Shown here one piece after another: positions 1 to 64,000 of a stretch of DNA of 64,000 bases (its first letter is position 1; the number at the start of each line of letters is the position of its first letter). The notes under the pieces are model-generated. The model was given only the letters and a program-made list of their open reading frames with translations, was not told the origin of the DNA and did no database searches. The position numbers were made by a program, and so were the translations under genes. The stretch is from Centroscyllium fabricii (lineage: Eukaryota): positions 176,080,001 through 176,144,000 of the forward strand of contig JBNRSN020000011.1 in NCBI GenBank assembly GCA_051313645.2. Reading direction: 5' to 3'.

Positions 1-224
1 TCGAGGGGCCCAATGGCCTACTCCTGCTCCTTAAAGAGGTATTGTGACAGGTAACCAATAGCTTGGCCAGAGAAGTAGGTTTTAAGCAACGTCTTAAAGG
101 AGGAGAGAGGGGTTTTGGGAGGGAATTCCAGGGCTTCGGGCCTAGATGGCTGAAGGCACGGCCGCTTATGGTGGATCGAATTGGTGGAACGGGGAGAAAA
201 GGATAAAGAATCTGCTAAAGGTTC

Positions 225-888
225 ACTAGGATCATTCTGGGGATGAGGGGGCTAACCTATAACGAGAGGCTGAGTAGATTGGGCCTCTACTCACTGGAGT
301 TCAGAAGAATGAGAGGCGATCTTATTGAAACATATAAGATTGTGAGAGGGCTTGATCGGGTGGATGCGGTGAGGATGTTCCCAATGGTGGGTGAAGCTAG
401 AACTAGGGGGCATAATCTTAAAATAAGGGGCTGCCATTTCAAAACTGAGATGAGGAGAAACTTCTTCACTCAGAGGGTGGTGGGGCTGTGGAATTTGCTG
501 CCCCAGAGAGCTGTGGAAGCTACTACATTGAATAAATTTAAAACAGAGATAGACAGTTTCCTGGAAGTAAAGGGAATTAGGGGTTATGGTGAGCGGGCAG
601 GTAAGTGGACGTGAGGCTAGGTTCAGATCGGCCATGTGATCTCCTGGACCAGTTTTCGATCGCCAAGATGGGTCAGAGAGGAATTTCCCAGATCTTTTCT
701 CCCAAATTGGCCACTGGGTTTTTTAATCTGGTTTTTCGCCTCACCCGGGTGATCACATGGGTTTGGGCGGGATGGAGAGTGAAAGTAGATTTGAGGTTAG
801 GATCAGATCAGCCATGATCTTGTTAAATGGCGGAGCAGGCTCGAGGGGCCGATTGGCCTACTCCTGCTCCTATTTCTTATGTTCTTAT
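225..888 (+). mobile_element. 5'-truncated CR1 LINE (ORF2 C-terminus plus long 3' UTR)
   Basis: ORF 243-614 (LYSLEFRRMRGDLIETYKI...RNFFTQRVV) is the CR1 ORF2 C-terminus. It ends in the GGCCTACTCCTGCTCCTATTTCTTATG tail shared by other CR1 copies here. Confidence 0.93.
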
Positions 889-1923
889 GCAAATGCAGGG
901 TGCAAGGGGTGCCCTGCCCTTTGGGACCTTGCCCAGAATAAAAAGAAGGAAACCGTGGTAAATGGAACTGCAGGTTGGCAATGGGAAATATTTAAGCAGG
1001 AGTTGGAAAGGCAGTAGATCACGTATATTCCAGTAAGGAGGGGAGGGGAAGAGCGAGTGCATCAAAGGCTGGGATTCCATGGATGAACAGCGAAATGAAA
1101 TTAAATCTTGACATGTAGCACTCACAGGGCAGATAATAAAAGCAGCCAGGACAAATGACTGAGTATAGAAAAGCTACTACAAGAGCAATTAGGAAGGCGA
1201 AGAGGTAGTATGGGGGAAAATACTACCAAGACAAAAAGGCTTTTTATGGGGACATTAGTAGTAAGAGGATTGTTGCAGTCTGGGTCAGGTTACTGAGAGA
1301 GCGGTAAGCTTGTAGTGGAAACCAAAGGAATGGCAAAGGTACTAAATATGCACTTTTCCTCCGTTTTTACGGATGATGGTGGAGCTTGGGATTGTAGAAC
1401 CAGAGGTGGGCGTAGAATAGCTAGTGCAGGTTATTAATCAAAGGCGATGGTGCTACAGTCACTCTGTAAGGTAGAAAAATCACCGGGAGATAATCAACAA
1501 CCAAGGATACTCAGGATGAAATCACCCGGCAATTTTCCAGAATTTGTTTGGAAATAAACTGCCAGAGGACTGACGTGTGCTCACAAAAGGAGACTGGGCA
1601 AACCAGGAAATGTTAGGCCAGTTTGTCTTTCTTTGCTCTATAATGAGGGATGTCATCCGGCATCCTCACCAACTTATACCGCTGCACAATCGAAAGCATA
1701 CTGACAAACTGCATCACACTCTGGTATGGGAGCTGCACCATCTCAGACCGGATGGCCCTGCAGTGTGTAGTCAAAACTGCCCAACGAATCACCGGCACCC
1801 AGCTACCGTCAATTGAATGCATCATAGAATCATAGAATCATAGAAGATAGGAGCAGGAGTAGGCCATTCAGCCCTTCGAGCCTGCTCCGCCATTCAATGA
1901 GATCATGGCTGATCTTTAGCAAG

Positions 1924-4803
1924 CTAGTACCCCATCCCCGCCTTTTCTCCATAACCTTTAATCCCTTTAGCTTGAAGAAATATATCCAATTCCCTGTTGA
2001 ATATGTTTAATGAACTGGCCTCCACCGCCCTCTGTGGCAGGGAATTCCACAGGCCCACCACTCTCTGAGTGAAGAAATTCTTCCTCATGTCTGTCCTAAA
2101 TGGTTTACCCCTTATCCTTAGACTGTGGCCCCTGGTTCTGGACTCCCCCGCCATTGGAAACATTCTCTCTGAATCTAACCTGTCCAGACCTTTCAGAATT
2201 TTATACGTCTCAATGAGATCGCCTCTCAATCTTCTAAACTCCAACGAGTACAAGCCCAGACTACATAATCTCTCCTCGTAGGTCATTCCTGGCATTCCAG
2301 GAATCAGCCTGGTGAATCTTCGCTGTACTCCTTCCATGGCAAGAACATCCTTCCTCAGGCGAGGCGACCAGAACTGTACACAACACTCAAGGTGTGGTCT
2401 CACCAGTGCCTTGTACAGCTGCAGTAAGGTATCCTTATTCCTATACTCGAACCCTCTTGATATGAAGGCCAACATACCATTTGCCTTCCTAACCGCCTGC
2501 TGCACCTGCGTGCTCGCCTTCAGCGACTGGTGCACAAGAACACCCAGGTCTCTCTGCACCTCCCCATCTCCCAATCTATTGCCATTTAAGTAGTAATCTA
2601 CCCTCCTGTTTTTGCCCCCAAAGTGGATAACCTCACATTTATCCACATTATAGTGCATCTGCCATCTATCTGCCCAGTCCCCCAACTTATCCAAATCTCC
2701 CTGTAACTTCCTGACACCCTCTTCAGAGCCTGCTCCCCCTCCTAGTTTGGTGTCATCCGCGAATTTGGAGATATTACATTCAATTCCCTGATCCAGATCA
2801 TTAATATATATTGTAAACAGCTGAGGTCCCAGGACAGACCCCTGCGGTACTCCACTAGTCACCGGCTGCCACTCAGAAAACGAGCCGTTAATTCCAACTC
2901 TCTGTTTTCTGTCTGCCAACCAGTTCCCTATCCACAACAAAACTTTGCCCCCAATCCCATGAGCCTTAATTTTACATGCTAATCTTTTATGTGGAACCTT
3001 ATCGAAGGCTTTCTGGAAGTCAAGGTACACCACATCTACTGGCTCTCCCCCATCTATTTTCCGAGTTACTTCCTCAAAGAATTCCAATAGATTAGTTAAA
3101 CACGATTTACCTTTTGTAAATCCATGTTGACTCTGTCCGATCTCATCCCTAATTGTCAAATGCTCCGAGATTACATCCTTGATAATGGACTCGAGCATTT
3201 TGCCCACTACTGATGTAAGGCTTACTGGTCTATAATTCCCTGCTTTCTCTCTGCCCCCCTTTTTAAATAGTGGGGTAACATTAGCCACCCTCCAATCCGT
3301 GGGTACTGATCCAGAGTCTATCGAGTTCTGGAAAATGATCCTTAAAGCACCCTCTATTTCCAGGGCTACCTCTTTAAGTACCCTAGGATGTAGATTATCA
3401 GGCCCTGGGGATTTGTCGGCCTTCAATCCCTTCAACTTCCCCAAAACCATCTCCCTAGAAATACTGATATCTGTTAGCTCCTCCCTTGCATTAGACCCTA
3501 TGTTCGCTGCTATCCCTGGGAGGTTGCTTGTGTCCTCCTTTGTGAAAACAGTACCAAAATATGAATTTAGTTGGTCTGCCATTTCTTTATTCCCCATTAT
3601 ATATTCCCCTGAATCGGACTGCAAGGGACCGACTTGGGATTTTACCAATCTTTTCCTCTTGATGTACCTATAAAAGCTTTTGCAGTCAGTTTTTATGTTT
3701 GCCGCCAGCTTACATTCGTAATCTATCTTTCCCCTCCTGATTAATCCCTTTGTCTTCCTTTGCTGTATCCTGAACTGCTCCCAATCTTGCGGCCTAGTAC
3801 TTTTTTTGGCCAATTGATATGCCCATTTTTTGGATTTAATGTTGTCCCTTATTTCCCTTGTTATCCACGGTTGAGTCACCTTTCTAGGTTTATTCTTATC
3901 CCAAACCGGTATGAACGAGTTCTGTATTTCTTCCATCCTATACTTGAATGCTTGCCATTGTCTATCCACATTCAATCCCCCCAGGAACACTGCCCAATCT
4001 ATCTTGCTTAATTCCCTTCTCATACCTTCATAATTCCCTTTATTTAAATTCAGGACCTTAGTCTCTGAGTTGATCTTTTCACTTTCCATCCCAACTGAGA
4101 ATTCGATCATATTATGATCGCTCCGACCCAAGGGGCCTCGTACAACTAGATTGCTAATTAGTCCCTTCTCATTGCACAATACCCAGTTTAAGATGGCCTG
4201 ATCCCGAGTTGGTTCCTCGACATATTGGTCCAGATACCCATCCCGTAGACATTCTAGGAATTCCTCCTCCTCAGTATTTTTACTAACTTGGCTAGTCCAA
4301 TCAATATGTAGATTAAAGTCGCCCATGACGACAGCTGTGCCCTTATTGCAAGCTTCTCTAATTTCCCTTTTTATGCCGTCCCCCACCTTCATATTACTAT
4401 TTGGAGGCCTGTATATAACTCCCACTAATGTTTTCCGCCCTTTACTATTTCTTAGTTCTACCCATATAGATTCCGTATCATCTGAGTTAATATCCTTCCT
4501 TTCAATTGCATTTATCCCCTCTTTCACCAGCAATGCCACCCCACCTCCCTTTCTTTTGTGCCGATCCTTTCTGAATGTTGTATACCCCGGGATATTGAGT
4601 TCCCAGTCTTGCCCCCCCTGCAGCCATGTTTCCGTAATTCCAATTAACTCATATTTGCTTACCTCTATTTCCACAGCTAGTTCATCCACCTTGTTCCTAA
4701 TGCTTCTTGCATTAAGATACAAAGCCTTTAGGCTTGTTTTGATCACACTATTATGAATTTGTTTGACCCTTTGTGTTTCTCTCCCTTGCTTATTGTTTCT
4801 CAC
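1924..4803 (-). CDS. CR1 ORF2: APE endonuclease plus reverse transcriptase, 959 aa, uninterrupted
   Basis: Motifs YLNARS, ITETW, GDFN and SDH (endonuclease); [30 protein letters not shown] and FADDTK (RT). Confidence 0.96.
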   Translation of the reverse strand: MRNNKQGRETQRVKQIHNSVIKTSLKALYLNARSIRNKVDELAVEIEVSKYELIGITETWLQGGQDWELNIPGYTTFRKDRHKRKGGGVALLVKEGINAIERKDINSDDTESIWVELRNSKGRKTLVGVIYRPPNSNMKVGDGIKREIREACNKGTAVVMGDFNLHIDWTSQVSKNTEEEEFLECLRDGYLDQYVEEPTRDQAILNWVLCNEKGLISNLVVRGPLGRSDHNMIEFSVGMESEKINSETKVLNLNKGNYEGMRRELSKIDWAVFLGGLNVDRQWQAFKYRMEEIQNSFIPVWDKNKPRKVTQPWITREIRDNIKSKKWAYQLAKKSTRPQDWEQFRIQQRKTKGLIRRGKIDYECKLAANIKTDCKSFYRYIKRKRLVKSQVGPLQSDSGEYIMGNKEMADQLNSYFGTVFTKEDTSNLPGIAANIGSNAREELTDISISREMVLGKLKGLKADKSPGPDNLHPRVLKEVALEIEGALRIIFQNSIDSGSVPTDWRVANVTPLFKKGGREKAGNYRPVSLTSVVGKMLESIIKDVISEHLTIRDEIGQSQHGFTKGKSCLTNLLEFFEEVTRKIDGGEPVDVVYLDFQKAFDKVPHKRLACKIKAHGIGGKVLLWIGNWLADRKQRVGINGSFSEWQPVTSGVPQGSVLGPQLFTIYINDLDQGIECNISKFADDTKLGGGAGSEEGVRKLQGDLDKLGDWADRWQMHYNVDKCEVIHFGGKNRRVDYYLNGNRLGDGEVQRDLGVLVHQSLKASTQVQQAVRKANGMLAFISRGFEYRNKDTLLQLYKALVRPHLECCVQFWSPRLRKDVLAMEGVQRRFTRLIPGMPGMTYEERLCSLGLYSLEFRRLRGDLIETYKILKGLDRLDSERMFPMAGESRTRGHSLRIRGKPFRTDMRKNFFTQRVVGLWNSLPQRAVEASSLNIFNRELDIFLQAKGIKGYGEKAGMGY

Positions 4804-4874
4804 CTTCCTACCATTTGTTTCTGGCTTCCTATGACCTCCCTCTTTTCCACTACCTATCCCAACCCCCTGCCAAG

Positions 4875-5823
4875 TTAGTTTAAACCCTCCCCAACCATGC
4901 TAGCAAACCTCCCCGCCAGGATATTGGTCCCCCTCCGGTTAAGGTGGAGACCGTCGTCCCCATACAAGTCCCACCTTTCCCAGAAACAGGGCCAGTTATC
5001 CAGGAAACTAAAGCCCTCCCTCCTGCACCAACTCTTGAGCCACGTATTAAGCTGCTCTATCCTTCTATTCCTATACTCACTAAATCGTGGCACAGGGAGT
5101 AATCCAGAGATTACAACCTTTGAGGTCCTGCACTTTAATTTTCTGCCTAGCTCCCTGAATTCTTGTTGCAGGACCTCATCCCTCTTTTTACCTATGTCGT
5201 TGATTCCTATGTGTACAACGACCTCTGACTGGTTTCCCTCCCTTTCCAGGATGCCCTGCAGCCGTTCCGTGACATCCTTGACCCTGGCACCAGGGAGGCA
5301 ACAGACCATCCTGGAGTCACGTCTACGGCCACGGAAACGCCTATCTGCTCCCCTTACAATAAAGTCCACTACCACTATTGCTCTCTCACGCCTTTTCCCC
5401 CCCAGCTGAACAGCAGAAGCAACCCCAGTGCCCGGAGGTTGGCCACTGTTGCATTCCCCTGGTAGGTCGTTCCCCCCAACAGTATCCAAAACGGCATACT
5501 TGTTCGTGAGGGGGATGGCCACAGGGGTTTCCTGCTCTACCTGCCTGGCCTTACTGTTCTTTCTGCTGGTCACCCAATTCCCTTCTGCCTGCACACCCTT
5601 AGCCTGCGGTGTGACCAGCTCACTGTATGAGTGATCCACGCACCTCAGTATCGCGAATGCTCCATAACCCATCCACCCTCAGTTCCAGTGCCGCAATGCG
5701 GTCAGTCAGTAACTGAAGGTGGACGCATTTCCCACACACATGGTCACCAGGGACTCCAGTGGTGACCCTGGCTTCCCACATGTGGCAGGAGGAGCAAAGC
5801 ACAGCACCGAGCTCCACTGACAT
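4875..5823 (-). pseudogene. CR1 ORF1 (zinc finger/coiled coil plus SGNH esterase-like domain), frameshifted
   Basis: ORF 5620-5823 has CSSC...CGKC and LTDRIAALELRV. ORF 4875-5672 has VVDFIVR (degenerate GDS), PGA, HIGINDI and DGLHLN. The frame changes near 5630-5670. Confidence 0.85.
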
Positions 5824-6199
5824 GACGTACCCCTCTAATTACTTTTACAAAAAATTTAACACCACCAAAAAAACAAGATATATACTAGGGTGCTAGTCTA
5901 CCAGAAGTCCCCGTTATACCACAGAGACCTCAGAAAAAGAAATAACAATAAAAAAAAAAAAATATCACTTACCCTGCTTGCCTTTATAGCCGCCACCTCC
6001 TGGAAAAAAGAACAAGGACCTGGAAAACTCCTGTCCTGGTCCTGCTGCCGCCGCCGACTGCTACCTCTGTCCAGGAGCCCTTCCACTTAGGTTAAGTCCC
6101 TGAAACAAAAAACAAATCAAACCTACCTTTTAAATTCCCTCTACCCCTAAAGGTTAGAGGAGGTGGAAGGGTGGGAGACACTACTAGTGTAGTGTCTCG

Positions 6200-6510
6200 G
6201 GTTTAGCAACTGCTCCACCTATATACGGGTACCAATGGATTGGCCCCGCCCCCTGGCTCCGACCTCTGCTAGGTCCGCTCTGCCCCGCCCCCTGGCTTTA
6301 AAAAAAGCCCGCGAAACTCGGTCCGCTCTGCTCGCTGCTGCTGCGGTCTCTCGGGACCCACCTAGCTCAGCTCTGCGCTGCTCGGCTCTTTATAGCCGCC
6401 TCCTCGCTGCTGTTGCAGCGCTCCGACCTCTGCTAGGTCCGCTCTGCCCCGCCCCCTGGCTTTAAAAAAAGCCTGCGAAACTCGGTCCGCTCTGCTCGCT
6501 GCTGCTGCAG
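6200..6510 (-). promoter_or_regulatory. CR1 5' UTR tandem repeats with internal-promoter-like motifs
   Basis: A roughly 90-bp unit occurs twice (about 6256-6345 and 6420-6508). The element strand reads GGGGCGGGG-CCAAT...TATATA, and CTATAAA motifs are present. Confidence 0.55.
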
Positions 6511-6859
6511 TCAAACGCTGCCTACAGAGGTCTCTGAACATTATTAAAGACCCCACACACCCCAGCCTCAGTCTGTTCACCCCCCTGCCCTCCGGGAGAT
6601 GCTGCAGATCAATCCGCACCCGCATGACCAGATTCAAGAACAGCTTCTTCCCCAGGGCTGTCAGCCTCCTGAACTCTAACAAAAAACTCCAGTATCTGCA
6701 CACCTGAAATGGACTTTATTGTATGAAATTGTATGTAACTTATTTGCACTACTCTCGGGAGCGGCGAGTCTTCATTTTGTTGTATTGTACTCGTACTCTG
6801 CAATGACAATAAAACTTGAATTGAATTGGAGAACATGACTTAGTCAGAGCTAGTCAACA

Positions 6860-7205
6860 CAGACAGACTGGATGCAGGGAGGATGTTTCCCCTGGCTGGT
6901 GGGTCTAGAACGAGGGGTCACAGTCTCCGGACAGGGTAGGACGTTTGGGACTGATGAGAAATTTCTTCACGCAAGAGGGTGGTGAACCTGTGGAATTCTC
7001 TACCACAGAAGGCTGTGGAGGCCAAGTCACCAAATATATTGAAGAAAGAGAGAGATTTCTAGACCCAAAAGGCATCAAGGGGTATGGGGAGAGCGCAGGA
7101 ATATGTTATTGAGATGGAGGATCAGCCATGATCATATTGAATGGCGGAGCAGGCTCGAAGGGCCGAATCGCCGCCTCCTGCTCCTATTTTTCTATGTTTC
7201 TATTT
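6860..7205 (+). mobile_element. CR1 3' fragment
   Basis: Degenerate ORF2 end (GGATGTTTCCC...AATTTCTTCAC) and the standard CR1 tail. Confidence 0.85.
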
Positions 7206-7444
7206 CTAATAGCAGGTTGTGCTCGACCATTCTAGTGTAATTTCTGAAGAAATAAGAGGGTAGATAAAGGGAATGCAATTGATGTGGTTTATTTTTAGTT
7301 GTAAAAGGCATTTGATAAGATACCACATGAGATTTATGGCAAAAGCTGATGGCACATGGAATTACGGTGAATGCAGTCCCATGGTGTAGAGAGATGGTTT
7401 GGAGGGCAGAAAGTAAAGGGTAGGTACATTGGCTTCTCTAACAC

Positions 7445-7970
7445 TGATGGAATACTCTCCACTTGCCTGGATGAGTGCAGCTCCCAACAACACTCAAGAA
7501 GCCTGACAACATTCAGGATAAAGCAGCCCGCTTGATTGGCACCCCATCCACCACCTTAAACATTCACTCCCTCCACCATCGGCGCACCGTGGCTGCCGTG
7601 TGCACCATCTACACGATGCACTGCAGCAACTCGCCAAAGCTCCTTCAACAGCACCTCCCAAACCCGTGACCTCTTCCATCTGGAAGGACAAGGGCAGCAG
7701 GTGCATGGGAACAGCACCACCTCCAAGTTCCCCTCCAAGTCACAAACCATCCTGACTTAGAAGTGTATCGGCTGATCCTTCATCGTCGCTGGGTCAAAAT
7801 CCTGGAACTCCCTCCCGAACAGCACCGTGGGAGTACCTTCAACACACGGACTGCAGCGGTTCAAGCAGGTGGCTCACCACCACCTTCTCGAGGGCAATTA
7901 GGGATGGGCAATAAATGCTGGCCTTGCCAGCGATGCCCAGATCCCATGAAAGAATATAAAAATAAAATAA
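7445..7970 (+). mobile_element. 3' end of a second CR1/L2-group LINE family
   Basis: MEYSPLAWMSA...TTLKK.DNIQDKAARLIG-type RT C-terminus and a GGGCAATTAGGGATGGGCAATAAATGC A-rich tail. Other fragments lie at about 19960-20135 and 40670-40905 on the minus strand. Confidence 0.7.
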
Positions 7971-9231
7971 AAGAATTTGGTGCGCTACCGGGGTCAGTAT
8001 TGGTGCTGCTCTTATTTCCTTCATACATAAATGATCTGGATTTAGGCAGTGAAGGAACAACATGAAAATTTGGGGTGGGGTTGGTATGGCAGATTGTGGC
8101 AAGGATTGTGAAAGATTGCATGAGGGCATGGAGTGACTAGCCGTGTGGGCAGACAGATGGCAGATGCAGTTTGATAAAGGAAAATGTGAACTAATATAAC
8201 TTGGAAGTAAGACTATGGCGAGGAAATATGCCTTAAATGGTAAATGGAGTAGAGGTAAGAGGGGATCCTGGAGTGCAGATACACAGGCCTCAAAAAAGAT
8301 AGCGAGTAGATAAGGCCATAAAAAGGTACATGGAATATTCTGCTGTCCAAGCAAGAAAAAAGTTACACCATGCTTTTCGGGAGGCAGCATCCAGCGTTCC
8401 CTCTAAGGATTGTGGATATGGTTGCCAATCGCCTGAGAGTGCTGACCGTAGCATGTTGATGCATGGTCCATGGATGGCTATACAGGAGCCTTTATCAATA
8501 TGGCAGGCGAGGTGGAATGTGCATGCGCACGTTGGCTGCCTTATTGGATGCTTTGGTACTTGTTTTGCTCCAAGTACGGGTGCAGCATTAACAAATATCT
8601 TGAGCCTAAATGTCTCATTTTTGGACTACAGAGATTCCATTCTACTGGTTCAAACATACAGCTTTTGTACAAAACTACGATCCAGTTCAAACTGAAAAAG
8701 CATAGCTGATGCTGTTGCCTCCTCCAGCCGTACAACCCCCTGAGAACGTGGAGTTCCACCAATTCCCGCCTCTTGCGCATCTCCGATTTTTTTTTCTTTT
8801 CTGCTCCAATTGCGGCCGTGCCTTCAGCTGCCCAGGCCCCAAGCTCTGGAATTCATAGAAACATAGAAACTAGGAGCAGGAGTAGGCCATTCGGCCCTTC
8901 GAGCCTGCTCCGCCATTCAATGAGATCATGGCTGATCATCCAAACCCAGCACCCCGTCTCTGCCTTGTCCCCATATCCCTCGATCCCCATCGAGCCTGCA
9001 CCGACACATATCCCACCCTATCCCCGTAACCCCACATATTCAATCCCCCTAACACTAAGGGTCAATTTATCATGGCCAATCAACCTAACCCGCACATCTT
9101 TGGACTGTGGGAGGAAACCGGAGCACCCGGAGGAAACCCACGCAGACACGGGGAGAATGTGCAAACTCCACACAGATAGTACCCGAGGCTGGAATTGAAC
9201 CCGGGTCTCTAGTGTTGTTAGACAACAGTGC

Positions 9232-10117
9232 TGTGGTAACCGTATTATGTAATTGATTACCACTGTATTATTGTAACAATAATGGGCTGTGCAGGTGTAA
9301 GGCACAGCCCTGTAACCTGTGTAATACTGTTGGAAGCCAGGTCAGCCACACCTCTAACTCCTCCCCCAGGTGAGGCCCCTTTATAGGTGGAAACTGACCG
9401 AGACTCCTCATTCCTGTACAGAAGTTCGTTCCGGAGGGTAGCTCCAAACTTAAGGCCCTGTCACACCTAGACGATTAAGCCAGCGTATGCAAATTTGGCT
9501 CATACGCCGGGTTACGTCAGATACGTTATGGGTACGTTATGCAGACGTTAAGAGCACGTTGGCATACGCTGGCCATAGGTTGTATACGTCGTTTAAGTCG
9601 TGATTTTTTGTGCATGCACAAAAAATCACGACGTATCAATGTTACAATTTCTACGTTCCACATGCGCTGGCCATACGTTGTAGGCACGTTAGGCGATTGT
9701 TGAACACACATTACCTTGCCCCTGTCATGCCCTGTCACACCTTGACGATTTAAGCTAGCGTTTTCCAATTTATCAAAATTTATCTAAAACGTCGGCGATA
9801 CACTGCCGCGCGCTATGCATACGTTAGACTATCGTTGGGCATAAGTTGTGAACGCTAAGCATTCGTTGGTATAAGTTATCTAAGTTATTGATACGCTCTG
9901 TGTACGTTACTAATACGTTATGCATACGTCCAATACGTTATGAATACGCTATTATACGCCCAAAACTGAAAAAAAAGGTCAAAAGTTCAGCGTTTTAGCC
10001 AAATTTGCATACGCTGGCTAAAACGTCTAGGTGTGACAGGGCCTTTAGCGATTAAAAGCCTTTAGTTACGGTAACTACTCGTCGATTCTTTTAATCGGAG
10101 ATATTGACGATACGTCA
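9232..10117 (+). mobile_element. Solo LTR of Gypsy family A containing a Harbinger MITE
   Basis: TGTGGTAACC...GATACGTCA ends, 5-bp TSD AGTGC (9227-9231 and 10118-10122), and similarity to LTR 20835-21110. Confidence 0.92.
9453..10044 (+). mobile_element. PIF/Harbinger-type non-autonomous element, copy 1 (internally deleted)
   Basis: TIRs AGGCCCTGTCACACC...GGTGTGACAGGGCCT and 3-bp TSD TTA. Confidence 0.88.
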
Positions 10118-10690
10118 AGTGCTAACCACTATGCCACCGTGCCGCCCCCCTCCCTAAACCTCTCCACCTCTCAGACTCTCCTTAAAGCATATTGGGACTT
10201 GCACTTTATAGATCACCTTTAAATGTAACTTGTTGTTGCTACTGTGCTGGTAACCCGCAGCCCTTCAAAATACAATAGAAGATTTAAATCCCCACCTTCA
10301 TAATGTTGTTCATTCTGATAAATGGACAACGTGTTTGCCAGAAAATGTTTAATGTTGGATGAGTTATTTTGCAGACCAATTTTATAATATTTGTATCTGA
10401 ACCTGTTTCATCATTCTCATTCAGCATTAAATCAAATTTGTCCGACTGCTTTATAGAAAATAATGATCTTTTGGTAGGGAGTGAGAGGTTTTGTTACAAA
10501 TAGTAGGCCATGCAATGAAAACTTCAACACACAGAATGTTTCAGCTCTGAATTATACATCTAATGAGTTTGTTTTATATATTGACGGTGCACACCAGCTG
10601 TTGAGGGTGTGCAATCAATACAAAGCAAGTCAACTCTGCACATCCAGTGTTTTTCAAGCATTGACTTTTAATGGGTGTCATGGCTATTGT

Positions 10691-10960
10691 AAGAAGTCAC
10701 ACACCACCAGATTATAGTCCAACAGTTTTATTTTAAATCACAAGCTTTCGGAGCTTTTGCCCCTTCGTCAGGTGAAAGAGAGAGACTGACTTAAAGAACG
10801 CACATATGTGCGTTCTTTAAGTCAGTCTCTCTCTTTCACCTGATGAAGGAGCAGCGCTCCGAAAGCTTGTGATTTCAAATAAAACTGTTGGACTATAATC
10901 TGGTGTTGTGACTTCTTGCATTTGTCCACCCCAGTCCAACACCGGCACCTCCACATTATT
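10691..10960. mobile_element. Penelope-like inverted terminal cassette, family 1
   Basis: Long palindrome centred near 10805, a hammerhead motif on each strand, and flanking duplication GCTATTGTA. Confidence 0.8.
10836..10872 (+). ncRNA. Minimal type I hammerhead ribozyme motif (mirror copy at 10738-10774 on the minus strand)
   Basis: UCAC-CUGAUGA-A-GGAGC(AGC)GCUCC-GAAA-GCUU-GUGA: conserved core, stem II, palindromic stem III and stem I UCAC/GUGA. Confidence 0.75.
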
Positions 10961-11289
10961 GCTATTGTAGGCATCTGCTCTTTAATGGGATGCTGGCAGA
11001 GAAAAGGGGGAGCACATAGCTTGTAGGTCTTCGCTTCTTCCTGTGTCCCAAAGTCTCTTCAACTTAGCCCCCCCAGTACCTTAACTTATATCCAGTCCTG
11101 TTCAGCCCTCACCCCTGTGCTCACTGACCTACATTGGCTCCCAGTCCAGCTACGCCTTATTTAAAAAAAAAAAAAAAAAAAAAAATTTTTTTTAAAAATC
11201 AAAGTTCAAATCTCTCCATGGTCTTGACCCTCCCTATCCCTGTAACCTCCTTTGGCCCTATAACTCTCCAAGATCTCTGTTCCTCCAAT

Positions 11290-11457
11290 TCATAGAATCA
11301 TAGAATCCCTACAGTGCAGATAGAGGCCATTTCGGCCCATCGAGACTGCACCGACACATATCCCACCCTATCCCCGTAACCCCACACATTTAATCCCCCT
11401 AACACTAAGGGTCAATTTATCCTGGCCAATCAACCTAACCCGCACATCTTTGGACTC
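11290..11457 (-). mobile_element. 5'-truncated V-SINE with the shorter alternative tail
   Basis: AGTCCAAAGATGTGCGGGTTAGG body followed by GGCCTCTATCTGCACTGTAGGGATTCTATGA. Confidence 0.8.
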
Positions 11458-11809
11458 TTGCCCCTTCTGCTGCCCCTGCATTTCTTTCACGTCAGAATTG
11501 GTGGCCAAGCCTTCAGCTGTCTAAGCCCCCAATATCCAGAATCCTCTCGCAAAACATCTCTGCTTTTCCACCCCTCCTCCTTTTTAAGACACTCCTTTTT
11601 AAAATCTACCTCTTTGACCAATCTTTTAGTCACCCTTCCTAATGTCTTCTCCTTTTGACTCTCTCTCTATTTTTCTGATTACCGGTGAAGTGCCTTGGGA
11701 CGTTTTAGTACGTTAAAGGCGCTATTTAAATGCAAGTTGTTCTGGTCATTGCAAACATAAAGTTCCCTTGAACATTATTTGTACAACTTCCTGAAGTGAG
11801 CTGGATGTG

Positions 11810-11914
11810 ATTTTAAACAGTTGAAACTTGATCTGTGGAATACTGTTTGCAATCGGATGCATATTTTAAACAGTTGAAATTTGATCTTCAGAATACTTTT
11901 TCAATCGGATGCAT
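11810..11914. repeat. Local tandem duplication of about 53 bp
   Basis: ATTTTAAACAGTTGAAA.TTGATCT...CAATCGGATGCAT occurs twice in a row. Confidence 0.85.
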
Positions 11915-12205
11915 ATTGCATATTTATCTGGAATCAATCAGACATTTTCCACTTTTTAAAAATTTTGGTTTCCCTTCACTGCCTTTGTCCCAAAGGCCCT
12001 AGCTCATACTGAGGTACAATTCTAATGATGCTAGGTGCACCCAAACAACTCTTCCAAGTGGCCATTTTCCATGGGTCAGTGAGTATTGAACGCGACTATT
12101 TGAACGCGTCACAGGCCAGCCTCAACCTGTCATTCAACTACCCTGCAGCGGGTAGTCAAAACTGCCCAACGAATCACCGGCACCCAGCTACCATCAATTG
12201 AATGC

Positions 12206-12460
12206 AAGAAGTCACACAACACCAGGTTATAGTCCAACAGTTTTATTTGAAATCACAAGCTTTCGGAGCACTGCTCCTTCGTCAGGTGGAAGAGAAATTG
12301 ATCCAAAGAAAGCACATGGATCAACTTCTCTTCCACCTGAGGAAGGAGCAGCGCTCCGAAAGCTTGTGATTTAAAATAAAACTGTTGGGCTATAACCTGG
12401 TGTTGTGTGACTTCTTGCATTTGTCCACCCCAGTCAAACACCGGCACCTCCACATCATCA
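12206..12460. mobile_element. Penelope-like inverted cassette, family 1, with two hammerhead motifs
   Basis: Same arms as 10691-10960, with cores CUGACGA (minus) and CUGAGGA (plus) and flanking duplication TTGAATGCA. Confidence 0.8.
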
Positions 12461-12689
12461 CTTGAATGCACCTACCTTAAACGCTGCCTACGGAGGTCTC
12501 ACAACATTATTATTAAAGACCCCACACACCCCAGCCATAGTCTGTTCGCCCCCCTGCCCTCCGGGAGACGCTACAGATCAATTCGCACCCACACGACCAG
12601 ATTCAAGAACAGTTTCTTCCCCAGGGCTGTCAGTCTCCTGAAAAAAAACTCCAGTATCTGCACACCTGAAATGTACTTATTGTATGTTA

Positions 12690-13454
12690 AGGGGCTGTCA
12701 CACCTTGATGTTTTAGCCAGCATATGCAAATTTGGCTAAAACGCTGGTTTACGTCGGATACGTTATGGGTACGTTTTGTATACGTTATGAGCACGCTGGC
12801 ATACGCTGGCCATACGTTGCATACGTCGTTGTACCTCGAGTAAGTCGAGATTTTTTGAGCATGCACAAAAAATCTCGACGTATCTAGCGTATGATTCACA
12901 CGTTCCGCATACGCTGGCCATACGTTGTAGGCACGTTAGGCGATCGTTGACACACGTTACTTGTAAGTTAGTCATACGTCAAAATACGTCGAGATAATGT
13001 CTAGCGTACCCGGAACTTATGTCTAACCTATGAGTAACGTGCTTTGAACCTATGTGTAACGTATCTCCAACGCATATTGACGTATTTGACGTCTTCCGGA
13101 CGACCACAGAACTTATGCCCCTGTCATGCCCTGTCACACCTTGACGATTTAGCTAGCTTATGCCGACGTATCAAAATTTATCTAAAACGTCGGAGATACG
13201 CTGCCGCGCGCTATGCATACGTTAGACTATCATTGGGCATAAGTTGTGAACGCCGACAACACGCTAAGCATTCGTTGGTATAAGTTATCTGTAACTTATC
13301 GAAACGTTCTGTGTACGTTACTAATACGTATGCATACGTCCAATACGTTATGAATACGCTATTATACGCCCAAAACTGGAAAAAAAGGTCGAAAGTTCAG
13401 CGTTTTAGCCAAATTTGCATACGCTGGCTAAAACGTCAAGGTGTGACAGGGCCT
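12690..13454 (+). mobile_element. Harbinger-type MITE, copy 2
   Basis: TIRs AGGGGCTGTCACACC/GGTGTGACAGGGCCT extend to about 55 bp, with TSD TTA. Confidence 0.9.
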
Positions 13455-13784
13455 TTAACTTATTTGCACTACTCTCGGGAGCGGCGAGTCTTCGTTTCGT
13501 TGTATTGTACTAGCACTCTGCAATGACAATAAAATTTAATTGAATTGAACGCGCGCACACACATGAGAACAGTTAACTCTGGGTAGATCAGGGACTGAAT
13601 GTGGGCCTTTCCTGGGTTCTATGACTCTGTATTATCCCCCGCAGCGCACTTGCCAGCGGGGAGGTACTTTGCTCTTTGGTGTGATAGCATCTTAACCTTT
13701 ACATTAGCAACACAAACTCAAACTGAGGCTTGTCCAAGAAGTTTGAAAGCCTCTTTTTATATTGTTGGAAGAGTTCTTAAAGGG

Positions 13785-14190
13785 CCGCTTAGCACGCTCG
13801 CCTCTGAGGCAGAAGGTTGTGTTTTGAGGTGCCACTCCAGAGACTTGAGCACAAAATCTAGGCTGACACTTCAGTGCAATGCTGAAGGAAGGAGTGCTGC
13901 ACTGTCAGAGGTACTGTTGTTTGGGTGAGACGTCTGCTCTCTCGGGTAAAAGATCCCATGACACCAGTTCTCTCTGAACCGGTCAATATTTATCTCTCAA
14001 CTGGAATCAATTAAAAACAGGATTTGGTCATAAATCTTATTGCTGTTGATGGGAGCTTGCTGCATGCAAATTGGCTGCCGTAATTCCTCTATTAAAACAG
14101 TAACTACACTTCAAAAGTACTTCACTGGTTGTAAAGTACTTCTGTAACATCCTGAGGTTGTGAAAGCTGCTGTATAAATGTAATTTCTAT
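13785..14190 (+). mobile_element. Deu-domain tRNA SINE (SacSINE1-like)
   Basis: Head CTCTGAGGCAGAAGGTTGTG...CCACTCCAGAGACTTGAGCAC and L2-like tail TTGTAAAG...TGAAAG...TATAAATG. Further copies are at about 15705-16095(-), 18540-19345(+), 37940-38075(+), 43200-43540(-), 43925-45120(+), 47870-48235(-) and 58540-59565(-). Confidence 0.75.
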
Positions 14191-14200
14191 CTTTTTTTAT

Positions 14201-15637
14201 GGGCCAGATTTTGCTGAAATAAATGTGAATGATGCTCGTTGTTAGTGCACAAATCATCCAGCAACTTGTGGCAAGGAAGAGAGACCCTACGAATCGCGAC
14301 AATTTTCACTGCTCCGCCATTACCCTCACACAGAATTCATCTCACACTTAACCTCCCTGTGATTTTCATGAAGTTGTTGCATTTGCACATTAGTTGCCCA
14401 TTGAACTTGCCACAGATAGTCAAGTCTAGTAATTAATAGAGTAAGTACCCTTTTAATGACGTGCGAATTGTTCGTGACTGCCAATCAACCGCTCTTGCCC
14501 AGAAACTGAATAATTGTAAGTGTGGTGTTTCATTCCTTCAGGTTGTGAATAGTTTTAGGAGATTTTTAAAAAGTCATTTAAATGTTTCTTTTCTCTTTAC
14601 CTGATTTGACATTTAACTCGCTCTCCTTCTCTGTCCTTGCTCTGTTTATTTTTCAATCCTTTAATCTCATTGGTTAAGGAGATACGCTGTTTGTCCCATT
14701 GCTCACCAAAGTCCCAGGTATCCTGGTTCCCTCTCTGCACCATGATCAGCTCGCAATTCCAGAAACATAGGGGGCGATTTTTTTAAACAAAATTTCCCGA
14801 AGGGCAGGAACCTGGCGGGGATTGGTCGGGGCGGGTTCCTGTCCCGCCTGGCCAAGATCCTGGGAACCCCATGCAATTTTCATTTAATTGAGCAATTAAA
14901 TCCCCGCGTGGGGGAGCCGCTAGAAATTGACTCAATCGAGTCGGAGCTCCAGCGGGCTGCAAGCATCTCGACAGACAGTTCCAGCACTGGTTGTTGACCG
15001 TTCCCATGGAAACACTCCACTGTGACATCACAGTGAAGCGTACCCAATGGGAAAGGCCAAGTGCTGACAGGTGGGCGGGCGGGAACCGATTATTTGACAG
15101 CTAGCCAGCGGCTGTCAGCAAATCTGCAAAGGGTAGATTTGAGTTTTTGGGCACAGCTGGTGTTCACACAATGGAGTGACTTGCTCCTCCATGGTGTTGA
15201 AGGCGAGTGAAGCATTTTGCTGCAGGTCCTTCAGCACCTTGAAGGAGAAAGTTATGAACAGCGCTGTGCTCCTGCTGGGTTTTCACCAGCGGAGTTTTAG
15301 GATGGCGGGGATTGGGTGGGAAGGGGGTGAAAATGGCTCTCGGCCCTTAAAATGGCATTACACGTGCCAATTAAGGGCCCTTAATGAGCTGACCACTCAT
15401 CCCCGCCGGCAGGGAACGATTCGGGGCGGGGGCGAAATGTTAAAGCAGTGGGGATCTGGCGGGGGGGGGGGGGTCGTGAGCCACTGGTTCCGCTATTTTG
15501 CTGGCCGACCCGCCAAAAACCCCGCCTCAAGCGGAGATGAAAATCACCCCCTTTGTGGGCAAAATATTTGAACCTAAATATGCGCGCACAAGTCTAACTA
15601 ACTGGGCAGTAAAACCTGCTCCAGGAAATTCTGACCC
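14201..15637. mobile_element. Putative nested non-autonomous DNA elements with short TIRs
   Basis: Outer GGGCCAGATTT...AAATTCTGACCC and inner GC-rich GGGGCGATTTT (about 14771)...AAAATCACCCC (about 15550). No clear TSD. Confidence 0.4.
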
Positions 15638-17104
15638 TGGTCTTCTGAATTTTCAAAGGAAAGGCCAGGACACCTGATTTAAAAAATAAAAAAAAAACCC
15701 TACCTTAATACAGCTCCTTCCCGGACATCCCAAAGTGCTTTACAGCCAATGAAGTACTTTTGAAGTGTAATCACTGTTGTAATGTAGGAAACACGGCAGC
15801 CAGCAGCAAAGTGATAATGACCAGATAATCTGCTTTAGTTCATTTGAGGGATAAATATCGGCCAGGACACAGGAAATAACTCCCCTCCTTTCTTCAAAAT
15901 AATGCCATCGGATCTTTTATGCCCACTTGCGAAAGCAGACGGGGCCACGGTTTAACGTCTCACCCGAAAGACTGCACCTCCGACAGCGCAGTACTCCCTC
16001 AGTACTGCGCTGGAGTGTCGACCGAGATTTTTGTGCTCAAATCGCTGCAGTGGGACTTGAACCCACAACCTACTGACCCAGGAGAGGAGGGTGCAACCCA
16101 ATTCTGCGGCTGATGTTTAGCAGCAGAATAATACAGCCCTTAATAAATGTTACAACGCTCCTGCCATTATCAAACTGGGAGCAATGCCATGGAAGCACTA
16201 TTTGTCTGGACATGAGTTGGAAAAAGTGACGAGGTAAACCCTAGGGACGTCAAGCCTTCTTTGCCATCTGTGCATCACTTCCATCTTTCGAACAATTAAC
16301 ATTTAATATTAAAACTTTTTTCTACACTCACTGGCGTGCAGTGAACTGCGGAGCTTTTTTCATTAGCGCCGCACTCTGAATGAAACCAGAAAGGTAACCT
16401 TGCTCTACTTTGAGCATTGACGTGCTGACGAGTGAAAGATTTATGTTGCTGTCTGTTTGGGAGCGCTAACTTGTCACCTCAGTAACGTAGAAAAAAAAAA
16501 GCTCGAGCAGGCTTCCCAAAGTTAATAAGTGACTGCGGGTGCCTGCTGCAAAAGGGGTCATGCTGGGAAGTGTTTGTCAATGCACCTGTGCTTCTGAAAG
16601 CCCAACTCTGGCAGCTTTAAACCAAACGTAGTAAGCAAATTCCTCGAAGATTGTGTCCCTTTTTTTAATACCGGATGAGCGCCGTTAATCCGGCAACTTC
16701 AGTCGTCCGGAACGAATCCGGCCGACTGATCTGTGCATGCGCGAAATGGCCGCTGCCTGGGCCTCCCCGAAAGATGAGTGCATGCGCAGACCATTCAAAA
16801 TGGCCACCGGCCTTTCACGGCAGCCATTTTGAATGGTCCCGAACGATTATAAATAATCTCAGATTCCAGTAGGTTTGCCAGCAGCAATGAACCATAACGT
16901 AGTAGTCGTCATTGATTATAATCTCAATTAATTCTGGGAAATTGAGAGCCCTTCCCAGTTCATCCGATTCATCTTTGGTTCTGCCAATGTTTTTATATGT
17001 TCTTTCCCCAACCTTTTTAAAGTGTGCAGCAGATAGTCTCCCTTATTTTAAAAGCTCTATGTTGGATGAATACATTTTAAAAGCTATATGTTGGATGAAT
17101 ACAT

Positions 17105-17490
17105 GGGCGGCACGGTGGCATAGTGGTTAGCATTGTTGCCTCACAGCACTGGAGACCCGGGTTCAAATCCGGCCTCGGGTACTATCTGTGTGGAGTTTGC
17201 ACATTCTCCCCGTGTCTGCGTGGGTTTCCTCCGGGTGCTCCGGTTTCCTCCCACTGTCCAAAGATGTGCGGGTTAGGTTGATTGGCCAGGATAAATTGAC
17301 CCTTAGTGTTAGGGGGATTGAATATGTGGGGTTACGGGGATAGGGTGGGATATGTGTCGATGCAGGCTCGAGAGGGATTTGGGGAGAGGGCAGGGGCGGG
17401 ATACTGGGTTTGGATGATCAGCCATGATCTCATTGAATGGCGGAGCAGGCTCGAAGGGCCGAATGGCCTACTCCTGCTCCGAGTTTCTAA
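17105..17490 (+). mobile_element. Full-length V-SINE
   Basis: tRNA head with A/B boxes, V-domain and CR1 tail. Other copies are at about 18685-19037(-), 35322-35630(+), 37525-37912(+), 38335-38735(-), 40137-40540(+) and 42620-42980(+). Confidence 0.92.
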
Positions 17491-17831
17491 AACTCCATTG
17501 TTTTTGTTATAATTATGGTACCTCTAGAATGAAACTGTGCCTTGAGCTGGTCCGTCTTGGCTGCACCTGGAAGAAAAGCTGAAGCTGCCTTAACGCTTTA
17601 TATCCGCCGTGGCTATACTGCAGACCCGAACTGTCGTATTATTCAAACTTGAGTGTGGGCAAAAACATCAAGAGAGTATATCTTTTGTGTGATTTATTTC
17701 AGCAACCAGAACACACGTTAACACAGTACTTTTAGTTTCAGTTTCCCTCCAGTTCCCTGTCACCCGGAACCTCAAGTAATGCACTTTGACCCTCCCATAA
17801 TGCCCCTTGCCATTATGCTATCAGATTACAC

Positions 17832-18300
17832 TGTGATAAACCCTTTTATCATATGTATATAGTTAACTGACATGTATCAATGTAATTACTGGGACATGCC
17901 CAGGTTAGCTCCGCCCACGACTCCTCCCTCCCTGGAGGAGGTATATAAGTGGCTACCACCCATCCCCCAGCCATACCTGGGGACAGTCGACTAGCTGGTG
18001 CATGTTCCAGTTAGTAGTCAATAAAAGCCTAATTGTTTCTTCATCTAACTACTTGTCCTCGAGGTCATTATTTCAGGTCACAATTTTATTGACTACTAAC
18101 TGGAACATGCACCAACTAGTCGACTGTCCCCAGGTATGGATGGGTGGTAGCCACTTATATACCTCCTCCAGGGAGGGAGGAGTCGTGGGCGGAGCTAACC
18201 TGGGCATGTCCCAGTAATCACATTACAGTACAGGTATTACATTGATACATAACGATACATGTCAGTTAACTATATACATATGATAAAAGGGTTTATCACA
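17832..18300. mobile_element. Palindromic LTR-derived insertion (LTR 17832-18082 plus inverted copy 18084-18300)
   Basis: TGTGATAAACCC...GGGTTTATCACA ends, TSD TACAC (17827-17831 and 18301-18305), TATATAA at about 17942 and AATAAA at 18020. Confidence 0.9.
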
Positions 18301-19674
18301 TACACCACACGAACGATCCCGGGCGTCCCCGAACGATGAGCGCATGTACAGACCATTCAAAATGGCGGGCGGCCTTTTGCGGCGGCCATTTTGAATGGTC
18401 TGCGCATGCGCTCGCTGAAGCTTCAATCGTTTTCAAAAATTCAGCACGGTCCTGGTCCCGACCGTGCCGGTTTAACGGTGCTCAACCTGTAATACATGTG
18501 AAAACTGGGAGCACTGATCTCAAACCACACTCTCTGCTGTCATCTTTGCCTCGGCGGGCAGAAGGTTGTGGGTTCAAGACCCACTCCAGAAACTTGAGCA
18601 CACAATCCAGGCCGACACACTCCGTACCGTACTGAGGGAGTGCTGCAATGCTGGAGGTGCCGTCTTTCGGCGGAGAGACAAACGCAGGAGTAGGCCATTC
18701 GGCCTTTCGAGCCTGCTCCGCCATTTTTGATGAGATTATGGCTGATCATCCAAGCCCAGTACCCCACTCCTACCCTCTCCCCATATGCCCCGACACCCCC
18801 AACTCCAAGAACTATATCTCACACACATACTCATGGGCAATTTTTAGTATCTCCAATTCACCTAACCTGCATGTCTTTGGGTGGTGGGAGGAAACCGGAG
18901 TACCCGGAGGAAACCCACATGAACACGGGGAGAACATGCAAACTCCACGCAGAGAGGTCCCGGGCCAAGCCGGATTCGAACCCAGGAGCTCCTTATTGTG
19001 AGGCAGCAGTGCTAACCACTGCGCCACCGTGTCGTCCATTTAAAACAAGGCCTCGTCTGCCCCCTCAGCTTGACCTTAAAAAATCCCATGGCGCTGTTTG
19101 AAGATGAGGTAGGTGGGTGGGGGGGGGGGGTGCGGAGTTCTACCTGGTGTCCTGGTCAATATGTATCCCTCAACCAACATCACAAACCGATTAACTGGTC
19201 ACTTATCTCATGTTTGTTCTTTGTGGAATTGTGCTGTGGGCAAATTCCTTGGCGCATTTACTTGCATTACAACAGTGACTGCAGTTTAAAAAGTAGGTAA
19301 TTGGCTGTGACGCATTTGAGATGCCCTGAGGATGATGAAGATGCTATATAAATGCAAATCCTTTCTTTACTTGGGCTTCCCAACAGCTCGTTCAGTGAAA
19401 TAACTGAGCCGTGCAGACCAGATGCCAGGTTTGATTTCCAGTCTGTGCTCAGTTATCTAGCATAGGGATTATAATTGCCTTCAGTGCCCCTAGAGTGCAG
19501 TAGCGGGCATGGGATCAACCCAGGGTCCTGATTGCTAACCAGTGACCCTTGCAAGAAACACACATATGGACTTTGGCCGAGGACGGGACTGAGCTTAGTT
19601 ATGATGCGCTCCGTGATTTAAAAAAAAAAGGAGTCTGCTGTCTGTCACCTTTTTTCAGGCTCCCAGATGAACCA

Positions 19675-19955
19675 CCAGTCTAAGGATAAGGGGTAAGCCA
19701 TTTAAGACAGAGATGAGGAGGAATTTTTTCATCCAGGGAGTGGTGAACCTGTGGAGTTCTCTACCACAGAAGGCTGCAGAGGCCAATTCATTAATTATAT
19801 TCAAGAAGGAGTTGGATATATTTCTTAAGGCTAAAGGGATATGAGGAGAAAGCGGGGACAGGGTACTGGGTTTGAATGATCAGCCATGATCTCGGCAAAA
19901 ATGGCGGAGCAGGCTCGAAGGGCCGAATGGCCTACTCCTGCTCCTATCTTCTATA
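19675..19955 (+). mobile_element. CR1 3' fragment
   Basis: CAGTCTAAGGATAAGGGGTAAGCC...GAGGAGGAATTT and the standard tail. Confidence 0.85.
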
Positions 19956-21134
19956 TGTGAAGGTACTCCTACAGTGCTGTTAGGGAGGGAGTTCCAGGAT
20001 TTTGACCCAGCGACCATGAAGAAACGGCCGATATACTTCCCAAGTCGGGATGGTGTGCGACTGGGAGGTGGCGGTGCTGTTCTCATGTACCTGCTGCCCT
20101 GGTCCTTCTAGATGGTGGTGGTCGTGGGTTGGGGTGACACATGATCTGGGGTGCAAAGACCGCATCCTCGGAGCTGCTGCCCGTCTGTTGAACCGTTACG
20201 CCGAGGCTCCACGTGCCTGTTCCAACGGTTCAGGTAAGTGTTAAAGATTACACCGCCCCATTTGAAGAGGGCGAGTAAACGGAGCTCGAGGGACGAGGCG
20301 ATGTTTGGCGAACGCCAAGCCTAACCTAAATGTTGGCACCAAATGCCGGGGGGACATGAGGGTCCAATTCTGTGCCCCTCTACTCCCGACGGAAAGTGGC
20401 GCTCGCAGACAGCGCTCCAGGGCAGATTGCGAGCTGCTACCCCATGATTTTCTGTGCAATCTGGGTGCCCCCTCTTGCAACAATACGCTGCTCTCTGTCG
20501 GGACCACGGAATTGGGACTACAATTCAAATGTTCCCATGCTCCTTTGTGCCATTGATGATGTGGAGGGCAAACATTTGTAAATAAAACACAAATTATACA
20601 TTTTATTGGCACTTGATCATTTTGTTTGGTTTAGCAGTTTTTATTTAAGAAAGCACTTGCATTTTTAATAGATCCTTTCACAAGCTTGGACCGTCCCTCC
20701 GTGCTTTACAGCCAATTAAGTATTTTTGAACTGTTGTGACGTAGGGAATTGTGGCAGCCAAGTTGTGCACAGTAAGCTCCCACCAACGGCAATGAAATGT
20801 CGCCAGATCATCTGTTTTTAGTGATGTTGCCTAGTGTGGTAACCATATTGTGTATACATCACCACTGTAATATTGTCGCCAATATTGGCCTTGTATGATA
20901 CACCGCTTTGTAACACTGTCGTGGAGCCAGGTCAGCCACACCTCTAACTCCTCCCCCAGGTGAGGCCCTTTATAGGTGAGGACTGACCGGGCTCCCTCAT
21001 TCTGTTCTGGATGTTCGATTGGAGGGTAGCTCCAAAGTAAGTTAATAAAAGCCTATAGTTAAGGTCACTACTCGTTTAGTCTTTTATTAAGACAAATTGA
21101 CGATCTGTCAATTTTATTAACTTAAAAATTTGAA

Positions 21135-24095
21135 ATGGAGAGTGGTGCGGTAAAGCCAGAAAAGCTGGACACCAGTCCACAGGACCCAGCCGCCGCCACC
21201 ACGTTCGAACACTGGTTTGGTCTCCTGGAGGCCTATATGGACGCCGCCAAGGCTACAACCGACGGGAACAAATTGCAGGTTCTCCGGTCTAGGATCTCCA
21301 GCCGAGTATTCTCCCTCATCAGAGATGCCAAAACCTACCCAGCGGCAGTGGAAAAACTGCAAAAATGCTACGAGCACCCGGTCCACTCAGTCTCTGCCAG
21401 ACATGTGCTCGCGAACAGACCGCAACTACCGGGTGAGACTAACGAACAATTCGAACAAGCACTCCAAGCCCTGGTACGGGTCTGTGGCTGCCAAGCACGG
21501 ACAGCAGAGGAAGAGGCGAATCTCCTCGTCCGGGACGCGTATGCAACAGGCCTGAGGTGTGTGAAAGCCCGCCAGCGGCTGCTCGAAAAGGACTCTTTGA
21601 CCCTAGAGGAGGCGGTCTCCATATCTAACTCCGTAGAAGGGGCACGCAACAAGCTGCAGGCGTACAGCGGCACAAACCCGCACGCCTACGACATGTGGGC
21701 CGCGCCACAACGGGCCCAGGCCTGGACAGCACCACAACGGGTCGAGACCCCCACGATGGATGCGACAGCAGCAAAGTACAAACGGTGTTATTTCTGCGGG
21801 CAAGGACTGCATCCACGAGCGAGATGCCCAGCGAGGACCGCGACCTGTGAGAGGTGCTCCAAAAAGGGACACTACGCGAAGGCCTGCAGATCAGCACCAA
21901 CAGCGCCCAACTCCAGGTACAGCAGCGCAGCCTGTGAAAGCTCCGCCAGGACTCAGGTAAGCTGCAATAGCAGCGCGATCCAGCGATGGTCCGGGGGTAG
22001 AAGAAAAGCGCCCCCATCTCCCACCCTGATGCGGCAAAGGCCGGCTGCACCCACGGCACGCCAAGCTCAGCCACGGCCGGTCCAGCGCGGCCCGCTGCGT
22101 GCGAACCACAGGCACCGCCAACCCAATCACCGCGGCTCGCTGCGTGCAAACCACGGGCACCGCCAACCCAGTCACCGCGGCCCGCTGCGTGCGAACCACG
22201 GGCGCCGCCAGCGCGCTCACAGCGGTCAGCCGCGTGCGAACCACGGGCGCCGCCATCTTGTCTCCAGCGGCCCACCATGTGCGACCCCTCGGCGCCGCCA
22301 TTTTGTCTCCAGTGCCCCGCCATGTGCGAGCCAGGGGCGCCGCCATTTTGTGTACAGCCCCAACAAGCAGGGGGCCCCCACACACACAGGCACACTTCGG
22401 CCTCAGCCACACAACCTTTCAAATTCGATCATGCCGATTAAATTTAACGGCCATATTACCAATTGTCTGTTCGACACTGGAAGCACGGAGAGTTTTGTAC
22501 ACCCCGATACAGTGCAGCGCTGCGGACTGCAGATCCTGCCCACGCGCTACCAAGTCTCCCTTGCTTCACAGTCCCACACCGCGGACGTCACCGGCTACTG
22601 CTCCGTCACGCTCACAGTCAAGGGTTGTGTGTACCGTAATTTCAAATTGTACACCCTCCAGCAGTTGTGTGCCCCAGCCTTACTAGGTCTGGATTTCCAG
22701 TGCCACCTCAAGAGCGTGACAATGGAGTTCGGCGGGACCTTGCCCCCCCTCACCGTCAGTAGCCGGGACAGTCCCTTCCCAAAGCGGAGCCCGGCCTGCG
22801 GCCTCTCCACCCTGAAAATCGACCCCCCCTCATTGTTCGCCAACCTTGACCCTAACTGCAAGCCAATTGCTATTAAGAGTCGGCGGTACAGTGTGGGGGA
22901 TCGCACGTTTATCAGGTCGGAGGTCAGGCGTATGCTAAAGGAGGGGATAATTGAAGCCAGCACCAGCCCCTGGCGGGCCCAGGTGGGAGTGGTGAAGTCT
23001 GGCGAGAAACAGCGGCTGGTTATCGATTACAGCCAGACTATCAACCGCTACACCGGGCTCGACGCCTACCCCCTCCCCCGCATCTCGGAAATGGTTAACC
23101 AGATCGCCCAGTATAAGGTGTTCTCCACGATCGACCTTAAGTCGGCGTATCACCAACTCCCGATCCGGAAAGGCGACCGCCCGTACACCGCCTTCGAGGT
23201 GAACGGTCGGCTCTACCACTTCCTCCGGGTCCCCTTCGGCGTGACCAACGGAGTGTCAGTGTTCCAACGGGAGATGGACCGCATGGTTGACCAGAATGAG
23301 TTGCGGGCCACCTTCCCCTACCTGGACAACGTGACCATCTGCGGCCATGACCAGCAGGACCACGATGCCAACCTGACCAAATTCCTTGATACGGCGGATA
23401 AGCTGGACCTTACGTATAACAAAGACAAATGTGTCTTTAATACAGACCGGCTTGCCATCCTCGGATACGTGGTGGAGAACGGGGTCCTCGGCCCCGACCC
23501 ACAGCGTATGCGCCCCCTACAAGAACTGCCCCTACCTCACAACCCCAAAGCCTTGAGGAGATGCCTAGGATTTTTCTCCTATTATGCACAATGGGTCCCA
23601 CAGTTCGCGGACAAGGCTAGACCACTCCTCAAGGCTGCCGTCTTCCCCCTCTCGGTAGAAGCCCAAACGGCATTCGCCCGGATAAAGAAAGATATCCTCA
23701 AGGCGACCATGCACGCCGTTGATGAATCCATTCCCTTCCAGGTGGAGAGCGACGCTTCGGACTTTGCACTTGCTGCCACCCTGAATCAGGCAGGCAGGCC
23801 CGTAGCGTTTTTCTCCCGCACCCTACAGGGACCCGAAACTCACCACTCCGCAGTGGAAAAGGAGGCCCAGGCCATCGTGGAGGCCGTGCGCTACTGGCGT
23901 CATTACCTGGCCGGTAAGCGTTTTACCCTTCTCACCGACCAGCGGTCGGTGGTATTTATGTTTAATAATAAACAACGGGGTAAAATCAAGAATGATAAGA
24001 TCCTGCGGTGGCGGATCGAACTCTCGACTTACGAGTACGACATTCTTTACCGACCAGGTAAACTCAATGAACCCCCGGACGCACTGTCCAGGTGA
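21135..24095 (+). CDS. Gypsy A gag-protease-RT-RNase H ORF, 986 aa, ending at a premature stop before integrase
   Basis: Two zinc knuckles (CYFCG..H...C and CERCSKKGHYAKAC), LFDTGS protease, YLDN RT motif, and ESDAS...VEKEA RNase H. The frame continues after TGA into HDRLCHPGV. Confidence 0.88.
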   Translation: MESGAVKPEKLDTSPQDPAAATTFEHWFGLLEAYMDAAKATTDGNKLQVLRSRISSRVFSLIRDAKTYPAAVEKLQKCYEHPVHSVSARHVLANRPQLPGETNEQFEQALQALVRVCGCQARTAEEEANLLVRDAYATGLRCVKARQRLLEKDSLTLEEAVSISNSVEGARNKLQAYSGTNPHAYDMWAAPQRAQAWTAPQRVETPTMDATAAKYKRCYFCGQGLHPRARCPARTATCERCSKKGHYAKACRSAPTAPNSRYSSAACESSARTQVSCNSSAIQRWSGGRRKAPPSPTLMRQRPAAPTARQAQPRPVQRGPLRANHRHRQPNHRGSLRANHGHRQPSHRGPLRANHGRRQRAHSGQPRANHGRRHLVSSGPPCATPRRRHFVSSAPPCASQGRRHFVYSPNKQGAPTHTGTLRPQPHNLSNSIMPIKFNGHITNCLFDTGSTESFVHPDTVQRCGLQILPTRYQVSLASQSHTADVTGYCSVTLTVKGCVYRNFKLYTLQQLCAPALLGLDFQCHLKSVTMEFGGTLPPLTVSSRDSPFPKRSPACGLSTLKIDPPSLFANLDPNCKPIAIKSRRYSVGDRTFIRSEVRRMLKEGIIEASTSPWRAQVGVVKSGEKQRLVIDYSQTINRYTGLDAYPLPRISEMVNQIAQYKVFSTIDLKSAYHQLPIRKGDRPYTAFEVNGRLYHFLRVPFGVTNGVSVFQREMDRMVDQNELRATFPYLDNVTICGHDQQDHDANLTKFLDTADKLDLTYNKDKCVFNTDRLAILGYVVENGVLGPDPQRMRPLQELPLPHNPKALRRCLGFFSYYAQWVPQFADKARPLLKAAVFPLSVEAQTAFARIKKDILKATMHAVDESIPFQVESDASDFALAATLNQAGRPVAFFSRTLQGPETHHSAVEKEAQAIVEAVRYWRHYLAGKRFTLLTDQRSVVFMFNNKQRGKIKNDKILRWRIELSTYEYDILYRPGKLNEPPDALSR
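22085..22350 (+). repeat. About six degenerate 45-bp tandem repeats in the gag-pol linker
   Basis: Unit CGCGGCCCGCTGCGTGCGAACCACGGGCACCGCCAACCCAGTCAC, translated as RGPLRANHGHRQPSH-like repeats. Confidence 0.85.
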
Positions 24096-24585
24096 AAGTG
24101 CGCCAGTGCCCAGCTAGACCGGCTGAAGGACCTCCACGACCGCCTTTGCCACCCGGGTGTCACCAGACTCGCCCACTTCATTAGATCCCGTAGCCTCCCC
24201 TACTCCATCACGGAGATCAAGGCTATGACCAGAGAGTGCCCTGTTTGTGCCGAGTGCAAACCCCAATTTTTCCGGCCAGACACTGTGATAATACAGAACA
24301 GCTTCTATCTGCTTACATCACTTCCGGGGACCTATGAACTTTTGTATGATGTCACTTCCTGTAACTAGCCCAGTATAAATACTGGGCTACTCACTATGAT
24401 TTAGTAAGAGGCATAGTGAAGACCTCTTTTGTATGTAGCACCTTTATAAGTTGATTAAAGCTTACCTTAAGTTCCTATCGTGTAAGTTTCATTCTTACAA
24501 CAATTTAATCAACTTTGCAAAACCTCTCACTCAACTCGAACTTTTGGACAAAACTCGGAGCTGAAGATCCAGGGAAGCCACCAGC

Positions 24586-25386
24586 ATGGAGAACCTCCTT
24601 AGACCGACTCATCTCGATTTGGACCCAAACACCCCAGCAGCTGATAAAGTCTGGAAACACTGGTATCACGCTTTTGAAAATGTTCTTGTATATTGTGAAG
24701 CTGATGATGACATGAAGCTCAAGTTACTAATCAACTATGTCACCCCAAGGGTATATGAATGTGTGGATCATTGGACTAATTTTGATGAGGCAATTCGGAC
24801 ACTTCAGAGACTATATACTAAAACACCTAATGAGGTCTATGCTAGACATCTACTAGCTAAAGCTCGACAAGGGCCAGAGGTATCAATTGATAAATTCCTT
24901 CATGAGCTTCGCAGGCTTAGCATGAATTGTAACTTTCAGGCGGCTTCAGCTGAGCTGTACCGTGAAGAGATGATTCGTGATGCCTTCATCTGCGGGCTTG
25001 CCTCCCCATTTATTTGCCAGCGTCTACTTGAAAGTAAGACACTGGAACTACAAAAAGCTTATGACTTGGCTTGTTCTCTGGATTTGGCAAAAAGAAATGC
25101 AGACCTTTATGAAGTACCTAGACCTCGAACTGCTGCTTTAACCACAACCAGACAATTTAAGCGGCCACAGGTGAACTCTATTAGGGAGGACTTTTATCCT
25201 GATGATCAATCTGAGGACTTCACTGATGAAGAAGATAATGACCCCACTCTGGCAGCCTCTTGGCGATCTAAGAAATGCTTCTTTTGTGGTGATGAGTTTC
25301 ATCCTAGGAAATTCTGCCCTGCTCGCAATGCGATTTGCAGTCATTGTGACAAAAAGGGTCATTTTGTGAAGGTTTGCCTATCATGA
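24586..25386 (+). CDS. Gypsy B gag, 266 aa
   Basis: ARHLL...IRDAFICGL...QRLLE motifs and knuckles CFFCG..H...C and CSHCDKKGHFVKVC. Confidence 0.88.
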   Translation: MENLLRPTHLDLDPNTPAADKVWKHWYHAFENVLVYCEADDDMKLKLLINYVTPRVYECVDHWTNFDEAIRTLQRLYTKTPNEVYARHLLAKARQGPEVSIDKFLHELRRLSMNCNFQAASAELYREEMIRDAFICGLASPFICQRLLESKTLELQKAYDLACSLDLAKRNADLYEVPRPRTAALTTTRQFKRPQVNSIREDFYPDDQSEDFTDEEDNDPTLAASWRSKKCFFCGDEFHPRKFCPARNAICSHCDKKGHFVKVCLS

Positions 25387-25468
25387 GCCTCTACGAGGGC
25401 TTATCAAGCTCAGTCCTATCGAACTGCCCCAATTAGGGCCTATCAAGATATTCCGGCTAAATCTTATC

Positions 25469-28400
25469 ATGCTTCCTCTCGGGGGTTTTTCCCGAAGAAG
25501 CACACCTAGAGTTTCTGCCACTCTTTGTGCAACAACATCAATTACAGCTGCTTGTCCTCCAAATCTATTCTATGCTGCTGTGAAGGCATCAATTGCTGGA
25601 CATACTTTAGATGCCTTAATTGACTCTGGCAGCTCTGAGAGTTTTATTAGGGAACAGGTTGTTACAAAGTTAAAGCTACATGTTTTCCCATCCAACCAGG
25701 CAATTGCGATGGCTCAGTCGTCGCTCAACACCAGAACCTCCGGCTTTTGTATTGTTGAAATATCACTTAATGGCCACAGGTATCCCTCTACCCGGCTTTC
25801 GGTGCTCAAGGACCTGTGTAGTGACCTTCTCTTAGGACTGGACTTCCAAAAGCAGCATAAGACGCTCACTATTGAGTTCGGCGGATCCAAACCCGGACTC
25901 ACTGTTTCTAATATCCTGCCTCAATATCCATTCTGTGCATTGTCAGCGGCTTCGCTGGATGAACCCTCACTATTTACCAGTATTCCTCCTCGATGCAAGC
26001 CAATTATAACAAAATCACGACGTTTCACTCAGGAAGACCAGTCCTTTATTGCGACTGAAATTTCTCGGCTTTTGGCAGAGGATATCATCGAGCCTTGTTC
26101 ATCGCCATGGCGGGCCCAAGTTGTTATTGTTAAAAATCCTCTGCAGCCTCGCAAGAAACGGCTGTGCATTGACTATTCACAGACCATCAATCAATATACG
26201 GACTTGGACGCCTACCCATTGCCGCGCATAGATGATATGGTTAATAAATTGGCTGAGTACACGGTGTTCTCAACGTATGATCTGAAAAGCGCCTATCATC
26301 AAGTACCTTTGAAACTCTCAGACAAGCAGTATACGGCCTTTGAGGCCAATGGACGGCTGTACCAGTTCCGTCGCCTCCCGTTTGGGGTCACTAATGGAGT
26401 GGCTGTCTTCCAGCGGGCAATGGATGACTTCGTCAAGCAGGAAAACTTAAAGGATACTTTTCCTTATCTAGATAATATTACTGTTGCAGGTCGTGATCAA
26501 CAGGAACACGACGCCAATCTCCAACGATTTCAGGATGCACTCCAGCACCGTAATTTAACATTGAATGCGTCTAAATCTATTGAGTCGCAACCAACCATCA
26601 ACATCCTTGGCTATTGTGTGGGCAATGGCATAATTAAACCGGACCCTGAAAGGCTTCGTCCACTCCAAGAGCTCCCGCCACCGAAGAATCCAGCCTCCTT
26701 GCGTCGGGCCCTCGGCCTCTTTGCGTGTTATGCTAAATGGATTCCTAACTTCTCGGACAGAATCCAACCCCTACTGAAGGCCGGAACATTTCCATTAGAC
26801 ACAGCGGCTGTTACAGCCTTTAATCTTCTAAAACAACTGTTGGAGAAAGCGGCCCTTCACTCTATTGATGAGAATCTGCCCTTCGTCGTTGAATGTGATG
26901 CCTCAGAAGTGGCGATCTCGGCTACTCTGAATCAGGAAGGTCGTCCGGTGGCATTTTTATCCAGGACCTTTCAAGGTGCCGAAATACATTATCCTCCAGT
27001 GGAGAAAGAAGCTACAGCCATTATCGAGGCAGTACGGAAATGGAACCATTTCCTAGCTCGGCAACACTTTACGTTAATAACAGACCAGCGATCGGTCGCT
27101 TTTATGCTTGATAATCGGAAACGAACCAAAATTAAAAATAATAAGATCCAGCTTTGGCGGATGGAGTTGGCCTCTTTCGGTTACACCATCCACTACCGAC
27201 CTGGCAAGGACAATGTGGCGCCGGATACCCTCACACGAGCATTCTGCTCCGCTGTGTCACCCTCTACTCTCGTGGACGCCCATGATGGATTGTGTCATCC
27301 TGGCGTTACCCGCATGTTACACTTCGTGCGATCACGGAATCTCCCTTTTTCTACCGGGGATGTCAAGAAGATGTGCTCGGACTGCAGAGTCTGTGCAGAA
27401 TTAAAGCCTCAGTTTTTCCGCCCCTCGGGTGGTACGCTCATACATGCGACCCAGCCGATGCAACGGCTTAGCATTGATTTTAAGGGCCCATTGCCCTCTT
27501 CAACTCGAAACACTTATTTACTGACCATGGTCGACGAATATTCCCGTTTTCCGTTTGCCTTTCCCTGCCCCAATATGCTGTCATCCACCGTTATCAGCTG
27601 CCTTGAACAGGTATTTTCTTTCTGTGGCATGCCGTCTTACGTTCACTCGGATCGGGGTCCTTCCTTCATGTCAGGAGAACTCTAGGCTTATCTCTCGGAT
27701 CGGGGCGTTGCTACCAGTAAAACGACGCCTTATTATCCTGTCGGGAATGGGCAAATCGAACGGTATAATGGCATCATTTGGAATTCTGTACGTCTAGCTT
27801 TGAAATCTCGGGGCTTGCCCATCCAGCAATGGGAAGCAGTACTCCCAGATGCATTGCATTCTACACGGTCCCTTCTTTCGACCGCCACAAATATGACTCC
27901 CCATGAACGATTCTTTCAATTCCAGCGTCGCTCATCCTCCGGGATCTCTCTTCCATCGTGGCTGACTACACCAGGACCGGTGTTACTCCGGAGACATGTC
28001 CGGGCATCCAAGAATGACCCCCTTGTAGACGAGGTGGAACTGACTGATATCAACCCGACCTATGCATATATCCGATATCCTGACGGTCGGGAATCCACTG
28101 TGTCGTTACGGGATCTGGCTCCCTGCCCGCCGAAACTTACTGGGACACCTGGGGATGGTGATTTGCCAGGCGCATCTCTGTGCTCGCCAGGTACCCCTCA
28201 CCAGGATCTGGATCTGACGCCAGCTGGCACTTCACTCCAGGATACAAACCGGAGGCAGACCGACTATGAGCCCGTTGGGGCTCGCACACGCAGCCACGAT
28301 CCACCACGTTCTACACGCCCAGAAACAAATCTACCACAGACCTACTCAACACTTGTTCGGGCTCAAACGCAAAGCCATGCTCTCCCAGACCCTTCACAGG

Positions 28401-28570
28401 GCGGGCCAGACCACACGGATTCTGATCAATGGCCCACGGCACGTAAACGGGCTAGAGACCCTCTATCACCATGTGAACCCAAACGGGTGCGACTCTCCCT
28501 CATTCGACGGATACGTAATGAAGGGAGGATTCCGGCCTCCTACTCTTTTGGGAGGGAGGCGGCCTCCTAA
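25469..28570 (+). pseudogene. Gypsy B pol (PR-RT-RH-IN) with an in-frame TAG at 27683-27685
   Basis: LIDSGS, YLDN, ECDAS, HDGLCHPG...C..C, SIDFKG and HSDRG motifs. ORF 27800-28570 is in the same frame as 25469-27685. Confidence 0.9.
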
Positions 28571-28812
28571 TCTTTTGGGAGGGAAGAATGTGATAATACA
28601 GAACAGCTTCTATCTGCTTACATCACTTCCGGGGACCTATGAACTTTTGTATGATGTCACTTCCTGTAACTAGCCCAGTATAAATACTGGGATACTCACT
28701 ATGATTTAGTAAGAGGCATAGTGAAGACCTCTTTTGTATGTAGCACCTTTATAAGTTGATTAAAGCTTACCTTAAGTTCCTATCGTGTAAGTTTCATTCT
28801 TACAACAGACAC

Positions 28813-29822
28813 GGTGCACCTCATTAAGGCCACCCGCCCCTTTGAACGTCTAAGCGTGGACTTCAAAGGCCCCCTCCCCACCACCGACCGCAACTCATAC
28901 TTCCTCATGGTCGTAGATGAGTTCTCCCGCTTCCCCTTCGCCTTCCCCAGCGCAGATATGACGAGCGCAACGGTGATAAAACACTTCACCACGCTGTTCG
29001 CCATTTTCGGTCTCCCCAGCTACATCCATAGCGACCGGGGGTCATCGTTCATGAGCGATGAACTGCGTCAGTTTCTGCTCCAGAAAGGGGTTGCCACGAG
29101 CAGAACGACCAGTTATAACCCCCGGGGGAACGGCCAGGGAGAATGGGATCATCTGGAAGGCGGTCACCCTGGCTCTGAAGTCCAGAGGCCTTCCAGTGTC
29201 CCATTGGCAGGCAGTCCTCCCAGATGCGCTGCATTCAATACACTCTCTACTGTGTACGGCCACTAACGCCACCCCTCATGACATGATTTTTTCCTTCCCC
29301 AGGAAGTCGACTTCGGGGACAGCTCTTCCTCCATGGCTCACGACACCGGGGCCGGTCTTCCTTAGAAGACACGTCCGTGGCCACAAGCCCGACCCCCTGG
29401 TGGACAAGGTGCAGCTCCTGCATGCGAATCCGCAATATTACTTCATGCAGTTCCCGGACGGGCGCGAGTACACCGTCTCCATCAGGGTCCTGGCGCCCAC
29501 AGGAAGCACCGCAGCAGAGCCCCTGGTCGGGCAGCAGCCCGCCCAGCCACAGTATCTGGAACACCCCCTGCATCTACAGTGGCCTCCGAGGTATCCAGAC
29601 CCCCAGCCTTGGCCAGCCCAAGACCACCATTCCGATGGCTCGGACCAATTGAGACCACCAGCATCCGAAACCTCGGCACCAGAGCCACTGTCATCACCAC
29701 CGGACTCGAGCAGTACGGAACACGGCGAACTTTTACCGGAGCCCCGGCGGTCCTCCAGGCTGACACGACCGCCGGACAAGCTCATAATGAACTGCTCTGT
29801 CCATTCACCCCGCCGGACCTAA
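28813..29822 (+). pseudogene. Gypsy A integrase core and C-terminus, frameshifted near 29140
   Basis: RPFERLSVDFKGPLP, IHSDRG and YNPRGNGQ, continuing in another frame as NGIIWKAV...GPVFLRRH. Confidence 0.88.
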
Positions 29823-30163
29823 AATTTTCAAGAAGGGGTGAATGTGGTAACCATATTGTCTATACGTCACCACTGTAATATTGTCGCCAATATTGGCCTT
29901 GTATGATACATCGCTTTGTAACACTGTCGTGGAGCCAGGTCAGCTACACCTCTAACTCCTCCCCCAGCTGAGGCCCTTTATAGCTGAGGACTGACCGGGC
30001 TCCCTCATTCTGTTCTGGATGTTCGATCGGAGGGTAGCTCCAAAGTAAGTTAATAAAAGCCTATAGTTAAGGTCACTACTCGTTTAGTCTTTTATTAAGA
30101 CAAATTGACGATACGTCACCTAGGACATCAGGAGACCTCCTCCTGCTCTTCCAATAATGCCTG

Positions 30164-30430
30164 TGTGATGAACCTTTTGGGGTGGTTCACACTGTACGGT
30201 TATTGTATATAGTTTTGTTTAATGTGTTTGTTATATATCTGTTAATGTCTTTACCTTTCTGTAAGGACCTGTACCGGCTGACCCCGCCTCTGGGTACCAG
30301 TATAAAGGAGAATGCTCCGCCCACTTATCTCTCATTCCAGGCAGGCTCATCGGGGACACGGTTCAGTTCCTTGTGAATTAAAGTCACTTATTTAAGAAAC
30401 TCGCTGCCGTCTTTGATTTGAGGCATCTCA
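30164..30430 (+). mobile_element. Solo LTR
   Basis: TGTGATGAACC...GGCATCTCA ends, TATAAA and ATTAAA motifs, TSD GCCTG. Confidence 0.85.
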
Positions 30431-31329
30431 GCCTGGAATCATTTACGTTCAGCTGAGGGTAGACTGGGCCTCGGTCTAATGTATCATCTGAAAGATGACA
30501 CTGCCAACATTGCAGCATCACCTCGGTACTGTGCTGAAGTCTCCGGCTGCATTTTATGTGCTCAAGTCTCTGAATTGTGGCTTGAAAATTGATGGCTATC
30601 GGACTCCGAGACTAGCCTGCTACCACCGAGCTGAAGTTGACACGTTTAGTACAAGCTGTTGATCATTTTTATGGCACCTTATCCTATCTCTCTGACACAA
30701 TCTCAAGTTAGTGTGATAGGCGGGGAACAGTTTGTGCATGTATACAACAGATATTGTTGGCTCAACTAAAGTGATTCAGTGAATGCATCTTGAAGCAGCT
30801 GGCAAATAGGATAAATTGCACTTTAAACCGCTCCTTGTCACATCGCTCAGAAATATGTTGAAAGGTTACGAATGTGGCGGCCATCTTGTGTGCAGCAAGA
30901 TCCCACAAACAGTGGTGCTGATCTCTCTTTTTATGGTGCTATTGGTTGAGGCGGGTGTTACATAGTTATTTGTGGGACTACTTTATACAAAGTGCTGCAG
31001 CCGTCTCACTGACAGTCGGATGTATCACCCCGCACCATGAGGGAGCAGCCATTTGTAATAAGTAAAGTACCAAGATAACAAAATCAAACTACTGAGTCCA
31101 GAGTCATCTTTACAAAGCACTGCGAGTGCTAGGAGATACAACAGCGGGGAATGTTGGCCAGGAGAGCGCTCTGTTCTGCGCTTCAAATGGGGTGGTGTAA
31201 TATTTAACACTTAACTGAACCGTTGGAACAGGCACGTGGAGCCTCCGTGTAACTGTTCAACAGATGGGCAGCAGCTCCGATGGTGCAGTCTTTGCACCCC
31301 AGATCATGTGGTTCCCCCCATTCTTTAAC

Positions 31330-33227
31330 CCGAAAGGCATATAGAGGAATTCAGAGTCCAAAAGGGGTAATAACCGCCGTTTTTTGGATGTCGTCTGGAT
31401 GGACTGGGACCTGGTGATATCCTCGGGTGAGGTCGACTTTTGGAAAAAATTGTTTTACCCGCCAGATGTGCCGAAAAACTCCTTAATATGTGGCACCGGG
31501 TATCTGTCCGGAGTGGTGGCGTCATTGAGTCGCCTATAGTCGCCACACGGTCGCCAGCCGCCACCGGGCTTGGGAACGATGTGGAGCGGGGATGACCAAG
31601 GGCTGTTGGAAGGGCGAACGATCCCCAACTTCTCCATGGCAGAGAACTCTGCTTGGCCACCGCCATTTTTGTGGGGTCGAGGCGCCTGGCTCGAGCGAAA
31701 CCAGTGGGCCAGTAGTGGCAATGTGATGCTGGACGCCATGTTTGGCCGCCACATCTGAAAAGGTCGGCTGTGTAATGGCCAGGAAATCAGCCAGTAAGCG
31801 AGCATATTTGTCGTGGAGAGAAGAGCAGGAGCCCAAGAGGGGTTGGCTGTCGCTCCACTGGCAGGGCAGAGAGGCAAAGGTAGATGCATCCATGAGGCGT
31901 CTGCCCCGGACGTCCACGAGCAGGCCATGGGCACATCGGAAATCAAGCAATGGATGTGCTACCGTGACCATAACTAAATCCCAGGTAAACCGTTGGCCTC
32001 CCAGGCGAATCTCAGCCCGCTTTTTTCCAAAAGTGGCTATGGCTGCGCCATTGGCCACCACGAGAGGTGGGCCACTGTGGCCTGCCTGTCGATCGAGCTG
32101 CGTAGCTGGTAGAATGCTGCATTGAGCCCCGGTATCGCAGAGGAACCTTCGCCTGGAGAATGAGTCTATGACTTGCAGCAGCTTTCCCGCTGTGCCAATG
32201 GCGTTAGCAGCGGCTGGGCCCTGGCGGCGGCGCAGGTTCGAAGCGTGGGGTTTGGGCACAACCTCGTCATCGAATGAACAAGGCGGTCGGCAGCGATGAG
32301 CCTTCGGGCCGAAACGTGCGTGGTAATAACAGAGCCCCGGCTGGGGTTGAGGCGTTGTCTGCTGCGTAGGGGCAGAGCGCCTCATGGTTGCACAGTTAGC
32401 AGGTGAGCAAAGGCAAATGCAGTCCGCTGCGATGGCCAACTCTGCGTAGGTCCTGCCTTTAACGTTTGCTAAAGCTGACTGCACCGGTTGCGGGAGCAGG
32501 CTGATGAATAGCACCCGAAATAATGGGCAGTCTTTGTGGTCCCCGAGGAGAGCTAGCATGGGATTCATCAGGCGAGTAGGTGTGGAGTCGCCTAGGCCCA
32601 AGAGTACAAGGAGTGGCCGGCCCCTTGCGTCCTGCGGTAGGTCGTGTGCCTGAAGCAGTCGCTCCTTAACAGCAGCGTACCTGTTAACTTGTGGCGGGTC
32701 CCGTAGCAGGTCCACGATGTCCGCGGCAACATGGCTGGGCAGAGCCGAAACGATGAGGAGGTAGCGGTCCGCCTCATTGGCGAAGCATTTGAGCTGGAAC
32801 TGGGCCTCTGCTTGCAGAAACCAAGCGGCTGCTTGGTGCTCCTAAAAGGCGGGGAGGCTGGCGATCGACAGCTTTTCGCATTGCCTGACCTCTGGGCTCG
32901 CATTCTGGTCAGCACCTTCTGTGACTGACATTCGGGGTCACCAATTGTAGGGAACAGCCGTTCCCCACTCTTCAAAATCAATAAAACGTCAAGATCGTGG
33001 AGCAAGCTTTAACAGGTCTTTATTGGTTTCAATCCAAACACGACTAACTCACAAAAGGAGCAAAACCGCAAAGCATCATGGGGCTTTTGACAGCCCGCAG
33101 GACCAATGAGGAACCGAAACTGTTGATCCAACCACCCAATGGGGAAACGGGGGCGGGACCAACTCTGGAATGGGGATTATAACGTCCTGGGGAGACCAGA
33201 GTGTCTCCCCCTAGTGGCTATGCTACA
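31330..33227 (-). mobile_element. Truncated CsRn1-type Gypsy element (5' LTR 32946-33227, gag, PR, start of RT)
   Basis: TG...CA LTR followed by PBS TGGTGACCCCGA (tRNA-Trp type), CHCC gag motif CYYHARFG...CRPPC, FLCDTGA protease, and [23 protein letters not shown]. Confidence 0.88.
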
Positions 33228-34378
33228 CCCCTTACCCTTATCCTTAGACTGTGACCCCTGGTTCTGGGCTCCCCTGCCATCGGGAACATCCTTCCTGTGT
33301 CTAGTCCGGTTATAATTTTATAAGTTTCAATGAGATCCCCTCTCATTCTTCTAAACTCCAGCGAGTACAAACCCAATCGACCCAATCTCCCCTTCTACGT
33401 CATTCCTGCCATCCCAGGTATTAGCCTGGTGAACTCGCCGCCACCTTCTCGAGGGGAAATTGAGTGGGGGATTGTACCCACAACCTTCCGACTCTTAGGC
33501 AAGAGTGCTAGCAACTGAGCAAAGTTGTCATGATAACTGCCATTATCTCCCGTGCTGGCTCACCGATGCTGCTGCAGTCTTCAGACAGTTGATAAAATCA
33601 ATCTAACGGTGCACATTTCAGGCTAGAAATTTAGTTGATTTAAAAGCTTTGCAATAGATTCTAATCCTGATGCACAATTCTCAAACTGTGTACGTCGTTT
33701 GGGTATGTGTGTCTCTTTTTTTTAAATTGAAAAGATCGCTGAAGTGTAATGGGGTAGGACATTATTTTCGCTTGTCTGACCCATGTTAATACTGTTGCTG
33801 CTGCAGGCCAGTGGGTATATTCTGCACTTTCCCGTTGAGCTTCAGATAATCAGTCAGTATTGTGTGTTAAACTGCAGGGCACGGCCTGATTAATCAGCTT
33901 GTACAAGTAGGCCACAAGATGATGATGATATTGCATCTCTGTCTGTTTGATGTATTCTGTAACTCAACACAAAGTGTTGTATGTCAAAGGGCAAGGATGT
34001 TAATGGACTGTTCTTCACGAACTTTAACAGACAGGAATTGTTCCCCAGGCTTTTCGCGTCATAGCATAGGGGAAAAAACATACAAATTATTGTAAAATAT
34101 GGTCCTGGTTTTTATATGATATTAAACACTTGAAACTGATACTGTTGTGTTTTTGTTTAAACTGAACGAATGCTTTACTATCACTTGCGAATGTTGGAAT
34201 GGAGACATTTGCATTTCCCGGGGGGGCGTGGGGAAGGGGAAGAGTAAGAGAGCGATAGCAAGACTGTTCACCAACTCGGACGGGGGGTGTAAGGATAGCT
34301 GTGACTGGTGTAAAGACAGCACAGGCTTGACTTGCGTCTGACGTCACGCCCGAATGGCGGGAGCCAACGCCATCTTAG

Positions 34379-34662
34379 TGACGTATCGTCAATGAATCAA
34401 AGACGAGTAGTTACCTTAACTATAGGCTTTTATTCACTTTACAAAGGAGCTACGCTCCAGTCGAACATCGAGTACAGAATGACTCCACCTATAGGTCAGA
34501 CCCCACCTATAAGGCACTCACCTGAGGGGAGGAGTTAGAGGTGTGGCTGGCCTGACCCTGCGACAGTGTCGTTATACAAAACTATATACAATGCACCCAG
34601 CCACTATACATGCTGGTCTGCAGTGTGCTTAACTATTTACAGTGGTAATAACGGTTACCACA
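34379..34662 (-). mobile_element. Solo LTR, family A
   Basis: Reverse complement reads TGTGGTAACC...GATACGTCA, with TSD CTTAG. Confidence 0.92.
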
Positions 34663-35725
34663 CTTAGCCATGCTTCAGTTGAGGCTTGGAGTGGCAGTGT
34701 GTAAGACCTGATTAAAGAAGCTCCGTTGAAACTTAGTGTTGGCCTCCCGACTGATCTTTAAATAACATTACAGGGGGGTTCCTCGATGCTAGTTTGTTTT
34801 CGCCTCCTACAGGCAGAGCTTACAATGCACCAAGAGGAACGTTTGAACTAATTGTCCCAAGTCACAAATTGTACTCGGAATTTTCACCGAAGCACAGCCT
34901 TCTCTGCGATTGGGAATTTATTCGACGTGTAGGAAGTCATCGTTCAAACCAGGAGCTGGAACTCACTCCATAAGTAGAGTGGCTTGTTTTATCATTCCGC
35001 CTCTCCTGTCGGCGAAGTCCCTGACTGGGGTACGGTCCCTCTTGGATCACTGTTCCTGGGGCGGTGGACACACCCGCTCAGTTCCTCATTTCAAACTGTC
35101 ATACTCCGTGTGTAGGCCGAGATGACGCGTGTTGGTAGGCAACTCAACCGTGGGAGCATCGCAAGCCGGTCGGATCCAATGGCCCCCCCCCCCCCCCCAC
35201 CACCACCACCTCGCGCCTCACTCACTCATCGGAGTTACAAGATTGCGAGTAGCAATAGGGAAACCCGGCTGATTGTCGTCTTTGGAATCGGCTGACCCGG
35301 TGCAGACTGGAGAATTGCAGCTGGCATGGTGGCATAGTGGTTAGCACCGTTGCCTCACAGCGCCAGGGGCCCGGGTTCAAATCCGGCCTCGGGTGACTTT
35401 CTGTGTGGAGTTTGCACATTCTCCCCGTGTCTGCGTGGGTTTCTTCCGGGTGCTCCGGTTTCCTCCCACAGTCCAAAGATGTGCGGGTTAGGTTGATTGG
35501 TCAGGATAAATTGACCCTTGGTATTAGGGGGATTAAATATGTGGGGGTTACGGGGATAGGGTGGGATATGTGTCGGTGCAGTCTCGATGGGCTGAAATGG
35601 CCTCTATCTGCACTGTAGGGATTCTATGATGTGGCTCCGCTTCCTTGACCAACAAACCTTGGGGTGGGCAGGTTGGAGGAGGGGAAGAGAAGGCTCATTT
35701 TGAGAGTGCCTCAAGGAGACCTTAC

Positions 35726-36097
35726 TGTGTGTGTATGTGGCTATGTATGTGGCTGTGTGTGTGTGTATGTGGCTGTGTGTGTGCCTGTGTGTCTGTGTAT
35801 GTGGCTGTGTGTCTGTGTATGTGGCTGTGTGTCTGTGTATGTGGCTGTGTGTCTGTATGTGGCTCTGTGTATGTGGCTGTGGCTCTGTGTATGTGGCTGT
35901 GTATGTAGCTGTGTGTGTATGTAGCTGTGTGTGTATGTGGCTGTGTGTGTGTGTGGCTGTGTGTGTGTGTGGCTGTGTGTGTGTGTGGCTGTGTGTGTGG
36001 CTGTGTATGTGGCTGTGTGTGTATGTGGCTGTGTGTGTGGCTGTGGCTGTGTATGTGGCTGTGTGTGTATGTTGGGGGGGTGGGCTGTGTGTGTATT
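35726..36097. repeat. Degenerate (TG)n / GTGTATGTGGCT microsatellite
   Basis: Directly visible; it produces the low-complexity ORFs in this interval. Confidence 0.95.
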
Positions 36098-36630
36098 GTG
36101 GCGCCCCAATCCCCGCTCAGTGCTCCACCAAGTTAGAAACTCACAGCGGCTGACCATATCTGTGACGCAGACCCCTGGGGCAGGTAATTGAAGACCAATA
36201 CCTTCCAAGCCATCTCCTCGACAGGTTCAGCACCCTGGGGGTGGCCGTGGCACAGAGGCAGAGTGGGGATTTTCCATTCTCAGGCAGCACACCTGAATGG
36301 CGTCGACTGATTACCAAACAGCCAGATGAAGCACGGGGAATGTAACCTCAGGTGGGCCGCATTCCCTAGTTGACACTAATCACTCTGGCAGCCTTTATAT
36401 ATAGAGCACAAGGACAAAAGGAGGAGTGTACGTTGGACCTCGCTACAGAGAGGGAGCCGAACCGCTCCTCGGACTAGAGCCGCCGCCTCCTGCTCCTTGG
36501 GCGGTAAGCGACCATTGGCCCAGAAGCCTCAGATTTAAAGGAAATTCTTGAAGTGAAGCTTGTGAATATTATAGAAGATTGGAATCTGTGAAATGCATAA
36601 AAGACTGGAACCTGTGAAGCCCTGACCAGG

Positions 36631-36914
36631 TGTGGTAATCATATTACCAGTGTACATAGTTGGGTTACACCACAGACCAGTGTGTATAGTGGCTGGGTGT
36701 ATTGTATGGGGTATTGTATATAAGAACACTGTCGTCAGGTCAGGTCAGCCACACCTCTAACTCCTCCCCTCAGGTGAGAGCCTTATAGGTGAGGTCTGCC
36801 CTGCCCCCAGTCATTCTGTACTCGATGTTCAACTGGAGACTAGCTCCATCTTTAAGTTATTAAAAGCCTATAGTTAAGGTAACTACTCGTCTTTGTATTA
36901 TTGACGATACGTCA
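36631..36914 (+). mobile_element. Solo LTR, family A
   Basis: TGTGGTAATC...GATACGTCA ends with TSD CCAGG. Confidence 0.92.
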
Positions 36915-39026
36915 CCAGGAAGAACTTGAGTTGCCTTTTCTCCCCAACCCCCTTTGCCGCACCTTTTGCAAAAAAAAAATCTGAATTTTGGACTCTGGCT
37001 ACTTACTTGGTTTGGGTTTTGCTTTGTCGACCACACCCTAGCATAGCTGGGGCAGTTTACAGTGTGTGTATGTGTATGTAAGATTATTTCCCTGAATGCT
37101 GGTTTTTGTTAATGTAATGTGGTGGAGAGTGCTGTGGTGTGCTGCTGAAGTGAGCAGACATTGCTAAAGTTACTGTCTCAAGTGGTGTCATTAATATATT
37201 GCTGCGTTGTATTGCTTCATTTTAGCATGAGGGCCGTCTTTGCAAACTGCTAAGGCTGCAGTTCAGAAGGTGGTTCTGGGCAGGGAAAGTGACCCATTGT
37301 TGTGGAGGAAAAGTGCTTGTGTCCTAATCCGCCCCCCACCCCCGGCCCTCCCCAGCCTGAAGGTTGGAAGTCGATCCGTTTAAAGATCAATTGGGATAAC
37401 CTGGCACTCCATCCTTGGCAGATTACTTGCAAATGCCGGTTCAGACAAACGAAGAACTGTTGCAGCCAACGATTAAATTCCACTCATCAGTCCGGATCAT
37501 CCCCCAGCTGGTGGTGAAGTGCTCTGGGGCGGCACGGTGGCAAAGTGGTTAGCACTGTTGCCTCACAGCACTGGAGACCCGAGTTCAAATCCAGCCTCGG
37601 GTACTATCTGTGTGGAGTTTGCACATTCTCCCCGTGTCTGCGTGGGTTTCCTCCGGGTGCTCCGGTTTCCTCCCACAGTCCAAAGATGTGCAGGTTAGGT
37701 TGATTGGCCAGGATAAATTGACCCTTGGTGTTAGGGGGATTAAATATGTGGGGTTACGGGGACAGGGTGGGAGATGTGTCGGTGCAGGCTCGATAGGGAT
37801 GTGGGGAGGGGGTAGGGGCGGGGTGCTGGGTTTGGATGATCAGCCATGATCTCATTGAATGGCGGAGCAGGCTCGAAGGGCCGAATGGCCTACTCCTGCT
37901 CCTATGTTTCTATAATTGGTGTGGGACTGAGAAATCGGTGTGGGAGCTTGCTGTGCGCAAATTGGCTGCCGTGTTTCCCTCATTACAACACTGACTCCGC
38001 TTCAAAAGTACTTCATTGAGTGTAAAGCACTTTGAGGCGTCCGGTAGTCGTGAAAGGCGCAATATAAATATAAGCCTGCCTTTAGGTAGAGTTTTTCGCA
38101 AATTCACACATCAACCTTTCGATTCCTTGGAGGGTTGTTTTTTTTTCTCTCTTTTTCTGCCAATGTTTTTCCTTCCTCTCCTGAAGTCACTGACTCCATC
38201 CTAGAGGACGGCAGCGGGCACTCTCCGAAACCTCGCTCGAGGCCCGTTTTGCCTGGCGAGTGTTGGCAGGCTATTCGAGTGGTGACTGGAGCAGAGTGGG
38301 GGCCAGCCATCCACACAGTCGACCCAGTAACGAGACATAGAAACATAGAAACATAGAAGATAGGAGCAGGAGTCGGCCATTCGGCCCTTCGAGCCTGCTC
38401 CGCCATTCAATGAGATCATGGCTGATCATCCAAACCCAGTACCCTGTCCCTGCCTTCTCCCCATATCCCTCGATCCCGCACCGACACATATCCCAACCTA
38501 TCCCCGTAACCCCACGTATTCAATCCCCCTAACACTAAGGGTCAATTTATCCTGGCCAATCAACCTAACCCGCACATCTTTGGACTGTGGGAGGAAACCG
38601 GAGCACCCGGAGGAAACCCACGCAGACACGGGAAGAATGTGCAAACTCCACATAGATAGTACCCGAGGCCGGATTTGAACCTGGGTCTCTAGTGCTGTGA
38701 GGCAACAGTGCTAACCGCTATGGCACCGAATCGCCCTTGCATTGTCACAGCGCCGTTCATTACCTCGGGACGTCCCAAAGCGCTTTACAGCCAGTGACGT
38801 GCTTCTTTGAAATGTTGTAATTTTGGGAAACGCGGCAGCCAATTTGCACACCGCAACCTCCCACAAACAGTAATGAGACAATGGCCCGATAATCTGCCCT
38901 GGCTGGCTGCGGGAAGGTATTGGATAGTGATGAGGGGCAGGTGCAGTAACTAATTATCATGTTGACTAAGGAATTGTCTATCCCCGACTCGCCCTTTTTT
39001 AAAGAACAACGGGTAACATCGACATA

Positions 39027-39272
39027 ACAGAAAACGCTGGAAAAACTCAGCAGACCAGGCAGCATTGGTAAATGTTTCAGGTCGAAGACCTTTTGTCAGA
39101 ACTGGGGGGGGGGGTGGAAATAGAAAATCTATCCCCTCCTTTTTTCCCAGTTCTGAAGAAAGGTCATCGACCTGAAACGTTGACACTTCTCTCTCCACCG
39201 ATGCTGCCTGGCCTGCTGAGTTTCTCCAGCGTTTTCCTTATGTCGGGTTTCCAGCGTCTGCAGTATTTTGCT
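39027..39272. mobile_element. Penelope-like inverted cassette, family 2, with hammerhead motif
   Basis: GTT-CTGAAGA-A-AGGTC(ATC)GACCT-GAAA-CGTT-GAC at about 39150-39184, with a degenerate mirror copy at about 39070-39104. Related pieces are at about 50625-50932, 54428-54520 and 61115-61490. Confidence 0.7.
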
Positions 39273-39558
39273 ATCTGGTAATATCGATGAGTAGTTTGTA
39301 AATCAAATGCAAATTGATGTCACGGGCGATTCTAATTCATTTCTGTCCATCAATCACTTGTCAATACCAACCTCTGCAACTTCTCTGTTTTCCGCCCCCC
39401 CCCCCCCCCTCCTCCTCCTCCTAGCCCAGGGGTGTCTGATTGGCCGTCCATGTTGTCCCCGAGCCCACGCAATCCGGCCTTCGAAGCCCAGACAACTCTG
39501 CCGCGTTTGCAATTGTTTTCAATCGCTGGCTTTCAAATTGCAGCCGTGGAGTTTGCAA

Positions 39559-39762
39559 AGGACAGTTCTTCACACTTTTGCCTCATTGCTGGATAAATCG
39601 TGAATCGGAAGATCAAAATCTGTTCGCATCTGCAGCTTGAGATAGAAGGGGATTAATGGGAGTGTGGATTTACTCATTGTACCTGGCATCAATGAGCTCC
39701 AGGCATCTTTGATCTACAGAGATGAAAACCAGCAATGAGGCAAAAGTGTGAAGAACTGTCCT
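39559..39762. repeat. Perfect 34-bp inverted repeat enclosing a 136-bp spacer
   Basis: AGGACAGTTCTTCACACTTTTGCCTCATTGCTGG (39559-39592) and its reverse complement (39729-39762). Confidence 0.85.
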
Positions 39763-41677
39763 ATACTATCCACTTCAAGCTCCTTTTTATCCTTCCAGTC
39801 AAGTCCACCCTACCTCTGCAAACTTCTCCATCTTTACATCCCAGCACAAATTCTCCACCCTTCTAAGGTCTGGTCTTCTGTGCATTTTTCTGCCTCCCAC
39901 CCACCCCACAGATTTCTGCTCCACCACCAGTGACCGAGCCTCCAGCCACCATACCCGTCGCCTACAATTTTGTCCTGAAACGTCTCTTTGCACCGTCAAA
40001 AGCCTCCTCAGAACTTGCCCCTTGGGCCATGCTTTAAGGCACCCCCACCCCCCCCCCCAAACTTCCTGCTCCAGGCTGTTAACATAAGAATTTAGGAGCA
40101 GGGAGCAGGAGTCGGCCATTCAAATAAGATCATTTATGGGCGGCACGGTGGCATAGTGGTTAGCACTGTTGCCTCACAGCACTAGAGACCCGGGTTCCAA
40201 TCCGGCCTCTGGTGACTATCTGTGTGGAGTTTGCACATTCTCCCCGTGTCTGCGTGGGTTTCCTCCAGGTGCTCCGGTTTCCTCCCACAGTCCAAAGATG
40301 TGCGAGTTAGGTTGATTGGCCAGGATAAATTGACCCTTAGTATTAGGGTGATTGAATATGTGGGGTTACGGGGATAGGGCGGGATATGTGTAGGTGCAGG
40401 CTCGATAGGGATCGAGGGATATGGGGAGAGGGCAGGGGTGGCGTGCTGGGTTTGGATGATCAGCCATGATCTCATTGAATGGCGGAGCAGGCTCGAAGGG
40501 CCGAATGGCCTACTCCTGCTCCTATCTTCTATGTTTCTATCATGGCTGATCTTTGACCTTGACTCCACTTTTCTGCCACCTTTTGGGTGCTTCAATACAT
40601 TACAATGTAAGTTTTTATCGCAACCTTTCTGTTTAAACAGCTCCCACGACCCCCAAATTTCTACCTTTCCAGGATTTTGACCCAGCCACAGTGAAGGAAC
40701 GGCGATATATTTCCAAGTCAGGATGGTGTGTGACCTGGAGGGGAACTTGGAGGTGGTGGCGTTCCCATGTGCCCACTGCCCTTGTCCTTCTAGGTGGTAG
40801 AGGTCGCGGGGTTGGGCGGTGCTGCCGAAGAAGCCTTGGCGAGTTGCTGCAGTGCATCGTGCAGGTGGTACACGCTGCGCACAGGCGGTGAAGGGAGTGA
40901 ATGTTTGTTTACAACATGAGCCTGGGTGAAGTACCTGAATATTGTCATGTGCCGGTGGAATTGGATTGCAGGATGAGTTGGACCGTACGGAAGAGGGAGG
41001 GTGGAAAGTTGGGGGTGGGGGGAAATGAAACGAGAGTAAGAAAGGCAGAAAAAAATAAAACCAGATTAGAAGAGGAAAGAGCTGTTTCTGGTAAATTAGT
41101 AAATTGCTTTGGTTGTCCGCACAGTAGAAATGAAAAGTAACGTCCTTCTAATTTGGCGCGTGGTATTTTCCAGCCCCAAACGTACAAACTTTGTCATTCA
41201 CCCCAGGTCATATTCACAGCTTAGGTATTCACCTTTTTAGTCGTGTGTGTGTGTATAAAAATAAAGCCTCTTGTTGCATCGGTGCTAGATGCAACAGGTG
41301 GTTGGTGAACAGTTTTCTGTACAGTGCTGGAGGTCTGGCTATGTAGGAAATCTAATCAACACCTTCTGCAAATAATATAAGAACATGGGGCAGATGGCAT
41401 TGAGGGTGAACAATAGAGAATTCAACTTGGCTTCGGACCACTCCTGCCAGACAACAGCAAAACCGATCTTGGCCACCGACCTTCCTATACCCTCCTTCAG
41501 TGATTTACCCCCCCCCCCCCCCAACCAGCGTTGTGGCTTTGTAATGCTGCCTTGTTTTAATTCACCTTTTTTTGTTTTTAACAATGTCCTTTCCATTGCT
41601 GTGCTTCCGCCCTAATGTAGGCAGTGGGAACGGGCAGGTAACCGAGCCTCCCGAGCTCCAGGCCTTTCGCGTATGGT

Positions 41678-41881
41678 TCTTCTTCTTCGTGTCCATATAC
41701 AAAGCTATTCAGCTTATATAACGTCCAACCAGTGCTTGGTACATTGCTGTCCCTTGATGTTGTAGAGTGCTAGGTCCTTTGCTGTGCAGGGTCCACCTAA
41801 CAGAGGACATCGAAGGAGGTGCTCCATGGTCTGGGGTTCTGTGCCACAGTCACATGTGGTTGGGCCACTAAGATAACCCCA
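41678..41881 (-). mobile_element. Vingi/Ingi-like LINE 3' end
   Basis: Minus-strand WGYLSGPTTCDCGTEPQTMEHLLRCP zinc knuckle, GGACAC(GAA)n tail, and 11-bp TSD TCGCGTATGGT. Confidence 0.75.
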
Positions 41882-41983
41882 TCGCGTATGGTAATGCCCA
41901 GGAATCGGAATAAGGGCGTTGCTTGGTCAGTGAGCCTTGCCGAGTTCTTGCAGGAATAAAGACAAGTGTATCACCCTGTAACA

Positions 41984-42312
41984 AATGCAAGAAGCCACAC
42001 AACACCAGGTTATAGTCCAACAGTTTTATTTGAAATCACAAGCTTTCGGAGCGCTGCTCCTTCCTCAGGTGAAAGAGAAATTCATTTAAAGGCAGCATAT
42101 ATACAAGGGAGAGAACAATCTAATAATACAAGGGAGAGATTAGACTGCTCTCTCCCTTGTATATATGCTGTCTTTAAATGAACTTCTCTTTCGCCTGAGG
42201 AAGGAGCAGCGCTCCGAAAGCTTGCGATTTCAAATAAAACTGTTGGACTATAACCTGGTGTTGTGTGACTTCTTGCATTTGTCCACCCCAGTCCAACACC
42301 GGCACCTCCACA
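41984..42312. mobile_element. Penelope-like inverted cassette, family 1
   Basis: Inverted arms, two CUGAGGA hammerhead motifs, and 14-bp flanking duplication ATCACCCTGTAACA. Confidence 0.82.
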
Positions 42313-44127
42313 TCACCCTGTAACAGTAATTGAATTTAGTCATCCTTGGGCTGTGAGGTTCATTTACATCAGACGAGAGGACATTGAGCCAGTCAACCAA
42401 GGATTGGATATTTTAAGCTCCTTGCATTCATTCAAACTTTGAAATTGAACGGAGCGATCTGCATCCGTTAAAAGAAATGTTGCCATTTAATTCCCCCAAT
42501 CGCCTGACGGCGTTGACTCCTATGAGGGGTAGAGTTCCACGGGTGCCGGTTCTCCCCAGTACCTCGACCTTGTGGCCATTCTTCATGTGCGAAGCTGGAG
42601 TGTTGACATGCTATTTGACCTATGGTGGCACAGTGGTTAGCACTGTTACCTCACAGCACTGGAGACCCGGGTTCAAATCCAGCCTCGGGTACTATCTGTG
42701 GAGTTTGCACATTCTCCCCGTGTCTGCGTGGGTTTCCTCCGGGTGCTCCGGTTTCCTCCCACAGTCCAAAGATGTGCGGGTTAGGTTGATTGGCCATGAT
42801 AAATTGACCCTTAGTGTTAGGGGGATTGAATATGTGGGGTTACGGGGATAGGGTGGGATATGTGTCGATGCAGGCTGGAGAGGGCAAGGGTGGGGTACTG
42901 GGTTTGGATGATTAGCCATGAATGGCAGAGCAGGCTCGAAGGGCTGAATGGCCTACTCCTGCTCCTAGTTTCTATGTTTCCCAGCCATGCCCAATCCTGT
43001 GCTCCACTCATGGACGTGCGTGTGGACACTGACGGTAGGACTGGGTCAAATTCACGGTGCTGTTGTTCGGCTTCCAAGCTCTCTCGTGGAAGAATGGTTA
43101 CCTGGAGAGCTAACCGCACCGTGGACTTGTATCCCAACAAGCAGATCAAAGAAAAATTTTGAAAACACCGCATAGTAACCTCAAATGAAAGAAAAACTTG
43201 CCGCATTTCACGACCAACATCTTGTACTTTTTTTTTTGTAATCACTGTTGTCATGTGGGAAACATTGAAGGATGTTGGTTGAGGGGTAACTATTGACCAG
43301 GGCACAAGGGGGACTCTTCAAAATAGTGCCATGGCAACTTTTACATCCACCTTGAAATGGAAACCGGGGCCTCGGTTTAACATCTCTTCTGGGGGAAAAA
43401 CAGCACCTCCGGTAGTGCAGCACTCCCTCAATACTACACCAGGTGTGTCAGCCTAGATTTTGCGCACAAGTCCCTGGAGTGGGGCTTGAACCCACAACTC
43501 AGGAGAGTGTGCTGCCCACGAAGCCACAGCTGACACCTAAACGACCGGAAGTAATGAGAGCTGTGAGCTCATCCAGCGCAGAGAGAAGCCATTATATCTT
43601 TCCTAAATTTATCACTTGGTAATAAACTATTTATCAATATACATGAGTAAATGATATGGTGTTAATTGTATTAATCAGGGATAATTAGCAGTGATGTTTG
43701 GCTGACATTGTGGCCCCTCGGGATTTGAAGGCATTGTACAAAGAGTGCACTTTGCAGTCTCTCTGCTTATCCGTTTCCATCATGCTTATTTTGCATGATT
43801 ATTCTGAAAGCTAATTGTAGTAGTACAGTTGTAAAATCGGTACATTAACAAACAGACCTTCAGAGTGCCACAGTGAGAATGTGTTTTATTTGCAAACATA
43901 AAGCTGACTGCTTGTTCCTTTTCACCCTGGCCTCTGAGTCAGGAGGGTATGGATGGGCTCAAGCCCCGCTCCAGAGACATGAGCGCACAGTCTAGGCCGA
44001 CCCACCCAGTGCACTGCTGAGGGAGTGCCGCAATGTCCGAGGTGCCATCTTTGGGATGAGATGTTGGGACGTGAAATATCGCTAAGCCCTATTGAGCAGG
44101 GGAGTTCCTGGCCAATGTTTACCCCTC

Positions 44128-44415
44128 TAATGCGCGAATCAATCACGCCAGTCGTTGGTGAAAAGTAATTGAAGGCTTTTATTCACAAAGAACAGAACCT
44201 AGTCTGCGATGAGTCCGCCCGGAATGAGAGCCAGGTGGGCGGAGCATTCTCCTTTATACCCATACCCAGAGGCAGGGTCAGCCGGTCCAGGTCCTTACAG
44301 AAAGGCACAGATTTATCAACACAAACTATATACAATGATCCAGAAACAACAGACATACCAACCCAACTATATACAACAATAGCACAGTGTGAACCACACC
44401 AAATTGTTCATCACA
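44128..44415 (-). mobile_element. Solo LTR inside a Deu-SINE
   Basis: Reverse complement starts TGTGATGAAC, with TATAAA and AATAAAA motifs and TSD CCCTC. Confidence 0.82.
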
Positions 44416-44466
44416 CCCTCCACCAACATCACTTAGAACAAATTATCTGGTCATTATCACTTTATT

Positions 44467-44970
44467 AAAAAATTAAAAAAAATAAAAATATTTGTTGATG
44501 GGATGTGGGCGTCTCTGGCTGGCTAGGCCTGCATTTAATGCCCATCCCTAATTGCCCTTGAGAAGATGGTGGTGAACCGCCTTCTTGAACCGCTGCAGTC
44601 CACATGGTGTAGGTACACCCACAATGTTGCGTAGCGGTTGTTTACAACTGAGTGGCTTGCTAGGCCATTTCCGAGGGCATTAAGAGTCAACCACATTGCT
44701 GTGGGTCTGGAGTCACATGTAGGCCAGACCAGGTAAGGACGGCAGATTTCCTTCTCTAAAGGACATTAGTGAACCAGATGGGTTTTTGCAACAATCAACA
44801 ATGGTATCATGGTCGCCATTACTAAGACACATTTAATTCCAGAATTAAATTGAATTGAATTTAAATTCCACCAGCTGCCGTGGTGGGATTTGAACCCATA
44901 TCCTCAGAGCATTTGACTGAGCCTCTGGCTTACTAGTCTAGTGACATACCACTAAGCCACCGCCTCCCCA
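44467..44970 (-). mobile_element. Third tRNA-SINE family sharing its tail with the 7445-7970 LINE
   Basis: Head GGGGAGGCGGTGGCTTAGTGG...GGTTCAAATCCC and tail AAGGGCAATTAGGGATGGGC plus an A-rich end. Confidence 0.75.
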
Positions 44971-45279
44971 AACATTGCTGTTTGTGGGAGCTTGCTGTGT
45001 GCAAATTGGCTGCCCAGTTTCCCTACATTGCAACAGTGACTACACGTCAAAAACCATTTCATTGGTTGTAAAGCACTTTGGGATGCCTTGAGGTTGTGAA
45101 AGGAACAATATAAATGCCTGTTCTTCCGAGTATGAACTGACATGTCTGCAGTCGAGGATCTCGAAATCACTTTATATTGTGATGTTGCTTTGCATGAGTA
45201 ACATTAACTGCTGCTTTGTTGGAATGTTGCTGGCACTGTTAAAATCTAGTGCCAATTATTAACCATTCTCCTCTCCTAG

Positions 45280-45354
45280 GATATGATTACACACGATTTC
45301 GGACCTGCATGCTGGTACCTCAGCCCAGCAGTCATTCTCAACATGGTCTGGGCA
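45280..45354 (+). CDS. Candidate 75-nt host exon, gene unidentified
   Basis: Branch-like TTAAC, pyrimidine tract and TAG acceptor, GTGAGT donor, and a length divisible by 3. It is open as YDYTRFRTCMLVPQPSSHSQHGLG or DMITHDFGPACWYLSPAVILNMVWA and is not similar to repeats in the window. Confidence 0.45.
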
Positions 45355-45407
45355 GTGAGTGTCAGCAGGCTGTTCAACTATGGGGGCATATTTTTAGTAG
45401 GCCCAAT

Positions 45408-46356
45408 CCTGGACGAGGGAACTAGATGTAATATCTCCAAGTTTGCAGACGAGACAATGCTGGGTGGGCGTGTGTGCTGTGAGGAGGATGCCGAGAAACT
45501 CCAGTATGATTTGGACAGGTTGGGTGATTGGGCAGAAGCATGGCAGATGCAATATAATGTGGAAAAATGTGAGGTTATCCACTTTGGTGTCAAAAACAGG
45601 GAGGCAGATTATTATCTGAACGACAATAGATTGTGAGAAGGGGAAGTGCAACGAGACCTGGGTGTTCTTGTGCACCAGTCGCTGAAGGTAAGCATGCAGG
45701 TGCAGCAGACGGTTAAGAAGGCAAATGGTATGTTGGCCTTTGTAGCGAGAGGGTTGGAGTACAGGAACAAGGATGTTTTGCTGCAGTTGTACAGGGCCTT
45801 GGTGAGACCACACCTTGAGTATTGTGTGCAGTTTTGGAAGGATGTTCTTGCCATGAAGGGAGTGCAGTTAAGATTCACCAGGCTGATACCTGGGATGGCA
45901 GGAATGACGTATGAGGAGAGATTGGGTCGATTGGGCTTGTACTCGCTGGAGTTTAGAAGAATGAGCGGGGATCTCATTGAAATTTGTAAAATTCTGACAG
46001 GTCTAGACAGACTCGATGCAGGAAGGATGTTCCCGATGGTGGAGGACTCCAGAACCAGGGGTCACAGTCTAAGGATAAGGGGTGAGCCATTTTGGACAGA
46101 GATGAGGAGGAATTTCTTCACCCAGAGAGAGGTGAACCTGTGGAATTCTCTACCACAGAAGGCAGTAGAGGCCAATTCATTAAATATATTCAAGAAGGAG
46201 TTGGATATATTTCTTAAGGCTAAAGGGATCAAGGGATATGGAGAAGGCAGGAACAGGGTACTGAATTTGGATGATCAGCCATGATCTCATCGAATGGCGG
46301 AGCAGGCTCGAGGGGCCGAATGGCCTACTCCTGCTCCTATCTTCTATGTTTCTATG
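45408..46356 (+). mobile_element. 5'-truncated CR1
   Basis: KFADET...QRDLGV...RPHLEYCVQFW...RNFFTQR and the standard tail. Confidence 0.92.
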
Positions 46357-46803
46357 TCCTTGCCCAACATCCACACGCTTCATCTTTCTAGGAGGGATCA
46401 GGAGTAGGAACCCTGGGTTGATTTATATATTTCACCCTTCCCTGCCTCTCCCCAAGCCAGTGAATGGCAGCAGGCTATTCAGCCACGGAGGCCATCACAA
46501 CATGGCCCACTCCTGCATTCGGCCAACGCGAACACTTCCAGCTTTCCTGGCTGGTTCGCCGGATGCTAATCAGGAACAGAGACACAGCTCTTCCGCCTAA
46601 CTGCAGCCAGTGAGGAAGTGCTGCCTTGGCCTATGTCTGCTCACTCAGCACGGTCCAGGGATTGCACCCGGCGGGGGGGGGGAGGGGGGAGCGGGGAGAG
46701 AGGCCTATCTGGTCTGTGCAATTCCGTTGCGTACTGCCTTGACCATCCCAGGCACAGAGGTGTGTTTAGTGCTGAGGAACAGACGTATGATTCGAGGGAC
46801 GTG

Positions 46804-47082
46804 TGCGATGAAATAACTTGTGTTCTGGCCTTTGTATTGCTTGTTTGTACTTAGTAATATTCTGGAATTGTCATTCTGGAATTGTCTGCAGGTGTAACCA
46901 CTGATGCTGCACCCTAGCCCCGCCCTCTTTGATTCCCCGGATGGGTGTGAGTCTTGCTCATAAGGGCTGGGTCGGTGATGAATGAAGGTTGCTCTGTTAA
47001 CTTGATGCCATGTTCTAACTTAATACAAGCCTTTAGTTTTAAGTTTAAACCTCTCGAATCCGGGTAGTCATTCAGCACATCA
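46804..47082 (+). mobile_element. Solo LTR
   Basis: TGCGATGAAAT...GCACATCA ends with TSD ACGTG. Confidence 0.8.
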
Positions 47083-48654
47083 ACGTGCGATCATCCTTTT
47101 TAACAGCAAGGGTTTTACATAATTGGCGTGTGTTAAAATGTTGCAAACAGACCATTGCTAATTGCAATAACTGCACTGGAACGCAGTCTTGTGCTCTAAT
47201 CCCATGATACAACTGAGTGATGGATTATCCCCCCCCCCCCCCCCCCCCCACCACCACTGATTTAATGTTATGTATATTGTACACGCTCGTTGCTTAGCAT
47301 CCATTTGAGGAAAACCATCTTTTAAATGAGGCAAATGTTATGAAAATATAATTGGGAAGTTGAGACAGAGGAAAAGTGGAGTATTTCCTGCACTAGTGTG
47401 TTACTCATCCAGAATAAACACAGCCCAGTCACCCGAGCAGCAAATGATGGTGTTTAATGCTTGGTTGAGTTATGAATTTATTTAATGAGATATGCTTATT
47501 TTACCCAGAAACTGTCACGCGTGTCAACTGTTGTGCGGGACCATATGTGACCTTTTTTAAAATAAACACAGACACACATTGTGGGAAAGTAAAAAGTTCT
47601 GCGTAAGCCGTACAATTTGATCGGGTTGAAGTTAAAAGCCGATGTTTCCTCCTGTCTAAACCTCCTAGCATTTAAACCCAAGATTAAGGTTGCCTTCACA
47701 CGTGGGCTGTATCGTTGGGGTGAAAAGGTTTTGCTTCATTTCTGCTGGACAAGCGTATCGAGGGAGCTAAAGCAGGGGAATGAAGTGGGGGAACCGAACA
47801 GCCGTGATCTGATTGAATGGCCGGACAGGCTCGAGTTGCTGAATGGCCTCCTCCTGTTCCTAATGTCTACGCTGACTTGCATTTATATAGCACCTTTCAT
47901 GAACTCCGGACGTCTCAAAGCGGTTTACAGCCAACTAATTACTTTGAAGTCTAACCACTGTTGTAAAGAAGGAAACGCGGCAGCCAATTTGCACACCGCA
48001 ATGTGACCTGTTCTTTCGTGATGTTGGCTGTGGGCTAAATATTGGCCGGGATACCATCTTCACCCAACTGAGCGCAGGCAGGGCCCCGGTTTGACATTTC
48101 ATTCAAAAGACCGCGCTCCCTCAGTACTGCACTGGCGTGTTGGCCTAGATTTTGTGTTCGTCTATGGAGTGGGACTTGAACCCCCAACCTTCTGACTCCG
48201 AGGCAAGACTGCTACCCACTGAGCCGCAGCTGAACTCTTGGATCCAGTGCTTGTTTGACTGCTGATGGCAGTGGAGATGAGAGCCATGAGGCTAATTGCC
48301 AGTGTCAGGGGTCTGAGTAATTAGCAAAGACAACAGAAACTTGTGCTTTTCAGCCTGGATAAGAGAGATGTGAGAGGTGATCTTGAGGTTGTAAGATTTT
48401 TAAAGGTATAGAGAAAGTCAACCTGGAATAGTCCTTTTAAACTGAAGTGTGGGAGTAGAACTAGGACTTTGGTTCAATTCAACTCAACTTTATTGACATT
48501 GCACAGCACAACGAAAAGTGAGCTCGCGAGCTCCCAAGACACGGCACAGTCTGTCATCAAGTGCAACACTGGAATGCAACAATGGCGCAAGTTGTCACTG
48601 TGGAAACAATGCAAGTGTAAACAGTGGAGGCGCACACACACTGCACAGCTCCTG

Positions 48655-49415
48655 AGAGTCATAGAGTCATAGAGTAATACAGCACAGAAAGAGGCCCTTC
48701 GGCCCATTGCGTCCGTGCCGCCCATCAAGCCCTGTCTATACTACTCCCAGTTTCCTGCATTTGGTCCGTAGCCTTGTGTGCTATGGCATTTCAAGTGCTC
48801 ATCTAAATGATTCTTGAATGTTGTGAGGGTTCCCGCCTCTACCACCCTCTCAGGCAGTGAGTTCCAGACTCCAACCACCCTCTGGGTGAAAAAGTTCTTC
48901 CTCACATCCCCACGATATCTCCTGCCCCTTACCCTGAAACTATTCTCTCTGGTTATTGACCCCTCTACCAAGGGAAAAAGTTCCACTCCATCCACCCTAT
49001 CTATGCCCCTCATAATGTTGTACACCTCAATCAGGTCCCCCCTCAGCCTCCTCTGCTCCAAGGAAAACAACCCCAGCCTGTCCAGTCTCTTCATAGCTGA
49101 AGCGCTCCAGCCCAGGTAACATCCTGGTGAATCTCCTCTGCACCCTCTCCAAAGCTATTACCTCCTTCCTATAGTGTGGTGACCAGAACTGCACACACTA
49201 CTCCAGCTGTGGCCTTACCAACGTTTTGTACAGCTCCATCATAACCTCCCTGCTCTTGCCTTCATTAGCTGAGGCATAGAATGTAAGTATCCCATATGCC
49301 TTTTTAACCACCTTATCCACCTGTCCTGCTGCCTTCAGGGACCTATGTACCTGCACACCAAGGTCCCTCTGATCCTCTGTCTTCCCTAGCGTCCTACCAT
49401 TCATGGTGTATTCCC
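48655..49415 (-). mobile_element. CR1 subfamily with (TGACTCTA)n tail
   Basis: QRDLGVQVHRSLK...LVRPQLE and LFSLEQRRLRGDLIEVY. Related plus-strand pieces are at about 55845-56100 and 56420-57070. Confidence 0.88.
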
Positions 49416-49904
49416 ACAAGTCAAGGCGACTGCAGCCGGGGCAGCATGGGGCACTGACCCAGGCAAGCACAAAGTCTACAGAGTTATCAAGTGCAAGGTG
49501 CAAATAGTCATGCAAAGAGCTAGTAATCGGTAGCATGAAGACTGATCCCAACAGTTAATTTTTTCTTCACTGTGATCAACATGTGGGATAAGCTTCCAGA
49601 TAAGACTATTGGAGATAGAAAGCCTGGAATTGTTTAAGAAACAATTAGATGCTACAGTGGGAGGAGGGAGGTGGGGGTTGGGTGCGGTTGCAAACATTAT
49701 CTGGGCCGAATGGCCTTCCTTCCTCCATACTTGGATCCTGTGCATTTGCTGCCCAGGCTAAGGATAGATTCAGTTTATTTGTTTACAACTTTTTAGGAAA
49801 CGTTATTCAAACGTTTCCTATCACCCCATAGCAACGCCGGTGAATCATTTTGTCTCTGATGACTTGTCATTTCTTTTCAAAACTGCAAAAGGAGAATTAG
49901 ATAT

Positions 49905-50412
49905 TGTTAAGTCCTTAACTTCTAAGGCAGTGGTCCCCAACCGCCGGTCCGCGACCCGATTCCGGTCCGCGGGACATTCTTACCGGGCCGCGGAAGGGTC
50001 TGTGCCTCGGCGCATGCGCAGATCATTCGCCGACGGAAGACATTGAACGAGGCACAGACGGAAGACACCCCGCCCCCGGTCAGTGGAAAAATCTCCGCCA
50101 GCACAACCCCCCCCCGGTCAGTCAAAAAATCTCCGCCAGCACCCCACACCCGGTCCGCGAAAAAATTGACTAGTCCAAAATGGGCCGCGGTCCCAAAAAG
50201 GTTGGGGACCCCTGTTCTAAGGTACTTAAATAAAGACACGACTCTGGAGAGCTTCAAAAAGGATGTTTACTCTTAGTCAGCAGAGCGGGAACTGAAGTAA
50301 ATCACTCCACACCGTGCCTTATATACCCCTATGGTCAGGAGTGGTATTACCGTATCAGTGCACTTAACAAAAGTAGTTCCATGTTAACTGGTCTAAATCT
50401 ACATACACAACA
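49905..50412 (-). mobile_element. Probable solo LTR containing a hAT MITE
   Basis: Reverse complement reads TGTTGTG...TATATAA...AGTAAA...TTAACA. The TSD is imperfect. Confidence 0.6.
49928..50214. mobile_element. hAT (Charlie/Buster-type) MITE
   Basis: TIRs CAGTGGTCCCCAACC...GGTTGGGGACCCCTG and 8-bp TSD TTCTAAGG with central TA. Confidence 0.9.
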
Positions 50413-51771
50413 GAGAAAACCCGTACTTTAGAGAGAAATTTGCAGGGTTTTTGCAGGGTTATTTGAAAAGAGCAGGCGGAGTGAGACTAATTGGACAACT
50501 CTCTCAAAGAGCCAGCACGGGTGTGATGGGCCAAATGGCGGCCTCCTGGGCTGCGTGATTCTATGAATATGAGCTTAACTTTTTTTTAAAGTTTCTTTCT
50601 TGTTCAAATATAATACATTGACACAAAAGCAAAACACTGCGGATGCTGGAAATCTGAGATTAGAAACCGGGAATGCTGGAATCACTCAGCAGGTAAGGCA
50701 GTATCTGGGAAGAGAGGGAGAAACAGAGTTAACGTTTCCGGTCGGCGACCTTTCGTCGGAATGGTCATGGGCGAAAGGTCATCGACCTGAAGCTTTAACT
50801 CCATCTCTCTGACCTGCTAACGTTTCAGGTCGATGGTCATTCTGATGAAAGGTCGTCGACCGGAAATGTTAACTCTGTTTCTCTCTCTCTTTTCCCAGAT
50901 ACTGCCTGACCTGCTGAGTATTTTCAGTTTCTAATAGACGTAGAGTCATCCGGACCAGAGACAGCTTTGTCTTGTAAGGAAATTCCTTCTTTTTTTTTCT
51001 TTTTTTTAAAAAACATTCTGTGTGTTTTGCAGCATTTGACCCCTTGTGACTGTGCCTCATTGATCTCAGACTGATGTGTTAAAATATGTTCATAATGCCT
51101 TTGTGTGCTCTGTCTATCTCTACTAAGGTGAGATGTGGGAGATCAGATTTCTCTCTTCCTCCCATATGTGCGTTCTTTAAGTCAGCTTCTCTTTCACCTG
51201 AGGAAGGGGCAGAAGCTCCGAAAGCTTGTGATTTAAAATAAAACTGTTGGACTATAACCTGGTGTTGTGTGACTTCTTGCATTTTCCCAGATACTGCCTG
51301 ACCTGAGTATTTCCAGCATTTTCTGTATAATACATTGATGCTTTGCCCCATTGCAAGCAGGATTATACCTTTTCTGAAAGCTAATTAAAGCCCCTGCACC
51401 TGATGGTCTACATCCTAGGGTTTTGAAAGAGATGGCTATAGAGATAGTGGATGCACTGGTTGTCATTTTCCAAAATTCCATAGATTCTAGAACAGTTCCT
51501 GCGGATTGGGAGGAAGCAAATGTTACCCCACTATTTAAGAAAGGAGGGAGAGAGTAAACGGAACTACAGACCAGTTAGTCTGACACTAGCAGTAGGGAAA
51601 ATGCTCTAATCTATTATTAAGGATGTGGTAACCAAGCACTTAGAAAATAATAATAGGATTGGGTAGAGTCAGCATGGATTTATGAGAGGGAAATCGTGTT
51701 TGACAAATCTGTTCGTTTTTTGAGGTTGTAACTAACAGAATAGATAAGGGGGAACCAGTAGATGTGGTGTA

Positions 51772-52120
51772 CAGGAAACTCTTTGGTATCGGGCACCGAC
51801 AGGACCGGCGTGTTGCCGGTTGATCAAAAATTCCGGAAGACGGAGAGGGTTATCTACCGAGGCTATTTTGAACAAAGAAAAATTTAAAAATCAAGAAATG
51901 TGCAGTATACAGTAATTGGGTACTCGCCTACAGAATGTTGTGTTAAATGGATGTGGATTGTGGCAGTTTGGAGAACTACCCCCACTGATCAACTCGGCCA
52001 CCACAGGAGACTCGGACTCAGCAACATTGCCGGTTATTGAGGTGGTGTTTTCGGATGAGAATTTTTCCGGTTAATAGAGAATTCTGGATATTTAGGTGTC
52101 GGTTAAACAAGAGTTTCCTG
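51772..52120. mobile_element. Tc1/mariner (pogo/Tigger-like) MITE in CR1
   Basis: TIRs CAGGAAACTCTT...AAGAGTTTCCTG inserted at the TA of the DVV-Y-LDF codons. The right TA reads TG. Confidence 0.78.
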
Positions 52121-53048
52121 TGTTTGGATTTTCAGAAGAATTTCAAGAAAATGAGGGCTCATGGGATTGGTGGTAATATACTAGCATGGATTGAGGATTG
52201 GTTAACAGACAGAAAACAGTAGGAATAAATGGGTCATTTTTGGGTTGGCAGGCTGTAACTAGTGGGGTACCGCAAGGATCAGTGCTTGGGCCTCAGCTAT
52301 TCACAATCTATATCGATGATTTGGATGAGGGGACCAAATGTAATATATCCAAGTTTGCTGATGATACAAAGCTGGGTGGGAATGTAAGTTGTGAGGAGGA
52401 TGCAAAGAGGCTTCAAGGGGATATAGACAGGCTAAGTGAGTGGGCAAGAACATGGCAAATGGAATATAATGTGGAGAAATGTGAAGTTATCAACTTTGGT
52501 AGGAAAACTAGAAAAGCAGAGTATTTTTTAAATGGTGGGAGATTGGGAAATGTTGGTGTTCAGAGGGACCTGGGTGTCCTTGTACACGAATCACTGAAAG
52601 TTAACATACAGGTACAGCAAGCAATTAGGAAAGCAAATGGTATGTTGGCCTTTATTTCAAGAGGATTTGAGTATAAGAGTAAAGATGTCTTACCGCAATT
52701 GTACAAGGCCCTGGTGAGACCACACCTGGAGTATTGTGTACAGTTTTGGTCTCCTTACCTAAGGAAGGATATACTTGCCATAGAGGGAGTGCAACGAAGG
52801 TTCTCCAGACTGGTTCCTGCGATGGAGGGAGTGTCCTATGAGGAGAGATTGAGTAGACTAGACCGATATTCTCTAGAGTTTAGAAGAATGAGAGGTGTTC
52901 TCATTGAAACATACAACATTCTTACAGGGCTTGACTGGGTAGATCCAGGGAGGATGTTTCCTCCTGGCTGGGGAGTCTAGAACCAGGGGTCACAGTCTCA
53001 GAATAAGGGGTCGGCCATTTAGGACTGAGATGAGGAGAACTTTCTTCA

Positions 53049-53834
53049 AGGCCCTGTCACACCTTGACGTTTTAGCCAGCGTATGCAAATTTGGCTAAAA
53101 CGCTGAACTATCGATGTTTTTTTCAGTTTTGGGCGTATAGTAGCATATTCATAACGAGTTGGACGTATGCATAACGTATGCATAACGTATTAGTAACGTA
53201 CACAGAACGTTTCGATAAGTTACAGATAACTTATACCAACGAATGCTTAGCGTGTTGTCGGCGTTCACAACTTATGCCCAACGATAGTCTAACGTATGCA
53301 TAGCGCGCAGCAGTGTATCGCCGACGTTTTAGATAAATTTTGATACGTCGGCATACGCTAGCTAAATCGTCAAGGTGTGACAGGGCATGACAGGGGCATA
53401 AGTTCTGTGGTCGTCCGGAAGACGTCAAATACGTCAATATGCGTTGGAGATACGTTACACATAGGTTCAAAGCACGTTACTCATAGGTTAGAAATAAGTT
53501 CCGGGTACGCTAGACATTATCTCGACGTATTTTGACTTATGACTAACTTACAAGTAACGTGTGTCGACGTGTGTGAACGATCGCCTAACGTGCTTACAAC
53601 GTATGGCCAGCGTATGCGGAATGTGTGAATCATACGCAGGATACGTCGAGATTTTTTGTGCATGCTCAAAAATTCTCGACTTACTCGAAGTACAACGACG
53701 TATGCAACTTATGGCCAGCGTATGCCAGCGTGCTCTTAACGTATGCAAAACGTACCCATAACGTATCCGACGTAAACCAGCGTTTTAGCCAAATTTGCAT
53801 ACGCTGGCTAAAACGTCAAGGTGTGACAGCCCCT
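53049..53834 (-). mobile_element. Harbinger-type MITE, copy 3
   Basis: Reverse complement of copy 2, with TSD TCA, inserted in the CR1 at the RTFF|TQR-like codons. Confidence 0.9.
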
Positions 53835-54687
53835 TCACATAGAGGCTGGTAAATCTTTGGAATTCCTGACCCCAGAGGGCTGTGGGGGCTCAGTCATTGG
53901 GTATATTGAAGACAGAGATCAATAGATTTTTGAATATTAAGGGAATCAAGGGATATGCGAATAGTTCAGGAAAGTGGAGATGAGGTAGAAGATCAGCCAT
54001 GATCTTATTGAACGGCGGAGCGGGCTCAAAGAGCCAAAAGGCCGACTCCTGCTCCTATTTCTTATGTTCTTAAAGCTTTAATATTCATTTAAGGGTTCAA
54101 TTAATTTTTTTCATTCAACAGTTTAGCCTCAGTTGACAAACTCGATCTTGTCGACTCCTGGCTTGAATCAAACTGTTCGCCTAATTGCAATGTTGTCAGA
54201 TATTAATTGTTAAGGGAATGTCTCTAAATCCCACACTCTCAACTGATGTGAAACGTTGTGTAAAGGATTAGCATTGGCGATGATGGGGATCAAACATTAA
54301 ATGTGTTTTGTGTGACCTCATTTTGGCTGCTCTTTTAATGGAGATGTTAATCAGTTTGTTTAAAATAGCAAACAATAATGTCCCATTAATGCGCTATTAT
54401 CTCAAACAGTATTTTCCAGACACACAAACAGAAAATGTTGAAAACACCCAGCAGTTTAGGCAGCATCTGTGGAGAAAGCGACACAGACAAGAGCTGGTGT
54501 TTCAGGTCAATGACCTTTCAGCCAAACGGTTTCACACTCATTACAGCAGTGACAACACGTCAAAGTTACTTTTTGGCTGTAAAGCACTTTGAGGGCATGA
54601 AAGACGCTGCATAAATGCAAGCCTTCCTTCCTTTAAATGTTTGTAATATTGGAGCTGCTTGTTTTTATTTGGTAGATTAATCTGCGA

Positions 54688-55270
54688 AACATAGAAACAT
54701 AGAAGATAGGAGCAGGAGTCGGCCATTCGGCCCCTTAAGCCTGCTCCACCATTCAATTAGATCATGACTGATCTTTCAGATTCAGTCCCCTGTCCCTGCC
54801 CTGTCCCCATATTCCTTGATCCCTTTAGCTCTAAGGAATATATCTAACAACTCCTTGAGGCCAATTCATTAAATATATTCGACTGCCTTCTGGTAGAGAA
54901 TTACACAGATTCACCACTCCCTGGGTGAAGAAATTCCTCCTCATCTCTGTCCTAAATGGTTTACCGCTTATCCTTAGACTGTGACCCCTGGTTGTGGACT
55001 CTCCCGCCATTGGGAACATTCTTCCTGCATCTAGTCTGTCCAGTCCTGTCAAAGTTTTATAAGTTTCAATGAGATCCCCTCTCATAACTCCAGCGAGTAT
55101 AAGCCCAATCGACACAATCTCTCCTCATAAGTCATTCCTGCCATCCCAGGTATCAGTCTAGTGAATCTTCGCTGCACTCCTTCCATGGCAAGAACATCCT
55201 TCCTCCGAGATAAGGCGACCAAAACTGCACACAGTACTCAAGGTGCGGTCTCACCAAGGCCCTGTACAAG
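54688..55270 (-). mobile_element. CR1 3' fragment
   Basis: MRGDLIETYK...RRNFFTQ with an internal rearrangement and the standard tail. Confidence 0.85.
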
Positions 55271-56588
55271 TGCAAGCAGTCCGAGGCCTGTAATTCCCGT
55301 TTTGCTGGACTATACAGTGTGCATGGTACCGAAGCTATTTATTTTTGTGGGCAGCTTTTTCTGTCTGCCAATTTCTCCCCCCCCCCCCCCCCCCTCCCCC
55401 TTCCCCTGCTGTGTTTTGACGGCATTAACTCTCTGAAGAAGCCTGGCTCTAGGATCACCCTCTTGTATGCCGCCCACGTGATCATTGCTCGCGCGTGAGC
55501 CTTGGCGGTGATTATTGGCGGGCTGTTCGAGCGTGGATGTCACGACAGTCAATCCCGATCCCATCAAAGGACATGCTCGTCCCTCTGCAAGTGGGGCAGC
55601 CATTGCGAGCCGATCCGCCCCCCCCCCCCCCCCCCAGTGCAGAGGTACATTGTAACCTCGGCAAGGCAGCCCTGCCTGTGTTCATGTAAATTAGCGCAGG
55701 TGGAGGATCATGGGTGACCGCTTCCTGAAGAGGACCAAACCTGGGCACCAGCACCCTCTTCACCCTTTAAAGCATGACTAAACTTTTGCAGTGCTCTCTG
55801 GTTAAGGCGCGGGGCTCTAATTCAGGATCTCGCACTATGGTAAGGATGTTTAGAGGGGATTTGAGGAAGAACTTTTTCACCCAGAGGGTGGTTGGAATCT
55901 GGAACTCGCTGCCTGAAAGGGTGGTGGAGGCGGGAACCCTCACAACATTGAAGAAGCATTTAGATGAGCACTTGAAACGCCATAGCGTACAAGGCTACGA
56001 ACCAAGTGTTGGAAAATGGGATTAGAATACACAGGGCTTGATGGCCGGCGCGGACGCGATGGTCCGAAGGGCCTCTTTCTGTGCTGCATGACTCTATATC
56101 GCTAACCACTCCCCTCAGAGCAATTATTTACATGCACAACCCGAAAACCCCTTCCTCCACTTTAACAGCCTAATACACCACGGGCTAAAAATTGAGTAGT
56201 GCCCCATTTGAGAAGTGCCGGGCTCTCTGAGCACTGCCAGCTCTCCGCGGGTTGGCGTGGCGTTCAGGATGCCAGGAACAGGAGCCAGCAACAAAAATGG
56301 TCGCGCCGCACCTCTCTGTTAAATTGCGCCTCCCTGGCTGTAGGTAGGCCCCCCCTGACCCAGTCGGACACAAAGCCTGGCTTTCATTTACTGTTACTGT
56401 CTTGCAGGAAGAATCAGCTGACAATGTAAATAGGGGACATTGAATAAAAAAACAAGGAACTCTGGCTAAACCTTAACAGATCACTGGTTAGGCTTCAGTT
56501 GGAGTCTTGTGTACAAGTCTGGGCACCACACTTTAGGAAGGATGTCGAGGTCTTGAGCAGGGTGCAGAGGAGGTTTACCAGGATGATA

Positions 56589-56761
56589 CAGGTTGAGCAC
56601 CGTTAATCGGTTACCCGAAAAACCGGCAACTTTGAACGTCCGGCAATAATTCCCCTGACAACCCCACGCATGCGCAAAATGGCCCCTGCAATTTATGCTT
56701 CGGTGAATGATCTGCGTAAGCGCCGCCGAACGCCTGTGCCGGATTAACGATGCTCAACCTG
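56589..56761. mobile_element. pogo/Tigger-like MITE
   Basis: TA|CAGGTTGAGCACCGTTAATC...GATTAACGATGCTCAACCTG|TA. Confidence 0.85.
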
Positions 56762-57297
56762 TACCAGGGATGAGGGAGTTCTGTGGAGAGATTGGTGAAG
56801 CTGGGATTGTTCTCCTGAAAGCAGAGACGGTTAAGGGGAGAACTAATTGAGGAACTCCAAATGATGAGGGGTTTTGATAGAACAAGTAGGGAGAAACTGT
56901 TTCCTCTGGCAAATGAGTCGGTAACCAGAGGTCTTAAATTTGAAATAATTGACAAAAGAACTAGAGGGGAAATGAGGAGAAAGTTCTTCACACAGAGGGT
57001 TGGTAAGATCAGGAACGTACTACCTGACTGGAGATGGAATCGGATTCCACAGGAACTTTCAAAAGGCAATTGAAATTTCTATGTTTCTATGACACCCTCG
57101 ACTGACTCAACCATGCCACACCCTGACCATGCCGCACTCTTGTTGCCCATCAAGAGGAGACAAGTGCCAGGTGAAAATGCCATCCGGGCTAGCTCTCCAA
57201 ATGGCTTAGTGCGTTTAAGGCCTGTGGTTTGATCCTCGGTCTTGGCTGGTCTTGGGATGTGACAGTTGATCTCAAGACAGCTTAGTAAGAAAGACAA

Positions 57298-57955
57298 CTT
57301 TCAAGGAGCTTTCGATAGGGTCCCGCATGGGAAATTGGTGTGTGGCGTTGGGGCACGTCGGATTGAGGGTAAGGTACTGACTTGGATAGAGAACTGGTTG
57401 GCAGACAGAAAGCAAAGAGTTGGAATAAACGGCTCTTTTTCCAAGTGGCAGGCAGTGACTAGTGGGGTACCGCAGGGATCGGTCCTTGGACCCCAGCTAT
57501 TCACAATATATAATGAGCCAGACGAGGGAACTAGGATGTAATATTTGCAAATGAGACAAAGCTGGGTGGGCGTGTGTGCTGTGAGGAGTATGTTGAGAAA
57601 CTCCAGTATGATTTGGCCAGGTTGGGTGATTGGGCAGATGCATGGCAGATGCAGTTTCATGTGGACAAATGTGAGGTTATCCACTTTGGTGTCAAAAACA
57701 GGAAGGCAGATGAGGAATTTCTTCACCCAGAGAGTGGTGAACCTGTGGAATTCTCTACCACAGAAGGCCGTAGAAGCCAATTCATTAAAAATATTCAAGA
57801 AGGAGTTGGATATATTCCTTAATGCTAAAGGGATATGGGGAGAAGGCAGGGACAGGGTACTGAGCTTTGATGGTCAACCATGATCGCATTGAATGGCGGA
57901 GCAGGCTCGAGGGGCCGAATGGCCGACTTCTGCTCCTATCTTCTATGTTTCTATT
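57298..57955 (+). mobile_element. CR1 fragment with an internal deletion
   Basis: AFDRVPH...[10 protein letters not shown]...KNRKAD joins directly to RNFFTQRVV at about 57710. Confidence 0.88.
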
Positions 57956-59956
57956 CCACAATTGGGTGGTGGGGCATTATGGCTGCATCCGATTTTATTC
58001 CAGTTTGCTTGACAAATTCTGCAACTTGGGCCCTAAGCGTTAATTTATTCTGAAATATAATTCAGAGTTTCACTAAAGAAGCTCTGACGTTACCATAGTA
58101 ATTAATTTTGCATTTAAGCATGAATCTAATTTACATTTAAACATAAGTTTAAATCTGCTAAACTGGAAAATTTAATTTATGACAATTATAATTTGGATAA
58201 ATAACATAATGCTTACCCTTGCAAGGGCTTTTAGAAAAAAATAATATTGAGAATTATTTTATTACATTCACTGCACACAAAGTTAATGTGTTCTGCTTGA
58301 GTGGAAGACAAATAAGAGTTTTGAAAAATAGGCTAATGATTAGTGCTGCTGCATTATTTATTCAAAGCTGTTCTTCATCGAAGACTTCGAAATAAATCAT
58401 TCAAAATAATTAGAAATGTAAGTCTAGCAGTTCTTGGGTACTATCCCAGCTAACATGGCTCTATTTTGGGCGCTCGCGATGACTCTGTTGGTGAAGTCGG
58501 TCTGCAACTGACCTCTGAAGGCACAGGAGGTCACCGCAAGAAAGACTTGCATTTAGACAGCGCCTTTCACGACCTCCAGACGTCCCAGAGCGCTTTACAG
58601 CCAACTAAGTACTTTTTGAAATCTAGTCACTGTTGTAATGTAGGATACGCGGCAGCCAATTGTGCACAGCAAGCTCCCACAAACAGCAATGTGATGATGC
58701 CCAGATCATCTGTTTCTGTTATGTCGATTTTGAAGGACAAATACTGGCTAGGACACCGGGGATAGTCATATAGTCTATGGGTGCGATATTTGCAGTGTAG
58801 TGCCAGCCCGTTAGCGCGCTGCACAATTAGCGCTAGCGCTCGCGCCCAACGCGAAATTCAGTCGAGCGCTACGTTGGGGGCTAACTGGTAGCGCCCCAAC
58901 AAATTTTGCGCCCAGCTGCCCGACGTGAATGTCATTATCGCATCGCACAGCGCCTGGGAGGTACCCGCAACTGAAATTGGGCAGCGTCCGCTGAATTATC
59001 GCTGGGCGCTGCCCGCGCCAGCTTATTCGAGCTGTAACAGCAGCAGGGCAGCGCTGCTTAAAGGGGAGTGCGGCAGTCGGCCATTTTTATTGCTGGCCGA
59101 CTGCCAACACCTTCCCCCGCTGCTCCCCCGGCGGGGTCAGGCCTCCAGTAACTGAGCCCCACACTTCCCTCCAGTGCCGGGCTCCTTCTGGCGATTCTCG
59201 TCCCGCGGCGGCGGCTGCAGCCGTGCTAGGCCCCTCCCCTTTGATCGGGGAGGACGCCCCGCAGTAACGCGGGCCGCCACTACCCGCTCCTTTTCGCAGC
59301 GACCTGCCCACGCCCCGATATTCAGCCTCATCACGCCAAGAGCGAGGGCGGGCTCTGTTTTAACGCCCGCCCTCCTACTATGGGCGATGCAGGCCAATTT
59401 TGCCGCTCGCTGGCGCTAAAAATAGCGCTGCGCCGAGGTCGGTGCCACGAAGCATCCGAAAGACGGTACCTCCGACAGTGCAGCACTCCCTCAGCACTGG
59501 CACTGGTGTGTCAGCCTAGATATTGTTTTTGTCTCCAGTCTCTGGAGTGGGACTTGAACCCATAACACTGGTGTAATTTGCCCAAACCGTCCTGGCTTAT
59601 CCGGTTGGGATAGTAGTAAGGACAATTGGCCGAGGTGTGTCTGGTTTTGGGGAAGGGAAAATTTTAGCCAGGGCTCTCTGTTACCCAGTGACCCCTGCCC
59701 CCCCCCCCTTTGCTGGAGAATGGATGTTGGATGAGAACAAGGTCAGGCTTGGTAGTGATGCCCTTTGTGGTTGATTAGCACGTTGCTCTCCAGACACTCT
59801 GCATGATGCGCGGTGGTTGCAGAGGGCACCCACGGAACTGAACTGAACCACAGCTGGAGCCACTGGTAACAAACCAGGCAGGAAAACAAGGAAGCATGTT
59901 GGGAGTAGTTTAGGCCCAGACAAGAAAACCAAAATAAACTGCGGCTAATAAAATGA

Positions 59957-60197
59957 GAAGTCACACAACACCAGGTTATAGTCCAACAGTTTTATTTTAA
60001 ATCACAAGCTTTCGGAGCATCTGCCCCTTCGTCAGGTGAAGTGTCAAGATTCATTTAAACATAGCACCTATATAGAGAGGGAGAACAATGTGGTCTCTCC
60101 AGCTGTTTCACATCACACCTCAGCAGAGAGACATCAAAGCAATCAAAGGTGTCCCTCAGCTGAGGTGTGATGTGAAACAGCTGGAGAGACCACATTG

Positions 60198-60234
<37 letters not shown>

Positions 60235-60408
60235 ATGTATGTATGTATATATCTGTGCTATGTTTAAATGAATCTCGACACTTCACCTGACGAAGGGGCA
60301 GACGCTCCGAAAGCTTGTGATTTCAAATAAAACTGTTGGACTATAACCTGGTGTTGTGTGACTTCTTACAATTGTCCACCCCAGTCCAACACCGGCACCT
60401 CCCCATCA
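59957..60408. mobile_element. Penelope-like inverted cassette, family 1, longest arms
   Basis: Arms of roughly 170-210 bp around a spacer at about 60125-60158, two CUGACGA hammerheads, and flanking duplication TAATAAAATGAG. Confidence 0.82.
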
Positions 60409-61195
60409 TAATAAAATGAGTGCAGACTGTTAAAGGCGCCACGGCAATCACTCTGAAGGCATGAACTGAAAGGTCAAGTTTGTTGTGATGAGGGTGGTTT
60501 GTCTGTTGCACTAAATTCGCATGGAAAAGTGGACGTGTGATCCGGCCTCCTCCTCAGAGTGGTTAGTGTAGGGGAGCGTGTTTTCCTATCAAAATGAGGG
60601 AGCCCACACGGAGGAAAGGTTCACCACAGGTCTTTTACTTCCAAACTTCAAATCAACACTGAACACAAAAGCCCTGTCCCTGTAAAGGATACATTAACAA
60701 TTACATTTGTGCCCAACACCCTGGTTTGACTTGCCGGAGAGTGTTGGGAGTCTGTTGGGGAGAATTATATACATGAGTATTATATACAGATATCTACAGT
60801 GGGATGTGGACCCGCCACAACAGCGCAGGAGGCCATTCGGCCCATCGAGCCCGTCCCGGCGCTCTGCAAGAACACGTCAGCTAATCCCACTCCCCCGCCC
60901 TTTCCCCGTAGCCCTGCAAATTGTTTTCTTTCAGGTACTTATCCAGTTCCCTTTTGAAAGCCATGAGTGAATCTGCCTCCACCGCCCTCTCCGTGCATTC
61001 CAGATCCTAACCACTCGTGGAGTAAAAAAAGGTTTTTCCTCATGTGGCCCTTTGGTTCTTATGCCAATCACCTTCAATCTGTGTCCTCTGGTTCTCGGCC
61101 CTTCTGCCAGTGGAAACAGAAAATGCCGAAAATACTCAGCAGGTCAGGCAGCATCTCTGGAGAGAAACCGAGTTAACGTTTCGGGTTGATGGCCC

Positions 61196-61457
61196 TGTGG
61201 TAAACCTGTAATACTGTTTACCACCACTGTTATACTGTGCTGTATATAGTTACCTCTTGTCCCACTGTATCTACCTGGGATGTCTCTCCCGGCTCCGCCC
61301 CCAGGCTCCACCCACAGGCTCCGGTATAAAGGTGGCAGCCCTGCTGACCCCTGACATTCCAGGACCAGATAGTGTTGAGACCTGTACTTCAGTTCTTTTG
61401 TTAATAAAAGCCTTGATTACCTAATTCTGTCGATTAGCAGTAATTGATCGTGCATCA
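61196..61457 (+). mobile_element. Solo LTR inserted in a Penelope hammerhead
   Basis: TGTGGTAAAC...GTGCATCA ends, TATAAA and AATAAAA motifs, and TSD GGCCC/GACCC. Confidence 0.85.
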
Positions 61458-62277
61458 GACCCTTCGTCAGAACTGGAAAAAGCTGGAGATGTAACAGGAT
61501 TTTGTTTGGATGATTTATGTTTGAGTGATAAATATTGGATACCGGGGAGAACTCCCGCGCTCGTTATAATCGTGAAATGGGTTTGTTTAGATCCAGCTGA
61601 AAGCGAAAACAGGGACTCTGTTTTAACGTCTCATCTGAAAGACGGCACCTTCGACAGTGCAGCGCTCCCTCAGCGCTTCGATTCTGTGCTCGAGCCTCTG
61701 GTTAGAAGCTAGCCCTATGTGTGCAGCTATCTTAGGTTGTGGGTGGAACACCAATCGTGGGCTTGGCTGATTGTTTTTATGTGGGCAGAAATTGGTTCTT
61801 ATATGACGTACCCACTGAGGTGTAGCTGCTTGACCGTGCAGAGAGATTGGTCTTGCTAGGATGTGCCATGAAACAATCTCTTCCTGTTTGGCATAAATCA
61901 GTCTCGATTTGAGCAAAAAAAAATTGATACTGCAACTTGCCTCTTTACTCCATGCCCCAGTTATCGCCGTACCATATACGCAAGAGTAAAGTTTGGGGAC
62001 TCCAAATCCTTTGGGAGCTGGGTGATTAGATTAAGAGCGGGTTTTTTTTCATTGTGACAAAGGGATATTCCAAAATAGAGCCTTTGGATAGTTTATGGTG
62101 ACGAAGGGTCAAATGACTGGAAACTCCTATCTCTCTATGCTGTTTTGTTAGGAGATATTAATGAGAAAGCAGACGTGCTCATAGTCATAGAATCATAGAA
62201 TCATAGAAAATAGGTGCAGGAGTAGATCATTCGGTCCGTCGAGCCTGCACCGCCATTCAATACGTTCATGGCTGAAC

Positions 62278-64000
62278 ACAAGAACACAACACAATAGCAC
62301 AAGAACAGAAGACACAAGAACACAGGAACACAAGAACACTAGAACCCCAGAAATAGGAGCAGGAGTAGGCCATCGGCCCCCCGAGCCCGCCCCCTCCCCA
62401 TCAAGATCGTTGCTGATCCTACCCTAACCTTCGTACCACTATCACCCTTCTCCCACCCAAAGAACCGTGTGATCTCCTGGGAGAGGCGAAAAACCGGATA
62501 AAAACCCAGGTCCAATTTGGGAAAATAAATCCGGGAAATTCCTCTCCGACCCCAATCCAGGCGATCGAAACTTGTCCAGGAGACCACTCAGGTCTTACTA
62601 TACTAACCATAACTCAGGTCCACTTCCCTGCCCGCTCCCCGTAACCCTTAATTCCCTTGTCAGCTAAAAAACAGTCTATTTCGGTTTTAAATTTATTTAA
62701 TGTTCCCGCTTCCACAGCTCCCTGGGGCAGTGAATTCCATAGATTAACCACCCTCTGGGTGAAGAAGTTTCTCCTCATTTCAGTTTTAAAAGAGCCCCCC
62801 CTTATTCTAAGACTATGCCCCCTAGTTCTGGTCTCCCCGATCATTGGAAACATCCTTTGCGCATCCACCCGATCAAGGCCCCTCACGATCTTATACGTTT
62901 CAATAAGATCGCCTCTCATTCTTCTGAACTCTAAAGAGTAGAGTCCCAACCTACTTAACCTTTCCTCATATGTCAACCCCCTCATCGCTGGAATTAACCG
63001 TGTAAACCTTCTCTGCACTGCCTCCAGGGCAAGTACATCCTTTCTTAAGTATGGACACCAAAACTGCACACAGTATTCCAAATGCGGTCTCACCAATACT
63101 GTGTACAGCTGCAGCAAGACCTCCCTGTTTTTATACTCTATCCCCCTAGCAATAAAGGCTAAGACTCCATTGGCCTTCCTAATCACTTGCTGCACCTGCA
63201 TACTAACTTTTTGTGATTCATGCACTAATACCCCCAGGTCCCTTTGCGTTGTATTACAACGCAGCTCCTCCCCATTTAGAAAATAACTTGCCCTATGATT
63301 TTTTTTTCCAAAGTGTATAACTTCACATTTGTCAGTATTAAATTTCATCTGCCAGGTTGCTGCCCAATCACCTAGCTTATCTATATCCTTTTGCAGGCTT
63401 TTTCTGTCCTCCTCACTCCCTGCTTTTCCTCCCATTTTTGTGTCATCTGCAAACTTTGATATATTACACTTGGTCCCCTCCTCCAAATCATTTATATAGA
63501 TTGTAAACAGCTGGGGTCCCAGCACCGACCCCTGCGGAACACCGCTAGTCACCGATTGCCATCCCGAGTATGAACCATTTATCCCAACTCTCTGCTTCCT
63601 GTTTGAGAGCCAATCCTCTACCCATGCTAATATATTTCCCCCAATCCCATAATTTTTTATTTTAAGCAAAAGTCTCTTATGTGGCACCTTGTCAAAAGCC
63701 TTTTGGAAGTCCAAGTATACCACATCCACCGGTTCCCCTTTATCGACCCGAGATGTTACTTCCTCAAAGAATTCGAGCAGATTAGTTAAACATGACTTCC
63801 CCTTCGTAAAACCATGCTGACTCTGTCCGATTAAGTCATGTTTATCCAAGTGCCCCGTCAGTGTTTCTTTAATAATGGTCTCTAACATTTTACCCACCAC
63901 AGATGTTAGACTAACCGGTCTATAGTTACCAGCCTTCTGTCTACTTCCCTTTTTAAATAAAGGTGTTACATTAGCCATTTTCCAATCCACCGGGACCCTT
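62278..64000 (-). mobile_element. CR1 LINE running off the window end; ORF2 open over 62614-63990
   Basis: 458-aa RT with [18 protein letters not shown] and FADDTK, a long structured 3' UTR, and a GTGTTCTT-type tail. Confidence 0.95.

Follow-up and report, generated by a model that had tools for sequence, protein, structure and literature searches.

To our knowledge, experimental proof of self-priming exists for Tf1 only; elsewhere it has been inferred from complementarity. In Tf1 the mechanism is established, with the first 11 bases given as the primer (PMC7175516), and self-priming is described as a shared trait of the Tf1/sushi group, whose elements bear a chromodomain (PMC10085805, PMC4600332), and as predicted for the plant Tcn1 and TAR elements (PMC6317226). 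General background is provided by PMC3601003, PMC5006619 and PMC5341516.

Here we analyzed a stretch of 64,000 nucleotides from Centroscyllium fabricii (the window), which contains a 469-base LTR palindrome with two U3 ends. Like Tf1/sushi elements (Tf1, Tf2, Tj1), the parent lineage has a PBS directly after the 5' LTR that is complementary to its own R, and no tRNA PBS. A further likeness lies in the PBS copies of Tf1 cDNA, about half of which is reported to keep them as single-stranded tails (PMC11042837). Tf1/sushi elements carry a chromodomain, whereas the present lineage does not, and their primer lies at the very 5' end of the RNA, a position against which the TATA spacing and the fossil end points appear to argue here. 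In Ty1 and Ty3, the first plus strand is described as copying the primer beyond the match to the template PBS; in Ty3 the PPT primes again, displacing this first plus strand, and dead-end plus strands accumulate (PMC5371799). The resulting tail is a tRNA copy without a partner in the element, whereas the tail proposed here is complementary to R and could therefore take part in synthesis again and yield a palindrome that can be inserted. Retroviral minus-strand strong-stop DNA also self-primes through terminal complementarity, a fold-back that is suppressed by nucleocapsid and is described as a dead end in vitro; it involves the minus strand, however, and not an inserted product with two U3 ends. 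With MITEs, the palindrome shares its short, non-coding sequence, terminal inverted repeats and target-site duplication, but such palindromes are made singly from an LTR element, without transposase ends and with no sign of amplification.

Structure and host site of the palindrome

An earlier note on this DNA had described an LTR followed by one A and by the reverse complement of the same LTR, flanked by TACAC on both sides, and this layout agrees with the sequence base by base. The left part (17832-18082, forward strand) is one LTR (U3-R-U5) of Gypsy family C, with TG at 17832, CA at 18082, a TATA box (TATATAAG, 17942-17949), assigned by motif and presumably functional, and AATAAAA at 18020-18026. 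It was called an ordinary LTR, which holds for its termini and signals but not for its length, 29 nt short of the 280–281 nt typical of the family. An initiator-like CCATACC follows at 17971-17977, and its A at 17973 (TATA+32) is the predicted cap site, based on the motif and on the pile-up of end points described below. The single A at 18083 precedes TTTTATTGACTAC (18084-18096), the exact reverse complement of the PBS-complementary self-primer segment GTAGTCAATAAAA at 18014-18026, which includes the poly(A) signal; together, 18083-18096 match the sequence that follows the LTR in the parents. The reverse-complement LTR then continues to 18300. Its first part (18097-18137, minus strand) would correspond to the 5' tail predicted for the primer (LTR 171-211), as judged from the initiator and the end points, and the rest (18138-18300, minus strand) is U3 down to its first base.

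The arms measure 195 and 217 nt and enclose an asymmetric spacer of 57 nt, in which the remainder of R plus U5 (18027-18082) is unpaired. Relative to each other, the left arm has a gap of 29 nt, which can be taken for one deletion or two at short repeats, the right arm has a gap of 7 nt, and one or two bases are substituted. Both gaps are missing from all 61 other LTR segments compared. The 7-nt gap, if aligned as LTR 164-170, adjoins the predicted cap site at LTR 171; it is possibly a template-switch scar, and, with 0 of 61 other segments carrying it, its position is possibly chance. Folded as DNA, the palindrome reaches −225.4 kcal/mol (z −36; equally good shuffles, 0 of 100). Rfam and ARAGORN searches of the window returned no match.

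The insertion lies 4 nt from the end of a solo LTR belonging to another family (17632-18309, no strand assigned; segments 17632-17831 and 18301-18309), which has its own duplication, CGAAC. TACAC stands at 17827-17831 and again at 18301-18305 (both forward strand). Since 13 of the 14 other copies of the host repeat carry it only once, as ...CAGATTACAC/CACA, while the 14th continues differently, the flanking pair is a true target-site duplication. The TG/CA termini, the family-typical 5-bp duplication and the single-copy empty site mark an integrase product, and both of its ends are U3, in line with the suggestion that integrase had inserted two U3 ends. The left 92 nt of the host solo LTR are 98–100% identical to the 40 scored copies, so the palindrome is young, though already with deletions.

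In the four sequencing runs examined, the read contigs are too short to cross the whole palindrome, which would also be seen with an assembly fold-back artefact, and three runs contain a joint that skips 17627-18309 and may derive from paralogous repeats. Given the asymmetric 57-nt spacer, the different deletions in the two arms, the genuine duplication and the recurrence of the junction at separate loci of three families, such an artefact is nevertheless scarcely credible.

Parent families with a self-complementary PBS

Searching the genome of origin with the palindrome LTR yielded 1489 candidates, of which 40 were scored and 30 loci were read. One is the palindrome itself, 16 are 5' LTRs followed by ATTTTATTGACTAC, ten are 3' LTRs preceded by a PPT, and three are solo LTRs. 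Full family C copies have direct LTRs, a PPT and 5-bp duplications, and their frames follow the order Gag-PR-RT-RH-IN with a zinc knuckle, as in a Ty3/Gypsy parent. The best solved relative is Ty3 Gag-Pol (E = 5e-56). Named relatives among 120 matches are shark and ray records (~75–84% identity) and, more distantly, sea anemone, nematodes and an insect (~60–64%). Features of gag may point to a Mag-like affinity. The family C polyprotein, all of the relatives that were rescanned (9 of 9) and the domain lists of the 120 matches show no chromodomain, and the lineage is therefore not filed under Tf1/sushi.

None of the three families has a TGG-type tRNA PBS. Instead, the PBS pairs with the element's own LTR over 14, 13 and 12 nt in families C, A and B, respectively; the sequences differ, and the pairing covers the poly(A) signal in each. 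In family C, this self-complementary PBS follows the 5' LTR at 16 of 16 other loci and in 3737 exact junctions, as had been predicted for the parents. The PBS substitute that had been pointed out in Gypsy A (20835-30118) and Gypsy B (24284-28807), CA + A + anti-poly(A) signal, is likewise present after their 5' LTRs. Gypsy B (duplication GACAC) is nested inside Gypsy A (duplication CCTAG). The predicted leader fold combines a primer/PBS helix with an inner R/U5 helix, with a whole-fold z of only −1.42.

As a separate observation, the RT active-site motif reads YLDN rather than YxDD in all three families (window 21126-24095 and 25370-27685). Among 121 proteins checked, 88 have YxDN, 24 have YxDD and nine match neither, indicating an abundant lineage with Asn at the final position of the motif.

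Recurrence, extension end points and the copied primer

Junctions at which the PBS continues into antisense LTR recur in every family. By exact-match counts, 21 extended junctions face 3737 normal ones in family C, 16 face 3944 in family A and 9 face 1753 in family B, a share of 0.4–0.6% per family and ~0.5% overall; reversed-pattern controls gave 0. When a free gap of 0–30 nt was allowed, A + PBS stood at the turn in 56 of 60 junctions, so that the fold-back points are not random. At the other four (L140, L141, L151, L162), a U5 end is joined to an inverted, more diverged LTR without a PBS.

Eight U3/U3 palindromes were found, each with its own 5-bp duplication: L034 (CCCCA), L035 (TACAC; the palindrome at 17832-18300), L042 (AGACT), L043 (CACGG), L159 (CTGAC), L065 (AACTT), L066 (ACCGC) and L067 (ATGCT). 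The expectation of further palindromes with the same junction and different duplications is thus borne out. Because the same junction recurs in three families, the eight palindromes have separate duplications and the turns lie at the PBS, the 469-base palindrome is a real, recurrent by-product of reverse transcription and not an artefact. The four non-PBS joins, and the PBS/R inverted repeat present in every resident 5' LTR, would suit host replication or repair, either as an inverted duplication at a resident element via its natural PBS/R hairpin or as a cDNA end entering an inverted LTR. Such a process must delete the remainder of the element yet keep a 5-bp duplication against the inverted U3 end, at eight independent sites, and we consider it very improbable.

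Five further family C cases (L037, L038, L050, L167 and L170) extend to or near the U3 start and have lost most of the left arm, a pattern expected if long inverted repeats decay. Among the family C palindromes, the four that were compared have differing backgrounds and lie 0–5 events from the nearest other segment, mostly an ordinary LTR copy, and no sign of shared descent or of copying as a unit was seen among them. This lends no support to the proposal that the palindromes are a route to MITE-like sequences in the sense of a re-mobilised family. The minus-strand counterpart of the junction, inverted R directly on the PBS plus internal sequence, gave 0 matches, though predicted.

Vertebrate transcription starts lie ~30 nt from the TATA box. 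The pairing segment begins 68–75 nt past it in all three families and is therefore too distant for a vertebrate start site. Within 95 nt after the TATA box of family C, the only match to YYANWYY is CCATACC, with its A at TATA+32 (LTR 171); family B has no strict initiator match. The prediction that short extensions stop at the initiator A was recorded before more loci were gathered. After L149 and L179 had been dropped as duplicates of L148 and L178, and L032 for want of the anchor, 59 family C extension ends remained. Relative to the initiator A, 17 of them fall at −1 to +2, 9 at +3 to +8, 11 at +9 to +15 and 1 at +17, while 9 lie at −2 to −159 and 12 at the U3 start; ends shorter than ~+20 are concealed by the search anchor. 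The ends thus build a wall: 17 of 59 lie inside 4 nt at the predicted cap site, ~41 nt upstream of the segment that pairs with the PBS, and 13 of these 17 are from loci gathered after the prediction. Between −2 and −26 only L045 ends, and by eye it turns at 0; a few ends (L180, L185, L062) lie inside U3. Null tests (0 and 4 of 200,000) were run on the eight ends from which the idea had come, and we do not treat them as independent. L053 was left out because it may be a simple deletion in a solo LTR. Many of the extended elements return to the internal region through short homology of a few bases and are otherwise whole, with duplications (L036, L039, L040, L046, L123 and L031). In family A, the four informative ends, at LTR 159-165, 169, 187 and 101, appear to match the predicted position, 165, loosely. 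The wall is sharp only in family C, and family B gave no short extension.

In its simplest reading, the wall arises where the plus strand copied an RNA primer to its 5' end; the copied primer is therefore likely a ~54-nt 5' fragment, LTR 171-224, paired only at its last 13–14 nt. The earlier idea of the PBS as the fold-back pairing is correct as to the turn, but the copied primer probably extended well beyond the PBS. Pausing at this site, or a maximum length of stable arms, could also account for a wall at LTR 171. Several strong-stop-like relics end at the end of the primer segment; these and the plus-strand copies of the primer in the fossils bear only indirectly on the release of the primer by RNase H cleavage and its use for minus-strand synthesis.

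In three loci (L138, L172 and L045), extensions ending at LTR 171 continue with ATC, for which slippage plus an untemplated or cap-templated addition at the template end is a speculative explanation. In L148, an extension that ends at the predicted cap site is joined directly to the U5 end of another LTR, and in L161 to a U3 start resembling family A; both look as if cDNA ends had been joined end to end.

Origin of the two-U3-end product and related relics

We propose, with a probability of roughly 0.6, that the palindrome is an integrase-inserted by-product of self-primed reverse transcription in which a primer-copy tail was transferred to the 3' R and the PPT primed a second time. The core of this scheme, namely primer copying, R pairing, U3 extension and insertion by two U3 ends, we hold with high confidence. 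The family PBS pairs with 13–14 nt of the element's own LTR. The primer would be a capped 5' fragment of ~54 nt, from TATA+32 to the end of AATAAAA, with only its 3' end paired. Plus-strand strong-stop DNA would copy this primer to the cap and thereby gain a 3' tail complementary to R, a better handle for strand transfer than the minus strand has in its short remaining R homology. Now and then, the tail would anneal to the 3' R of genomic RNA and be elongated across U3 and the PPT in the manner of a second minus strand. The other strand would be made by second priming at the PPT, and the product would be a linear duplex, U3-R-U5-PBS-antiU3, that ends in U3 on both sides. What overhangs beyond one CA would then be removed, on the assumption that integrase can remove a long 3' overhang. 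Insertion itself is marked by the TG/CA ends and the 5-bp duplication, and the long inverted repeat would afterwards decay by deletion.

In the self-priming origin put forward in the earlier note, plus-strand strong-stop DNA folds back through the PBS/R pairing and is extended through U3, and integrase inserts the product by two U3 ends. Spelled out further, the displaced strand would copy its own U3, after which two hairpins, or two reciprocally primed strands, would anneal into a bubble-centred duplex whose two U3 ends are used by integrase. Such a snap-back agrees with the 12 of 59 family C extensions that end at the U3 start, with the ready folding expected of a 54-nt tail and with the displacement of the first plus strand described for Ty3 (PMC5371799), and it leaves no long overhang to be removed. 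Exact U3 ends are, however, also expected from transfer to the 3' R if integrase cuts at the CA of U3, and a single hairpin offers only one integrase end, so that a second molecule is required. Two family B relics, L070 and L073 (duplications GTTAT and CTGTG), extend 115 and 29 nt past U3, through the PPT into internal sequence, and only then switch back to the normal strand. The strong-stop strand begins at U3 and is therefore excluded as their template; the 3' end of genomic RNA or a full plus strand can serve. L049 similarly copies 15 nt of template upstream of U3. While the core of the earlier proposal is supported, its intramolecular step is not established, given the one-ended hairpin and the copying beyond U3 in L070 and L073.

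Arm comparisons give mixed indications. Sites that are polymorphic in the family distinguish the two arms of L056 (G in 5 of 29 others) and of L057 (C in 6 of 27), which lends weak support to an RNA template, as these are single-base indels in runs and may be recurrent. In L034, by contrast, the arms are identical, and in L043 they share two variants found in 0 of 61 other segments. Such likeness fits snap-back, but two RNAs transcribed from a single source locus, or arm conversion, would produce it as well. At 17832-18300, no feature separates RNA- from DNA-templated copying of U3.

In four mirror-strand elements (L061, L058, L051 and L144; duplications CCCTG in L061 and CAGAT in L058), U3-primer sequence is joined to minus-strand sequence and then to the internal region. 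Second PPT priming would make such elements, and spacer inversion after insertion could do so as well. The same products, as well as the beyond-PPT products, are expected if the minus strand was primed by an RNA containing U3 and this long primer was then just copied into the plus strand; the RNA would be either the primer segment as present in the 3' R or a transcript that begins upstream, within U3 or the flank. The primer segment lies in R at both RNA ends, and the few ends inside U3 (noted above) would find an explanation. This version requires cleavage of the 3' R copy and leaves the wall at the initiator unexplained, and no extension was seen to enter the upstream flank of a donor; we regard it as improbable. 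Based on L070 and L073, the mirror-strand elements, the polymorphic arms and the one-ended hairpin, transfer to the 3' R with second PPT priming is favoured over both alternatives, and snap-back, the less improbable of the two, is unlikely. The core of the earlier proposal is common to all three.

Relics of LTR size with one U5 and one U3 end occur in family B (L068, L069, L071, L072, L074 and L075), family A (L052, L055, L057 and L059) and family C (L184). They contain an inverted U5 insert after the primer segment, and nearly all have 5-bp duplications. In the six from family B, out of nine matches, this insert is the same, 16 nt long and immediately behind the segment; a script found exact duplications around five of them, and the sixth is consistent with one if its end is taken as 2 nt short. 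None of the LTR-sized relics was found within a full-length element, compared with three solos among 29 ordinary LTRs in family C; a DNA search with the family B LTR, in which common words were skipped, gave no match. This suggests, short of proof, that LTR-sized cDNA, perhaps in the form of strong-stop duplexes, was inserted directly.

Our literature search, covering sources other than the primary Tf1 papers and Repbase, returned no account of U3/U3 palindromes as genomic insertions, of a self-primer with a 5' tail or of a Mag-like clade that self-primes. We tentatively suggest, at somewhat less than even odds, that a widespread non-chromovirus Gypsy lineage self-primes with a capped, 3'-paired fragment of ~54 nt, that the primer copy acts as a second transfer handle and that LTR-sized products, both U3/U3 palindromes and solo-like elements with U5 and U3 ends, are inserted directly. 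If so, intermediates of reverse transcription and cap sites can be read from genome assemblies, and some solo LTRs were never full-length, with possible consequences for the use of solo-LTR counts to estimate recombination and DNA loss. The fossils themselves are in-genome evidence that an R-derived primer is copied in an animal element; they predict the 5' end of this primer to the base and extend the mechanism to a lineage that lacks a chromodomain. They also reveal a steady source of long inverted repeats, at ~0.5% of junctions with a smaller share of full palindromes, which presumably decay by deletion and could be mis-annotated as MITEs.

Other arrangements were seen alongside these relics. 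In L006 (1381-1501), an inverted R-U5 is joined to an LTR start at an antisense purine run that resembles a PPT end. A separate palindromic repeat family with CTGA...GAAA motifs occurs at 10688-10920, 12201-12421, 41981-42282 and 59956-60366 of the window; by inspection, it is not derived from Gypsy LTRs. These repeats gave no Rfam match at the gathering score, and we presume a resemblance to hammerhead-bearing Penelope-like repeats. The window further contains, at 1924-4899 on the minus strand, a 991-aa frame of LINE-type endonuclease/RT.
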